The notes: a model not told the origin generated them from the sequence alone. A stretch of DNA of 64,000 bases from Candidatus Versatilivorator sp. (GCA_965207735.1 OZ242296.1:4320001-4384000); one strand, 5' to 3'; counted from the first letter of the stretch, positions 1 through 64,000 are shown. Program-made: numbers and translations.

Positions 1-115
1 TTGAGGACCTTCCTGAGGGGAGACACGGGGGGCCTTGACCCATTGAGATCAGAGTGAATTTCCGATAAAGTAGAGACGTTCGGACAAGGCCTTTTCCACT
101 CCATCCGCGGCAACC

Positions 116-2710
116 GTGAACCGTATGCCGGCAAGACTCCTTCCATGGCTGGTGTTGCAACTGCTGGTGGTATCCCTGCCTGCCTCGTCTTGGGCCGAAT
201 CCGTCCCCGCTTTCGAAGGCATCCGGCCCATTCTCGAAAAACACTGTCTGGCCTGTCACGACTCCCGGTCACACCAGAGCGGTCTGGTCCTGGAGAGCCC
301 CCAGGCTGCACTCCAGGGAGGCGCATTGAACGGTCCCGCCGTCATCCCGGGAAAGAGCCGGGAGAGTCCGTTGATTCTCTACCTGACCGGCCACAAGCAA
401 CCTCGAATGCCCTTGAGCGGCAATCCGCTGAGCGACGAAGAGATTGCCTCGATAGCCGGGTGGATCGATCGACTGCCGCCACTTTCGGAAACCGGAAATC
501 AGGTGCCGGGATGGCCCTGGCGGGGGTTGAAGGCGCCCGAGATCCCGCGGGTGCGCCAGGATCAGTGGGTGAAGAACCCGATCGATGCCTTCATCCTGGC
601 CAAGCTGGAGAACCGGAAGCTCACTCCCGCCTCGCCGGCCTCCAAGCGACTCCTGCTGCGGCGCCTCTATTTCGATCTTATCGGCCTGCCCCCGACTTCC
701 GAGCAGATGCATCGATTCACCAGTGATCCCGACCCCGGCGCATACCGGCAGGAAATCGACCGGCTGCTTCGAGACCCTCGTTACGGCGAGCGCTGGGGGC
801 GGCATTGGCTGGACATTGTGCGGTACGCCGATACCGACGGCGGCTATGACGGTCCCCTCCCCCACATCTGGCGCTATCGGGACTACGTGGTCCGGGCGTT
901 CAACCAGGACCGGCCTTTCGACCGCTTCATTCGGGAGCAGATTGCCGGCGACTCCTATCCGCTCTATGGAGAGGAAGGCAAGCTGGGTCTTGGATTCCTG
1001 CACGGCACCGTGTTCAGTGAGGATGGCGTGCGGCGCGACGCCCTCAACGACATCGTCAACACCACCGCTTCGGCCTTTCTGGGACTGACTCTGGCCTGCG
1101 CCCGCTGTCACGATCACAAGTACGATCCCATCCCCATCCGTGACTACTATCGGATGGAGGCCTTCTTCGCACCGGTCAAGCTCAGCACCATGGAAGTACC
1201 CTTCAGCCAGTACGAGCTGCCCGGCCGCGACTCCAAGGCCTGGGAAGACAGCAAGGCCTACTGGGAAGGGCTGCTCAAGCGCCAGAAGGAGTTCCGCGAA
1301 GAGACCACTGCCAAATTCAAGGAACGCCTGGAAAAGGCTCGCTTCCTGCAGGCTTTTCAAGATCTCAAGGAACTGCCTCCCTTGAGCAACAGTCCCGTGA
1401 ACGGAGACCTCAAACGGGCAGCCCTCGAGGGCGTCCTCCTGAATGAGCAGGAACAGGCGCTCTACCACCTGATGCGCAAGCAGACCACCGCCTATCGCAA
1501 TCCGCACAGCCCCGACTACTTCAAGGCCAAGGCCCACTCGGCGTCGGCCTCGCTGGGCCTGAACTACGCGGCCATGGGAAGAGATGCCGGAGGCCTTCCG
1601 GATCCACCGACCACCTTTGTGCTGGAGGGAGGAGATCCCAAGAAGCGGGGCGAGGTGGTCCAGCCGGGATTTCTCAGTGCCCTGACCGGCCACTCGGAAC
1701 CGGCCGGGCTGGAAGAGGTTGGCCACGACGGGGTCTCCCGCCCCATCCGCAACCCCACCAAGGTCTTGGCCGAGTGGATCGCCAGCCCTGAAAATCCGCT
1801 GACGGCCCGGGTGATGGTCAATCGGATCTGGCAGCATCATTTCGGCCGAGGGCTGGTCGGGACCCCCAACGATTTTGGCCGCAACGGCTCCGGCACCGAC
1901 TACCCGGAACTCATCGACTGGCTGGCCACCCGGTTTATCCGGAGCGGTTGGAGCGTCAAATCCATGCACCGGCTCATTCTGCAGTCCAACACCTACCGTC
2001 AGTCGATGCATCATCCGGAATTCGACCGTTTCCGGAAGATCGACCCCGAGAATCGCTATTACTGGCGATGGAACATGTTGCGGCTGGAAGCCGAGGCCAT
2101 CCGCGACAGCGTCCTGGCGGTGAGCGGCCGGTTGAATCCGCTCATGGGAGGACCCGGATTTTTTCCCAGGATCGACAAGGACTTGTTGGAAGGGGCAGTG
2201 ACCTGGTTCGAGCCTTCCCCTCCCGAGGCGAGAAATCGGCGCAGCCTTTACATGTACCAGCAGCGCAGCCTGGTGTTACCCCTGGTGAAGGTCTTTGACG
2301 GCACCCAACTGGACGAGAGCTGTGCCGCCAGGGAGGTCACCACGGTGACCCCCCAGGTTTTCGTCCTCTTCAACAGTCGGTTTGCCCACGAGCAGAGCCG
2401 CGAGCTGGCCGGCAGGATCATTGCAGAGGTTGGGGATAATCCCGGACAACAGCTCGAGCAAGCCTTCCAACTCGCCCTGCAACGCTCCCCCACTCCTTCG
2501 GAACGAACCGACGGCCTGGAGTTTCTGGGAGCCGCTCAACAGGTTTCGGGTGATCTGAAGGATACCGTGAGTCTGACCGCGGGCGGGGGCGGTTCGATCG
2601 ACGACGACCGGAAAAATCCCGCCGCACGGCAGAAAAAGCATGCAGGGGGAACCTTGGCCGATCTCTGTCTGGCCCTGTTCAACCTGAACGAATTCATCTA
2701 TATCGAGTAA
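116..2710 (+). CDS. Planctomycete-type cytochrome c / DUF1549 + DUF1553 (PSD1) domain protein
   Basis: Signal peptide, CLACH and CARCH heme motifs, 'NPIDAFIL', 'YGERWGRHWLD', 'NPLTARVMVNRIWQHHFG' family motifs; followed by a DUF1501 gene. Confidence 0.9.
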   Translation: MNRMPARLLPWLVLQLLVVSLPASSWAESVPAFEGIRPILEKHCLACHDSRSHQSGLVLESPQAALQGGALNGPAVIPGKSRESPLILYLTGHKQPRMPLSGNPLSDEEIASIAGWIDRLPPLSETGNQVPGWPWRGLKAPEIPRVRQDQWVKNPIDAFILAKLENRKLTPASPASKRLLLRRLYFDLIGLPPTSEQMHRFTSDPDPGAYRQEIDRLLRDPRYGERWGRHWLDIVRYADTDGGYDGPLPHIWRYRDYVVRAFNQDRPFDRFIREQIAGDSYPLYGEEGKLGLGFLHGTVFSEDGVRRDALNDIVNTTASAFLGLTLACARCHDHKYDPIPIRDYYRMEAFFAPVKLSTMEVPFSQYELPGRDSKAWEDSKAYWEGLLKRQKEFREETTAKFKERLEKARFLQAFQDLKELPPLSNSPVNGDLKRAALEGVLLNEQEQALYHLMRKQTTAYRNPHSPDYFKAKAHSASASLGLNYAAMGRDAGGLPDPPTTFVLEGGDPKKRGEVVQPGFLSALTGHSEPAGLEEVGHDGVSRPIRNPTKVLAEWIASPENPLTARVMVNRIWQHHFGRGLVGTPNDFGRNGSGTDYPELIDWLATRFIRSGWSVKSMHRLILQSNTYRQSMHHPEFDRFRKIDPENRYYWRWNMLRLEAEAIRDSVLAVSGRLNPLMGGPGFFPRIDKDLLEGAVTWFEPSPPEARNRRSLYMYQQRSLVLPLVKVFDGTQLDESCAAREVTTVTPQVFVLFNSRFAHEQSRELAGRIIAEVGDNPGQQLEQAFQLALQRSPTPSERTDGLEFLGAAQQVSGDLKDTVSLTAGGGGSIDDDRKNPAARQKKHAGGTLADLCLALFNLNEFIYIE

Positions 2711-2762
2711 TTGCAACGCGGGAGGATGAGCCCGCTCATCCCCGACAAGGAGAACCCTCACC

Positions 2763-4217
2763 ATGGCTTACGGTCTGCCGAAATGGAACCCCGTCCCGAG
2801 CCGCATGAGCAGTCCGCAGACGGGACCCGTGGGACGCCGGCACTTCCTCTTGCAGGGTGGAGCCGGATTGGGGGGTTTGGCCCTGTCCTACCTGCTGCAA
2901 AGAGAGTCTCTGTTGGCCTCGGAATCTCCCGCCAGCCCACTGGCCCCCAAGCCCCCTCACGTGACGGCCAAGGCCAAGTCCTGCATCTTCCTGTTCATGG
3001 GCGGGGGTCCCGGCCACATGGACACTTTCGACCCCAAACCGGATCTCACCCGGCACCACGGAACGGTTGCCAGCGGCGGACCGGACCAACCCGAAGGCTC
3101 CAAGCTCCTCTATATCGGCAGTCCCTTTCGGTTCAGCAAACGGGGAAAGAGCGGCATCGAGGTCTCCGAGCTTTTCCCTCATTTGGGCGAGTGGGTCGAC
3201 GAAATGTCGGTGGTTCGGTCTCTTTACACCGACAGCGACAACCACACCGCCGGTACCCTGCTCATGAACCTGGGCCGCCCCATGCCGGGCAGTCCCTCCC
3301 TGGGTTCCTGGATGGTCTATGGCCTGGGCACCGAGAACCAGGATTTGCCTGCCTTTGTGGTCTTGCCCGATTACCGTTTTATCCACGGTCCCCAAAATTG
3401 GTCCAACGGATATCTGCCGGCCATTTATCAGGGCACCCTGCTGAATCTGGTAGGACCGCCCATCGTCGATCTGAAGCCGCCTGAAGGGGTGACCCGACCC
3501 CGACAAGCGGCTAATCTGCGCCTGATCAACAAGTGGAATCGAGACCATCTGCGTTCCGTTCCGGTCAAGGATGACCTACAGGCTCGCATCCGCAACTATG
3601 AGCTGGCCTTCCGGATGCAGACCTCGGTCCCCGAGGCCCTGGACCTGGAGAAGGAACCCGAGAGCATTCGGGAACTCTATGGCTTGAACAACGCCGTCAC
3701 CGAGCCCATGGGACGAAAGTGCCTGATGGCCAGGCGGATGGTGGAGCGCGGCGTCCGATTCATCCAGGTTTTCAACAGCAGTTGGGATTCCCACTTCGAT
3801 CTCACCAAGGAGCACTCCCGCAAGGGTCTGGAAACCGACCGTCCGATCGCGGGCCTTCTGCAGGACCTGAAACAGCGAGGCCTGCTGGACGAAACCCTGG
3901 TGGTCTGGGGCGGCGAATTCGGGCGCACCCCCGCAAGCGGCCGCGGCCTGGTGAAAGAGACCATGGGGCGCGAGCACAACAAGGAAGCCATGGTGATGTG
4001 GTTTGCCGGCGGGGGCGTCAAGCCGGGGACCGTGGTGGGAGCGACCGACGAAATGGGACGACGGGCCGTTGAATCCCGCTATCACATTCACGATCTGCAT
4101 GCCACCATCCTCCACTTGATGGGGTTGGACGATATGCGCCTGACCTACTATCACGGCGGGCGTTTCAAACGTCTCACCGATCTGGGCGGTCACTTGATCA
4201 AGGAGATGATCGCCTGA
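2763..4217 (+). CDS. DUF1501 domain protein (Tat-exported)
   Basis: RRHFL Tat motif, 'AKSCIFLFMGGGPGHMDTFDPKP', 'VVWGGEFGRTP', 'HDLHATILHLMG'. Confidence 0.9.
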   Translation: MAYGLPKWNPVPSRMSSPQTGPVGRRHFLLQGGAGLGGLALSYLLQRESLLASESPASPLAPKPPHVTAKAKSCIFLFMGGGPGHMDTFDPKPDLTRHHGTVASGGPDQPEGSKLLYIGSPFRFSKRGKSGIEVSELFPHLGEWVDEMSVVRSLYTDSDNHTAGTLLMNLGRPMPGSPSLGSWMVYGLGTENQDLPAFVVLPDYRFIHGPQNWSNGYLPAIYQGTLLNLVGPPIVDLKPPEGVTRPRQAANLRLINKWNRDHLRSVPVKDDLQARIRNYELAFRMQTSVPEALDLEKEPESIRELYGLNNAVTEPMGRKCLMARRMVERGVRFIQVFNSSWDSHFDLTKEHSRKGLETDRPIAGLLQDLKQRGLLDETLVVWGGEFGRTPASGRGLVKETMGREHNKEAMVMWFAGGGVKPGTVVGATDEMGRRAVESRYHIHDLHATILHLMGLDDMRLTYYHGGRFKRLTDLGGHLIKEMIA

Positions 4218-5917
4218 TGGAAACCATCAGCCGGCGCGGCTTTCTGGCCACGGGTGTCGCCGGAGCCGCCCATCTGCTGCGGCCTGCCGCTGCTCTCCCT
4301 TCCAGGATTGCCTCTCCCGGGAAACGTCGCCTCCTGTTCAACTGGGACGGCTCCATGATCCACTGCTGGGGACGCACCGCCCTGCCGCACTCCAAAAGCC
4401 CTCTGACCCGCGACCAGTTCACTTCTCTGGTGTTCACTCCCATTGAAGACTCGGCCGTGGATACCGTGCTTTTCAGCTTCGGCAGCGGTAACGTGGCCGA
4501 GTACCAGAGCCGGGTACTGGAGTGGCCGGGAGAAGCCGACAACTTCCGATTCCCCGAGGAAAGAACCTGGCACGCCGGCATCCCGGTGGACCCCAAGGAT
4601 CAGTACCGGAACCCGAAGTCGCTGGCTGACGCCGGACACAATCCCCCGGCGGTTGTGGTCCAGGAGTGCCACCGCCGAGGCCTGGAGGCCTTTGTTTCCC
4701 TGCGCATGAACGATTGCCACGATGCCCTCCGTGGGCGCGGGCAGTTGCCCAACCCGGAACTGCCCACCTTCAAACGTCTCAATCCCGATTGGCTTTCCAA
4801 TCTGCGTTGGTGGACGGCGCTCAATTTTGAAAAACCTCAGGTCCGCGATCTCAAGCTGCGAGTGATCGAGGAATTTTTCGATCGCTGGGATTTCGACGGC
4901 ATCGAGTTGGACTGGCTTCGCCACACCTTGAACTTTCCCCGGGGAACGGAACGTGAGAACGCCAAACACCTCAACAGCTTCATGCGCTCGGTGCGCCGCA
5001 GTCTGCGAGAACGAGGCCGACGCCGCGGTAGACCCATTGAGCTGGGCGTACGGGTTCCGGAACGCCTGGAGTGGTGTCTGGAAGGAGGTTACGACCTCCC
5101 AACCTGGATTTCCGAGGACTTGGTGGATTTTCTGATCCTGGGACAGGGATTGACCGAACTGCCGGAATTGAAAGAGTTTCGACAACCGATGACCCACAAA
5201 AACCTGCCCATCTATCCCTGCCTCTACATGTACGGCAATGGATACCGAATCAGTCCCGATGCCGTGATCCGAGGCAGCGCGGCCAACCTCTGGCGGGACG
5301 GAGCCGACGGTCTCTACACCTTCAACTGGTTCACCTACGGGTCATGGCGGAAGCCTCTGTTGGATGAGATTGCCGATCCGAAAACCCTGTCAAAAACAAC
5401 CAAGCACTATACAACCGTCCATCGATTCGACTCGACGCCCTTTACTCCCGTAACCGACTCCATTCGCTACAACACTGCCCTCCGGGATGCCCCGCTCCCT
5501 TTCGACCTGATCCCCAACGGCAAGGCAAAGACCCTGCTGGTTCCCATCGCGGATAACCCGAGATCCAGGATGAACCGCCCCCGGAAGGCTGAGTTGTGGA
5601 TCGGCATGCATTACCACAGGACGGGAGATGTCTTGAACCTCGTACTCAACGGGCAGCCACTGGAACCCGGGGAACAGCACATATCCAGCCACTGGCAGCA
5701 GGTAGGTTACGAGGTCAGTCCGCCGACCGAAGAGGGAATCCTGGGCTTTCCCGCCGGAGAATCGTACGACATGCGGTTCAGGGCCCTGCGGCTCGACCTT
5801 CCCGTCAACAGGCTCAAGAAGGGCCGCAACCGGCTGGATCTCAAGCTGTCAGCCCGCGGCGCCGGATCGGACAAACCCTTGCGAGTCACCCGGGTGGAGG
5901 TGTTGGCCGAGGCTTGA
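4217..5917 (+). CDS. Tat-exported glycoside hydrolase-like (GHL10-type TIM barrel) protein
   Basis: SRRGFL Tat motif; 'SLRMNDCH', 'FDGIELDW', 'GADGLYTFN' motifs; paralog at 25458-27227. Confidence 0.7.
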   Translation: METISRRGFLATGVAGAAHLLRPAAALPSRIASPGKRRLLFNWDGSMIHCWGRTALPHSKSPLTRDQFTSLVFTPIEDSAVDTVLFSFGSGNVAEYQSRVLEWPGEADNFRFPEERTWHAGIPVDPKDQYRNPKSLADAGHNPPAVVVQECHRRGLEAFVSLRMNDCHDALRGRGQLPNPELPTFKRLNPDWLSNLRWWTALNFEKPQVRDLKLRVIEEFFDRWDFDGIELDWLRHTLNFPRGTERENAKHLNSFMRSVRRSLRERGRRRGRPIELGVRVPERLEWCLEGGYDLPTWISEDLVDFLILGQGLTELPELKEFRQPMTHKNLPIYPCLYMYGNGYRISPDAVIRGSAANLWRDGADGLYTFNWFTYGSWRKPLLDEIADPKTLSKTTKHYTTVHRFDSTPFTPVTDSIRYNTALRDAPLPFDLIPNGKAKTLLVPIADNPRSRMNRPRKAELWIGMHYHRTGDVLNLVLNGQPLEPGEQHISSHWQQVGYEVSPPTEEGILGFPAGESYDMRFRALRLDLPVNRLKKGRNRLDLKLSARGAGSDKPLRVTRVEVLAEA

Positions 5918-6008
5918 CAAGAGATCGGACAACCGCCGGCGGCAGCCGATCGACCCGTTCCGTCTCTTACAGTCGAGTAACGGCGAAGATGGAGGGGAAG
6001 AACCGGAA

Positions 6009-6878
6009 ATGAACACTTCAAAGCTCAGTTCCGCGGAACTGGACCGGCATGCCGCCAAGCTGGTCGAGGAGGGCTACACCATCATCCCCGAGGTGTTGTC
6101 CCGGGCAGATCTGGACAAGGCCAGACGGGCCATCGACGAGACCCTGGAGGCGGAAGCCGCCACCGCCCGCCGGTACGGCCTGCAGAATGAGAACCTCCTG
6201 ATGTGCTACAACGCCCAGGGCAAACACCCTCAATTCCCGGGCATGTTGACCCGATACCCCGAACCGCTCCTGGTGGCGCGCCGGGTGCTGGGGGAGGACA
6301 TGTTCGCTCACAACCTGGCTATCCGCAAACCACTGCCGACCGGCAAGAAGGACTGGACCAAGCTGGGCGGCTACCTGCATGCCGACTGGCACCACTTTAC
6401 GGTCAACCCCTTCATCGGCGGCAAACATTACCCGCTGGCCGTGCAGTCGGTCTGGTGCGTTTCCGAGTTCACCCGGCAGAACGGCGCCACCTACGTCTGG
6501 CCCGGGTCCCACCTGTCTCTGGAAGTCCCCCCGGAACAGCCACGGACCCTGCCGGAGGGGTGGATTCGAGCCGAGGCCCCGGCCGGTTCCGCCATTCTCT
6601 GGGACTCGGCCCTCTGGCACACCAGCGGCGCCAACTGCGGCACCGCGCCCCGCTACTCGCTGGTGTTCTACTTCCAGCGCTGGTGGGTCCGAGGCTTCAA
6701 CGACGCCTACCGGCTGTGCCCCCCGGAGGCCAGGGCGCGCATGACGGAGGAGGAGCGCCGCATCTGGGGATTGGAAGCCGCGGTCCCGCCCAATACCCAT
6801 TTCCGCGGAATGACACCGGAACAGATCGAAGCCCTCACGCCCGAGGAAAAGGCGGTCCTGAACATCGCGGCCTTCTGA
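6009..6878 (+). CDS. Phytanoyl-CoA dioxygenase (PhyH) family Fe/2OG oxygenase
   Basis: HxD motif (LHADW), 'NGAT..PGSH', distal His in 'LWHTSGAN'. Confidence 0.85.
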   Translation: MNTSKLSSAELDRHAAKLVEEGYTIIPEVLSRADLDKARRAIDETLEAEAATARRYGLQNENLLMCYNAQGKHPQFPGMLTRYPEPLLVARRVLGEDMFAHNLAIRKPLPTGKKDWTKLGGYLHADWHHFTVNPFIGGKHYPLAVQSVWCVSEFTRQNGATYVWPGSHLSLEVPPEQPRTLPEGWIRAEAPAGSAILWDSALWHTSGANCGTAPRYSLVFYFQRWWVRGFNDAYRLCPPEARARMTEEERRIWGLEAAVPPNTHFRGMTPEQIEALTPEEKAVLNIAAF

Positions 6879-7022
6879 TGGAAGTGTCGTCGACTTCATG
6901 ACACGCGCCGATGCGCTTTGCAAGACCAGCACCGGGGTCCGGTTTATGGGTCACTTGTCGGAGCATGAATACCTGCTTGGATGAGCCAAATTCTTGCTAG
7001 ACTGGCTCCTCAAGGGATGCCC

Positions 7023-7250
7023 ATGGGTACCATCGTTTTCGACACCCGCGCTATCGTGAAGGAGTTGGCCGAGGCCGGCATGCCGGAGAAGCAGGCCGAC
7101 GTGCTGGCTCGCTCGCAAGCCACGCTGATCAATGAGACGCTGGCCACCAAGCAGGATTTGAAAGAACTGGAACTACGCTTGACGATACGCCTCGGCTCCA
7201 TGATGGTGGTTGCAATCGGCGCGGTCGCCGCCTTGGTGAAGCTGCTGTAA
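7023..7250 (+). CDS. DUF1640 / CCDC90-like small coiled-coil membrane protein
   Basis: 'FDT..IVKEL..AG..EKQA', 'LATKQDL..LELRLTIRLG' and a C-terminal hydrophobic helix. Confidence 0.8.
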   Translation: MGTIVFDTRAIVKELAEAGMPEKQADVLARSQATLINETLATKQDLKELELRLTIRLGSMMVVAIGAVAALVKLL

Positions 7251-7302
7251 CCGACGATTCTTTCTCCTAAGGAACTACCTCGTTTTACCACCGCGAGTAC
7301 AC

Positions 7303-7465
7303 CCGGAACAGCCGCAGACACTCCCTGGCGGTTGGATTCGAGCCGAGACCCCGGCTGTTTCCGCCATCCTCTGGGACTCGGCCCTCCGGCACACCAGCGG
7401 AGCCAACTACGGCACGGCGCCCCGGTACTCGCTGGTGTTCTACTTTCAGCGCGGGTGGGTACGGA
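7303..7465 (+). pseudogene. Diverged partial duplicate of the phyH gene (matches ~6531-6693)
   Basis: Colinear nucleotide match with scattered, mostly third-position substitutions; no start and no complete ORF. Confidence 0.8.
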
Positions 7466-10259
7466 CCTGTTATTCCAGCGGGATCGGAAAGGTGAGCGTT
7501 CCGTCGTTGGAGCTGTTGTCCACGCTCACCACGTATAAGTAGGCTTCCCCGGGTATTTGCCAACTGATGAAGCCATTCTCCACCCGCGCCGAGACGGTCT
7601 TCTGCGAATAGCCCTTGGCCGGAAGATCGAACCTGATGATCTGCACAGGGTCGGCGCCTCTCTCCCCGGAATGGACTCCGGCAGTCACCGTCTGGCTCCG
7701 GCTCGAACTGTTGAACACCCCGATGTTGGTCCGCTTGTCGTCGTTGACGTTGACACCGAAGCTAATGGCCGATCCGGTATAGAGAAGCGGGGGCGTGGGC
7801 TGGTTGAGGACGACGGTGGTGTTTCTGCCACTGGAAGTATCGATGAATACCTCGACCGAAGCGACCTGAAAGGGCTTCTCAGCCGTGAACTCGACAGCGC
7901 CAGCCCCCCGGTATTCGAAGAGGGAACCCAGAAAATTGTTCCAGGAGTAATAGGTAACGGCTTCCAGCGAGATCGTTTCCTCCTTCACCAGCCCCTGGGC
8001 TCCGTAGAGCCTGGCCGTGACCTCGATGTCTTCCTCGCTCAGGTTCGCGAGGGTGAGGTTGGTTTTGAATATTCCCCCGAACCTGCCGGAAACGTTGGCG
8101 GTGGTGGGAATAACCCAGCGACGGGAAGTAAGAGGCGTGAGTCCTTCACCCACGGGAACCGGAGGCGTGTTGGCTGACGCCGTTCTCGACCAGTCAGATA
8201 CGTCGCCATCCTGACCATAGGCATACATCCGATAACTGTAGGAACGCTCCGGCTCGACGCTGCCGTCCACGAACTCCCGGCGACTCCTCCACAGCCACAC
8301 AAGCAACCCCCAGTCCCCGCCTTGATTCTGCCTGTCGATGCGAAATCCCCTTGCGTTCTCGCCGTTGTCATCTCTCCAATCGAGCCGGATGCGGTGTGGC
8401 CCCAGGGGCGTGGCGGTGAGCTGGTAGGGAGGCTGGAGCGGCTCTTGGACTGCCACCGATTCAAAGAGGGCGGTCACGTTTCTGGCGGAGCTCACCCGGA
8501 CGGTGCAGCGGTTGCCGGACACGGAATCGCATCCGCGCCAACTCTTGAACAGATAGCCCGAGTTGGGACTCGCCGTCAGGGTCAGACTGGTCCCGGAGGT
8601 ATAGGTATATCGGGGTTGGGACTCCAGGGCACTCAAGGCGGCATCGACCTGGATGCGGGGTCTCGTGATATTGTTCCGCGAGTCGGTGATGGACACCCCT
8701 GTGCTCTTCAGGGCGGAGAGCACCTGCTCCACCGAGGCGTTGGGCGCCTTGGACTTGAGCACGGCCCAGGCGCCCGCCACGTGGGGAGCCGCCCCGGAAG
8801 TACCGCCTGCTCTGCCAAATCGATTCCCTGGCACGGACGATCGGATCCATCGGCCCGGCGCCAGCAGATCCAGTTCGGGAGAACTGTTGGAAAAGTCGGA
8901 GACCTCGTCCCGGGTTGTCTCGGTGCCGTCGAAACCAGTACTGCCATCATCGGTCGATCCCACGCTTACGACGCTGGAGATGCAGGCAGGAGAGCCAATG
9001 CCCGTGGTGGATTCCTCGTTTCCGGAGGCGGCGATGGTGGCGATTCCGACGGCCCGCAGATTGTCGACGGCAGCTTTGCTGGCTGAATTCGAACCGTCGC
9101 ATTCACCGGGGAAAGCTTCGTCGGAGCCCAAGCTCATGTTGACGGCCGCGATGTCGAAGTTGTCGCTGAGTTCCAGCACCCGTTCCAGACCGGAGATGAT
9201 ATCGCCGTCAGATGCTCTTATGCAGGGTCCTTCAGCCTCCTCTTCCTCATCCTCATCGAGACAATCGTCGGGCTCGTTTCTCGAGAAAACCTGTATCGAA
9301 ATGAGCTCTGCATCTCTGGCCACGCCAGAAAAATCGGGCCCCTTGCCGGCAGCAATTCCAGCGACGTGGGTCCCATGAAAGCAGCCAGACAATTCGGGGT
9401 CCGAACAGGGCATGCCCGAGCCCGGCCTGGTGGATTCGGATACTCCCCCCGGACAGAGCGATTCTCCGTGGCCCCCACCCGAGTAGCAGGCCTCCGACAC
9501 CATCTTGCCTCGCAAGAACGCATGGTCCTTGTCCACCCCCGTATCCAGGATGGCAATGGTCTGGCCCGAGCCGCTGAACCCCTGACTCCAGGCCTGAGGC
9601 GCTCCCACCAGGGGACCGCTTTCCTCCAGCATCGGCTTCAGCAGCTTGTCCTCTTCGATACTGACCACCTCCGGGTCCGAGGCCAGAGCCTCCAACGCGG
9701 CCGCGTCCACCTCCATGGCCAAGTAAGGAATGTATTTGAACCTCCTGACTGACAAGACGCTGAAGCTGGCAATTCTGACCAACAGGGCCTGTTGGTCACG
9801 ATCGATCCGGCTCACCATGGCCGCCCGTGCCGCCGCATCCTTGAAGTTGCTTGCCGCCGAGACTTCGGAGCCTCCTTCGGATCTCAACCCGACGATGACT
9901 CTTACCCGACCCTCCTCCTGAACCCTGGCGGTCAACACCGCAAAATTCCTGGTCCTCTGAGCGCTTGCCGTAGGATTGACTGCCATGACGGGTCCGTCCG
10001 ACGACGGGGTTAGAGCATCCTCCACACCCCGGGTGAGGCGACTGAGCCTGCTCGTTGTGGCGCTGCAAGTCGATGTCTGGCTCGGCGTGACGGTTCCGGC
10101 CCCCTGCGGGACCACCCCGGTAGTCAGAGGAAAGCAACCGGAAGCTGAACCTTGCCGGACCGTAACGGTTCTGCTGTACTCGTTGTCTCGTTCGTTGCTC
10201 TCTGAAACCGAGTCTTCGGGATCAACAACGATCTTGAGGGTGTGTGTGCCAGGGCTTAG

Positions 10260-11957
10260 CCCGCATTTCTCACCAGAGGTAGGAAGCATCGGTTCTCGGA
10301 ATCTGGTAAAATACTCTTGTCTAAGGAGTTAACCAGATTCTTAAAGGAGAACCGATGCCGACACAGTGTAACACCAAACCCCTGGAGTTTGAACCCCACG
10401 GCCGCCGCCGCGTGGTGGCTGATTTCGACGGCGGTCCCATCACTTCCGATGCCGGCTCCCTGCTGTTGCGCCGGGTGGATCGGGGCTTATCTCTCTCCGA
10501 CCAGGTGGCCGACTGTTTCACCGATCACCGCGACCCCAAGCGGACCCAATACAGCCTGCGCACCCTCATCGCTCAGCGCATCCGTGGCATCGCCCTCGGC
10601 TACGAGGATCTCATCGACCACGACCAACTCCGTCACGATCCCCTCATGGCCTTGTTTTCAGAGAAAGGCCGTCGTGGCGACTCGCCTCCCCTGGCAGGCA
10701 AGAGCACCCTCAACCGACTCGAACACGCCCCCACCCAAGGCCCCACCCGCTACCACAAGATTGACCACGACCCCGAGGCCTTGCAAGCCCTCCTGGTGAA
10801 ACTGTTTCTGCAAGCCCATCCCCAACCCCCCGATGAGATCATCCTCGACCTCGACGCCACTGACGATCCCCTCCACGGGGAACAAGAGGACCGCTTCTTC
10901 CACGGCTACTACCGAGGCTACTGCTACCTGCCCCTCTACATCTTCTCGGGCCGCCATCTGCTCTCGGCCCTGCTCAGACCCGCCAACATCGATGCCTCCG
11001 CCGGCGCTCTGGAGCAGGTCCAGCGCATCGTCTCCCGCCTACGGCGTGTCTGGCCTCAGGTCAAGATCCTGCTGCGGGCCGACTCCGGCTTTGCCCGTGA
11101 GGAGCTGATGGGGTGGTGTGAGCAGCATCAGGTCGACTATCTCTTCGGCCTGGCCCGCAACTCCCGCCTCCAAGACGCCATCGCCCCCGAGTTGGCTCAG
11201 GCCCAGGCCCTCTCAGACCAGCAACAGCAGCCCGCCCGGATCTTCACCGACCTCTCCTACCGCACTCACAAGAGCTGGTCCCACGAGCGCCGCCTGGTCG
11301 CCAAAGCCGAGGTCCTGCCCCGCGGCCCCAACCCCCGCTTCGTCGTCACCTCTCTGTCGGTCCAGGACTACCCCGCCCAGTTCCTCTATGAGAAGATCTA
11401 CTGTGCCCGCGGTGAGATGGAAAACCGCATCAAGGAGCAGCAACTCGACCTGTTTGCCGATCGCACCTCCACCCACTCCTTCCGGGCGAATCAGCTCCGG
11501 CTCCTGATGACCTCTTTCGCCTATGTGCTGGTGGAGGGCTTGCGCCGGCGGGCGCTGCAATCCACCTGCCTGGCCCGGGCCACCGTCGGTTCCATCAGAC
11601 TCAAACTGCTCAAGATCGGCGCTCAGGTCACCATCTCGGTCCGTCGCATCAAGGTCGCCATGGCTTCCGGATGTCCTTACCAGAGGGAGTTCCGCATCGC
11701 TTGGGCTCACCTGCCGCCCTGAGGTGCCCTGACCCGACCGTCACTCCTGGCCCTTGAAGACGCGGCCACCAGGCCCGATGGCAGAGGTGTCGCTGTTTTC
11801 GAGGGAAAATGCCGCCTGAGGTTCCTCGGAGAGCCTCAGAAGCCTCCGCTGTTGGCCTTTGCCTACCGATCCAGCCACCAACGTTGTTAAACTCGGCCTC
11901 AAATGCCTCCATGGCCCCTTTTACCGCTCCTGTGCGAACTCTGGTGAGAAATGCGGG
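10260..11957 (+). mobile_element. IS1380-family insertion sequence, copy 1 (1698 bp)
   Basis: 19-bp terminal IRs cccgcatttctcaccagag / ctctggtgagaaatgcggg; 4-bp TSD TTAG at 10256-10259 and 11958-11961. Confidence 0.95.
10355..11722 (+). CDS. IS1380-family DDE transposase
   Basis: 'FDGGPITSDAG', 'LDLDATDDPLHG.QE', 'RADSGF', 'Y.ARGEMENRIKEQQ'. Confidence 0.95.
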   Translation: MPTQCNTKPLEFEPHGRRRVVADFDGGPITSDAGSLLLRRVDRGLSLSDQVADCFTDHRDPKRTQYSLRTLIAQRIRGIALGYEDLIDHDQLRHDPLMALFSEKGRRGDSPPLAGKSTLNRLEHAPTQGPTRYHKIDHDPEALQALLVKLFLQAHPQPPDEIILDLDATDDPLHGEQEDRFFHGYYRGYCYLPLYIFSGRHLLSALLRPANIDASAGALEQVQRIVSRLRRVWPQVKILLRADSGFAREELMGWCEQHQVDYLFGLARNSRLQDAIAPELAQAQALSDQQQQPARIFTDLSYRTHKSWSHERRLVAKAEVLPRGPNPRFVVTSLSVQDYPAQFLYEKIYCARGEMENRIKEQQLDLFADRTSTHSFRANQLRLLMTSFAYVLVEGLRRRALQSTCLARATVGSIRLKLLKIGAQVTISVRRIKVAMASGCPYQREFRIAWAHLPP

Positions 11958-12371
11958 TTAGTCGTCCGATCCAGATGTCCGACGGGGCGACGAAGTAATT
12001 GACCATAAGTGGGTCCGCCGGGGAATTTTCAATTATGCCTCTGTACGACCGCCGTCCGTTGACAAAGAGCTCAACACGGAAGGTCTCCGTCACCGAAGCA
12101 GAGCCGGCGTTGGTCACAGCAAAGTCAACGAAGAGATCATCGGTGTCCCTCAATTGAGAGCTGTCGCTGTGGGTATCCTTTACATTGGAGACCACGATCT
12201 CATCCGACCAGTCTCGTGGCTGGTAGGGTTTGAGGTTGGGCCGGCTGCCTTGGGCGGCATGGAAGTCCGGGGAAAGGATCAGGACGGAAACCGCAACGGC
12301 GATTCGGAACCCAAATCCGAGCACCCTCCTGTCCCCCCGTCTTGCCGCAATTGGTCGATCGATCATGTGGT

Positions 12372-12860
12372 GGAACTGGTGCGGGTGGTGGAGTGACTGC
12401 CCTACAGCCGGGGCGGGCGGGGACAGCCGCTGAAGGATCGCGCCGCGCTGGCGCGGGCCTTTCCGGCGAAGGCGGTGCTGGATGTGCCCACCACCCGGGG
12501 GCTGGTGGAACGGCTGAGGACGGAATCTACCCTGCGCCGGCTGTGCGGCTGGGAGGCGGCGGGTGGGGTGCCGAGCGAGGCGACCTTCTCGCGCGCCTGA
12601 CAAGGTGTGGTGCCACCTGATGTTCGGCATTCTCGCGCTGACGGTGGAGCAGTTGATGCGCCTGACGCTATTAGCAGGTCGCGTTGGATCCCGGACAATG
12701 CAGCGTGAGCACCCGCCCGCAGGGCAGGGATAGGGCAAGCCGTGCCTGAGTCCGGCGACCGCCTGCGATCCGGCATTCAGATCCGGACATTTCCGTTCAA
12801 AAATGTCTTTGCTGTCGGGTAATCACGGGCGGAACATTACCTTAGCCGGCAAAATGTCAT
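12372..12860 (+). mobile_element. Internally deleted relic of the IS family seen intact at 40639-42125
   Basis: ~12372-12597 resembles ~40895-41120, then jumps to ~12598-12672 resembling ~41838-41912 plus 3' flank; contains stops. Confidence 0.8.
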
Positions 12861-12879
12861 GCTCCACTACGAATCTTGC

Positions 12880-13200
12880 AATAGGCTCAAGCTTGTTGTT
12901 AATGCCAGCGGTCATCCCCAGCGTGTACGGCCCGATTCGGTGAACGTACTGAAGCCGGTTGCCGGGGTTGGTGCGCAGCAGGCTGCACAGCGTCATCAGC
13001 CGCGCCATAAACCCCATATCGGGATCCTCTTCGCTGGCCTCGACCAACTGGTCCAACTGGTCGACGCGGGTGAAGTGGTAAGTCGCCTGGGGTGAGGCCT
13101 CCTGGAGATCCTTCTCCGGACCGACTTGTCCGGAGTAAACGTCCCCGATCGGAAACCATCCGTCATTAGTCTTGCTTCCGAGTCATAGCTTCCATTCCTA
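12880..13200 (-). pseudogene. Plasmid replication initiator (RepA_C / IncW-like RepA) N-terminal fragment
   Basis: Translated fragments 'YHFTRVDQLDQLVEASEEDPDMGFMARLMTLCSLLRTNPGNRLQY...GPYTL' resemble plasmid RepA N-termini (from recall); frameshifted and truncated by the IS relic. Confidence 0.6.
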
Positions 13201-13426
13201 ACGGGCCGTGACCCGGCCGGAAATAGCCTCGCGCAACCCTTCCAGCAGGCCTTCGAGCTTGGCCTGACCATGCTCCAGCCGAGCTACGCGGTCCCCCAGT
13301 TGATTAAGGTACGGTGCGGTTGTACCACTGGAACCTCGTTTGCGGCCATCGCGTGAGCGATGTCCCAGTCGATGACCGGAGGACAACCTGCTGCAAACCG
13401 TCTCATCACGCCCGCGTGTCGATGGC

Positions 13427-13555
13427 GCACAGTGTAACACCAACCCGTTGGAGTCTGAAGACTTCGACAGGCGCCGCGTGGCGGCTGTTTTTGGCGGCGA
13501 CCCCATGGCTTCCGATGCCGGCGCCCCGCGGTTGCGCCAGGTCGAACGGGATCAG
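13427..13555 (+). pseudogene. Degenerate 5' fragment of an IS1380-type transposase
   Basis: 'cacagtgtaacaccaacccgttggagtctgaa...cgccgcgtggcggctg...ttccgatgccggc' aligns to ~10361-10460. Confidence 0.75.
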
Positions 13556-13715
13556 ACGCCTGGAGAGGAGCGGCTACTGCCGACAGAGCCTTTCTCGGGA
13601 GCCCAACAAACACTCCGAAAGCACCACGGCACACCTGGTTCTCCAGTGCGGATGGCCACCGGTGGTACACTTGCACTCAAGAATGGTGTTGGCGTCGCCG
13701 CAGAATCGAGGACTC

Positions 13716-16700
13716 ATGAACAATCATGCTCTCCTGACCGATGGAGGAATGACGGGACCTAAAGCGATGTGCTTCCCTCCGGGAACGATCACTTGGTTTC
13801 ACAGGATTTCTCTCAGTCTTGTCAGGATCGCAGCCTTTTTTCTTGTTCCACTGGCCAGTGCGGCTGCGCAAGGGGTTTGCGATCGAACGCCGCAGGTTCG
13901 GGACCGTTTGGTCCATGCCACCGGGGTATCGAGCTGCGCAGAAGTGACCACGATGCACTTGGCCGATGTGAAGACATTATCTCTTTGGGCATCTGGCGCC
14001 ACCATGCTGCAAGACGGGGACTTTGATGGGTTAATTTCCCTGGAAGAGCTGAGCCTGCGTGGAAATGGGCTAAGTACATTACCCAAGGACATCTTTCGCG
14101 GCCTCAGCTCTCTGCAACTCCTTATTCTAGGTCAAAACATCCTGAGCTCATTGCCGGCAGAAGTGTTCCGCGGACTAGACTCGTTGCAAGAACTCTACAT
14201 GGCCGTCAATCAGCTCAGCAGCCTGCCCGAGGAGATATTCGACGGACTCAATTCTCTGGAAAAGCTCCACTTGGACAGGAACAAACTCAATACATTGCCC
14301 GAGAACATCTTTAACGGCCTCAACTCCCTTCAAATACTCAACATATACCAAAACCATCTGAGCTCATTGCCTGAAAAAGTCTTTCGGGGGCTCGGCTCTC
14401 TGGAACACGCAAATTTAAGCTACAACACCCTGAGCTCATTGCCGGAGGACGTGTTCCGCGGACTGGGCTCGCTGCAAGGGATCTACTTGTCCGGAAATCA
14501 GCTCGGCAGTCTGCCCGAGGAGATATTCAGCGGGCTGAGCAACCTCATATCTCTGCAACTGGGTCACAATCGCCTGGCTACCTTGTCCGCAGGCATCTTT
14601 GACGGACTAGGTTCCCTGCAGCATCTCGCCTTGTACCAAAATCAACTGATCACCTTACCAGACGGAACCTTTAGAGGGCTGAGTTCACTTGAAGAGCTGT
14701 ACCTCAATGAGAATCGGCTGACCCACTTGCCCGACGGGGTCTTTCCCGGATTGGCCAAGCTTGTAGTGCTTTGGTTGTCTGAGAACAACCTGACCACCTT
14801 ACCCAGGGGTATCTTCAACGACCTGAACAGTCTGGCCACTCTGGTTCTGGGAGACGGCGAATGGCCTCCCGGGATGCTCGACGAGGTGCTCGACACCTTG
14901 GGGGGGCCTTACACTTCATTTGGGGGGTCATCACCTCGCGAAGGAAGATTGGACCTGGGCTTCACGTTTTGGCTCGCCTTTGCTTCGCCATGGCAGACAG
15001 CCTCCCAAGGGGACACCGTCAAGGCAGAGGTCACCCTGAGCCGGGCCTTGCCGATGGCCGTCCACGTCCCCTATACAATAAGCGGCAGCGTCACGTCTGA
15101 CGACTACACGGATCTTTCACCTTCCCCTTCCGACGGACTGCTGTTTTTGGCCGGAGAAACAAGCAAGGAAATCACCGTGACCTTCGTGGAGAGCGGTGCC
15201 GCACAGGATAAGGACATGACTCTGAACTTGGGCGGCCGTTCCCCAATCGGGTTTCGACGATCCGACGGCACGGGCCCCGATGCCCCTCACCTGAATGCCG
15301 GCAGCTTTCTCGGAATTTCCTCCGACAGTTCCCATTTCATAAATGTCACTTCTCCCGTCCTGGACACTGACATCTGCGATCGCACGCCCCAGGTTCGAGA
15401 CAAGCTGATAGAACTCACCGGGGCATCGATGTGCGAGCAAGTCACCAGGAGATCCATGGCCAACAACCGCATTTGGCGTTTGGAGTTGGGATCGTCAGGC
15501 ATTACGACGCTACGGGAGGGTGACTTTGACTGGCTGAGTAATCTACTACAACTGCAACTGCACTCCAACCACTTGACCACCTTGCCCGAGGGAGTCTTTC
15601 GCGGGCTGGAGAATGTTACCCGCATTGAGTTGCAGCACAACGACCTGACCAACCTGCCCGCTGGAGTCTTTGATGGGCTGAGCTCCCTGCAGATTCTCTA
15701 CCTTTACTCCAATCAGTTAAGCACCTTACCTACAGGCATCTTTCGCGAACTCAGTTCGCTGCCAAGTCTGTCACTCGGCGACAATCAACTGACTACCTTG
15801 CCCTTACGCGTCTTTGACGGATTGAGCTCCCTGCAAAGCCTGACCCTCAGTGACAATCAACTGACAACTCTTCCCGCAGGAATCTTTGACGGACTGAGTT
15901 CCCTGCAATCTCTCAGCCTGCACTCCAATCAACTGGCCACTCTGCCCGAGTCAGCTTTCAGCACACTGAGCAACCTGACATTGTTGACCTTAAGCAACAA
16001 TGCTATGACCAACCTGCCCGAGGGCATCTTTCGCGGACACCCTTCCCTGCAGTGGCTGTACCTGAACGACAATCAACTGACCACATTGACCGAGAATACC
16101 TTCAATGGACTGAGTTCTCTGCGCACTCTCCACTTGCACTCCAATCAGCTGGCCGCTTTGCCCGAAGAGATTTTCCGCAACCTCGCTTCCCTGCGAAATC
16201 TCAGTTTGAATTCCAATAAGCTGAGCACCTTGCCCGCGGGAATCCTTCACGGGCTCGGTTCCCTGACATGGCTGTACCTATCTGACAATCAGTTCAGCAC
16301 CTTGCCAGAGGAGGTCTTCGGCGGGCTGAGTGACCTCCAACTCATTACATTGGGTCACAACTCTCTAACTGCTTTACCCGCAAATGTCTTCGGCGGGCTG
16401 GACGAACTGGCCTATCTGGGATTGGAGGCCAACTACCTCCTGAGCGAATTGCCCCCGGGAGTTTTCGACGACGTGCTCGATACCTTGGGTGGTCCTTATG
16501 CTTCTCCTCGATACGCGCAAACCTTGCAGGGGGAACTCACTCTAGCCACCGGGTTGAAGGCCTCGCTCCATTTCGCTTCGACCGCACAGCAAGCCTCCGA
16601 AGGAAACACCGTCAGAGTCGCGGCGGTCTTGAGCCGCCCCTTGCCAGTGGCCGTGCGCGTCCCCTATTCCGCGGGCGGCAGCGCCACGGCTGGCGATTAC

Positions 16701-18449
16701 AATGACCTGACGCCCTCCCCATCCGAGGGACTGCTGTTTCTGTCCGGCGAGACGCGCAAGGAAATCGTCTTTTCACTATTGGAGAACAAATCCAGCCAAG
16801 GCAAGACTGTTACGCTGACTTTAGGTGAACTATCTGAAATCGGCCTGCGCCGGTCCGACGGCGCCGGTCCCGACGCTCCCTATCTCAAGACTGAAACCTT
16901 CGCCGACCGTCCCTTCGAGGAGGCCACCCACACGGTGACCATCACCGGCTCCGGTTCGGGAGGGACAGATCCTGACGCGGCGGAGGACTTTTTTGTTCCC
17001 GTCCTTCTGACGGCCGCCGGACGCAACAACTCCTTTTTTACTTCAGAGCTGACCCTGACCAACCGGGGACCCGAACCGGCCATCCTCAACTACACCTACA
17101 CGACCCATCCTGGAGATAAGAGCTTCGCCGCCACCGACATGCTCGGCCCCCTGCAGCAGAAGATCAAACCCAACGCCATCGACTATCTGAGGGGGCTGGA
17201 AGTTCCCATTCCCGAAAGAGGCAGTCAGGTTGGGACTTTGAAAGTGGATGTGACCGGTTCATCCGAAGTGGCCGTTGTGGTGCGGACCACCACGGCCGTG
17301 CCAGAAGGGCGGGCCGGACTGGCCTATCTGGGGATACCGGGTCATGAGGGATTCCAGGACGAAGCGGTCTATCTGTGCGGGCTGCGGCAGAACCAGCAGG
17401 ACCGTTCCAACGTGGCCCTCCAGAACATGGGGGGCGAGGGTGAGATCACCTTGAGGACCACGGTGTTTTCCGGGAATGCGGCCGATAGGATTGGCCGGAT
17501 GCTGGAGGACCAGAGGCTGGGACCGGGAGAGTTCCACCAGTTCAATGCAGTAATGGCTGATAAGGGCGATCCCATGTTTGGTGGCTACGTGAGGGTGGAA
17601 CGGGTGAAGGGGAAGGCGCCATTCTACGCCTACGGGGTCATCAACGACCAGGCCAACTCGGACGGCTCGTTCATCTTTCCGGTCAGTGAGAGTTCACTGG
17701 CGGGAGCCATGGGACAGACCCTGCCGGTAGTGATAGAGGTGGGGCCCTTCACCAGCGAGTTGACGGTGACCAACTTCTCGGACGAACCGAAGGGCGTGAG
17801 TTTCAGCCTGGTGGCCGATGCTATCGAGGCGGAGGATGACACGGTCACCTTTAGCCTGCCGCTTCTTCCCGGTCAGCAGTACATCATTCCCAATGCGATA
17901 GACACGGTGCGCCAACAGCTCGGCATCAACCTGCCGAGCGGCCTGGCCGTGCCCTTGTTCGCCACAGCCGAAAATGGAGACATGAGCGGGATCGTGATTG
18001 GAGCCCGGACGGGGTCACTGGCAGATCCGGGAGACGTGGGCAGGGGTCAATACAGCGTCTTCTACACAGCGGTGCCCCAGGGAGCAGCTTTCGCCGAACG
18101 CGCCTGGGTGGACGGGTTGCAGCAGAATGAAGAGAACCGGAGCAACCTGGCCCTGGTCAACACCGGAGAGGTCGATGACAGCGAAAGCGTCTTCAAACTG
18201 GAGATTTACGACGGGGAAACGGCCATGCTGGTCAATATCGTCAGCAACGACGACACCACGGTTGGGGCCAAGCGTTGGCATCAGATCAACGGCATCCTGC
18301 GCAAGTACGGTAAGGGGGCCAAACAAGGGTATGTGCGGATCACAAAGGAGTCCGGCAACAATCCCTTCCTGGCCTACGGGGTGGTCAACGACGGCGGAAT
18401 TCCCAGGCAGCGGAGCGACGACGGGGCCTATATCCCGGCCAGGGAGTAG
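13716..18449 (+). CDS. Large secreted leucine-rich-repeat protein: two (Cys N-cap, 24-aa LRR block, Calx-beta-like) modules plus conserved C-terminal module
   Basis: ~12-13 and ~14 repeats of LxxLxxLxLxxNxLxxLPxxxFxG; 'CDRTPQVRD' caps; signal-peptide-like segment. Start uncertain: the ORF is open from 13314, but that part overlaps IS/plasmid relics. Confidence 0.9.
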   Translation: MNNHALLTDGGMTGPKAMCFPPGTITWFHRISLSLVRIAAFFLVPLASAAAQGVCDRTPQVRDRLVHATGVSSCAEVTTMHLADVKTLSLWASGATMLQDGDFDGLISLEELSLRGNGLSTLPKDIFRGLSSLQLLILGQNILSSLPAEVFRGLDSLQELYMAVNQLSSLPEEIFDGLNSLEKLHLDRNKLNTLPENIFNGLNSLQILNIYQNHLSSLPEKVFRGLGSLEHANLSYNTLSSLPEDVFRGLGSLQGIYLSGNQLGSLPEEIFSGLSNLISLQLGHNRLATLSAGIFDGLGSLQHLALYQNQLITLPDGTFRGLSSLEELYLNENRLTHLPDGVFPGLAKLVVLWLSENNLTTLPRGIFNDLNSLATLVLGDGEWPPGMLDEVLDTLGGPYTSFGGSSPREGRLDLGFTFWLAFASPWQTASQGDTVKAEVTLSRALPMAVHVPYTISGSVTSDDYTDLSPSPSDGLLFLAGETSKEITVTFVESGAAQDKDMTLNLGGRSPIGFRRSDGTGPDAPHLNAGSFLGISSDSSHFINVTSPVLDTDICDRTPQVRDKLIELTGASMCEQVTRRSMANNRIWRLELGSSGITTLREGDFDWLSNLLQLQLHSNHLTTLPEGVFRGLENVTRIELQHNDLTNLPAGVFDGLSSLQILYLYSNQLSTLPTGIFRELSSLPSLSLGDNQLTTLPLRVFDGLSSLQSLTLSDNQLTTLPAGIFDGLSSLQSLSLHSNQLATLPESAFSTLSNLTLLTLSNNAMTNLPEGIFRGHPSLQWLYLNDNQLTTLTENTFNGLSSLRTLHLHSNQLAALPEEIFRNLASLRNLSLNSNKLSTLPAGILHGLGSLTWLYLSDNQFSTLPEEVFGGLSDLQLITLGHNSLTALPANVFGGLDELAYLGLEANYLLSELPPGVFDDVLDTLGGPYASPRYAQTLQGELTLATGLKASLHFASTAQQASEGNTVRVAAVLSRPLPVAVRVPYSAGGSATAGDYNDLTPSPSEGLLFLSGETRKEIVFSLLENKSSQGKTVTLTLGELSEIGLRRSDGAGPDAPYLKTETFADRPFEEATHTVTITGSGSGGTDPDAAEDFFVPVLLTAAGRNNSFFTSELTLTNRGPEPAILNYTYTTHPGDKSFAATDMLGPLQQKIKPNAIDYLRGLEVPIPERGSQVGTLKVDVTGSSEVAVVVRTTTAVPEGRAGLAYLGIPGHEGFQDEAVYLCGLRQNQQDRSNVALQNMGGEGEITLRTTVFSGNAADRIGRMLEDQRLGPGEFHQFNAVMADKGDPMFGGYVRVERVKGKAPFYAYGVINDQANSDGSFIFPVSESSLAGAMGQTLPVVIEVGPFTSELTVTNFSDEPKGVSFSLVADAIEAEDDTVTFSLPLLPGQQYIIPNAIDTVRQQLGINLPSGLAVPLFATAENGDMSGIVIGARTGSLADPGDVGRGQYSVFYTAVPQGAAFAERAWVDGLQQNEENRSNLALVNTGEVDDSESVFKLEIYDGETAMLVNIVSNDDTTVGAKRWHQINGILRKYGKGAKQGYVRITKESGNNPFLAYGVVNDGGIPRQRSDDGAYIPARE

Positions 18450-18826
18450 ACGGAAACAGCCGAAAGAAGGCACCCAGGACGAAGTTGTGATTGCCATACA
18501 AGATCACTCTTAACTGCTCTGCATTCATATGAAAAATTCCTTATCAATTCGATCTCTCTGAGCTGCGGCAAGGTCATTACCTCGATGAAATTCGTCAGCA
18601 GCTTGCGTCATCTATTATGGTTCCGGTACCCGGTCATATGACGCCGGACCAGATGGTTTCGGCCAACATGCGGGCGAACCATCAGCCAATCACAGCGTCG
18701 GCGGTACGGTCAAAGGAGATCCTCCACCACTGGATTGCGAGAACGCAAGTGATTGCCCTCGAGAGGAAGAGAGGAAGCATTCCGAGGGATAGACGAAGCC
18801 GGAACAGAATCCTGATTGAGGTTGGG

Positions 18827-19636
18827 ATGATGATCAAGAAGCTGGTGCTGTGTCTTTGGTTAGGACCGGGGCTTATCTGCGGACCGGGGGAGATGTATGG
18901 GCAGGGGGGATCTCAGCGCTCACGCTATCTGGGGTTTCATAACGTTCCCTTCGGACTGTCTCGGGCTGTGGAGATTATGGGAGATCGTTTATTGGGTCCG
19001 GGCAAGGAACGGATCGAGTGGATAGGCACATTGAACCCTAAGGATTCCGGTGAGGTTGCGGTGAGGATCATTTGGGAGTTTCCGAGGAAGGTCAGAATAG
19101 AAAAGCAGCTCGGCCCCGAAGCCGGACGCAATGTGGATGTCACCGTCTACGACGGGGAGAACCTGCGCAAGTCTCATGGGTTGGTCAAGCCGGAGGACGA
19201 GGACTTGGTCGAGATGTTGACCCATGATTCGGTCGAAGGTTTTTTCGTCGGTCAGATAGAGGGATTTTCGGTTCGGTTTTTGGGAGGTGGATTTCGGGAA
19301 CAGGACGAGTCGGGAAACCCGGTCGGCCCGTCTTACGACATCTACTCGGTAACCGATTGGCTGAACGTGTCGGGGAAGTACTTGCCCCAGGGGAAGTTCT
19401 ACTACTTCGACTCGCTGGAAGCAGTGTTGAGGGAGGTCCAGTACACTTGGGATCCGAAGCGCGGGAGACCGCCCAGACGAGTGAAAATTGAACTGGGCGA
19501 ATGGAAGCAGGTCGGGGATCAGTTGATACTGGGCCGGCTGGAGAGATACGAGGATGGCGTCGAGGTGCTCTCGCTGTCATTCACGGAGGCTACGGTCGGA
19601 CGCGGATTGGAAGACGGGATTTTTTCAAGACCCTGA
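18827..19636 (+). CDS. Hypothetical exported protein
   Basis: ORF between the two LRR genes on the same strand; N-terminal signal-like 'MMIKKLVLCLWLG'. Confidence 0.6.
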   Translation: MMIKKLVLCLWLGPGLICGPGEMYGQGGSQRSRYLGFHNVPFGLSRAVEIMGDRLLGPGKERIEWIGTLNPKDSGEVAVRIIWEFPRKVRIEKQLGPEAGRNVDVTVYDGENLRKSHGLVKPEDEDLVEMLTHDSVEGFFVGQIEGFSVRFLGGGFREQDESGNPVGPSYDIYSVTDWLNVSGKYLPQGKFYYFDSLEAVLREVQYTWDPKRGRPPRRVKIELGEWKQVGDQLILGRLERYEDGVEVLSLSFTEATVGRGLEDGIFSRP

Positions 19637-19682
19637 GGCCGGAGACTCCAGGTATAACGGCTAGTAGAACAGGAACGTGAGC

Positions 19683-22600
19683 ATGAGGTTTTGGGCCAAG
19701 CCTACCCTGTCCGGACCCATTCCTGGAATCGGGGCGCTGCGTTCTGATGGCCTGGGACAGCAGCAAGGCCAGTCTGCGCGCCCGGACCCGGCACTGCATC
19801 CTGACCGGCAATACGGAGGGCAGGCACGGGCGGCAACTTACCGGAGGGCTTTTCTCATTCTTGGCTGGATCACCGGCGCGATTCTCACGGTGCCGGTCTC
19901 TGCAGCCGCTCAAGGGGTCTGTGACCGTACGCCCCAAGTTCGGGACAAGCTGGTGGAACTCACAATGGTATCGAGTTGCGAGAGCGTGACCCAGAGGGAT
20001 CTGGACGAGGTTGCCAATAGAGGCCTGCACCTGGGGGGGGGCGGCATCGCCAAGCTTCGTGTCGGCGACTTTGACGGACTGGGTTCTCTGACAGTGCTGT
20101 CGCTCCATGACAATCAGCTCTCCAGCCTGCCCAAGGGTATATTTCGCGGGCTGAGTTCCCTCGAGCGGTTGTTTCTGGATAACAATGAGCTATCTGCCTT
20201 GCCCGAGGATATCTTTGTTGAGCTGGGCGCCCTGCAGCATCTCGGGGTAAGCGGCAATCGGCTGTCCACGCTGCCCGTGGAGGTTTTTGGCGGAACGAGT
20301 ACCCTGCAGTATCTCGGGTTGGGCGACAATCGATTCGCCGCCCTGCCGGAGGACATTTTTCACAGGTTGAGTTCCCTCGAGCAGTTGCATCTGCACAATA
20401 ATCAGCTAGCCGAACTTCCCAAAGGAATCTTTCGCGGTCTGGATCGCCTTGCTCAGTTGTGTTTGCGCGGCAACCGACTGGCCGCCCTGCCCGAGGGCGT
20501 GTTTCACGGGCTGGACAATCTGGCATTGCTGCGGTTGCACGGAAACCGACTGGCTACCCTGCCCGAGGCCATCTTTCGCGGGTTGGGATCCATGAAAGCG
20601 CTGTCCCTACACCACAATCAGTTGTCCAGCCTGCCCTCAGGGATCTTTGAAGGGCTGGGGTCCCTCAAACAGTTGTTTCTGAACCATAACCGGTTGTCCA
20701 ACCTGCCCTCGCAATTATTCGGGGAGTTGGATTCCCTCCGGCATTTGTTTCTGGGCCACAACCGGCTGACCAACCTCCCCCCGGAAATCTTCGGGGAGCT
20801 GAGTTCTCTCCAGCAGTTGTTTCTGGATCACAATCAATTGTCCACCCTGCCCCCAGGCATCTTTGAAGGGCTGAGTTCCCTCACACGGTTGTTTCTGGAC
20901 CACAACCGGCTGTCCACCCTGTCTTCAGCCGTCTTCAGCGGTCTGAATTCCCTGCGCGGGCTGTTTCTGAACCACAATCACCTGGCTGCGTTGCCGGCGG
21001 GCACATTGAGCGACCTGAACCATTTGGTATCACTGAGTTTGCGCGACAATCCCCTTCGGCGAGAATCGCTTCTGGGGACATTCGACGAGGTGCTCGATAC
21101 CCTGAACTGTCCTTACATTACTGGCTGGGGAGCGTCCATTCAGGGAGTACTGGACCTGGATCTGGACCTGAGGGCGACTCTTGCCTTCGCTTCGACTGAG
21201 CAGAGAGCTTCGCCGGGGGACAGCATCAAAGTGCCGGTAACCCTGAGCCGGGCGCTGCCGTTGGCCGTGCGTGTGCCTTATTCCGCAAGCCCGCCGTTGC
21301 CGCTGGCCGCGAGTGTGGCTCCTGCCGCCGCAGGCAGCGCGCCGTCTGACGACTACAGGGACCTGTCGCCGCCGCCCTCCGAGGGACTGCTGTTTCTGGC
21401 CGGAGAAACCCGCAAGGAAATCACTTTCACCCTGGCAGAGAGCGCTGACGATCAGGACAAGTTCATGGTACTGACCTTGAGTGAAGTCTCCGAAATCGGG
21501 CTGCGCCGATCCGACGGCACCGATCCCGATACGTCCTGTCTGGATCCCCGAGTCTTTCTCTCCCGTCCCAACAAATGGGCCACGCACACGGTGACCATCA
21601 CCGGCTCCGGTTCGGGAGGGACAGATCCCGACGCGGCGGAGAATCTCTTTGTTCCCGTCCTCCTGACGGCGGCCGGACGTAACCGCTCCTTCTTCACCTC
21701 GGAAATGACCTTGACCAACCGGGGAGCTCATCCGGCAACGCTCCACTACACCTACACGGCACATACCGGTGGAGGTAGCGGCGCCGGCTCCGACATCCTT
21801 GCCCCCGGGCGCCAGAAGATCCAAACCGACGCCATTGACTATCTCATGAGTCTGGGAATCCCCATCCCGGATTCGGGAAGCCGCATCGGTACGCTGGGCG
21901 TGAAAGTCTCGGGGGCTTCAGGGGTGGGGGTCATGGTCCGGACCACCACGGCCGTGCCCGAAGGCCGCGCCGGTCTGGCCTATCCCGGTGTTCCGGCGGA
22001 AGCCGGATTCCAGGAAGCGGTTTATCTGTGCGGCCTGCGGCAGAACCGGCAGGACCGCTCCAACATCGCCTTTCAGAACATGGGAACCGCCAAGGATGGT
22101 TCCATCACCCTGAGGGCCACGGTGTTCTCGGGAGAGGCCGCCGACGCCGGAGCCCGAGTCCTGAAGGATGTGAGGCTGGGGCCGGGGGGGTTTCACCAGT
22201 TTTCGAGAGTGCTGGGCGTGCTGGGCAGCGAGGCCCACGGCTATGTCAAGGTAGAGCGGGTCGAGGGAACGGCGCCCTTTTATGCTTACGGGGTCATCAA
22301 CGACCAGGCCAATTCCGACGGCTCCTTCGTCTTTCCGATAACTGCCGGCTCGCTGGAAGCCAGCACCGGCCAGACCCTGCCGGTGGTGGTGGAGACGGGA
22401 GTCTTCTCCAGCGAGTTGACGGTGACGAATTTCTCCGAAGATGCCAGGAACCTCATCTTGAAACTGGTGGCCGATGCCATCGACACCGAGGCTGACACGG
22501 CCACCGTGCGCCTGCTCATTGAAGCCGGGGAGCAGCTCATTATCCCCGGCGTCGTCGCCTCCTGGCGCCAGCAGGGTGTTGGGGGCATCGCTCAGACCAG

Positions 22601-23093
22601 GGGTAGCCTCGCGGGTCCCTTGTTCGCCAGTGCGGTCGAGGGGGACCTGAGCGGGATCGTGGTCGGGGCCCGGACCGGCTCTCAGGGAGTCAGCGGGCAC
22701 TACAGCGTCTTCTACAACGCCGTCCCCTTTGGAGAATCCTTCACCGAAATGGCCTGGGTCGACGCCCTGCAGCAGAATGAAGAGAACCGGAGCAACCTGG
22801 CCTTGGTCAATACCGGGGAAGTCGACGACAGCGACAGCGTCTTCAGCCTCGACATCTACGACGGGGAGACGGGCCGGTTGGTCAACACCGTGACCGGTAG
22901 ACGGGTTGCGCCCGGAGCTTGGTACCAGATCAACAACATCCTGGGCAACTATGCCCCGGACACCACCCAGGGATATGTCCGCATCAGGCGGATCTCCGGA
23001 AACAACCCCTTCCTGGCCTACGGGGTCGTCAACGACGGAGGCGCTCCGGGACAGCGCAGCAGCGATGGAGCCTACTTGCCGGCTCGAAGGTAG
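19683..23093 (+). CDS. Secreted leucine-rich-repeat protein (N-cap, ~15 LRRs, Calx-beta-like, conserved C-terminal module); paralog of 13716-18449
   Basis: 'AAAQGVCDRTPQVRDKLV' cap, 24-aa LRRs, C-terminal ~480 aa clearly homologous to the upstream LRR protein. Confidence 0.9.
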   Translation: MRFWAKPTLSGPIPGIGALRSDGLGQQQGQSARPDPALHPDRQYGGQARAATYRRAFLILGWITGAILTVPVSAAAQGVCDRTPQVRDKLVELTMVSSCESVTQRDLDEVANRGLHLGGGGIAKLRVGDFDGLGSLTVLSLHDNQLSSLPKGIFRGLSSLERLFLDNNELSALPEDIFVELGALQHLGVSGNRLSTLPVEVFGGTSTLQYLGLGDNRFAALPEDIFHRLSSLEQLHLHNNQLAELPKGIFRGLDRLAQLCLRGNRLAALPEGVFHGLDNLALLRLHGNRLATLPEAIFRGLGSMKALSLHHNQLSSLPSGIFEGLGSLKQLFLNHNRLSNLPSQLFGELDSLRHLFLGHNRLTNLPPEIFGELSSLQQLFLDHNQLSTLPPGIFEGLSSLTRLFLDHNRLSTLSSAVFSGLNSLRGLFLNHNHLAALPAGTLSDLNHLVSLSLRDNPLRRESLLGTFDEVLDTLNCPYITGWGASIQGVLDLDLDLRATLAFASTEQRASPGDSIKVPVTLSRALPLAVRVPYSASPPLPLAASVAPAAAGSAPSDDYRDLSPPPSEGLLFLAGETRKEITFTLAESADDQDKFMVLTLSEVSEIGLRRSDGTDPDTSCLDPRVFLSRPNKWATHTVTITGSGSGGTDPDAAENLFVPVLLTAAGRNRSFFTSEMTLTNRGAHPATLHYTYTAHTGGGSGAGSDILAPGRQKIQTDAIDYLMSLGIPIPDSGSRIGTLGVKVSGASGVGVMVRTTTAVPEGRAGLAYPGVPAEAGFQEAVYLCGLRQNRQDRSNIAFQNMGTAKDGSITLRATVFSGEAADAGARVLKDVRLGPGGFHQFSRVLGVLGSEAHGYVKVERVEGTAPFYAYGVINDQANSDGSFVFPITAGSLEASTGQTLPVVVETGVFSSELTVTNFSEDARNLILKLVADAIDTEADTATVRLLIEAGEQLIIPGVVASWRQQGVGGIAQTRGSLAGPLFASAVEGDLSGIVVGARTGSQGVSGHYSVFYNAVPFGESFTEMAWVDALQQNEENRSNLALVNTGEVDDSDSVFSLDIYDGETGRLVNTVTGRRVAPGAWYQINNILGNYAPDTTQGYVRIRRISGNNPFLAYGVVNDGGAPGQRSSDGAYLPARR

Positions 23094-23365
23094 AGGGCGC
23101 TGATGCTGGGCACGAGCCTCAAGGTGACAGGCAAGCTGCCCGCCATACCCACGGCCATGCCCACGTACGACCAGTCACTCGCCCTGCTTTCTTCGACCGT
23201 GAATCGGTCCAGTGCCCCGTAGCAGGTATCCCACAGCGCATCGCCGAAAATCTGGCGGATGACAACAGCTCGCACCCACCGGAAGACGCTCCGGGTGCAC
23301 CCGACCCACAGCTGCACCGAACGAGAAAGCTTGATGTTGTACCGTAAATATGGGAATATGGTTCT

Positions 23366-23644
23366 ATGAAGACCACCATCGATCTCCCTGAAGCCACCTT
23401 CCGGCAGGCCAAGGCCATGGCCGTCGCCCGCGGAATGACCTTGAAGCGGTTCTTCACCCAAGCGCTTGAGGAACGACTTCGGCGCTGCATTGTCGAGACC
23501 CGGAACGAAGGTGTCGAGCCTCCCTGGATGGCAGGATTCGGCGCGCTTTCCGACATTGCCGACGAGAACCGCCATGTCCTCAATTTGATCGAAGAGGAGT
23601 TCGAGAGGCTCTCCCCCGAAGATCTCCACGAAAACCTGCCATGA
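23366..23644 (+). CDS. Putative VapB-type antitoxin (RHH-like)
   Basis: 'MKTTIDLPE..FRQAKA.A..RG.TLK' N-terminus; ATGA overlap with the PIN toxin gene. Confidence 0.8.
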   Translation: MKTTIDLPEATFRQAKAMAVARGMTLKRFFTQALEERLRRCIVETRNEGVEPPWMAGFGALSDIADENRHVLNLIEEEFERLSPEDLHENLP

Positions 23645-24018
23645 TCCTCGACACCAACGCCTTGTCCGCCTGGGCGCAGGGGTATGCCGGGGTCGAAGCG
23701 CCCCTCCGCTCGGCCGAGCGCCTCGTGGTCCCCAGCGTCGTTCTCGGTGAGTACTATTTCGGCATCCGCCAATCGCGTCACCGCCTCCGATATCAGGACT
23801 GGCTTGCCCGTTACTTGCCGATGACGGAAATCGCAACCATCACCTCGGGGACAGCGGATGCCTATGCCGATATTCGTCTGGAATTGAAACGGATGGGGTC
23901 TCCGATACCGCCGAACGACGTCTGGATCGCCGCATTGGCCCGCCAGCACACTCTGCCGGTGTTGAGCAACGACAGTCATTTCGACGCCGTCGACCGAATC
24001 CAGCGCATAGCTTTCTGA
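23641..24018 (+). CDS. vapC: VapC PIN-domain toxin
   Basis: 'MILDTNALS', 'VVLGE', 'PIPPNDVWIAALA', 'SNDSHF'. Confidence 0.9.
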   Translation: MILDTNALSAWAQGYAGVEAPLRSAERLVVPSVVLGEYYFGIRQSRHRLRYQDWLARYLPMTEIATITSGTADAYADIRLELKRMGSPIPPNDVWIAALARQHTLPVLSNDSHFDAVDRIQRIAF

Positions 24019-24045
24019 TTACTAGCCTTTGTAAATAACGCTCAA

Positions 24046-24210
24046 TTGTTTCAGGCAAGGGCCGCCCCCGCCCTGCCGTGCGGATCATTCGAGGGTGAAA
24101 CCGGGGACATTGATGACGTATCGGGAGGCAGGGACAGGTTCCGGTTCCCTCACCGTCTTTCTTCGTGTGCCTTCGTGGATAACTCTTTTTTTCTGTTGTT
24201 TCAGGTAAGC
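24046..24210 (-). repeat. Dispersed copy of the ~180-bp repeat family found in tandem at 40427-45021
   Basis: Reverse complement reads gcttacctgaaacaac...aaaagagttatccacgaaggcacacgaag...gtttcaccctcgaatgatc...cttgcctgaaacaa. Confidence 0.8.
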
Positions 24211-24213
24211 AGG

Positions 24214-25347
24214 TCAGGGCGTGACCTGCTCCAGGATGGCGACGTCTCCGGGGTTCCAGGTCTGGGCGATGATGTAGAGCTTGCCGTCGATCCGGCGCAC
24301 CACGGCGTCGTGGATGTGCTGAAAGGTCTCCAGGCCCAGCTCATCCTTGACCATCACCGTGGAAATCACCCGGTCCCCTTCCAGAATGTAGATGGGCGCG
24401 CCCTTGCTGCGGTCGGGGCCATACAGGCAACCCACCACCGCGTATTTCCCCACGTAGTCGATGTCGATGGGAAAGGAACCGACCGGCAGCCGCAGGGTGG
24501 ACCGGTAGTGCCCGTACCGCGTGAAGCGCTCCACTTTGGCATTGGGGCGGTCCGAGACCGCCAAGAGTCGCTTGTCGGGAGTCAGGGTGATGCCGTGCCC
24601 CGTGCCGAACTGGCCCGGGCCATCGCCCTTGCCGCCGAAAGCCAGATCGTGCCAGCTGACCCGAAAGGGATCGGTGCTCAGCACTCGGGCCGTCAGGACG
24701 AAGTCGAGACTCGAGTAGCCCGTCGTCACGTAGAGCATCCCCTCCAGATGCTCCACGTCGGTGGGGGCGAAATTCCCCATTCCCCGGAAGTAGCTGTTGA
24801 CGGTGGGATGATCGAAGTCATTTTCCAGGCTGGGAGCCTGGAGCGTGTGGACTAGGGCTCCGTCGAGGGTGGTGGTATGGATGTCTCCGGTCTTGTGGCC
24901 CGGGAAGGTCAGGTAGCCGGTGCCATCGGCGGCATACCAGATGGTGACATTGTGCAGGGCCACGTCCTTGATCGCCTCCGGCGTCTCCAGCAGCCGCACG
25001 GTCTTCATATCTGCGCTGATCTGCAAGATTCCCGCTCCGGCCAAGGCGAAGTAGGTTTCTCCCCTTCCGGGGCGGCGGTCCACCGTAAAGCCCCCGTGGG
25101 CGGCGGCCAGCACTTTCCTGGCCTCTTCCGGCAACCGTTCCGAGGTATAAAGGACCCGAAACTTCATGTCTCCCTGCCCGCTCACGGCTCCTTGAGAGTT
25201 CTCTGCCCTGTTGGCGCCGGCCAGCCCACCGTGCACCGTGTAGGCCACTGCGGACCCGCGGTCATGAGAGAAGAGCATGGAAGAGCTTGAACCGAGGTTC
25301 AACACAAGGGCCCAGGCACAGGCTAGAACGCAGGCGCGCAGTTTCAT
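24214..25347 (-). CDS. Secreted NHL / beta-propeller-like protein
   Basis: Signal peptide; 'FGGKGDGPGQFGTGHGI', 'VSDRPN' NHL-like motifs. Confidence 0.65.
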   Translation of the reverse strand: MKLRACVLACAWALVLNLGSSSSMLFSHDRGSAVAYTVHGGLAGANRAENSQGAVSGQGDMKFRVLYTSERLPEEARKVLAAAHGGFTVDRRPGRGETYFALAGAGILQISADMKTVRLLETPEAIKDVALHNVTIWYAADGTGYLTFPGHKTGDIHTTTLDGALVHTLQAPSLENDFDHPTVNSYFRGMGNFAPTDVEHLEGMLYVTTGYSSLDFVLTARVLSTDPFRVSWHDLAFGGKGDGPGQFGTGHGITLTPDKRLLAVSDRPNAKVERFTRYGHYRSTLRLPVGSFPIDIDYVGKYAVVGCLYGPDRSKGAPIYILEGDRVISTVMVKDELGLETFQHIHDAVVRRIDGKLYIIAQTWNPGDVAILEQVTP

Positions 25348-25457
25348 GGTAGTACTCCCCCCGTTGGAAATTGGATTGGAACGATCCTCCAATTCACGCA
25401 TGGAGCACCGTATTTCGGACTTCGGCAGGCAAGCTTCAGAACAGGAACATTCGGTCA

Positions 25458-27227
25458 TCAGGCCGATTTGGCCTCCTTGTAACGCACCGCCAGCTCCAGC
25501 TTCTCGATCAGGATCTCCTCGGAAATTTCAGCCGGACGGTCGGCGACGCGAACCCCCACCAGGTTCTTGCCCAGGGCAAGCTGGTCCGGCTCAACGTCAA
25601 ATTCCAGCCATCCGTCGTCGACACGACCGGTTCCCAGGTTGAGGTTGTTGACCCTCACTTCAACCCTCTTATCGATGCCTCGAGGCATGCCGCTGGTCCA
25701 GTGAGGCTCCGGACCCGGTCCACCCACCCGCTCCGGGACCAGTCTGTCCCTGACCATAACGGGGGGATGCTTCCTGCTCTTGGGTAACCGCGCCGCGGCC
25801 GGATCGTTCAGCAGCAAACGGAGGCGAAGACTGGCGACCCTGTCGGCCTCCGAAGGGATGTCGTCCCCCACATTGAGGGTCAGCAGGGTATCCACCCTCC
25901 CACTGTTGTCGAGAGCGGCTGGCAACGCCTCCAGCATGTTGGTGTTGGAATACATCAACCTGGGAGTCGTCCAGTCTTCGGGATTCGGCATCACGATGGT
26001 TCCGTGACCGCCGCCCCGTCGCTGAACCACGAACGTCTTGTCCAGATGGCGAATGACCTCGGTCCCACCCATCTCGCGGAAGGCCTGCTGATGCATGGGC
26101 CAATGGAGTTCTCCCGGGTCGGGGCCGTACTTGAAGTTGAAGGTCTGTATGCCGTCGGCGCCTTGCTGGTACCAGTTGGACCAAACTCCCCGAAGGACTT
26201 CGATGGGGGGAACGCAGTAGCCGTCAGAGGAATGGTGATCGTCGATCACGCCCAGCAGCTTAGTGGGCAATCCCTCGGCGAGTTGGCGGAAAGCCACCAG
26301 GTCCACTTCGAAATTGCGGCATCCCAGTGCCAGGATGTCCACCAGTTGCTCCTTGATCCAGGTGCCGACATCCAATCCATCGAAATGACAGCCCACCAGG
26401 TTCTCGGGAACCCGGGCGGCCAACAGGAACGCCCGGCCGCGGCGGCGCTCCACCTCCAGGGTCATCTTCCGGATTCTACGGATGAGATCGGTCAGCAGGG
26501 AGTGATTCTCCCAGGCCTGACCGGGAGGGAAAATCGGGCACATGCGGGCAAAATCCAGCTCGATTCCGTCAAACTCGTAGACCGTAGCTACTTCTTCCAT
26601 TTTGCGGAAGACGTAGTCACGGACACCCTCGACGGCATAGTTCCAAACCCCGTTGGGATTCCAGGGCAAGACCATGAGCCAGTCGGGATTTTGCTGCTTG
26701 AGCGGGATGGGATTCTGATTGTGCATGTCATCGATGAAGGTTCCCCGCCCCGGAATGAACTGCGGGTCGTTGTCGCTGCCGTTCATGCGTTCGGAGAAGA
26801 AAACTTCCAGCCCCCGCTGACGGGTCTCGTCCTGGAAGATCCGAACGATGTCAATGCCTTGCTCGATCCAGCGTTGGTAAGCGGGCTGGTTGTAGGTCGG
26901 CAGGATCTTGCTGGGGTAGGCGGCCACGTTACCTTCCCCCCAGTTCCACCACACGCTGTCGATGCAGGACTCCGGGTCGTCGATGAAGGCAAAGCGACTC
27001 TTCAGGATGGCATCGATACTTGGATAGATGTCGGGATCGCTCAGCAGCACGTCAAAGTTCTTGGCCACCCGCCGCCGGCGGTTGACGGCTTCCAGGTGAA
27101 GCGGCGATAGCCGGACGGGAGGCCTACCTCCACCGGGCCGATCCTCCAAAGCCACGCGGCACCCACTGAGTTGCGCGGCTCCGACCACACCGGCAACGGC
27201 AGCACCCAAGAATTCTCGACGATCCAT
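25458..27227 (-). CDS. Tat-exported glycoside hydrolase-like (GHL10-type) protein, possibly a lipoprotein
   Basis: DRREFL Tat motif, LSGC lipobox-like; 'FSERMN', 'FDGIELDF', 'GADGIQTFN'. Confidence 0.7.
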   Translation of the reverse strand: MDRREFLGAAVAGVVGAAQLSGCRVALEDRPGGGRPPVRLSPLHLEAVNRRRRVAKNFDVLLSDPDIYPSIDAILKSRFAFIDDPESCIDSVWWNWGEGNVAAYPSKILPTYNQPAYQRWIEQGIDIVRIFQDETRQRGLEVFFSERMNGSDNDPQFIPGRGTFIDDMHNQNPIPLKQQNPDWLMVLPWNPNGVWNYAVEGVRDYVFRKMEEVATVYEFDGIELDFARMCPIFPPGQAWENHSLLTDLIRRIRKMTLEVERRRGRAFLLAARVPENLVGCHFDGLDVGTWIKEQLVDILALGCRNFEVDLVAFRQLAEGLPTKLLGVIDDHHSSDGYCVPPIEVLRGVWSNWYQQGADGIQTFNFKYGPDPGELHWPMHQQAFREMGGTEVIRHLDKTFVVQRRGGGHGTIVMPNPEDWTTPRLMYSNTNMLEALPAALDNSGRVDTLLTLNVGDDIPSEADRVASLRLRLLLNDPAAARLPKSRKHPPVMVRDRLVPERVGGPGPEPHWTSGMPRGIDKRVEVRVNNLNLGTGRVDDGWLEFDVEPDQLALGKNLVGVRVADRPAEISEEILIEKLELAVRYKEAKSA

Positions 27228-27521
27228 GGTTTAACCACTCCTCACGGCCGAAGGCCAGGCGTCCTGCTTTCCAGCAGCGCCTGAGGCAACCGATTCCTCT
27301 GCCGTTGTGACAGGCTGAATGTGTCTATCAGCCTATCACAGCGGCAAGCGGGCAGCGGAAACGAGGTCATTCCCGCGGCGAATTTCCCCTCGCAAAGTTA
27401 CTGCTGAACCATTGCGGCAATTGGTGGGATAATACCGGGCCGGCAGGCTCCTGCCCGCGCGATTTCGGGTCACGAGAACTACTCAGGTTGCGTTTCCACT
27501 CTCCCTGCAGGGGGCATTCCC

Positions 27522-28868
27522 ATGAATCGACCGCTCGGACCATCCGTCGAGGAATTGATCGAAAAAAAAAGCTGGTCCGACCTTCGGGCCCTGGTGTCCA
27601 ATTGGCCTGCGCCCGAAACGGCCGAACTGCTCCTGGGAATGGACAAGTCGGACCGCGTCCTTCTTTTTCGCTTCCTTCCCCGACCGGTCTCCAGCGATGT
27701 CTTCGCCCATCTCAGCACCGAGTCTCAAGTCGCTCTGGTCAAGGAGTTGACCGACGAGGAAACCCGTCAGCTCCTGGCCAACCTGGAGCCGGACGACCGC
27801 ACTCACCTGCTGGAGGAAATGCCGGGACGGGCCACTCAGCGCCTGCTGAACCTGCTGAGCCCCGAGGACCTGGTGGAAGCGCGCAAGCTGCTGGGATACC
27901 CGGAAGAGAGCGTGGGTCGGCTGATGACGCCGGACTACGTGGCCGTACGCGCCGAGTGGACCATCGAGCGCAGCTTGCAGCACATACGCAAGGTCGGCAA
28001 GGGGCTCGACTCCATCGCCACGGTCTATGTGACCAACCTCCAGTGGAAGCTGCTGGACGAGATCGAGCTGCAGCAGTTGGTGCTGGCGGCGCCCGGCGAT
28101 CGAGTCGATGCCTTGATGGACCGCTCAGTCGCCACCTTGTCCCCCTACAGCGACCGCGAGGAAGCCGTGGGTCTCTTGGGCAAGTACGATCTGGTGGCGG
28201 CGCCGGTGGTGGACTCCGGCGGCGTGCTGTTGGGGGTGGTGACCGTCGACGACGTCATGGACGTAGCGGAGGAGGAGGCAACCGAGGATTTTCAGAAGTC
28301 GGCGGCCGTGGAACCCCTGAAAATGAGCTACGAGGAGGCGGGGGTCTGGTCCCTCTATCGTAAGAGAATCCCCTGGCTGGCCCTGCTGGTTCTAGTCAAC
28401 CTGGCCGCCTCTTCGGTGATTGCCGCCTACGAAGAAACCCTGTCGGCCGCCATCGCCCTGGCGTTTTTCATTCCCTTGCTCATCGGGAGCGGAGGTAACG
28501 CCGGAGCCCAGTCGGCCACCCTGATGGTGCGCGCCCTGGCTACCGGAGACATCCGGGCAAGACAATGGCCCCAAACCGTCCTCAAGGAACTGGCGGTGGG
28601 GGGGACTCTGGGGGCCACCATGGGAGCCACGGCCTGGATCTTCGGTGTGCTTCGAGGCGGGCTGGACCTCGCCATCGTGGTGGGCCTGGCCATGCTGGCC
28701 ATCGTTGTGGCAGCCAATACGATCGGGGTGGTGCTGCCCTTCCTCTTGAGCCGGCTGGGAATCGATCCGGCCGTGGCCAGCAGCCCCTTGATTACCTCGA
28801 TAGCCGACGTGGCCGGACTGGTGATCTACTTCTGGCTCGCCTCGGCACTGCTGGGCAACATAGCCTGA
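27522..28868 (+). CDS. mgtE: Magnesium transporter MgtE
   Basis: 'YPEESVGRLMTP', CBS pair, 'FFIPLLIGSGGNAGAQS', 'DPAVASSPLITSIAD'. Confidence 0.95.
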   Translation: MNRPLGPSVEELIEKKSWSDLRALVSNWPAPETAELLLGMDKSDRVLLFRFLPRPVSSDVFAHLSTESQVALVKELTDEETRQLLANLEPDDRTHLLEEMPGRATQRLLNLLSPEDLVEARKLLGYPEESVGRLMTPDYVAVRAEWTIERSLQHIRKVGKGLDSIATVYVTNLQWKLLDEIELQQLVLAAPGDRVDALMDRSVATLSPYSDREEAVGLLGKYDLVAAPVVDSGGVLLGVVTVDDVMDVAEEEATEDFQKSAAVEPLKMSYEEAGVWSLYRKRIPWLALLVLVNLAASSVIAAYEETLSAAIALAFFIPLLIGSGGNAGAQSATLMVRALATGDIRARQWPQTVLKELAVGGTLGATMGATAWIFGVLRGGLDLAIVVGLAMLAIVVAANTIGVVLPFLLSRLGIDPAVASSPLITSIADVAGLVIYFWLASALLGNIA

Positions 28869-29026
28869 GAGTGGGCTGGACAGGCCAATCGCTGTCCGAT
28901 ACACTCACCCTCCCCAGTGACCCTCCGCCCCGAATCCCTTTCGGAAAAAGGGATTTCAGGGCCGGACCGTTTCGATCCGCCGAAAGCCGGGGCTGTTTAA
29001 TCAGTGCCCCCGAAAGGCCATTGACG

Positions 29027-30685
29027 ATGGCCGAAGCCAGCAAGAACAACCCCGTGTCCCCCAGCGGCGCCGAGTCCGGTCCCGGCGCCACCGATGTCCT
29101 GATCATCGGCAGCGGAATTGCGGGAGCGACCACGGCCCTCCGCCTGGCCCGCAATCCCCGACGACAGGTGACCGTGGTCACCCGTGAGGAAGATCCCAAG
29201 CAATCCAACACCCGCTGGGCCCAGGGAGGGGTGGTGGGACGCGGAATGGACGACGCGCCGGAAACCCTGGCTTCCGACATTGTCGCCGCCGGAGCCGGCG
29301 CCAGCTCTCCTCGAGCTGCCAAGCTTCTGTCCGAAGAGGGCCCGCAACTTCTGCAGGAAATCCTGGTGGAGGGGGCGGGGATCCCCTTCGACCGCGGCGA
29401 TTCCGGTCAATTGGTGTATGGACGGGAGGCCGCCCACTCGCGCAGGCGGGTGGTCCACGTGGGAGACGCCACCGGCCTGAGCATCATCGAAGGGCTGATG
29501 GCGGCGCTGCGCCGCTGTCCCAACGTGAAGCTTCTCACCGGCTTCACGGCCGTGGACCTCATTACGTTTCCTCACCACTCCAGGGACCCTCTGGCCACCT
29601 ACCAGCCTATCACCTGCCACGGCGCCTACATGTTCGATCGCGAGGCACGCCGGGTCCACCGGCACCTTGCCCGATTCACGGTCCTGGCTACGGGGGGCCT
29701 GGGCAGAATTTTCCGTAACACCACCAACCCCGCTGGAGCCCGCGGCGACGGCCTTGCCATGGCCCACCGGGCCGGTGCCCGCATCGTCAACGCCGAGTAC
29801 GTCCAGTTCCATCCCACCGCGCTGGCCGCGCCAGGCGGGGACAGCTTTCTCATCAGCGAGGCCGTGCGCGGCGAAGGGGGAATCCTGCTCTCCCCGGATG
29901 GCCGGGCCTTCATGGCCGACTATTCCCCCCATTGGAAAGACCTCGCCCCGCGCGACGTGGTGGCTCGCGCCATTCACCACCAGATGGAAACCCACGGATA
30001 CCCGCACGTGCTGCTGGACATCGCTTCCCGTATGCGGCCCGCGGCCATCGAGAAACGATTCCCCAACATCCGGTCCACCTGTCTGGATGCCGGCATCGAC
30101 ATCACGGCGGAGCCGATTCCGGTGGTACCCGCCGCCCACTACTTCTGCGGTGGGGTACTAGTGGACTCCTGGGGACGATCGAACATCCGAAATCTCCACG
30201 TGGTGGGTGAAGCCAGTTGCACCGGTGTCCATGGAGCCAACCGCCTGGCCTCGACTTCCCTGTTGGAGGGGTTGGTCTGGGGCAGCCGAGCGGCCGACAA
30301 AATGGAAGCCTGCATGAACTCCGGCTCGTTTCTGCCGCCATCCCTGGAAGCCTTGCCCCCCTGGGACGACAGCGGCCTGGTTTCCGATCCCGACCCGGCC
30401 CTTATCCAGGGAGACATGCAGACGATTCAAAACATCATGTGGCATTACGTGGGGCTGGTCCGCAGCGGCGACCGCCTCTCACGCGCCATCCGGGAGCTAC
30501 GGCATCTGTGGAACGAAATCGAGACGTTCTACCGAACCACCAAGCTGAGCGACGGACTGATCGGACTGCGCAACGCGGTCGAAGCGGCCCTGATCGTGGC
30601 CAGGGCCGCTTACCACAACCGGCATAGCCGGGGCTGCCACTACCGCAAGGACTCGGTGCTGGTGGACGGTGACCGCTTGATCTGA
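29027..30685 (+). CDS. nadB: L-aspartate oxidase
   Basis: 'IIGSGIAG' FAD motif, 'SNTRWAQGG', 'EAAHSRRR', 'QFHPT', 'HGANRLASTSLLE'. Confidence 0.93.
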   Translation: MAEASKNNPVSPSGAESGPGATDVLIIGSGIAGATTALRLARNPRRQVTVVTREEDPKQSNTRWAQGGVVGRGMDDAPETLASDIVAAGAGASSPRAAKLLSEEGPQLLQEILVEGAGIPFDRGDSGQLVYGREAAHSRRRVVHVGDATGLSIIEGLMAALRRCPNVKLLTGFTAVDLITFPHHSRDPLATYQPITCHGAYMFDREARRVHRHLARFTVLATGGLGRIFRNTTNPAGARGDGLAMAHRAGARIVNAEYVQFHPTALAAPGGDSFLISEAVRGEGGILLSPDGRAFMADYSPHWKDLAPRDVVARAIHHQMETHGYPHVLLDIASRMRPAAIEKRFPNIRSTCLDAGIDITAEPIPVVPAAHYFCGGVLVDSWGRSNIRNLHVVGEASCTGVHGANRLASTSLLEGLVWGSRAADKMEACMNSGSFLPPSLEALPPWDDSGLVSDPDPALIQGDMQTIQNIMWHYVGLVRSGDRLSRAIRELRHLWNEIETFYRTTKLSDGLIGLRNAVEAALIVARAAYHNRHSRGCHYRKDSVLVDGDRLI

Positions 30686-30697
30686 GCCAATTAGGCC

Positions 30698-32122
30698 ATG
30701 CTGAAGAAACTGGACGATTACCGCTACCTGATTCCCAAGTCCTACAAGCAGGGAATGAGAGTCGACGGACTGGTCTATGCCAACGAGTCGCTGATTCGGC
30801 AGATCGGCAAGGACCTGACCAAGGAACAGGTGGCCAACGTGGCCACCCTTCCGGGGCTGGTGGGACGGTCATTGGCCATGCCCGACGCCCACCAGGGTTA
30901 CGGATTCTGCATCGGAGGCGTGGCAGCCTCCGACCTCAACCAGGGCGTCGTCTCGGCGGGCGGGGTCGGCTTCGATATCAATTGCGGGGTCCGCCTGCTG
31001 GCCTCTCCCTTGCAGGCGGAAGAGGTCGAACCCACGCTGCAGCCTCTCCTGAATCAACTCTTTCGCGACATCCCCTGTGGCACCGGGAAACAGGGATTGC
31101 TGAACCTCTCCCCGCGGGACCTCGACCCGGTGCTGGAAGACGGTGCCCAATGGGCGGTGCGGCAAGGGTACGGTGACGCGGCTGACGAGGCCTTCATTGA
31201 GGAGTTGGGCCGCATGCCGGGCGCCGATCCCTCCAGAGTCAGCTCTAGAGCCAAGCAACGCGGTCACCGTCAACTGGGCACCCTGGGGTCGGGCAACCAC
31301 TTTCTCGAGATCCAGAAGGTGGAGCAAGTGTTCGATTCGGAACTGGCCGAACGCTTCGGTCTCTACCGGGGCCAGGTGGTGGTGCTGATCCACACAGGAT
31401 CCCGCGGCCTGGGCCACCAGGTGTGCAGCGACTACCTGGATCTGATGCAGCAAGCCATGAAGCGCCATCGGATCAAGGTCATAGACCGCCAGTTGGCCTG
31501 CGTCCCCATCAACTCCGCCGACGGCCGGGACTACCTGGCGGCCATGGCCGCCGCGGCCAATTTCGCATTCGCCAACCGGCAGATGATCACTTACTGGACC
31601 CGCCGGGCTTTCGGCCGGATCCTGGGCAGCCGGCAGCTCAAGGTCGTGTATGACGTCTGCCACAACATCGCCAAACGGGAGGAGCACCGGATCGCCGGCA
31701 GGACCAGGGAGGTGCTGGTCCACCGCAAGGGCGCCACCCGTGCCTTCCCCAAAGGCCATCCGGCTCTGCCGCGGGAGGTCAAGGACCTGGGGCAACCGGT
31801 TCTGGTGCCCGGAAGCATGGGAACCTGCTCCTATGTCCTGGTGGGCACGGGACGGGCGATGGCTGAAACGTTCGGTTCCTCCTGCCACGGGGCCGGGCGC
31901 GCCATGAGCCGCAGCCAGGCCAAGCGGGAAACGGCGGCTGGGAAGCTCCTGAACGAGCTGGCGGCCAAGAAGATCCTGGTACGGGCGCAATCGCGGTCCG
32001 GATTGGTCGAGGAAAAGCCCGACGCCTACAAGGACGTCAACCAGGTGGTGGAAGTGGTAGAAAGGGCGGGCATCGCCACCAAGCTGGCCAAGTTGGTTCC
32101 TCTGGCTGTCATGAAGGGCTGA
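30698..32122 (+). CDS. rtcB: RNA-splicing/repair ligase RtcB
   Basis: 'MPDAHQGYGF', 'GFDINCG', 'GTLGSGNHF', 'HNIAK', 'HRKGAT', 'HGAGR'. Confidence 0.95.
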   Translation: MLKKLDDYRYLIPKSYKQGMRVDGLVYANESLIRQIGKDLTKEQVANVATLPGLVGRSLAMPDAHQGYGFCIGGVAASDLNQGVVSAGGVGFDINCGVRLLASPLQAEEVEPTLQPLLNQLFRDIPCGTGKQGLLNLSPRDLDPVLEDGAQWAVRQGYGDAADEAFIEELGRMPGADPSRVSSRAKQRGHRQLGTLGSGNHFLEIQKVEQVFDSELAERFGLYRGQVVVLIHTGSRGLGHQVCSDYLDLMQQAMKRHRIKVIDRQLACVPINSADGRDYLAAMAAAANFAFANRQMITYWTRRAFGRILGSRQLKVVYDVCHNIAKREEHRIAGRTREVLVHRKGATRAFPKGHPALPREVKDLGQPVLVPGSMGTCSYVLVGTGRAMAETFGSSCHGAGRAMSRSQAKRETAAGKLLNELAAKKILVRAQSRSGLVEEKPDAYKDVNQVVEVVERAGIATKLAKLVPLAVMKG

Positions 32123-32485
32123 TCGATACGATTCTACGTTGTCGTAACAGCCAATCTGCGCTACCCTTTAAGGTTCGAAGGCCGGTAAGAACTCCTGTAG
32201 AGCGTGACCCGACATTGGCCCGTCAGAGCGAATCGACCGGGTGACGCCAACGACCCGAGTGGTCCTGCGAGCGATCCCTCGTTTTCAGAAATCCTTCCAG
32301 GCAGTTTACCAGCCACACCACACGGAGGCCCGGGAGTGCGGCGCAGCCTTTCCGGCGTTGAAGCTGCCGTGCCTTACATGGGCTGACCCACGGGCGACCT
32401 TTCAAATCGTGCTCCGGACCTGAAAGCAAGGCCGCAATCATTCAGGGTCGCCTTCGAATCTCGAAAAGGCAAGTCGACCATACCC

Positions 32486-34114
32486 ATGATTCCCCGTACG
32501 GAACAAGACAAGCTGTTGGAGCAGACCCTGACTCCGAGCGCCGACGCCCGGGAGGTTGCCCCACGGCCCGGGGCACTCGATGAAGAGCCCGCGGAAGCGC
32601 TCCCGGAAGGAGCCAGCCGTTTTGTCGGAGAAGAAAGAGATCAGGCGTCTCCGGGAGGGCAGACCAGCGACGACGAGACCGTCGCTGTCGATGCCGGCGA
32701 AGGCACCGGCACTCAGGACCGGGAGGACTCCGCTCAACTGGACCTGACACCCGGCGCTTTGGACCGTGCCAGCGAGACGGACCCGGTGAGTCTCTACTAC
32801 CAGGAGATGCGGTCGGTTCCGTTGTTGACCCGCGAAGGCGAAGTCGCCTTGGCCAAACGCATTGAACGGGGCAACCTCCGGATTTCCAAGGCTCTGTCTC
32901 GGTCGCCCTTCGTCGTGGGTGAAATCCTCCGGCTGGGTGCCCAACTGGAAAGCGGGGAGCGTTCCGTCAACCGGGTGGTCGTATCCAGCGGTGATTTGAT
33001 CGATGTGAGGCTTCGGGACGCGTTGAAACGGATCCAAGGAATTGGAGAGTTGGCCGAAGAATGGGAGGAGTTGCAACACCAATGGGCTTCGGCCGACCCT
33101 GTCGAACCCGGGGAGCGTCGCCGACTGGGTTACCGGCTTGCCCGTCACACCATCCTCGTCTCCCAAGCAGTCCGGCGCCTGCGACTGACCGACTCCGAGC
33201 GCGGTCGTTTGATCAGGGGTCTCAGCCAGCACTACGAAGACCTGTCCACCAACCGGTCCAAGTCGCGGGCCCCCGGCGGGACTGCAGCCCGTAGCGACCG
33301 CAAGCACCTTTCCCGGGCGGGCCGAGATGGGTTGCGGCGGACCCTGGCCGTCCTCACCCGAAACAGCAAGCTGGTAGCACTGGCCAAGCGGGATCTGGCT
33401 CAAGCCAATCTACGCCTGGTGGCTTCCATCGCACGGAAATACTCCGGACGCGGCCTGCCCATGCTGGACCTGATTCAGGAGGGCAATATCGGTCTCATGA
33501 GAGCGGTGGACAAGTTCGAATACCGGCGCGGCTACAAGTTCTCCACCTACGCCACCTGGTGGATTCGACAAGCGGTGACTCGAGCCCTGGCGGACCAGGC
33601 CAGGACCATCCGCATCCCCGTACACATGGTCGAGACCATCAACAAGCTGATCAGGGCGTCCAGGGCCCTGGTGCAGGAGTATGGAAGGGAGCCAAGCTCC
33701 GAGGAGATTGCAGGCCACCTGAACATCCCCGTAGGCAAGGTTCGCCAGGCCTTCAAGATCGCACGTCAGCCCATCTCCCTGGACACGCCCGTCGGTCAGA
33801 ACGAGGATTCGGTGCTGGGGAATCTGATCAAGGACGACAAAGCGGCCTCGCCGGACGATCTCCTGAAAAACCGGGACTTGAGAGAGGCTGCCGAAAGCGC
33901 TCTGAAGACGCTCAATCCGAAGGAAGAAAAGGTTATTCGGCTCCGCTTCGGCCTTGAAAACGGGGTCACCCACACGCTGGAACAGATTGGAAGAAATCTG
34001 TCCCTGACCCGTGAGCGCATCCGCCAGATCGAGGCCAAGGCACTGATCAAGCTCCGCTGTTCTCCCTCCAACCGCAAACTGCTCCATTTCCTCGATCCTG
34101 TCGACGAAGAGTAG
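32486..34114 (+). CDS. rpoD: RpoD/SigA-family sigma-70 factor
   Basis: Region 1.2 '[10 protein letters not shown]', region 2 '[35 protein letters not shown]', region 4 '[13 protein letters not shown]'; may be a paralog rather than the primary sigma. Confidence 0.8.
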
Positions 34115-34124
34115 TCCCTTCCCG

Positions 34125-35459
34125 TCAATTCCGCTGTGGCGAGGGAATCCCGAACTGCTGTAATGTGTCCGTGAGAGTAGGCCGGCGGAGGCGGATTCTC
34201 TCATCGTTCAACAGGTAGGAGAAAATGTATCCCAGGGAGAGAATCACGACTCCGATCAGGAAGCAATAGATGACGGCGCGGTCGGGATATCTGTCCTTGA
34301 GGTGCCCGACATAAAGTGGCCCGAAGATCCCCGCCGCCGCCCAGGCTGTCAACACCGTCCCATAGATCGCCGACATTCGCTTGGCGCCGAAAACATCCAG
34401 AATGAAGGAAGGCATCGTGGCGAAGCCTCCTCCGAAGCAGAGCAGGATGTAGCAAACGAGCGCCGAGAAAACCCAGGGGTTGCGCTCGGTCATGAGAATG
34501 CCGAAGACGACCATCTGGCTGGCGAGGATAATGCGAAACACTCTGATACGCCCGATGCGATCCGACAGCAGCCCCCAAAATAATCGTCCCGCGCCGTTGC
34601 ACAACGAACTGACAGCGATCAAAGTGGCTCCATAGGCAACCAGGGTCGCAGGCTCGATCGTAGGATCCGACAACCCCCACACATCTTGCAGCAGCGGAGA
34701 CTGGAAGCTGATCACGGAGATCCCCGCGGAGATGTTGAAGAAGAAGACCAACCACATGACAATGAACCTGGACGAGAGCAGGCATTGCCCGATGGATTCC
34801 GATTCTTGAGGGGCGGCGCTCCCCGGGCTGGGGGCTGCAGCAGCAGGCGGATCGGAGAGAAGAAGACTGGATGGAATCAGGATGCAGGCGAATATGGCGC
34901 CGAGCCAAGCGAAGAGGAGTGACAGATTTCCCCCGGTAAAATACATCATGAGAACGGGCGCCAGCACCTTGCTGAGTAGAAATGCTCCGATGCCAAAGCC
35001 CATGACGACAATTCCGGTCGCCAATCCCTTGCGGTCCGGAAACCACTTTGCCGTCGTCGCGACAGGAGTCACGTAGCCAAGCCCGATCCCCGCCCCGCCA
35101 ATCACGCCATAACCGAGGTAGAACAGGAACAGGTTGTCGAGATGCAGGGCCAATCCGCCGATAAAATAGCCCGACGAAAACATCACGCTGCCGGCCGTCG
35201 CCAATAGTCGCGGTCCGGTCCTGGGCAGCAACATGCCTGCCCAGGCCGCTGAAAGCCCCAACGAGAAAATGACGATGCTGAACGCGATGGCGGTATGAGT
35301 GAAGGTCCAACCGTAGTCCTGGACCAGAAGCGTCTGGAAAAAACTCCAGGCATACACCGTCCCGAAACAGATCTGCAGCAGCGTGCAGAGCAGGACGATC
35401 ACCGTGCGAGGGAGTACGACGCGCGGCATGGCCATTCTCACTGCCTCCGAATCAGGCAT
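34125..35459 (-). CDS. OFA-family (oxalate/formate antiporter-like) MFS transporter
   Basis: 'GTVYAWS.F', 'GIGLGYVTPV...KWFPDRKGLATG', 12-TM pattern. Confidence 0.88.
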   Translation of the reverse strand: MPDSEAVRMAMPRVVLPRTVIVLLCTLLQICFGTVYAWSFFQTLLVQDYGWTFTHTAIAFSIVIFSLGLSAAWAGMLLPRTGPRLLATAGSVMFSSGYFIGGLALHLDNLFLFYLGYGVIGGAGIGLGYVTPVATTAKWFPDRKGLATGIVVMGFGIGAFLLSKVLAPVLMMYFTGGNLSLLFAWLGAIFACILIPSSLLLSDPPAAAAPSPGSAAPQESESIGQCLLSSRFIVMWLVFFFNISAGISVISFQSPLLQDVWGLSDPTIEPATLVAYGATLIAVSSLCNGAGRLFWGLLSDRIGRIRVFRIILASQMVVFGILMTERNPWVFSALVCYILLCFGGGFATMPSFILDVFGAKRMSAIYGTVLTAWAAAGIFGPLYVGHLKDRYPDRAVIYCFLIGVVILSLGYIFSYLLNDERIRLRRPTLTDTLQQFGIPSPQRN

Positions 35460-36192
35460 GAGGCCCGGGCGGATCGCCTTGGGCCTTGTCGAGATCCTTG
35501 ACCATCGAGAAATAGAGAAACAGGCGAGCCAGTTGTCCGACCTCGTCGTCGCGAGCCAGGAGCGTGTCGTCCGAACCGTCCTTGTTACGCTCCCGTGCCA
35601 GCCTGGCGGCATAGGCGATCACCGAGTCGATGGGCCTTGCGGCAAGCCTGACCAGCCAGATGGCGGAAAAGACCCCGATGATGAAGATAAAGGAAATGAG
35701 GTAGACCTGCTGCCCGACCGCCCGTTGAATCTTCAGCGCGATCAGTCCCGTATCCATGCCGATATGCACGGCGCCCGCCACACCGGCAAGGATGGGGCTG
35801 CTCACCTCGACGAAGTCGCCCATTCCGGGAAGATGGCGCTCCATGGTCGCCCTGGAGGAATGATCGCTCTCGGCGATTTCAGTGGGAATTCCGGGCACGA
35901 ACGTGTGGGCAAGAAACTCACCATGTTCGCTGGTGATGTAGATGTAGCTGATACCCTGGATTTCGATGAACTGGTCGATCAGGGACTGCAGAGCGGACAA
36001 GTCGCGGTTCAACAGGATATCGACGCTTGAATCGGCAATCGTCTTTGCGATCCCGCGGCTATTGCTCTCATACTCGGCGGACAGGTGGGTATCGACCGTA
36101 TAGATGCACAGGGCGGAGGTCGAGAGGCTGATCACAGCGAACAGGAAGAAGATGCCTACCAGGGTCTTCTGAAAAAGCTTCTGAATTTTCAT
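35452..36192 (-). CDS. Two-TM membrane protein with periplasmic sensor-like domain and HAMP-like tail, no output domain
   Basis: Two TM helices; 'RPI..V...A..LA...RDDEVGQLAR.F' HAMP-like segment ends near the C-terminus. Confidence 0.75.
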   Translation of the reverse strand: MKIQKLFQKTLVGIFFLFAVISLSTSALCIYTVDTHLSAEYESNSRGIAKTIADSSVDILLNRDLSALQSLIDQFIEIQGISYIYITSEHGEFLAHTFVPGIPTEIAESDHSSRATMERHLPGMGDFVEVSSPILAGVAGAVHIGMDTGLIALKIQRAVGQQVYLISFIFIIGVFSAIWLVRLAARPIDSVIAYAARLARERNKDGSDDTLLARDDEVGQLARLFLYFSMVKDLDKAQGDPPGPHA

Positions 36193-37541
36193 GACGCAAA
36201 CCTGTCCTCCCAGCTCTCCAGAGTGACGAAGCGATCCTCTTCGACAACGGTGTAGTAGACCTGTTGCAAGCCCTGTCGCCGATCGGGTCCGAAGGAAACG
36301 CGCTCCGCAATGCCGATGTCGAAATTTCTGATGGTAAAGACCGAATCCTCGAGCTTGTCCCGGTCGGGTCGATCGCCCAAGCGCCGGAGGATCTCGACCA
36401 TCAGCTTGGCGTTGAGAAATCCCTCCAGGCTGACGAAGCTGTATGAGAATGACGAGTAGTCTTCCTTGAGCACGTGCGACGGAGGTTGAGGATTGTACCG
36501 ATCCATCATCTCTCGATACTGCTTGACCGCCGGGATGGACGTGTCCTCGTAACTGGGGACGACTTGAGAATTCACCAGTAGATTGGTGTAGCGCCGGCTG
36601 TCCTCCCGACCTTCCGTAATCAACTTCAGCAGGTTCTCGCTCCCTACAAAGGAGAGGTTGGCGATGGGGACTTCCAGTCCGAGGTCGACAGCGTCACGCA
36701 AGAACGCCGCGCAGGCGGCATAGGAGCCGATACAGATGACCGCGCTCGGGTTCACCTGCTTGAGTATCTCCACCTGGCGTCGCATACTGCCGGAATATTT
36801 TGCTCCCCGACGATAGGTGGCTTCCCCGACGATCTGCAAACCATGTTGACTCATCGCCCGCCGCACGCCGGCCCAGCCGCTGCGGCCATAGGCATCGGCC
36901 TGGTAGAACACGGCGATGCGTTCGTTGCCGATCGAGACGAAATTGTCGACCAGACCAGCGGTTTCCTGGCGATAGGAGGCACGAAGGTTGAAGGCAAAAT
37001 CCCCGTAAGGCGGTTCCCTCTGGGGTTGGGCGCCCGTGAATGGAAAGAACAGGTAGGCGTTTTGTTGCTGGAACTTCTTGAGCATGGGAAGAACACGGGT
37101 GACGGTCGGCGTGCCGACGTAGCCGAACAGGGCAAATACCTGATCCTGCTGCACCAGGGTCATGGTGTTGGTGACTGCCGGGTTCGGCTGGTAACCGTCG
37201 TCATAGGTCTTGAGTACGACCTTGCGGCCTCGGATGCCGCCGGCTCGGTTGACGTGCTCGAAATAGGCATTAGCGCCTCGGTACAGCTCGATGCCAAGAC
37301 CGCGTGAAGGACCGGAGAAAGCCGCCGATACACCAAGAACAATCTCGGCATCGGTGACCCCGGTCTGCTCCGCTCGCGTGTCGGGATGTTTTTCTCCGTT
37401 CATGTCGCGCTTCCTCCTTTGCTCGATCATTCCGAAAGGCTTCGCCCAGGTGTTGAGGCAGGAAAGCCAGGGAATGGCCATGAATCCGCCAAGACCGGAG
37501 CCCAGCAACTCCCGTCTCGTCATCCACCGCATGGCAGACAC
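36189..37541 (-). CDS. ABC-type substrate-binding protein (Leu/Ile/Val-binding-like)
   Basis: 'GVTDAEIVLG.SAAFSGP', 'YDDGY.P', 'GYVGTPT', 'FNLRASY..E'; RRELL Tat-like N-terminus. Confidence 0.85.
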   Translation of the reverse strand: MSAMRWMTRRELLGSGLGGFMAIPWLSCLNTWAKPFGMIEQRRKRDMNGEKHPDTRAEQTGVTDAEIVLGVSAAFSGPSRGLGIELYRGANAYFEHVNRAGGIRGRKVVLKTYDDGYQPNPAVTNTMTLVQQDQVFALFGYVGTPTVTRVLPMLKKFQQQNAYLFFPFTGAQPQREPPYGDFAFNLRASYRQETAGLVDNFVSIGNERIAVFYQADAYGRSGWAGVRRAMSQHGLQIVGEATYRRGAKYSGSMRRQVEILKQVNPSAVICIGSYAACAAFLRDAVDLGLEVPIANLSFVGSENLLKLITEGREDSRRYTNLLVNSQVVPSYEDTSIPAVKQYREMMDRYNPQPPSHVLKEDYSSFSYSFVSLEGFLNAKLMVEILRRLGDRPDRDKLEDSVFTIRNFDIGIAERVSFGPDRRQGLQQVYYTVVEEDRFVTLESWEDRFAS

Positions 37542-37991
37542 CTCGCTAATGAATCGTCGATTGCAGATTTCTGTGCCCGATCAATGGGCCCATTATACTG
37601 AATACGGCCACTCAGGTGCCTGACGAACTGTCGAATTCCGACCGGGATTTCTGCTACGGCCGGTTTTCGACGCTGCGGCTTGAATGCGTTGTTCGGGCGG
37701 GTATCCCGGATTTCTCACCAGGGGAAGTGCTCTTCAGCAAAGTGCAGGGAGGGCGGGGCGTGCTTACCCGCATTCCTCGCCAGGTCGCTGGTGGCAAGAC
37801 GAAAAGTAGTTCATCCTCACTACCTTGATCGGCTCCATGGTAAGGGCTTGTAGGTAACAGACTGCGCTGGGCATGCCCAGGTCAGAAACGCGGCTTGGAG
37901 CGAATTTGGAGAGATTGCCCGTTTCGGAAGGATGCGACAGAATCGCCGGGTGAAAGGCTGGAGGGGAACGAAAGGAAAGAGACTGATGGCT

Positions 37992-39029
37992 CTACCCTGA
38001 GTAGAGCCGGGCGATCTCGTCGGTCTGGAAAGCGGGCCAAGGGACCGGTCGGCCGCCTCCCCTCTCCAGGGCCTCGACGCCGCTTCCCTCCTCCAGGACC
38101 TCTCCGATGCAAGCCACTGGAATGTCAGCCTGATCCAGGGCATCGCAGAGCCCTCGGCAACCCTCAGGACCACAGGCAATCAGCAGACTCCCCGAGCCGA
38201 TCAACCCTAGCGGATTGAGTCCCAATAGCTTGCAGATCCGAGCCGTCGGGCCGAGAACCGGAATGCGATCGGGATAGACTCGAAGGCGATGCCGGCCGGC
38301 GGCGCCCAGTTCCCGGAGGGCCGTCGCCAGGCCGCCTTCGGTGACATCGTGGAGGGCACGAACCTCCTCGCAGTCGGCCGCTATCTCGGCCTCCCGCAGT
38401 ATGCTGATGCCCGGGTCGGTCAGGAACCTCCGGCATTGCTCCACCTCTTCCTGCCGCATTCCGAGGTCCAACAGCTTTTGCGCGAACTCACGGGCAATCA
38501 GGGTCGTTCCCTCTACTGCCACACCCTTGGTGAAAAGAATTTGGTCCCCGGCCCGCATCTTGCGCTTGTCGATGAACCGGGACCGTGAGACCGTTCCCGC
38601 CAGTTGCCCCACGACTACCGGCCGGGTGACCGCGTCGGTAATCTCGGTGTGGCCGCCGCACAGGCTCACCCCAAATTGGGAGGCGGCATGCTGCAACTCC
38701 ACCATGACCTGGCGGACCCGGCTCGGCGGCGTCCCCGGCGGGAAAAGCAGAGTGGCCAGCATCCAGCGGGGCTTGGCGCCGCAGGTGGCCAAGTCGTTGG
38801 CGTTGACCACCATGGCGTAGTAGCCGACGGCGTCGGTGGCAAAGGTGATGGGGTCGGACTTGAGCACCAGCGTGTCTTCTCCGGCCAGGCTGACGGCGGC
38901 CACGTCTTCCCCCACCCGCGGACCTACCAGCACGGAGGGATCCTTGCAATCCAATACTTTCAGAAATTGGTCCAACAGCCGGTTGGGCAGCTTGCCGGCC
39001 GGCAGGGGCCGGGAATCGTCCAGGGACAT
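37992..39029 (-). CDS. AIR synthase-related (PurM/HypE-like) protein
   Basis: 'VGEDVA', 'SDPIT', 'NANDLAT.GA.P', 'GGHTEIT', 'HDVTEGGL'. Confidence 0.85.
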   Translation of the reverse strand: MSLDDSRPLPAGKLPNRLLDQFLKVLDCKDPSVLVGPRVGEDVAAVSLAGEDTLVLKSDPITFATDAVGYYAMVVNANDLATCGAKPRWMLATLLFPPGTPPSRVRQVMVELQHAASQFGVSLCGGHTEITDAVTRPVVVGQLAGTVSRSRFIDKRKMRAGDQILFTKGVAVEGTTLIAREFAQKLLDLGMRQEEVEQCRRFLTDPGISILREAEIAADCEEVRALHDVTEGGLATALRELGAAGRHRLRVYPDRIPVLGPTARICKLLGLNPLGLIGSGSLLIACGPEGCRGLCDALDQADIPVACIGEVLEEGSGVEALERGGGRPVPWPAFQTDEIARLYSG

Positions 39030-39053
39030 TTTCAAGACTTCCTTAACGGCAGG

Positions 39054-40307
39054 TCAGGGATAGAGTCCTCTCAGGCGGGTAGCCCTGGCCACTCGCTCGA
39101 TCCCGACCATGCTGGCTGCCGTCCGCATGGGAACCCTTCTGGCCACGGACAGATCCAGAACCGATTTGAAGCTGTGTCTCATAATGGTCTGCAGCCTTTC
39201 GAAGACGTCGGACTCCTCCCAGAAAAGGTGTTGAATGGATTGCACCCACTCCAGATAGGAGACTGTGACTCCCCCAGCATTGCACAGAACGTCCGGGATC
39301 AGGAACACCTCCTTGGCCTGGAGGATCTTGTCCGCGGCAGGGGTGGTGGGACCGTTGGCCGCCTCGGCAACGATCCTGGCCTGGATCCCGGCGGCATTTT
39401 CCTTGGTGATGGAGTCTTCCAACGCCGCAGGGATCAGAACATCGCAGGGACAATGGAGCAAATCCTCAGCCGGCATCGGCTCCGATTCCGGAAAACCCGA
39501 GACACTCCCCGTCTGCTCCTTGTACTCGATGAGCTTGCCGACCGGCAGTCCGTTCCCGTTATAGACACACGCCTGGGAATCGCTGACCCCAATCACCTTG
39601 ACTCCGGCTTCGTCCAGAAGCCGGGCCACCACCGAGCCGGCGTTCCCGAAGCCCTGAACGCACACCTTCAGAGTGTCCAGCTTCAGCTTGAGGTGCTCGG
39701 CGGCACACCCAATGGTGAAGAACACCCCGCGGCCGGTGGCCTGGGAGCGGCCCATGGATCCCCCCAGCTCCAAAGGTTTTCCGGTGACCACTCCCGGAAC
39801 GCAGTAGCCCTTGTTCATGCTGTAGGTGTCCATGATCCAGGCCATTACCTGGGGATTGGTGTAGGCATCCGGTGCCGGAATATCCTTTTCGGGACCGATA
39901 AAGGGAAGGATCTCGTTGGTGAACCTTCGGGTCAACCGTTCCAGCTCACCGCTGCTCATGCTTTTCGGGTTGCAGCAGACACCGCCCTTCCCACCGCCAA
40001 AGGGGATGCCCACGATCGCCGATTTCCAGGTCATCCAGGTCGCCAGCGCCTTCACTTCGTCCAGGTTCACCCTGGGATGATACCTGAGGCCTCCCTTGGC
40101 AGGCCCTCTGGCCGTGCTGTGCTGGACCCGGTAGCCTTCGAAACGCTCGATGCGGCCGTCGTCCAGTCGGACGGGTACGGAAACGATCAGGCAGCGTTCC
40201 GGGTACTTGATCTTGTTTCTCACGTCGTCGTCCAGTTGCAGGAGATCGGCCGCCGCCTCGAACTGCTCCATTGCCATGTCGAATACGCTTTGATGTTCTC
40301 TAGTCAT
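39054..40307 (-). CDS. gdhA: Glu/Leu/Phe/Val dehydrogenase (glutamate dehydrogenase)
   Basis: 'GPAKGGLRYHP', 'PFGGGKGG', 'DIPAPD', 'QGFGNAG', 'EAANGP', 'NAGGVTVSY'. Confidence 0.9.
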   Translation of the reverse strand: MTREHQSVFDMAMEQFEAAADLLQLDDDVRNKIKYPERCLIVSVPVRLDDGRIERFEGYRVQHSTARGPAKGGLRYHPRVNLDEVKALATWMTWKSAIVGIPFGGGKGGVCCNPKSMSSGELERLTRRFTNEILPFIGPEKDIPAPDAYTNPQVMAWIMDTYSMNKGYCVPGVVTGKPLELGGSMGRSQATGRGVFFTIGCAAEHLKLKLDTLKVCVQGFGNAGSVVARLLDEAGVKVIGVSDSQACVYNGNGLPVGKLIEYKEQTGSVSGFPESEPMPAEDLLHCPCDVLIPAALEDSITKENAAGIQARIVAEAANGPTTPAADKILQAKEVFLIPDVLCNAGGVTVSYLEWVQSIQHLFWEESDVFERLQTIMRHSFKSVLDLSVARRVPMRTAASMVGIERVARATRLRGLYP

Positions 40308-40638
40308 GGAGATTCCTCCTCTTTTGAACCGGCCATTCAATAGTAGGGATGCAAACCCTTGTCAACGGTTTGGCTCAGATTGGGGATAGAGGAGAGTTAA
40401 GAGCAAACTGGCACCTTTCCAATCACGCTTGTCTGAAACAACCGACAAAGACAAAAGAAAAAGAGTGATCCACGAAGGGACACTAAGAACGACGAAGGGA
40501 CACCAAGGTATTGAGGTGAACCGCGACGGGATGCCAAGGTCGCGAAGGGATAGCCGATTTCTGATTGTTTCACTTTTGGATGATCTGCCCGACAGGGCAG
40601 GGGCCTCGCTTGCCTGAAACAACCGACAAAAGACAAAG

Positions 40639-42125
40639 GAGCCTTTTGCAAAATTCGCAGATAGCGGGAATTTTCACGTGGGGAAAGATCAAGGAGGGCA
40701 GGTGGAAGGAGGGGCAAGACCACTGTCTGTTGTATCATGAAGGTGTCTGAACCACATGATGAACGGAGGTGGAACTTGCCCCTTAGGGAAACCCTATCAC
40801 GACACTGGTTCCGGTTTCAACGAGAGCTGTTTCCCCTGCTGGAGGAAGTTTTGGGGCCTCTGGGAGAGCGTTACCAGCGGCTGGTGCAGGTATTGGAGTT
40901 GGTGCGGGTGGAGGAGTTGCTGCCTTACAGTCGGGGCTGGCGTGGCCGGCCGCTGGAGGATCGGGCAGTGCTGGCGCGAGCCTATCTGGCGAAGTCGATG
41001 CTGGAGGTGGCGACCACGCGGGGATTGGTGGAGCGGCTGAGGAGTGAGGGGAGGCTGCGGCGGCTGTGCGGCTGGGAGAGGGCGTGGGAGGTACCGAGCG
41101 AGTCGACCTTCTCGCGGGCCTTTGCGGAATTCGCTGAGAGCGACCTGCCGGGGCGTTTGCACGAGGCATTGCTGGAGGAGACGCTGAAGGGCCACTTGGC
41201 GGGGCATGTGTCGAGGGACTCGACGGCGATTGCGGGACGGGAAAAGCCAGCGGCCAAGGCTGCGCCGGAGGCCAAGCGGAAACGCCGGCGGGGCCGGCCG
41301 CCGAAGGGCGAGCGACGGCCCAAGCGGTTGAGCCGGCTGGAGCGGCAGGGGTCGATGACGCTGGAGGAAATGTTGAAGGAGTTGCCCAAGGCCTGCGACA
41401 TCGGCGTCAAGCGCAACGCCAAGGGGCATCAGGAGAGCTGGACCGGCTACAAGCTACACCTCGACGCCATTGACGGCGGGATTCCGGTCAGTTGTCTGCT
41501 GACCTCGGCCTCGGTGCATGACTCTCAGGCAGCCATTCCGCTGGCGACGCTGACGGCAAGGCGGGTCGAGAGTCTCTACGACTTGATGGACAGCGCCTAC
41601 GATGCGCCGGAGATCCGGGCCTTCAGTGAGAAGCTGGGGCATGTGCCGATTATTGACGTCAACCCCCGCCGAAGAGCTACCTTGAAAGCCGAGCGGAAGC
41701 GGGAGGCACTGGCCCGGCGCTGTATCGGCCAAGTGACTCCCGAGGCGCGGCGCTACCGGGAACGCTCGACGGTGGAGCGGGTCAACGGACGGCTCAAGGA
41801 GGAGTTTGGCGGGAGGCAGGTGAGGGTTCGCGGCCCCGACAAGGTGAGGTGCCACCTGATGTTCGGCATTCTGGCCCTGACGGTGGATCAGTTGATGCGC
41901 CTGACGCTCTGAAGACCGGGTTGCCACCCCCAACCGCACAGCAGGTTCGCCCGCCTCAAGGCCGGGAGAGGGTAAGCTGTGCCTGCGTCCGGCGACCGCT
42001 GGCCATCCGGCCATCAGATTCGGGCTTTTTCCTTCAAAAGGGTCTTTGCAGCTGGGTAGTCACCGCCGGAACATCACTGTTGCCAGCCCAATGTCATGCC
42101 CGATTCCGAATTTTGCAAAAGGCTC
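40639..42125 (+). mobile_element. IS5/IS1182-like insertion sequence (1487 bp)
   Basis: 19-bp IRs gagccttttgcaaaattcg / cgaattttgcaaaaggctc; TSD AAAG at 40635-40638 and 42126-42129; family assignment tentative. Confidence 0.9.
40737..41912 (+). CDS. DDE transposase (DDE_Tnp_1-like)
   Basis: 'VPSESTFSRAF', 'RDSTAI', 'GYKLHL', 'MDSAYD', 'Y.ERSTVERVNGRLK'. Confidence 0.92.
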   Translation: MKVSEPHDERRWNLPLRETLSRHWFRFQRELFPLLEEVLGPLGERYQRLVQVLELVRVEELLPYSRGWRGRPLEDRAVLARAYLAKSMLEVATTRGLVERLRSEGRLRRLCGWERAWEVPSESTFSRAFAEFAESDLPGRLHEALLEETLKGHLAGHVSRDSTAIAGREKPAAKAAPEAKRKRRRGRPPKGERRPKRLSRLERQGSMTLEEMLKELPKACDIGVKRNAKGHQESWTGYKLHLDAIDGGIPVSCLLTSASVHDSQAAIPLATLTARRVESLYDLMDSAYDAPEIRAFSEKLGHVPIIDVNPRRRATLKAERKREALARRCIGQVTPEARRYRERSTVERVNGRLKEEFGGRQVRVRGPDKVRCHLMFGILALTVDQLMRLTL

Positions 42126-42273
42126 AAAGAAAAAGACTTATCCACGAAGGGGCACGAAGAACGACGAAGGGCCACTAACCCGCATTTCTCACCAGAGGTA
42201 GGAAGCATCGGTTCTCGGAATCTGGTAAAATACTCTTGTCTAAGGAGTTAACCAGATTCTTAAAGGAGAACCG

Positions 42274-43641
42274 ATGCCGACACAGTGTAACACCAAACCC
42301 CTGGAGTTTGAACCCCACGGCCGCCGCCGCGTGGTGGCTGATTTCGACGGCGGTCCCATCACTTCCGATGCCGGCTCCCTGCTGTTGCGCCGGGTGGATC
42401 GGGGCTTATCTCTCTCCGACCAGGTGGCCGACTGTTTCACCGATCACCGCGACCCCAAGCGGACCCAATACAGCCTGCGCACCCTCATCGCTCAGCGCAT
42501 CCGTGGCATCGCCCTCGGCTACGAGGATCTCATCGACCACGACCAACTCCGTCACGATCCCCTCATGGCCTTGTTTTCAGAGAAAGGCCGTCGTGGCGAC
42601 TCGCCTCCCCTGGCAGGCAAGAGCACCCTCAACCGACTCGAACACGCCCCCACCCAAGGCCCCACCCGCTACCACAAGATTGACCACGACCCCGAGGCCT
42701 TGCAAGCCCTCCTGGTGAAACTGTTTCTGCAAGCCCATCCCCAACCCCCCGATGAGATCATCCTCGACCTCGACGCCACTGACGATCCCCTCCACGGGGA
42801 ACAAGAGGACCGCTTCTTCCACGGCTACTACCGAGGCTACTGCTACCTGCCCCTCTACATCTTCTCGGGCCGCCATCTGCTCTCGGCCCTGCTCAGACCC
42901 GCCAACATCGATGCCTCCGCCGGCGCTCTGGAGCAGGTCCAGCGCATCGTCTCCCGCCTACGGCGTGTCTGGCCTCAGGTCAAGATCCTGCTGCGGGCCG
43001 ACTCCGGCTTTGCCCGTGAGGAGCTGATGGGGTGGTGTGAGCAGCATCAGGTCGACTATCTCTTCGGCCTGGCCCGCAACTCCCGCCTCCAAGACGCCAT
43101 CGCCCCCGAGTTGGCTCAGGCCCAGGCCCTCTCAGACCAGCAACAGCAGCCCGCCCGGATCTTCACCGACCTCTCCTACCGCACTCACAAGAGCTGGTCC
43201 CACGAGCGCCGCCTGGTCGCCAAAGCCGAGGTCCTGCCCCGCGGCCCCAACCCCCGCTTCGTCGTCACCTCTCTGTCGGTCCAGGACTACCCCGCCCAGT
43301 TCCTCTATGAGAAGATCTACTGTGCCCGCGGTGAGATGGAAAACCGCATCAAGGAGCAGCAACTCGACCTGTTTGCCGATCGCACCTCCACCCACTCCTT
43401 CCGGGCGAATCAGCTCCGGCTCCTGATGACCTCTTTCGCCTATGTGCTGGTGGAGGGCTTGCGCCGGCGGGCGCTGCAATCCACCTGCCTGGCCCGGGCC
43501 ACCGTCGGTTCCATCAGACTCAAACTGCTCAAGATCGGCGCTCAGGTCACCATCTCGGTCCGTCGCATCAAGGTCGCCATGGCTTCCGGATGTCCTTACC
43601 AGAGGGAGTTCCGCATCGCTTGGGCTCACCTGCCGCCCTGA
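42274..43641 (+). CDS. IS1380-family transposase (protein identical to 10355-11722)
   Basis: Identical translated ORF. Confidence 0.95.
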   Translation: MPTQCNTKPLEFEPHGRRRVVADFDGGPITSDAGSLLLRRVDRGLSLSDQVADCFTDHRDPKRTQYSLRTLIAQRIRGIALGYEDLIDHDQLRHDPLMALFSEKGRRGDSPPLAGKSTLNRLEHAPTQGPTRYHKIDHDPEALQALLVKLFLQAHPQPPDEIILDLDATDDPLHGEQEDRFFHGYYRGYCYLPLYIFSGRHLLSALLRPANIDASAGALEQVQRIVSRLRRVWPQVKILLRADSGFAREELMGWCEQHQVDYLFGLARNSRLQDAIAPELAQAQALSDQQQQPARIFTDLSYRTHKSWSHERRLVAKAEVLPRGPNPRFVVTSLSVQDYPAQFLYEKIYCARGEMENRIKEQQLDLFADRTSTHSFRANQLRLLMTSFAYVLVEGLRRRALQSTCLARATVGSIRLKLLKIGAQVTISVRRIKVAMASGCPYQREFRIAWAHLPP

Positions 43642-43863
43642 GGTGCCCTGACCCGACCGTCACTCCTGGCCCTTGAAGACGCGGCCACCAGGCCCGATGG
43701 CAGAGGTGTCGCTGTTTTCGAGGGAAAATGCCGCCTGAGGTTCCTCGGAGAGCCTCAGAAGCCTCCGCTGTTGGCCTTTGCCTACCGATCCAGCCACCAA
43801 CGTTGTTAAACTCGGCCTCAAATGCCTCCATGGCCCCTTTTACCGCTCCTGTGCGAACTCTGG

Positions 43864-44732
43864 GTAGAGTCGAGGACTGGCGCGTTGACTATAGGGTCCG
43901 GTGGCTATTCCGTCGCTTTCGCTTCGGGCCTCAGTCCGGCTCCCTTATCACGTTTCCAGTCCCCGCTCTCCGAACCGGACGTGCGGTTTTCCCGCATCTC
44001 GGCTCTCCAGTGGGATCATGCGTCTCGCACACAGGTCCCCGCTCGCATCCGTGGACGACTCCTATGGGATTGGCACCCGTCCCCCACTCCATCCACTTCC
44101 GCTCCCGGGTTGCCGCCAGGCCTGTTGATGCCCTGACGACGCCGTCCTCCTCCGACGACCCTTTCACTTTTGCATGTGATGCTTCCGGAGTCTCCGGCCC
44201 TTTTTTGGTCGGGGTTTCAGGCTTTCGCCACTCCCGGGACCCTTCCCCCTTCGGTCACCGCTCCTCACCTGAGGCCCCTTCCCTCCACCGGTATTACCCG
44301 GCTTCTCCGGTACTACAGGCCTCTCCGCCACCCTGTCGGCCTAGACTGACTCTCGCGAGCTTCCGGTTCGGTGCGTGCCTCACCACCCACAGGGCTTCCC
44401 ATGTTGCTGCCTTCTTCCCCTTCCATGCGTGCCAGCGCCACTACCCCGGCGGGTCCAAAGGGGTGCCCGCGTCGCTCGCTTCCCCCTCCGTCTTCGGCCT
44501 TCCCCATTTCTCAGGTGGGTCGGCCCCCGCATTGCCCGTTTCGAGGCCTGCTCGACGTTCACTCGCGTTCCGGCCCGCATGCTCGCTGAACCGCCTTAAG
44601 CGGCCCTTTGACACCAGAGGGCTTCAGACCATATCGTTACCTCCATGATCCGCCCTGGCTGCTACCAACCGGAGCGACAGTTGTTGGACGGGTTTCGCAC
44701 CCGTTGGAAGAAGGCGCCTTTCCATGGCGCAC
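43864..44732 (-). ncRNA. ORF-less group II intron (IIB-like), 869 nt
   Basis: Minus strand starts GUGCG and ends ...CUCUAC. 34-nt domain V GAGCCGAGAUGCGGGAAAACCGCACGUCCGGUUC (43972-44005) with AGC triad. Domain VI stem with bulged A 7 nt from the end. EBS1 loop UGAGAAA (44507-44513) is complementary to the 5' exon UUUCUCA. Precise removal restores the IS IR. Confidence 0.93.
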
Positions 44733-45132
44733 TGAGAAATGCGGGCTAAGGCGCTGAGGTTAACCGCGACGGGATACCAAGTTCGCGAAAGAATTGTCGA
44801 TTTCCGATTGTTTCACCCTCGGATGATCTGCCCGAAAGGGCAGGGGCTCGGCTTGTCTGAAACAACCGAGAAAAGAGTGATCCACGAAGACACACGAAGG
44901 ACCACTAAGGGCCAATAAGGCATTGAGGTGAACCGCGACGGGATTCCACGCTCGCGAAGGGATGATCGATTTCTGATTGCTTTACTCTCGAATGAACCGC
45001 ACTGCAGGTCGGGGCCGGACCAAACATGCACGCCGGTCTTGGCCGGAATCCCTGCCCTGCAATCCCATCGCCTTTCGACACCGATTAAGATACACTGGAG
45101 CCAACGATAGACTTTGAACCGGAGGGGGACTC

Positions 45133-45897
45133 ATGTGGGGCGTCAATCCTGTCACCGTCTTCTTCATTCTGGTGGTTGCCCTATGGTTGATCAATTCGAT
45201 CAATGTCTTGAGGGAATATGAGCGAGGCGTGATCTTCAGACTGGGGCGCCTGCTGGCTCAACCCAAGGGCCCCGGCCTTATCTTCGTCTTCTGGCCCATC
45301 GATCGCATTGTCCGCGTGTCCCTGCGAACCGTCGCTCTGGACGTTCCCACCCAGGACATCATCACCAGCGATAACGTCTCGGCGAAGGTCAATGCGGTGG
45401 TCTATTTTCGCGTGCTCGACGCCACCAAGGCGGTGGTCGAGGTTGAGAACTACCTATACGCCACCTCCCAGCTTTCGCAAACCACCCTGCGATCCGTTCT
45501 GGGCGAGGTCATGCTGGACGACCTGCTCAGCCGACGGGAGACGCTCAACATGAAACTCCAGGCTATCCTGGACAAGCAGACCGACCCCTGGGGGATCAAG
45601 GTCTCCCTGGTCGAAGTCAAGGCGGTGGACCTGCCTCAGGAGATGCAGCGGGCCATGGCCAAGCAGGCCGAGGCGGAGCGTGAAAAACGCGCCAAGATCA
45701 TTCACGCCGATGGCGAGTTCCAAGCGGCCGGCAAGCTGGCCGAAGCCGCCCACGTGATAGCCCGGCAACCGGTGGCTCTTCAACTCCGCTACCTCCAGAC
45801 CTTGACCGAAATCGGTGTCGAGAAGAACAACACCCTGGTGTTTCCCCTGCCCCTCAATCTCATCGATGCCATCATGAGCCTGAAGAAGAAGTCCTGA
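45133..45897 (+). CDS. Slipin / SPFH (band 7, stomatin-like) protein
   Basis: '[11 protein letters not shown]', 'QTTLRSVLG', 'WGIKV..VE.K', '[12 protein letters not shown]', '[10 protein letters not shown]'. Confidence 0.93.
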
Positions 45898-46038
45898 CTC
45901 CTGTCGGTTGCGGAGCAGCCCATTGGGGGTGAAACAGGGGACTCGGGCAAGTGCCTCTCCAGGTTTGACACCGGATCAGCCGCATTTCTATACTGGATTT
46001 GTGGCCGCTACCCCAACTCCAACCCAGGTCTGACATAG

Positions 46039-46200
46039 CCCGCATTTCTCACCCGGCCGCTGGATTCACAATGAAAGGCCATTTATTTTCAGCAACTTGT
46101 TGGTCCGATGGTGATGCCTTGCGGTTACATACGGTGCTGGGCGCGCCCTGGCTTGCCCTTTTCCTGCACCATGATCACGCCTCCTGGTGAGAAATGCGGA
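46039..46200. mobile_element. MITE-like element with IS1380-type ends (~162 bp)
   Basis: cccgcatttctcacc at 46039 and ggtgagaaatgcgga ending at 46200; no clear TSD (atag vs ctgg). Confidence 0.75.
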
Positions 46201-46203
46201 CTG

Positions 46204-47829
46204 GTGACCGGTCCCGGCAAAACCGGCAGGTGCGGGGCTGCCAGGCAGCATTGGCGCCGCGCCGCCGTTGCCATCACCCTCATCCTCGCGTCATCCACGC
46301 TTCCCGCCGACTCATCCCCCGCGGATGCTCAATCCGAAACGCACTTGGCCAACGCTTCCCGGCTCATTCGGGACGGAGACCTGCGGAATGCCGAAACCGA
46401 GTTGCGACAGGCGGTAGAGCTGGTTCCCGACAATCCCGCTTATCTTGCCAGGCTGGGCCAAGTTCTGGGAATGCAGAACAGGATGGAGGAAGCTGCCCGC
46501 TACTACCGCCGGGCCTTGAAACTGGCGCCCGACAGTCTGGCCATTCGCCGCAATCTGGCGTTGACCCAGTGGTCTCGGCGCCGGTTTGCAGAAGCCAAGG
46601 CCAATCTGGAGCAGGTGCTTGCCAAGATTCCCGACGACGAGCTCACTCGGTTCCTGCTGGGAATGATTCTGGTGAATTCGGGAGAATATGCCCGGGCAGT
46701 TAGGCTGCTGGAGTCGGTGCCGGAACGGGTGCGCGGCGAAGGGGAAGCGGTGGCCGCTTTGGCCAGGGCGCAATACGGCCTGGGCAACAGGGAACAGGCC
46801 CGGGGCACATTGGAGTCGCTGGCGCTCAACCGGTCATTGCCCCCCGGCGGTGTCCATGCCTGCGCCGAGGCGGCTGCCAATGCCGAAGATTACGCCACCG
46901 CCGAGAAACTCTTCCTGTCCATCCGTTCCACTTTTCCCGACGCCGCGGCTCTGAGCTACCGGATTGCCCTCATGCAGTTCCGATCCAACAGGATCGACCG
47001 CAGCCGCCAAACTCTGCTGGAGGCGATCGGGAAGGGCCAACGCTCCGGACCGATCCACAATTTGCTGGGTCACTGTTTCGCGGCTCAGAACCAGTTGCAA
47101 AGCGCCGTTGGCTCCTTCGAACAGGCCATGGAACTGGAGCCGGCCGAGGAATCCCACTATCTGGATGCCGTACAGCTTCTTGCCGAGCACCAGATTTGGC
47201 GGGTCCTGATCCGAATCGCCGAAAAGGGAGTGGCTCGCATCCCTCAATCGGACCGTCTCTATCGGATGAAGGGCCTGGCCGAAACGGCCATGCTCTACAG
47301 CCAGGATTCCGTCCGATCCTATCGGCGGGCCCTTGAAATCAATCCGGATTCGGCCAAAGCCAACCTGGGGCTGGCCATAGCCCAGCGATCCTCAGGAAGG
47401 CGAGAGGCTGCCGCCACCACTCTCGAGAAGGGTATCCGGAAGTTCCCCGACCACGGAGCCCACTATCAGGAATATGGCCTGATGCTCCTCAGAGCCGGAG
47501 AGACCGGGGACGACGACGCCCTGAAACGAGCCGTTGCCCTGCTGCAGAAAGCCGTCGAGCTGGATGACTCGCTTCCCGAAGCGCACTACCAACTCGGCCG
47601 GCTGGCCCTGGAAAGCGGCCGGGCCGGTGAGGCGCTCCCCTACCTGGAAACCGTCGCCGGACTGACCCCCGATCAGAGCAAGGTCCACTTTCTGCTGGCG
47701 CGGGCCTACCGCCGCCTGGGGCGCGGCGAGGAGGCGCAATCTCATTTGAAGATCTTTCGCCGGATGAAGGCGGCCGAGGAGTCCAGGAGAGAGTCCGACG
47801 CGGGAAGCGAGCTACCTCAAAACGGTTGA
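46204..47829 (+). CDS. Tetratricopeptide repeat protein
   Basis: Multiple TPRs ('A...LRQAVEL.PDNP.YLA.LG..L'); signal-like N-terminus. Start uncertain: the ORF is open from 46108 inside the MITE. Confidence 0.88.
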   Translation: MTGPGKTGRCGAARQHWRRAAVAITLILASSTLPADSSPADAQSETHLANASRLIRDGDLRNAETELRQAVELVPDNPAYLARLGQVLGMQNRMEEAARYYRRALKLAPDSLAIRRNLALTQWSRRRFAEAKANLEQVLAKIPDDELTRFLLGMILVNSGEYARAVRLLESVPERVRGEGEAVAALARAQYGLGNREQARGTLESLALNRSLPPGGVHACAEAAANAEDYATAEKLFLSIRSTFPDAAALSYRIALMQFRSNRIDRSRQTLLEAIGKGQRSGPIHNLLGHCFAAQNQLQSAVGSFEQAMELEPAEESHYLDAVQLLAEHQIWRVLIRIAEKGVARIPQSDRLYRMKGLAETAMLYSQDSVRSYRRALEINPDSAKANLGLAIAQRSSGRREAAATTLEKGIRKFPDHGAHYQEYGLMLLRAGETGDDDALKRAVALLQKAVELDDSLPEAHYQLGRLALESGRAGEALPYLETVAGLTPDQSKVHFLLARAYRRLGRGEEAQSHLKIFRRMKAAEESRRESDAGSELPQNG

Positions 47830-47898
47830 GCCCACCCGGATCTTGGAAGTCCAATAGCCTGCCAGCCACAAGAGGGTCTGGACCAGGAGCATGAACCG

Positions 47899-48915
47899 AT
47901 GAGACAGACCGCCACCTTGATCACCGGAGCCAGCGGTGAAATGGGACATGGGCTCATTGGCCGGCTGGCGGATGAAGGCGTCGAGGACCTGGTCGCCTTG
48001 GATATCCGACCCATCGACAACCGGATCGGAAGTCAATGCAAGGCCTGCGTCAACGGAGACATTCTGGACGAGAGACTGCTGGAGAGGATGCAAAGCGAGT
48101 ACGAGATCCACACCGTCTATCACCTGGCGGCTCTGCTGTCCACGCGGGCCGAGTTTACCCCCGATGCCGCCCACCGGGTGAATGCGGGCGGCACGCTGAG
48201 ACTGCTCCAGATGGCCGTCGAGCAGTCTCAGTGGCACGGCCGCCCGGTGAAGTTCATGTTCCCCAGCTCCATCGCCGCCTACGGACTCCCCGGCCGGGCT
48301 GTCAAGCAACGCACCGGCAAGGTCCGGGAAACCGAGTGGAACTTCCCCACCACCATGTATGGCTGCAACAAGCTCTACTGCGAACATCTGGGGCGCTATT
48401 ACGCCAACCACTACCGGCAGTTGGCAGCCGATTCATCGGGTCGCGGCATCGACTTCCGCTGCATCCGCTTCCCCGGGCTCATCAGCGCCGTCACCCTGCC
48501 CAGCGGCGGCACCACCGACTACGCTCCGGAGATGATCCATGCCGCCGCCAGCGGGAAGAGGTACGGCTGCTTCGTGGTCCCCGACACCCGTCTCCCCTTC
48601 ATCGTCATGCCGGACGCCATCAACGCCCTGCTGCAACTCCAGAAGGCCCCTCGGGACAAGCTCCGTCAGACCGAGTACAACATCAGCAGCTTCAGCATGA
48701 CGGCCGCCGAAATACAGCAACGCATCCTCGAGGAGTGGCCTCATGCCGATATCGACTTCGATCCCGACCCAAAGCGCCAGGGCATCGTGGATTCCTGGCC
48801 GGCTGAAGTGGACGATTCGGCAGCCCGCACCGATTGGGGCTGGTCGCCCCGCTACGACAAGGAGGCCGCCTTCAGCCAGTACCTGATTCCTCGAATCAGG
48901 AGCCGGTATCCCTAG
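47899..48915 (+). CDS. NAD-dependent epimerase/dehydratase family, L-threonine 3-dehydrogenase-like (SDR type)
   Basis: 'ITGASGEMG', 'HLAALLS', 'PSSIA', YxxxK (YGCNK), 'GGTTDYA'. Confidence 0.85.
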   Translation: MRQTATLITGASGEMGHGLIGRLADEGVEDLVALDIRPIDNRIGSQCKACVNGDILDERLLERMQSEYEIHTVYHLAALLSTRAEFTPDAAHRVNAGGTLRLLQMAVEQSQWHGRPVKFMFPSSIAAYGLPGRAVKQRTGKVRETEWNFPTTMYGCNKLYCEHLGRYYANHYRQLAADSSGRGIDFRCIRFPGLISAVTLPSGGTTDYAPEMIHAAASGKRYGCFVVPDTRLPFIVMPDAINALLQLQKAPRDKLRQTEYNISSFSMTAAEIQQRILEEWPHADIDFDPDPKRQGIVDSWPAEVDDSAARTDWGWSPRYDKEAAFSQYLIPRIRSRYP

Positions 48916-48977
48916 TCTGGGACAGCTCTGTTGCGCCCCGAATGAGCAGCCGCGTCGCATGGGGCGGGGCGTGGCTA

Positions 48978-49138
48978 AGTGAATAGTGAAGAGTGGTGAG
49001 TGGTGGGCGGAGGGTTCCGGGAGCAGGCAAGCGCCGTAAGGCCTGGTTGCACTCTTTATGCGGCTTTTGCCGCCGCGCCAAGATCGACAAGACTCTTGAC
49101 GCATTGATTCAATCACTCTCCACTCTCCACTTACTACT
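48978..49138. repeat. Inverted heptamer arrays (agtgRWK)n ... (cactYWc)n
   Basis: agtgaat-agtgaag-agtggtg-agtggtg at 48978-49005; cactctc-cactctc-cacttac at 49114-49134. Confidence 0.65.
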
Positions 49139-50168
49139 AGAAAGCTTCGAGCTTCCCCTGGGCCAAGGCGGGCAGGCTTCCGAGCTGTTCCCGGGTTCCG
49201 AGAACAATCATCCTCAGACCGGCTGTCAATGGGGTTTCGGCGGAGGGGCTGGCGTTGATCGCGCCGTCGGCCAGCTTGCAGGCCAGAACCGTGACGCCGA
49301 ATCGGGCACGCCAACGGCACTGCTCCAGGGTCTGGCCCACCAGCGGCGAGTCGGGCGCGAGTTGGAACTGTTCCATGAAGAGCTCGATTCCACCACCGTG
49401 GGCCACCTCATCCAGGAAGTTCGCGACCTCGGGCCGGATCAGCATGGTGACCATCCTGCGGCCGCTGAAACGATAGGGCAGGATGACCCGATTGGCGCCG
49501 GCTTTCACCAGCTTGCTTTCAGACTGCTCGTCGATGGCTCGAGCCACGATCAGGAGGTCCGACCTCACGCTGCGTGCGCTGAGCACGATGAAGACGTTCT
49601 GGGCATCGGAATCGGCGGCCACCAGCAGGCCGCGGGCCCGCCCGATTCCGGCTTGAGCCAGAAGAGCTTCGTTGGCTCCATCCCCCTGGAGCGCCGGGAA
49701 ACCGGATTGGCTGACCTGAGTGATCTTTTCGGGCGAGGGATCGATCACCACGAAGGGCAGGCCCTGGGCGTCCAACTCCTGAGCCACGTGGCGGCCCACC
49801 CGGCCGTAGCCGCAGACGATGACGTGATTGGAGAGTTTGTCCAACATGCGTAGCAAGCGTCGTTTTTGGAGGTAGGCCCGTCCTTCGCCGGAGAGCAGGA
49901 AATCGGCCATGCCGCTCAGCAGGTACATGGCCAGCCATCCGGCTCCCAGAATGAGCACGATGGTGAAGAGCTTGCCACCCGGCGTCAGGGGCTTGACTTC
50001 GCCGAAGCCGACCGTGCTCAAGGTGATCACGGCCATGTAGAGGGCATCCAGCAGCGCCATGCCCTCCAGCAGCCAGAACCCCGACGCACCCAGCAGCAGC
50101 AGGCCGACCAGGGCAACCGCCGTTTTCCAGAAGCGCCGATGAGGGTGGGAAACAACCCGCCTTTGCAC
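49137..50168 (-). CDS. Potassium channel protein with TrkA-N/TrkA-C (RCK) domains
   Basis: Selectivity filter TVGFG; 'VCGYGRVG' RCK motif. Confidence 0.92.
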   Translation of the reverse strand: MQRRVVSHPHRRFWKTAVALVGLLLLGASGFWLLEGMALLDALYMAVITLSTVGFGEVKPLTPGGKLFTIVLILGAGWLAMYLLSGMADFLLSGEGRAYLQKRRLLRMLDKLSNHVIVCGYGRVGRHVAQELDAQGLPFVVIDPSPEKITQVSQSGFPALQGDGANEALLAQAGIGRARGLLVAADSDAQNVFIVLSARSVRSDLLIVARAIDEQSESKLVKAGANRVILPYRFSGRRMVTMLIRPEVANFLDEVAHGGGIELFMEQFQLAPDSPLVGQTLEQCRWRARFGVTVLACKLADGAINASPSAETPLTAGLRMIVLGTREQLGSLPALAQGKLEAF

Positions 50169-50333
50169 CAGGGACTCCTTGATCGACCCGGCAGCTCTCA
50201 GGATCAGCCAACTCGACCGAACGATAGCATAATTCAGGCCGATTCAACCAAGAGACCCTCGGCTGCCACCAACGTGGAGGGGTTTCGGGACACCGGCATA
50301 ACCCGCGCGGGCGTGTAGAATAGCAAGTGGAAT

Positions 50334-50419
50334 ATTTGTGATTGTTGATTTCTGATTGTCGATTGCGGAGCAAGGCCAACCGATGTTGCTTCAAATCAAA
50401 AATCCAAAATTCCAAAATT
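50334..50419. repeat. Inverted heptamer arrays (attKNNg)n ... (aaatcNa)n
   Basis: atttgtg-attgttg-atttctg-attgtcg-attg, then caaatcaaaaatccaaaattccaaaatt. Confidence 0.6.
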
Positions 50420-50519
50420 CACGATACTTGACTCATCTATCGACGTCGATTCGACTCAATAGCGCTGGAGAAACCGTCCCAACCCGCTCCTCCCCCGAAG
50501 CCGCCACGCGTGACAGGCC

Positions 50520-52922
50520 ATGGACCCTCCCACATTGAACATCCTGCCGGACCCGGGCGAGCCAGGCGGCCATGGCCCTTCAGGTCCCAAGCCGAACGCC
50601 GTGCGGGACCCAGTGTGCGGCATGTGGGTCGACCCCAAGACCGCGGCCGATTCGTACGCCTTTGGCGGCCAGACCTATTACTTCTGCCGCTCGCATTGCC
50701 GGACCGAATTCGAGGCCGACCCCGATCGCTATCTGGGCAGCCGGGAGACCGCCGCGGGCCCAGCCTCCGTCACCGAAACACCGGTCTTGAAGGACGAGGG
50801 CCAAACGGCGAGCTACACCTGCCCCATGCACCCCGAGGTCCTGGCCGACCGACCCGGTGCCTGTCCCCTGTGCGGCATGGCCCTGGAACCCAAAGCGATA
50901 ACCCTGAAGGAGCCCGACAATCCTGAGCTGTCCACCATGGGGAGCCGTTTCAAGGTCAGCCTGGTTCTAACTCTACCCATCTTCCTGCTGGCCATGTCGG
51001 AGATGATCGGGGGCAGCTTCCCGCGGCAGCACTGGCTGGCCGGGGTCTCGGCCTGGATTCAGTGCCTGCTGGCCGCCCCGGTGGTCTTCTGGGGGGGGTG
51101 GCCGCTACTGGCGCGCGGGTGGACTTCCCTGGCCCACCGCAGCCCCAACATGTTCACCCTGATCGGACTGGGCACAGCGACCAGCTACCTCTACAGCCTG
51201 ACAGCCACGCTGGCCCCCTCCCTGTTCCCCGATGCCTTTCGAGGTCCGGACGGAGCCGTCCCCGTTTATTTCGAAGCGGCCGCCGTTATCACCACTCTGG
51301 TGCTGCTGGGACAGGTACTGGAGCTTCGGGCCCGGCAGCGGACCGGCAGCGCCATCCGCTCGCTCCTGAGCCTGGCCCCCGAAACCGCACACCGATTGCG
51401 CGAGGACGAAGCGGAGGAGGAAATCCCGCTGGACCGAGTCTCCGTCGATGCGCGCTTGCGGGTTCGACCCGGAGAGCGCATCCCGACAGACGGAGAGGTC
51501 CTGGAGGGCTCCAGCTCGGTGGATGAATCCATGCTGACCGGCGAGCCCCTTCCGGTCCAGAAACTTCCGGCTGACCGGGTGACCGGCGGCACCATGAATC
51601 AGACCGGCAGTTTCGTCATGCGCGCCACCCGGGTGGGACAGGACACCCTGTTGGCCCGGATCGTCCGGATGGTGGCCGAAGCCCAGAGGACAAGCGCACC
51701 CATCCAGCGCTTCGCCGACGCGGTTTCCGCCCGCTTCGTCCCCGCGGTCCTCCTGGTGGCCCTGTTGACCTTTGTGGTCTGGAGCCTGCTGGGCCCGCAG
51801 CCGCCGATGGCCTACGCCCTGATCAATGCCGTGGCCGTTTTGATTATCGCCTGCCCCTGCGCTCTCGGCCTGGCCACACCCATGTCCATCATGGTGGCGA
51901 CCGGACGGGGAGCCGGCTCCGGCGTGCTGGTCAAGAATGCCGCGGCCCTGGAAGCTCTGGACAGCATCGACACCCTGGTGCTGGACAAGACGGGAACTCT
52001 CACCGAGGGCAGGCCCCGGCTGCGGACGCTGGTGGCCCTGCCGGGCTGGAGCGACGAGGAGCTGTTGTCGGCGGTGGCCAGCCTGGAGCAGGCCAGCGAG
52101 CACCCCCTGGCAGGGGCCATCCTGGAAGCGGCCAAAAGCCGCGGCCTTGACGCGGCCCCCGTCCAAGAATTCCAAGCCGTTCCTGGGAGAGGGATTCGGG
52201 GACGCGTCCGAGGACGGTCCCTGGTAGTGGGCAACGCCAAGATGCTGGAGGAATTGGGGATCGAGACGGGGGCGCCCCACCATCGCAGGGACAATCTGAT
52301 GGAGTCGGGCCAGGCCGTGGTGCTGGTGGCGGCCGACGGCCGATTGGCCGGATGGCTGGGGGTGGAAGACCCCCTCAAAAGCTCTGCCAAGGAGGCCGTG
52401 TTCCGACTGCAGCGTTCGGGACTGCGGATCCTGATGGTCACCGGGGACCACCGAACCTCCGCCGAAAAAGTGGCCTATGAGTTGGGGATCGACCAGGTCG
52501 TGGCCGAGGTGGATCCCCGCGAGAAGGGAGCGATCGTCAAACGGCTGCAAGCGGAAGGCAAGCGGGTGGCCATGGCCGGCGACGGCATCAACGACGCCCC
52601 GGCGCTGGCCCAGGCACAGGTGGGCATCGCCATGGGGGGCGGCACCGACGTGGCCATCGAGAGCGCCGGGATCACCCTGGTGGGAGGGGACCTGGGAGGC
52701 CTGGTTCGGGCCTTCCGCCTCAGCCAACGGACCATGCGCAACATTCGCCAGAACCTGTTTCTGGCATTTGTCTACAACCTGCTGGGCATTCCGGTTGCCG
52801 CCGGCCTCCTCTATCCGCTCTTCGGCTTGTTCCTGAACCCCATGATTGCCGCCGCCGCCATGACCTTCAGCTCCCTGTCGGTCATCGGCAACGCCCTCCG
52901 TCTCAGACGCCTGCCGCTGTGA
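50520..52922 (+). CDS. copA: Cu(+)-translocating P1B-type ATPase with YHS and heavy-metal-binding domains
   Basis: 'DPVCGM' YHS, 'YTCPMHP', CPC, DKTGT, 'SEHP', '[10 protein letters not shown]', YN and MxxSS motifs. Confidence 0.93.
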
Positions 52923-53068
52923 GGATCGGGAATTAGGATCTTGCCTCCGGTGGCGGGCGGGAACCGTTGCGCCACTCTCCAATCAAGGGGTACAGTAGTG
53001 CAGAGCCCGGCTGGGGCGGGCTGCGGGTCAGGTTGCGAGCAGGGGTGCAGGAATCGGGAGGCAATGGA

Positions 53069-53863
53069 TTGCCGTTCACCGAATACCACAGGCGTGGCAG
53101 GCGCTTCCTCCACACGCTGGGACTGCCGCTGCTGGCAATGACTCTGACCTCGGCGGGACTGACTGCCGGCGAGCGGCATTCGCCCCGGGAGATTATCGAC
53201 CGAGTGGACCGCGTTTTGAGAGGAGCCTCCAGCCGCGGCGTAGCCACCATGAGGGTGATCACCCGGCACTGGGAACGAAGCCTGACCATGGAGGTCTGGT
53301 CCCTGGGCAGCGACTACTCCCTGGTCCGGGTCCTCTCTCCCGCCAAGGAAGCCGGCACGGGCACCCTGAAAGCCTCCAGGGACATCTGGAACTACCTGCC
53401 CAAGGTGGACCGTACCATCAAGATTCCCGCCTCCATGATGATGGGATCCTGGATGGGCTCCCACTTCACCAACGATGACCTGGTCAAGGAAAGCCGCCTG
53501 GTCGAGGATTACGAAATAGAAACCACCTTTGAAGGAACTCGCGAAAATGTCAAGGTCTGGGAATTTGCCCTGACCCCAAAGCCTGAAGCCGCCGTGGTCT
53601 GGGGAAAGATCGACTACCGGGTCCGTCAACGGGATTTCATGCCTCTGCAGGCACGCTACTTCGATGAAGAGGGCGAACTGGTGCGAACCCTTACCTTCAG
53701 CGACTTTCGGCGCATGGGAGACCGCCTGGTTCCGGCCCACATGGACATGCATCCTCACGACAAACCGGGGGAGCGGACGACCGTGAGCTACGACGAGCTG
53801 CAATTCGACCTGGACATCGACAAGTCCTTCTTCTCCCTGCGGACCCTCCGGCGCGGGAGGTGA
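53069..53863 (+). CDS. Outer-membrane lipoprotein-sorting (LolA-like) protein
   Basis: 'P.KE.G...LK...IW.YLPKVDRTIKI...WMGSHFTNDDL'; TTG start after GGAGG inferred (ORF open from 52967). Confidence 0.85.
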   Translation: MPFTEYHRRGRRFLHTLGLPLLAMTLTSAGLTAGERHSPREIIDRVDRVLRGASSRGVATMRVITRHWERSLTMEVWSLGSDYSLVRVLSPAKEAGTGTLKASRDIWNYLPKVDRTIKIPASMMMGSWMGSHFTNDDLVKESRLVEDYEIETTFEGTRENVKVWEFALTPKPEAAVVWGKIDYRVRQRDFMPLQARYFDEEGELVRTLTFSDFRRMGDRLVPAHMDMHPHDKPGERTTVSYDELQFDLDIDKSFFSLRTLRRGR

Positions 53864-53869
53864 GCGACC

Positions 53870-55129
53870 ATGGCTCTGCCTTCCTGGTGGCTAATCGGCT
53901 GGCGCAATCTCGGCCGCAACCCCAAACGCACCTTCATCACGGCCCTGGGCCTGGCAGCCGGCTACTTTGCCGTCATCTTCATGGTAGGCTTCGCCGACGG
54001 ACTCAAGGTGGAGATGATCGACAACGGCACCGGCCTGATGACGGGGCAGATACAGATCCACTCGCCCCGCTACAGGCCGGACCGCAGCCTCTACGAGACC
54101 ATCGGGGGCCGTGCCGGAGCCGACTTCGAAGCCGTAATCCGGACTGCGGTCCGAGACCCCGCCGTGGTCGGGGCCGCTCCCCGAGTCTACGGCGCGGGGC
54201 TTCTGAGCTCGGGACAATCCACCAGGGGTGGCATGCTGATGGGCATCGACCTCGATCGCGAGCCCGGGGTCAGTCGCCTCATGAATTCTCTTTCGCAAGG
54301 GCGGGCTCCAGCCCCGGCAGCCAACGAACTGATGATCGGAACCGAAATGGCTCGCCGGCTCGAACTGCAGGTCGGCAACGAGGTCATCCTGGTGGCTCCC
54401 GCGGCAGACGGCTCCATGGGCAACGACATTTTCCAGGTATGCGGGCTCTACCGGACGGGAATGGCGGACCTGGACGGCGCCTTCGCCCTGGTGCCGATCC
54501 GGTCGCTGCAGCGTTTGCTGGCTCTCGATCCGGGGAGGATTCACGAGATCGCCCTCTCTACCGCCGATCCCTGGCTGGCTCCGGAAGCCGGCCGCCGGCT
54601 GGTTGCCGGCCTGGCGCCCCTGGGGGTAGAGCTGGAGGTCCTTGACTGGACCCGGCTGCGGCCGGAGATGCTCGAATACGCGCTTTTGATGGATTCCTGG
54701 TACTCGATCGTGGTGCTCATCGTCTTCGCCTTCGCCCTGTTCGGCGTCGCCAACACCATGCTCATGTCCACTTTCGAGCGACGGCGGGAGTTCTCGGTGA
54801 TGCTGGCTCTGGGAGCCAGACCCCACCAGATATTGCTCACGGTGGTTTCGGAAGCCACGGCGCTGGGATGGATCAGCCTGGCCCTGGGCGTGGCCGTCAC
54901 CTTTCCGCTCATTGCCTGGTGGCACCATTACCCGATCGACCTGAGCTGGATCTACGGCGATCTCACCATGTTGGGAGCGCTGATACGCCCCGTTCTCAGG
55001 ATCGAGTACAACCTCCCCGTGTCTCTGTGGACCGGCCTGGCGCTGCTGGTGACCGCGGTGACAGCCGGTCTCTACCCGGCGGCGCGAGCCGCATGGCTGC
55101 CACCGGCCGACACGCTCTCGGGCCTATGA
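53870..55129 (+). CDS. ABC transporter permease (FtsX/LolE-like)
   Basis: 'WRNLGRN.KRT', 'NTMLMS.FERRREF..MLALG'. Confidence 0.88.
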   Translation: MALPSWWLIGWRNLGRNPKRTFITALGLAAGYFAVIFMVGFADGLKVEMIDNGTGLMTGQIQIHSPRYRPDRSLYETIGGRAGADFEAVIRTAVRDPAVVGAAPRVYGAGLLSSGQSTRGGMLMGIDLDREPGVSRLMNSLSQGRAPAPAANELMIGTEMARRLELQVGNEVILVAPAADGSMGNDIFQVCGLYRTGMADLDGAFALVPIRSLQRLLALDPGRIHEIALSTADPWLAPEAGRRLVAGLAPLGVELEVLDWTRLRPEMLEYALLMDSWYSIVVLIVFAFALFGVANTMLMSTFERRREFSVMLALGARPHQILLTVVSEATALGWISLALGVAVTFPLIAWWHHYPIDLSWIYGDLTMLGALIRPVLRIEYNLPVSLWTGLALLVTAVTAGLYPAARAAWLPPADTLSGL

Positions 55130-56403
55130 GCTTCAAGACCGCCGTCATTACCAAACTGGCCCTGCGCAACCTGAGAAGACAGGCCAGACGCAGCCTGCTG
55201 ACGGCTGCCTCCATGATTGCAGGCGGCGCCCTGTTGATTTTCAGCCTGATCCTGGGGGACGGAACCCACGAACAATGGATCGACTCGGCCGTGCGCATGG
55301 CTGACGGACACCTTACGATCCAGTCGCCCCGATTCCAGGGGAGCCGCGCCCTGAAGGACCGGATGCCTGGCGAATCCCGAGCCATTGTGGAACAAGCCTT
55401 GCTCCAAGGAGGCACAGTCGGCGAGATCCGTGTCATGGCCCCCCGGCTCGCCGTCACCGGCATGGCCAGCTCCGCGGCCGGGGCGCGACCAGCTCGCATC
55501 CTGGGGGTCGACCCTGCTGTTGAGGCCTCCTTTTCCGTCCTGGACGAGAAAGTGCGGCAGGGCCGATACCTGCGACCAGGCGACAGGCTGGCCGCCTACG
55601 TGGGAATCGGGCTCCTCGAAGCCCTCGATCTGCGGCTGGGCTCCAAGTTTGTCCTCACCGCCCAGGATGCCGGCGGGGAGATCGCCGGCCAGCTGGTTCG
55701 GGTGGTAGGGACCTTTCGCACCGGCATCCCCGAGGTGGACCGCTCGCTCCTGCATATACCGCTTTCCACCGCCGGGGCCTGGCTGGGCTGCAGCGGCGAT
55801 GTCACCTCCATGGGGCTGCTGTTGGGGAACAGCGAGCAGGTGCCTCAGGTTCGGCGCTCACTGCAGCAAAGGCTCTCGGAAACTCACGGGACGGAAGCGT
55901 TGCGGGCATTGAGCTGGCGGGAATCCCTGCCGGAGCTGGATGCCGCCGTAAAGATCGATGACTTCTCCAACTACCTCTTTCAGGGGATCCTTTTCGGCAT
56001 CATCGCCCTGGGAATCGTCAACACGGTGCTCATGTCGGTGATGTATAGGAGGAGGGAGTTCGGCGTGCTTCAGGCCCTGGGTCTGACTCCCGGCCAATCG
56101 GCCAGCCTGGTTCTGGTGGAGGGCTTGATTCTGACCGTTCTCAGCGGGACTATCGGCATTGCCCTGGGTCTGTCGGTCACCTGGTTCGTCTGGGGAGAGG
56201 GGCTTGACCTATCCTCCATGATGGACAATGAGTGGACTTTCTCCGGGGTGGTGATGGAGCCGCTGGTGGTGCCCAGATTTCGGGTGGTCCGGGTTGTGCA
56301 GGGTCTGTCGTTCATTATTGTCATTGGTATGCTGGCCTCCCTCTACCCGGCCCTGAGAGCCGTGCGCATCGACGTGGCCGAAACCATGAAGTTCGAGCGC
56401 TGA
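55126..56403 (+). CDS. ABC transporter permease (FtsX/LolC-like)
   Basis: 'ALRNLRRQ.RRS', 'NTVLMSV..RRREFGVL.ALG'; ATGA overlap with the previous gene. Confidence 0.88.
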   Translation: MSFKTAVITKLALRNLRRQARRSLLTAASMIAGGALLIFSLILGDGTHEQWIDSAVRMADGHLTIQSPRFQGSRALKDRMPGESRAIVEQALLQGGTVGEIRVMAPRLAVTGMASSAAGARPARILGVDPAVEASFSVLDEKVRQGRYLRPGDRLAAYVGIGLLEALDLRLGSKFVLTAQDAGGEIAGQLVRVVGTFRTGIPEVDRSLLHIPLSTAGAWLGCSGDVTSMGLLLGNSEQVPQVRRSLQQRLSETHGTEALRALSWRESLPELDAAVKIDDFSNYLFQGILFGIIALGIVNTVLMSVMYRRREFGVLQALGLTPGQSASLVLVEGLILTVLSGTIGIALGLSVTWFVWGEGLDLSSMMDNEWTFSGVVMEPLVVPRFRVVRVVQGLSFIIVIGMLASLYPALRAVRIDVAETMKFER

Positions 56404-56415
56404 AGGAGCGAGATT

Positions 56416-57123
56416 GTGGGCAACCCGGCCCTGCGTACCGAAGCGGTGTGGAAGGTCTTTCATCAGGAAGCGGAAGAGGTGCGGGCCGTGCGCGGGGTCA
56501 CCCTCACCATCCAGCCCGGAGAGTTCGTGGTGCTGGCCGGCCCCTCGGGATCGGGCAAGACCACCCTGCTCAACCTGATCGGGGGATTGACCCCGCCCAC
56601 GGACGGCCGAGTGTGGGTGGATGGACTGGAACTGACCCGGATGAGCAGTCGCGAGCTTGCCCGGATGCGCCTGGAGAAACTGGGCTTCATCTTCCAGTCC
56701 TACAACCTGCTGCCGGTCCTCTCGGCCCTGGAGAACGCCGAGTTCCCGCTGCTGTTGCGTGGCCTGGAGCGAGGCCGACGAGAGCGGCGGGTCCGCGAAC
56801 TGTTTCAGCGCACCGGACTGGCGGGGCTGGAACACCGCCGGCCCGGGAAGCTGTCGGGGGGGCAGCAGCAGCGGGTGGCCGTCATCCGGGCGGTGGTGGG
56901 AGAACCCGCCCTGGTCCTGGCGGACGAGCCCACCGCCAACCTCGACTCGGCCGCCAGCGACGTCCTGCTGACCGTGATGGAGGAACTGAACCGGGATCTT
57001 GGAACCACCTTCCTCTTCGCCACCCACGACTCCCGACTGATGGAACGGTCCCGTCGCCTGATCCACCTGGTCGACGGTCAAATCGTCTCTGACCAATGGC
57101 AAGAGCCCCGGCGCGAATTATAG
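56416..57123 (+). CDS. ABC transporter ATP-binding protein (LolD-like)
   Basis: GPSGSGKT, LSGGQQQR, ADEPTANLD. Confidence 0.92.
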   Translation: MGNPALRTEAVWKVFHQEAEEVRAVRGVTLTIQPGEFVVLAGPSGSGKTTLLNLIGGLTPPTDGRVWVDGLELTRMSSRELARMRLEKLGFIFQSYNLLPVLSALENAEFPLLLRGLERGRRERRVRELFQRTGLAGLEHRRPGKLSGGQQQRVAVIRAVVGEPALVLADEPTANLDSAASDVLLTVMEELNRDLGTTFLFATHDSRLMERSRRLIHLVDGQIVSDQWQEPRREL

Positions 57124-58301
57124 TTTCCGCTGCATTCCTCCTGGCCATGGGGGTGAACCAGGGCGGCCCCGGACCGGCAGCGGCCCAGACGCCCCTGATC
57201 CGGGGTTACTATCACAACCTTCCCCTGTGGAGCCGGGCGACCCCCTCCCGTGCCGGGTTCTTCGGCGACTTCAACCGTTTCCGGCTGATGAGCGAGCCTC
57301 GCTGGGGGCCCCTCTCCCTGGAGATCGCTTACGAGCACACCCTCGGCTTGAACCGGCTGCAGACCTCCCCCGCGCTTGCGATCGCCGGCGTCCCCGAAAT
57401 CAGTCCCTGGCTGGACCTCCAATGGAACCTTTGGGAAAAGGAGCATGTGAGCTGGCAGCATCGCTTCGATCGCCTCAACCTGAGCTGGGCGCCCACCGGA
57501 AATCTGGACGTGACGCTGGGGCGCCAGACCGCCTCCTGGGCGACCACGCTCTTTCTCACCCCGGCCGACCCCTTTTCCCCCTTCAACCCCGCCGATCCCT
57601 TTCGGGCCTACCGGGGAGGCATCGACGCCGCCCGGCTTCAATTCCATCCGGGCCCTCTCAGCCAGGTCGAGGTGGTGGTGCGGCCCACCCGGTCGGCCGC
57701 CGGGAGGGAAATCACTGCCCTGGGGCGAGGCCTGGCTACCTGGAAGAACTGGGAAATCTCGGGTTGGGCCGGAGCGCTCTTCGACGAGCCTGCCGCGGCC
57801 GGGGCGGTTTCCGGCTCGCTGGGCCCCGTGGCGCTGCGCGGCGAGGCATCGCTGCGCAGGATACATGGTGAAACCGTGCTGAGAGGAACCCTGGGCATCG
57901 ACCGCCGCCTCACCGTATCCAACCGCGACCTCTACCTGGTGGCCGAGTACCAGCACGACGGCCTGGGCGCCGCCGGCGCCGATGAAACCTCGTCGGTCCT
58001 GGAGTCTGCGGTCTTCACCCGGGGCGAGATGCAGGTTCTGGGGCGCGACGAGGCCGCCGCCCAGGCCCAATATCAGCTCCATCCCCTATGGAGCCTGTCG
58101 CTGCTCTGCCTGTGGAACCTCAACGACCGCAGCTCTCTGCTGGCTCCAAGCCTCTCCTACTCGGCAAGCAACGAAGTCACCATCACCGGCGGCCTCTTCA
58201 AGGGATTCGGCGATATCTCCCCGGGCTCCGAGGAACCGCCCGCCTCCGAATATGGAGGCCTCGGCACCACGGCCTACCTTTCGTTGAGCATTTACTTCTG
58301 A
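57096..58301 (+). CDS. Hypothetical outer-membrane beta-barrel protein of the Lol-like operon
   Basis: Signal peptide, 'TLGRQ...W', 'GIDA.R', C-terminal aromatic residue (IYF). Confidence 0.65.
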   Translation: MARAPARIIVSAAFLLAMGVNQGGPGPAAAQTPLIRGYYHNLPLWSRATPSRAGFFGDFNRFRLMSEPRWGPLSLEIAYEHTLGLNRLQTSPALAIAGVPEISPWLDLQWNLWEKEHVSWQHRFDRLNLSWAPTGNLDVTLGRQTASWATTLFLTPADPFSPFNPADPFRAYRGGIDAARLQFHPGPLSQVEVVVRPTRSAAGREITALGRGLATWKNWEISGWAGALFDEPAAAGAVSGSLGPVALRGEASLRRIHGETVLRGTLGIDRRLTVSNRDLYLVAEYQHDGLGAAGADETSSVLESAVFTRGEMQVLGRDEAAAQAQYQLHPLWSLSLLCLWNLNDRSSLLAPSLSYSASNEVTITGGLFKGFGDISPGSEEPPASEYGGLGTTAYLSLSIYF

Positions 58302-58451
58302 AAGCCCGCACGATCTATTCCCGGGCTTGGGCCTGCACCCTCCTCGTCCGTGATAGACTTACGCGGCACGCGCACCATGCCCAGGCCAGGGACGGTCCCA
58401 AATGCCGGGGCTGATGCCCCCGTTCCATCCGGAGAATTCAAAGGAGCCGCC

Positions 58452-59480
58452 ATGAAAATCGCCAACCTTCGCGGACCCAGAGACCTGCACATCGAAGAGC
58501 AACCCCTGGATACCGGCAACCTGAAGCCGGACGAAATCTGGATCCGGACCCGGGTGAGCGCCCTGAAGATCGGAACCGACCGAGGCAACTACGAGGGGGC
58601 CGAACATGTCCCCGGAGCCCCGATATATCCCCGGTGGGTGGGAGACAGCAATCTGGGAATCGTGATGGGAGTGGGCAGTGCGGTCCGTCGGGTCCAAGTC
58701 GGGGACCGGGTGGTAACCCGGCAACCCCACCAGTCGGAATACATCACCAACGAGTCGGCCAGCCTGGTGAAGGTTCCCGAGGGCGTGGACGACGAGGACG
58801 CGGTGTGGTGTCACCTCTATGGGCTCAGCTCCCTCTGCTACCGCAAGGCCCATTTCGAGCCGGGCGAAAACGTGGCCGTGGTCGGACTGGGAGTGCTGGG
58901 TCTGGGAGCGGTGGCGCTGGGGCCGCTGTTTGGTGGGCGAGTGATTGCGATCGGCAACAGCCCCACCCGTCTGGAGATGGCCCGGCGCATGGGGGCTCAC
59001 GAAGGCTTCCTCTACAACGATCCGGACCTGAAAGCCAAGCTGGACGACGCCACCGGAGGAGCCGGCATCGACCTGGTGATCCTGACAGCCAATCCCTGGC
59101 CCGCCTACCGCACCGCCCTCGAGATTGTGCGCCAGCACGGCCGAGTTTCCATTGTCAGCCTCCTGGGGCGAGGAGAAACTCAACTGGACTTCAATCCTTT
59201 GTCCATGTCCCTGTTCTACACCCGGGGCATCACGCTGCACGCCGTTTCGGGACCGACGGGATATCTCTATCCGGACGGAAACGGCGGGCCCACCATGGAA
59301 AACCGCTTCTCCAACGATCGAGCCGCCGAACATGTTCTTTTTCTGATGGAGACGGCCTCGCTGGAACCCAAAAAGCTGATCACCCACCGCTTCCACTACT
59401 CCCGGATGAAGGAAGCCTACGAGATGATCTTCCATCGGGAAAAATCCATGTTGGGTGTTCTGTTCACCTGGGAAGATTGA
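58452..59480 (+). CDS. Medium-chain (zinc-type) alcohol dehydrogenase-like protein
   Basis: GroES-like 'VGDRV', 'VVGLGVLG' NAD motif, 'LITHRF'; AAGGAG RBS. Confidence 0.85.
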   Translation: MKIANLRGPRDLHIEEQPLDTGNLKPDEIWIRTRVSALKIGTDRGNYEGAEHVPGAPIYPRWVGDSNLGIVMGVGSAVRRVQVGDRVVTRQPHQSEYITNESASLVKVPEGVDDEDAVWCHLYGLSSLCYRKAHFEPGENVAVVGLGVLGLGAVALGPLFGGRVIAIGNSPTRLEMARRMGAHEGFLYNDPDLKAKLDDATGGAGIDLVILTANPWPAYRTALEIVRQHGRVSIVSLLGRGETQLDFNPLSMSLFYTRGITLHAVSGPTGYLYPDGNGGPTMENRFSNDRAAEHVLFLMETASLEPKKLITHRFHYSRMKEAYEMIFHREKSMLGVLFTWED

Positions 59481-59490
59481 GGAGACTCCA

Positions 59491-60441
59491 TTGCGACGCC
59501 TGTGGTTGGCGGCAGCCTTTGCGGTGCTGGCCGGAATTGCGCTGTGGCCTGACCTGAACCCTATTGCCGGCTCAAAATACCGGGTCGTCCACGGCTGGCC
59601 GCGGGCGCCCGAAGGATCCCCCTTTGCCGGGGTCGCCGGGGTGGACGTGGATTCACAAAACCGGGTTTTCATCTTTCAACGCACCGACCCGCCCATCCTC
59701 TGTTTCGACGGGGCCACCGGCAAGCTGCTGGCATCCTGGGGCGAGGGCCGGTTCACCGAGGCGGCCCACGGCCTGGAGGTCGATCCCTGGGACAATGTCT
59801 GGGTGGTGGACGTGAGTCACCACCAGGTCTTCAAGTTCAGCCCCCGGGGAGAGCTGTTGATGACCCTGGGAACCCGAGGAACTCCCGGCCTGGGACCCGC
59901 GCACTTCAACAAGCCCACCGACGTGGCCGTGGCCGGCAGCGGGGAGATTTTCGTAGCAGACGGCTATGTCAACAGCCGGGTAGCCAAATTCTCCGCCGAC
60001 GGGAAATTTCTGATGGACTGGGGAAGCAAGGGAGACCGGACGGGGCAACTCGACACGCCTCACGGAATCGCCATCGACAGCCGGGGCAGAGTCTACGTGG
60101 CCGACCGGGGCAACCAGCGCATCCAGGTGTTCGATGGCAAGGGAAGGCTGCTCCACCACTGGAGCAGTCCCCGGATGCGCCGCCCCTGGGGCCTGGACAT
60201 CGGAGCCGACGGGTCGGTCTTCGTGGCCGACGGAGGGGACCTGGTCCATCGGGACAAGAAAGAACGGATCCTGAAGTTCAGTCCCGAGGGCAGGCTGTTG
60301 GATCTGTGGGGCTCTTTCGGGAGATACGACGGGCAGTTCTACTGGGCCCACGACGTTGCGGTGGCCCCCTCCGGAGAGGTCTACGTCTGCGACGTGCTGG
60401 GCCGGCGGGTCCAGAAGTTCGCGGCCGGCCCCTCCGGCTGA
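59491..60441 (+). CDS. NHL-repeat protein, peptidyl-alpha-hydroxyglycine alpha-amidating lyase-like
   Basis: 'HGLEVD', 'FNKPTDVAV', 'ADGYVNSRV.KF', 'PHGIAID', 'VADRGNQRIQVF'. Confidence 0.88.
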   Translation: MRRLWLAAAFAVLAGIALWPDLNPIAGSKYRVVHGWPRAPEGSPFAGVAGVDVDSQNRVFIFQRTDPPILCFDGATGKLLASWGEGRFTEAAHGLEVDPWDNVWVVDVSHHQVFKFSPRGELLMTLGTRGTPGLGPAHFNKPTDVAVAGSGEIFVADGYVNSRVAKFSADGKFLMDWGSKGDRTGQLDTPHGIAIDSRGRVYVADRGNQRIQVFDGKGRLLHHWSSPRMRRPWGLDIGADGSVFVADGGDLVHRDKKERILKFSPEGRLLDLWGSFGRYDGQFYWAHDVAVAPSGEVYVCDVLGRRVQKFAAGPSG

Positions 60442-61580
60442 CAGAGGGAACGGCCGCTGCCCGACTCGAACAGGTGCGCCTTGGATAGATCCAGACTCAC
60501 CCTTTCGGGCGGGGGCCGGCCCGCCGCTTCAGGCCCCCAGAGCGCAAGCAGCGTATGGGCGCCGGCTTTGAGATAGAGAAGGACACTGCTGCCCATCGGC
60601 TCGACCACCTCCACCTCGATTTCCACTCGCACAAGACTCGAGTTCCCGTCTGGCCCGGACCCGCAATTGAGAATGTGTTCCGGGCGAACGCCCAGGGTGA
60701 CCTGTTGGCCGCTCCAGTCCCCATTAAGGGTGAGTTCTGAGAGCGGCAGCCGCAGGCTTTCGGTCTCCAGCCAGAGCTCCCCGTCCCGAGCGGCCACCCG
60801 CCCTTCCAGAAAGTTCATCTCAGGCGATCCCAGGAACCCGGCCACAAACCGGTTGGCCGGCCGATTGTAGAGATTCAGGGGAGTATCCACCTGCTGGAGG
60901 ATCCCCTGGTTCATGACGGCGATGCGGTCTCCCATGGTCATGGCCTCGACCTGGTCATGGGTCACGTAGACCGTGGTCACTCCCAGCCTGCGGTGCAGCT
61001 TGACCAGCTCGATCCGAGTGGCCACCCGCAACTTGGCGTCCAGGTTGGAGAGGGGCTCGTCCATCAGGAATGCCTTGGGCTCGCGGACGATGGCCCGCCC
61101 CAGGGCCACCCGCTGGCGCTGCCCGCCCGAAAGCTGCTTGGGACGCCGGCCCAGCACCTCCTGAAGCTCCAGCATCCGCGCAACAGACTGGATCCGCCGA
61201 TCGATGCCTTCCCGTTTCCTCTTCCAGGCCTGGCGGTCGAGAATCCAAGTCAGGGGACCATGGGGAGGCGTCCTCAGGCGCAGGCCGAAGGCCAGATTTT
61301 CCCGGACGTTCATGTGGGGATAGAGGGCATAGTTCTGAAATACCATGGCCACGTCCCGATCCTTGGGAGAGAGGCTGTTCACCCGGCGGTCCCCGATATG
61401 GATCTCCCCGCCGGTCAGTTCTTCCAGGCCGGCAATGCAGCGCAGCACCGTGCTCTTGCCGCAGCCCGAGGGACCGACCAGCACCAGGAACTCCCGGTCG
61501 GCGATCTCCAGGCTCAGGTCGTCCACCGCCGTCACCTCGCCGAACCGCTTGGTGAGATTTTGCAGCCTGATCTCGGCCAT
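60381..61580 (-). CDS. Carbohydrate ABC transporter ATP-binding protein (MalK/UgpC family)
   Basis: GPSGCGKS, 'MVFQNYALYPHM', LSGGQRQR, 'DEPLSNLDAKLR', TOBE-like C-terminus. Confidence 0.93.
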   Translation of the reverse strand: MAEIRLQNLTKRFGEVTAVDDLSLEIADREFLVLVGPSGCGKSTVLRCIAGLEELTGGEIHIGDRRVNSLSPKDRDVAMVFQNYALYPHMNVRENLAFGLRLRTPPHGPLTWILDRQAWKRKREGIDRRIQSVARMLELQEVLGRRPKQLSGGQRQRVALGRAIVREPKAFLMDEPLSNLDAKLRVATRIELVKLHRRLGVTTVYVTHDQVEAMTMGDRIAVMNQGILQQVDTPLNLYNRPANRFVAGFLGSPEMNFLEGRVAARDGELWLETESLRLPLSELTLNGDWSGQQVTLGVRPEHILNCGSGPDGNSSLVRVEIEVEVVEPMGSSVLLYLKAGAHTLLALWGPEAAGRPPPERVSLDLSKAHLFESGSGRSLCQPEGPAANFWTRRPSTSQT

Positions 61581-61664
61581 AGGATTGGATGACCCCGGAT
61601 TCCATGGGCTTAGGGCCGGGAGGTGTTTAACGTAATTGTATCGCAGGCGCTACCCTTCACTCAC

Positions 61665-61792
61665 GGGACGCCGCGTCTGCCCCCCTCCGGATCGACCGCG
61701 GGCTTCGCCAAAGGGACGCCGCGTTCGCCCCCCTCCGGATCGACTGCGGGCTCCGCCCTTGTCTCTCCGACTCCCCCTCAAGGGGGGAGTGA
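61665..61792. repeat. 48-bp tandem duplication followed by a REP-like GC hairpin
   Basis: gggacgccgcgt..gccccc..tccggatcgac.gcgggct.cgcc at 61665 and 61713; hairpin actccccc-tcaag-gggggagt at 61770-61790. Confidence 0.7.
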
Positions 61793-62105
61793 CACAGGCG
61801 AAGGCTGATGCGGTGGGGGGGCCAACCTATAGCCCGCGGCGCCCCGCCTTCGGGGCAGAATAGCGGAAATCCAAGGCAATGGGAAGCCGAGCCCCGGTTG
61901 CCCCCGAGTTGCTCTCGGGCCTGTTCCGGCCCTCCACCGCGGACCGGCTCCCAACCACCTTGGAGGTATGAGCATCCGGTTGACGCAACGGGAGGAGCAG
62001 GATATGTTACGGCGGCAGGCCGGCCCCCTGGATACCTCGGCCGATTCCTGACCCGCTCCACAGCCGTTCCCGCCACGGGAGCGCCGGGCCGGTCGCTCGA
62101 AGCCC

Positions 62106-63653
62106 ATGAACCTCGCCCTCTTGTTAAGCCGCGCCGCCCGGGCCCACGGAGGCAAGCCTGCCCTGGTGCAGGGCGACCGGATCCTGAATTACGAGGAGTT
62201 CAACCGGCGGACCGGCCGATTGGCCGGGTCCTTGAGGGGCCTGGGAATCCGGTCAGGCGACCGGGTCGCTATCCTCCAGCACAATGCGCCGCCGTTTCTG
62301 GAGACCCTGTTTGCTCTCTTTCGCCTGGGGGCAGTGGCGGTCCCTCTCAACTTCAGGCTCCATTCGCGCGAGATTCGCTACATCCTGGAGCAGAGCCGGT
62401 CCACCGCCGTGATCCACGGCGACTTTTTCAACCCCCGGATTCCACAAGCCCGCCAGGGCACCTCGGTGAGCCACTGGATCAGCACCGGCAAGCCCGCTTC
62501 CGACGACTCCCTGGGCTACGAGGATCTGCTGGCGCAGGGTCCCGAACTCCCGGACGATGTCGAGCTTGACGAGGACGCTCTGGCTTGGCTCTTCTACACT
62601 TCCGGCACCACCGGCAAGCCCAAGGGAGCCATGCTCTCCCACCGCAACCTGCTGGCCATGATCATGAGCTTCTTCGCCGACCACTACGTCCCCGACGAGA
62701 CCGACGTGGCGCTTCACGCTGCCCCTCTCTCGCACGGCAGCGGCCTCTACGCACTTCCCCTGGTGGCCCGCGGCGTCACCAACATTCTTCACGATTCGGT
62801 GGGCTTCAGCCCGGCTGGGGTGTTTGAGGAGATCACCCGCTGGAAGGTCACCCTCATTCCCTTTCTGGCCCCCACTCAGGTCAAGCGGCTGGCCGAGGAG
62901 CCGGTCGGCCCCGGCCACGACCTTTCCACCCTGCGGGCCATTGCCTGGGGCGGCGCCCCCATGTACGTGGAAGACGCCCGCCGGGCCGCGACCCGGTTCG
63001 GTCCCATCCTGACAGAGCTCTACGGGCTGGGAGAGTCCCCCATGACCATAACCGCCCTCAGCCGGCGAGCCATGGCGGCGGAGCTGGAGAAGGCGCCGCC
63101 CCTGCTTACCGCGGGACTGCCGCGCACCGACGTGGAAGTCCGCGTTGTGGACGAGGCCGGCCAATCGCTGCCCGCCGGCAGCTCCGGCGAGGTCCTGGTG
63201 CGAGGCGGCGTGGTCATGAAGGGTTACTGGAACAACCCGCGAGCCACGTCCGAGACCTTGCGCGGGGGCTGGCTCCACACCGGAGACATCGGCTACCTTG
63301 ACGAACGTGGGTTTCTCTTCCTGGTAGACCGCAAGAACGACATGATCCTCTCCGGAGCGTCCAACATCTATCCGCGAGAGGTGGAGGAAGCCCTGATGGA
63401 GCACCCTGAGGTGGCCGAAGTGGCCGTGTTCGGCGTGCCCGATCCGGAATGGGGAGAATCGGTGAAAGCAGCCGTCAGGCCCCGCCATCCGCAAGCCCCG
63501 CCGCCCGTCCCGGAGCTGATTGCCTTCTGCCGGGAGCGCATCGCCAGCTTCAAGAAGCCGCGATCGGTGGTCTTCGTGGAGGAAATTCCCAAGAATGCCT
63601 ATGGGAAAACCCTGCGACGGGAACTGAGAGAGCGCTACGGCACTCCGGATTGA
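62106..63653 (+). CDS. AMP-binding enzyme (acyl-CoA synthetase)
   Basis: 'YTSGTTGKPKG', 'YGLGE', 'WLHTGD', 'DRKNDMI.SG..NIYP.EVE', 'PKNAYGK'. Confidence 0.92.
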   Translation: MNLALLLSRAARAHGGKPALVQGDRILNYEEFNRRTGRLAGSLRGLGIRSGDRVAILQHNAPPFLETLFALFRLGAVAVPLNFRLHSREIRYILEQSRSTAVIHGDFFNPRIPQARQGTSVSHWISTGKPASDDSLGYEDLLAQGPELPDDVELDEDALAWLFYTSGTTGKPKGAMLSHRNLLAMIMSFFADHYVPDETDVALHAAPLSHGSGLYALPLVARGVTNILHDSVGFSPAGVFEEITRWKVTLIPFLAPTQVKRLAEEPVGPGHDLSTLRAIAWGGAPMYVEDARRAATRFGPILTELYGLGESPMTITALSRRAMAAELEKAPPLLTAGLPRTDVEVRVVDEAGQSLPAGSSGEVLVRGGVVMKGYWNNPRATSETLRGGWLHTGDIGYLDERGFLFLVDRKNDMILSGASNIYPREVEEALMEHPEVAEVAVFGVPDPEWGESVKAAVRPRHPQAPPPVPELIAFCRERIASFKKPRSVVFVEEIPKNAYGKTLRRELRERYGTPD

Positions 63654-63714
63654 CCCCAATGTCTCAGCGGAAGGCGGGAATGCACGCCATGGAATGCAGC
63701 AAGAGGAATTCGGG

Positions 63715-64000
63715 ATGAAGCCGAAGGGTCCGATCCGGGTGGGGGCCGATGTCGGGGGAACCTTCACCGACGTGGTCCTGGCCGATGCCGGGGGAAACGT
63801 CTGGACCGCCAAGGTTCCCTCGACGCCGCCCGACTTCGAGACCGCGGTGCTCAACGGCATCTCGCGGTTGCTCCACGACACCGCGGCTTCCGGGTCGGAG
63901 GTGGCCGAAGTGGTTCACGGGACCACCGTGGCCACCAACGCCATCCTGGAGCGGCGCGGGGCGCTGACGGCCCTGATCACCACCCGGGGATTCCGGGACG
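63715..64000 (+). CDS. Hydantoinase/oxoprolinase family protein (5' part; runs off the window)
   Basis: Own translation: MKPKGPIRVGADVGGTFTDVV...KVPSTP...HGTTVATNAILER.G...LITT.GFRD. Confidence 0.9.
   Translation, partial: MKPKGPIRVGADVGGTFTDVVLADAGGNVWTAKVPSTPPDFETAVLNGISRLLHDTAASGSEVAEVVHGTTVATNAILERRGALTALITTRGFRD

Follow-up and report, generated by a model that had tools for sequence, protein, structure and literature searches.

An ORF-less group II intron in a terminal inverted repeat of an IS1380 element of Candidatus Versatilivorator sp. and its likely spread by replication-linked retrohoming

The stretch of DNA analysed here (the window; GCA_965207735.1 OZ242296.1:4320001-4384000) covers 64,000 nucleotides of Candidatus Versatilivorator sp., whose genome (G000) is a single contig of 5.26 Mb. 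Major features are summarized in Table 1. Once an intron is excised in silico, the IS1380 element at 42179-44745 measures 1698 bp and shows zero differences from copy 1, a second element of the same window. It has all the hallmarks of the IS1380 family: a 455-aa transposase (NCBIfam model NF033539, 410.6 bits, cut-off 180), perfect 19-bp terminal inverted repeats (IRs) and a 4-bp target duplication that is matched in 19 of the 20 genome copies. The intron starts 222 bp downstream of the transposase ORF on the opposite strand, 13 bp from the tip of the right IR, and the CTAA duplication is retained on both sides. These data confirm the anatomy given in the initial annotation, namely an intact transposase identical to that of copy 1, a right IR with its outer 13 bp and CTAA kept and its inner 6 bp displaced by 869 nt, a minus-strand intron antisense to the transposase and outside its ORF, and a composite of 2567 bp. 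In runs X1, X2 and X3, which represent two samples of one study, contigs connect the intron 5' end with the tip; no piece bridging the locus with 31 letters on each side was found among the listed contigs of these runs. A 306-aa ORF runs opposite to the intron at 43728-44648 (+); it has no RT similarity and was not accepted as a gene. In a scan for alternative right ends inside the composite, the top matches reached 13/19 (the true tip and one overlap at 43846), with nothing convincing within the intron.

Table 1. Features of the split IS1380 copy and related sites (window positions unless marked G000)
Feature	Position	Strand	Basis
Left target duplication CTAA, 4 bp	42175..42178	+	sequence comparison
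Left terminal IR of IS1380, 19 bp, intact; empty + strand target for the intron	42179..42197	+	
IS1380-family transposase ORF, 455 aa, DNA identical to copy 1	42274..43641	+	profile match
Inner 6 bp of right IR, displaced; its first base (C) begins the intron 3' exon	43858..43863	+	
ORF-less group II intron, 869 nt; 28 genome copies, 22 identical	43864..44732	-	Rfam match, copy alignment
Intron domains V-VI	43864..44007	-	Rfam RF00029
EBS1 loop (intron nt 220-227), complementary to last 8 nt of IR tip	44506..44513	-	complementarity, covariation
Outer 13 bp of right IR, the intron 5' exon, containing IBS1	44733..44745	-	
Right target duplication CTAA	44746..44749	+	
Intron-free sister IS copy 1, TTAG duplication	10260..11957	+	
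Dispersed repeat halves with the IS inserted between	42126-42178 and 44746-44828 (up to 44960)		~245 empty sites in genome
IS1182-adjacent tips (L024)	G000 677211, 838669, 1212815, 3947350, 4620950, 5027596, 5074256		

The neighbourhood holds other mobile DNA. A 391-aa second DDE transposase lies just upstream of the composite (40737-41912), above the cut-off of an IS5-like model and below that of the IS1182 model, and decayed MITE-family ends without introns are found at 37705-37880 and 46039-46200. IS copy 1 is flanked on one side by a 1711-aa leucine-rich-repeat protein (13314-18449, +) and on the other by a subtilase with InlB B-repeat-like and CARDB domains (7470-10289, -).

The insert begins with GTGCG and ends with AC, fitting the group II termini (5' GUGYG, 3' AY). 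It scores 80.8 bits against Rfam model RF02003 (cut-off 49) and 41.2 bits against RF00029 (cut-off 40), and its fold has a z-score of -4.09 relative to 20 shuffles. By its ends, domains V-VI, domain I core and EBS1-IBS1 pairing, it is a group II intron, and its splicing is predicted. No RT remnant was detected in the 869 nt by tblastn (best E 0.18). The RNA runs X15 and X16 contain diverged relatives as contigs, and neither a splice joint nor an IS circle was among the Logan contigs listed. IStrons are group I introns fused with an IS200/IS605 element; this arrangement was excluded, as the present intron is of group II and does not enclose the transposase ORF but is located beyond it.

The genome contains 28 copies of this intron, 22 of which are identical and 6 of which have one to three differences. 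The insertion site is no chance event, since every copy follows the same 13-nt tip (27 exactly, one with a single mismatch). Six of the 20 IS1380 copies are hosts, as are 19 MITEs, and 3 introns are at unpaired tips; the MITEs are 18 of the 42 paired copies of a 243-bp element with the same tips as IS1380, plus one further shortened MITE. Both ends of the MITE and both ends of the IS are used. Among the IS composites, 4 right ends and 2 left ends are filled, so the intron is not always at the right IR, a point that had been raised for checking. Eighteen of the IS1380 copies are identical, one has a one-base difference and one is 97% alike; 14 of the 20 are intron-free. In all six IS composites the duplications are intact and the IS core, including the transposase ORF and the upstream sequence, is identical; these cores are too similar to yield a tree. 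The MITEs are older, with a median difference of 9 bases among 31 full-length ones, and the identity of introns in such unlike hosts places the arrival of the intron after host divergence. The intron variant C433T is common to one A-end and one B-end copy.

The window composite sits in a dispersed repeat (~130-180 bp, hundreds of copies, also present in the window at 40440-40640) whose CTAA site is occupied by 4 of the 20 IS1380 copies. It has a twin at 5248576 in the same repeat position, and an empty IS at 2734739 occupies that position in the opposite orientation. No element of G000 is doubly occupied, although some 2.5 would be expected in the absence of bias (P 0.08; the element count is approximate). 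In the related genome G011, one MITE (L026) with a matched TTAA duplication carries an intron at each end. A metagenome element (L188) with matched TTAG is reduced to two tips joined by the intron 5' stem. At G000 572744-572986, a 243-bp MITE has its own nt 14-20 replaced by the first 7 nt of the intron at unchanged length, as if a stretch exactly as long as the intron had been lost with an offset.

Target recognition was examined across RT-coding relatives, where 60 of 76 RT loci yielded 26 distinct EBS1 loops. On average 4.56 of the five EBS1 loop bases pair with the intron's own 5' exon, compared with 2.27 after shuffling, and 0 of 5000 shuffles was as good. A 6-mer upstream of EBS1, the sole EBS2 candidate put to the covariation test, complements the outer tip; it was rejected, being near-constant across targets without covariation (p 0.49), and its place in the alignment suggests a stem partner. 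Outside the tip, the protein probably reads the YTAR target duplication: favoured-strand tips (as defined by the strand analysis below) flanked by YTAR are filled in 23 of 49 cases and others in 2 of 15 (p 0.03), and many targets of the relatives have a YTAR-like motif of weak consensus 14-17 nt upstream. Upstream hairpins do not appear to aid insertion, as the folding energy is the same at 18 filled and 39 empty sites (p 0.91). The genome also contains 13 copies of a 1.58-kb IS1182-family element (NF033551, above cut-off), which adjoins IS1380 and MITE tips, the two sharing a CTAG; an exact tip is contacted by 9 of the 13 start-side ends. The 7 favoured-strand tips adjoining it are all filled (Table 1), compared with 18 of the 57 others (p 0.0008), and both off-strand IS1182-adjacent exact tips are empty. 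A consensus scan found no outward promoter in the IS1182 end, and a search for literature on IS1182 targeting MITEs found none.

ORF-less bacterial introns are nearly always accompanied by RT-coding helpers (PMC4424553). Fifteen RT-coding sister introns of about 2 kb are present in G000, 14 with a full YADD ORF of 452-455 aa and one frameshifted; most of them (13) are inserted in the dispersed repeat. The 452-aa sister RT is above the TIGR04416 cut-off, matches RVT_1 and GIIM only at E 0.01 and has no endonuclease family match; its plasmid relatives are less than 60% identical and carry no class label. The sister at G000 5004992 occupies the left IR of an IS that is 88% related, shares its EBS1 loop with the ORF-less intron and is 92-96% identical to that intron over nt 1-300. 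Its RT is the best candidate for a helper and likely acts in trans. Domains IV-VI of the ORF-less intron are only 58-78% like those of RT introns, and the ORF-less introns are visibly mosaic. The window intron and an ORF-less intron at G000 1134708-1135573 (L025) are 92-99% identical in domains IV-VI and 75% in the EBS1 module, and their two EBS1 modules each match a different RT-coding intron (92% and 100%; L005, L006). Recombination thus appears to retarget one ORF-less chassis by swapping the EBS1 module. In the relatives G004 and G008, ORF-less copies occur at a third target, the dispersed repeat.

Beyond this genome, the exact 20-nt junction of tip and intron was found in at least 120 metagenome stretches, 80 of which were examined. 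Among these 80, YTAR, which is not part of the search pattern, stands just upstream in 64; an RT with 35-76% identity to the helper is present in 36; and an IS1380-like transposase is present in 8, with 5 left-end and 2 right-end insertions. An intron body is present in 40 of them; of the rest, 21 are 5' stubs, and 19 do not extend far enough to tell. The stubs (L122-L201) consist of the tip and about 20-240 nt of the intron 5' end, and one also occurs in G000 at 331238. The closest RTs are 81-94% identical and come mostly from Ca. Versatilivorator, Terriglobia and Acidobacteria records.

The orientation of the copies offers a test of how they spread. An endonuclease-less, fork-primed intron is predicted to be in the sense of the lagging-strand template, whereas a transposed composite should follow the orientation of the IS. 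In G000, dnaA at 3.54 Mb coincides with the GC-skew minimum, the skew maximum is at 0.73 Mb, and the 3.98-4.51 Mb segment, which contains the window, has reversed skew; the 2.77-3.10 Mb segment also has reversed or flat GC skew. With GC-skew segments, 25 of the 28 intron copies are on the expected strand (p 2.7e-5); plain dnaA and terminus give 24 of 28, and local skew in 100-kb windows gives 23 of 28. Of the exact tips, 25 of 64 carry the intron on the favoured strand but 2 of 83 on the other, while IS1380 orientation relative to replication is unbiased (8/20). In the relatives G005, G009 and G011, 32 of 37 junctions fit dnaA plus antipode (these three, which are kin, had the junction among five genomes searched, and RT-coding and truncated copies are included). 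Because the intron copies follow the direction of replication and the IS orientation does not, the spread is likely by in-place retrohoming.

The window copy itself fits the strand rule only if the 3.98-4.51 Mb segment is counted as inverted, a model adopted after the exception had been noticed and backed by the skew. At the right breakpoint of this segment, the flanking pieces are oppositely oriented in 4 of 5 relatives (~7 kb informative), and the G000 minus strand of the inner piece is the leading strand in the 4 relatives with dnaA located; at the left breakpoint the inner side is multi-copy and uninformative for synteny. The segment looks inverted relative to the relatives. Within it, 0 of 8 tips are filled on the plus strand and 1 of 6 on the minus strand. 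Taken alone, the six IS composites show no significant bias, with 5 of 6 on the expected strand (p 0.22) and 4 of 6 under the plain model.

We consider it likely that the IS1380 element inserted first and that a non-autonomous intron then retrohomed into its right IR with the RT of the sister introns. This reading is built on the position of the intron, the copy catalogue, EBS1 pairing and covariation, the endonuclease-less RT-coding sisters and the strand bias. A sister RT, with that of the 5004992 copy as the best candidate, would splice and bind the ORF-less RNA, whose EBS1 would pair with the IR tip while the protein probably reads the YTAR duplication outside; a good site would therefore exist only after an IS or MITE has landed. 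Reverse splicing of the RNA would then take place at a replication fork, with the lagging-strand template as its substrate. As every element has a single target on either strand, replication direction would decide between left and right end, with the antisense, right-end position of the window intron as a by-product. The initial annotation had offered two readings, either that the insertion immobilises this copy or that the composite spreads as a unit without any RT. That alternative mostly fails in view of the 28 copies including those in MITEs, the 15 RT-coding sisters and the strand bias. The RT-free part in particular finds no support, given the 14 full YADD ORFs, the filling of left IRs, MITE ends and unpaired tips, and the replication-direction bias; the likely route is retrohoming in place, without an endonuclease and with an RT provided in trans. 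Further composites with distinct flanks, which had been proposed as the means of telling the two readings apart, do exist (6 IS, 19 MITE), but they do not tell the models apart because independent retrohoming also makes distinct-flank composites; the strand test does.

Co-transposition might nevertheless act as a minor second route, in which the 13-bp tip still works and composites carry a minority of the copies without an RT; we regard this as unlikely, though not remote. ISEcp1, a member of the IS1380 family, uses imperfect right ends (PMC12589106), and the intact duplications and identical cores of the six IS composites also speak for this route. The right-end IS composite at 690340 is off-strand, the off-strand composite at 54570 is only 2 bases from the on-strand composite at 5074256, and in the sole identical pair among the 42 MITEs (5027596/5213340) the same end is filled although the flanks differ. 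One member of this pair, 5213340, has a mismatched duplication (TTAG/CTAG), unlike a fresh jump. The twin of the window composite also speaks for this route but can be a hot spot, given the oppositely oriented empty IS at the same repeat position, and a dead mini-composite in G011 is single-copy among the 5 genomes searched. Favoured-strand IS ends are filled less than MITE ends (5/20 vs 18/33, p 0.048; p 0.13 without IS1182-adjacent tips). Off-strand copies are no commoner than among introns unable to piggyback (p 1.0): sister introns at non-IS repeats are off-strand in 2 of 16 cases, comparable with 3 of 28 here, and the co-transposed fraction fitted from these off-strand rates is 0. The 95% upper bound is 0.39, so that the data allow up to 39%, and the control depends on the segment model, as only 10 of 17 copies of the sister-intron set fit with 100-kb local skew. 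Homologous recombination (gene conversion) between repeats, spreading some copies with neither RT nor transposase, is in our judgement very improbable. Long flanking homology is available to it in the dispersed repeat, the IS1182 copies and the MITE body, and the ORF-less introns are mosaic. Same-end intron-bearing MITEs are closer than random labels (p 0.012; comparison of same with opposite ends, p 0.09), the intron occupies 3 of the 4 IS copies within the dispersed repeat but 3 of 16 elsewhere (p 0.06), and the complete filling of favoured-strand IS1182-adjacent tips points the same way. Gene conversion predicts no strand bias, however, and the two off-strand exact tips beside IS1182 are empty; the filled ones comprise A ends, B ends and one IS end without common right-hand homology, next to IS1182 alleles that differ (96-100%). 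Occasional co-transposition or gene conversion may accompany retrohoming. A fuller combination, with homing by a borrowed RT and DNA cargo (at most about one third of copies) as two routes, an IS1380 transposase that tolerates imperfect ends and EBS1 swaps retargeting the chassis to three sites, seems unlikely.

In the two-part architecture of terminal IRs, the inner bases bind the transposase. This opens the question of suppression, in which the intron would immobilise IS1380 and the MITEs and be kept for that benefit to the host, a role that we find distinctly unlikely. The displaced positions 14-18 are conserved, with a consensus CCRGG (C 38, C 40, R 41, G 36 and G 36 of 47 distinct empty ends), and 21 of the 61 long metagenome junction loci (among at least 120) are 5' stubs without intron body, as if elements that are hit decay. 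The split IR, in which positions 14-18 are replaced, would likely impair the window copy in cis and so weaken its own transposition. Its transposase could still be supplied, and any suppression would be limited to cis. Family-wide suppression of IS1380 is unlikely because the transposase gene, with its upstream sequence, is intact in 6 of 6 composites. The burst continued, since the 20 IS copies include 14 without an intron and 18 with identical sequence, and most intron copies sit in MITEs, which encode nothing. The proposal itself comes from RmInt1 (PMC3035460) and was extended to RmInt2 (PMC5894124). Retrohoming in place, with a probable cis effect as a consequence, remains our preferred account.

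The intron is a parasite of a parasite, likely depending on one element for its enzyme and on another for the places where it lands. Because 28 copies can be set against matched empty targets of either strand, fork-linked retrohoming becomes visible in a closed genome without experiment, and the catalogue bounds the contribution of co-transposition. The split IR is also a natural test of how much of the IS1380 end the transposase needs. The present analysis contributes the strand test, the bound on co-transposition, the swap of EBS1 modules and the association with IS1182 ends, for which no explanation was found. A search of the open-access literature found no paper on IS1380 IRs as targets of group II introns or on the co-transposition of such composites; PMC8643678 concerns IIB1 and IIB2 introns and has no decisive bearing.

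Among known systems, ISEcp1 units share the transposase family and can use imperfect right ends, which is why co-transposition is possible at all; in those units new duplications at alternative ends have been observed, whereas here both left and right ends are hit and movement as a unit is only a candidate (PMC12589106). RmInt1 in ISRm2011-2, from which the idea of an intron curbing an IS originates, interrupts the transposase gene and barely splices (PMC3035460); here the transposase ORF is untouched and only the end is split in cis. The closest parallel in behaviour is RmInt2, which occupies both IRs of ISRm17 with a lagging-strand-template bias shown experimentally (PMC4615759). Like RmInt2, the present intron is endonuclease-less, targets both terminal IRs of an IS with one target per replication strand, and has the lagging-strand-template bias. 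A sister RT/maturase without an endonuclease domain and the strand bias place it with the endonuclease-less retrohoming introns (classes C, D, E, F and g). RmInt2 has its own protein, belongs to class D and uses EBS2, whereas here the abundant form is ORF-less, the IS1380 IR is shared with a 243-bp MITE and the candidate EBS2 fails covariation, so that class D is not assigned. For movement by the protein of another intron, the parallel is the ORF-less TeI3 introns of Thermosynechococcus elongatus, which were tested and are moved by a relative's protein (PMC2882425). As with TeI3, ORF-less copies outnumber ORF-bearing ones, EBS/IBS matches are good and families differ in EBS, the helper in trans being here a putative one. 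Clear ORF-deletion ends mark the TeI3 introns, however, and the TeI4 proteins contain domains for DNA binding and endonuclease activity; in the present case domains IV-VI are diverged from those of RT introns, the candidate helper lacks a match to any endonuclease family and insertion is into the end of a transposon. By analogy, then, the intron is one that works like RmInt2 combined with TeI3-type ORF loss, a principle already in print.
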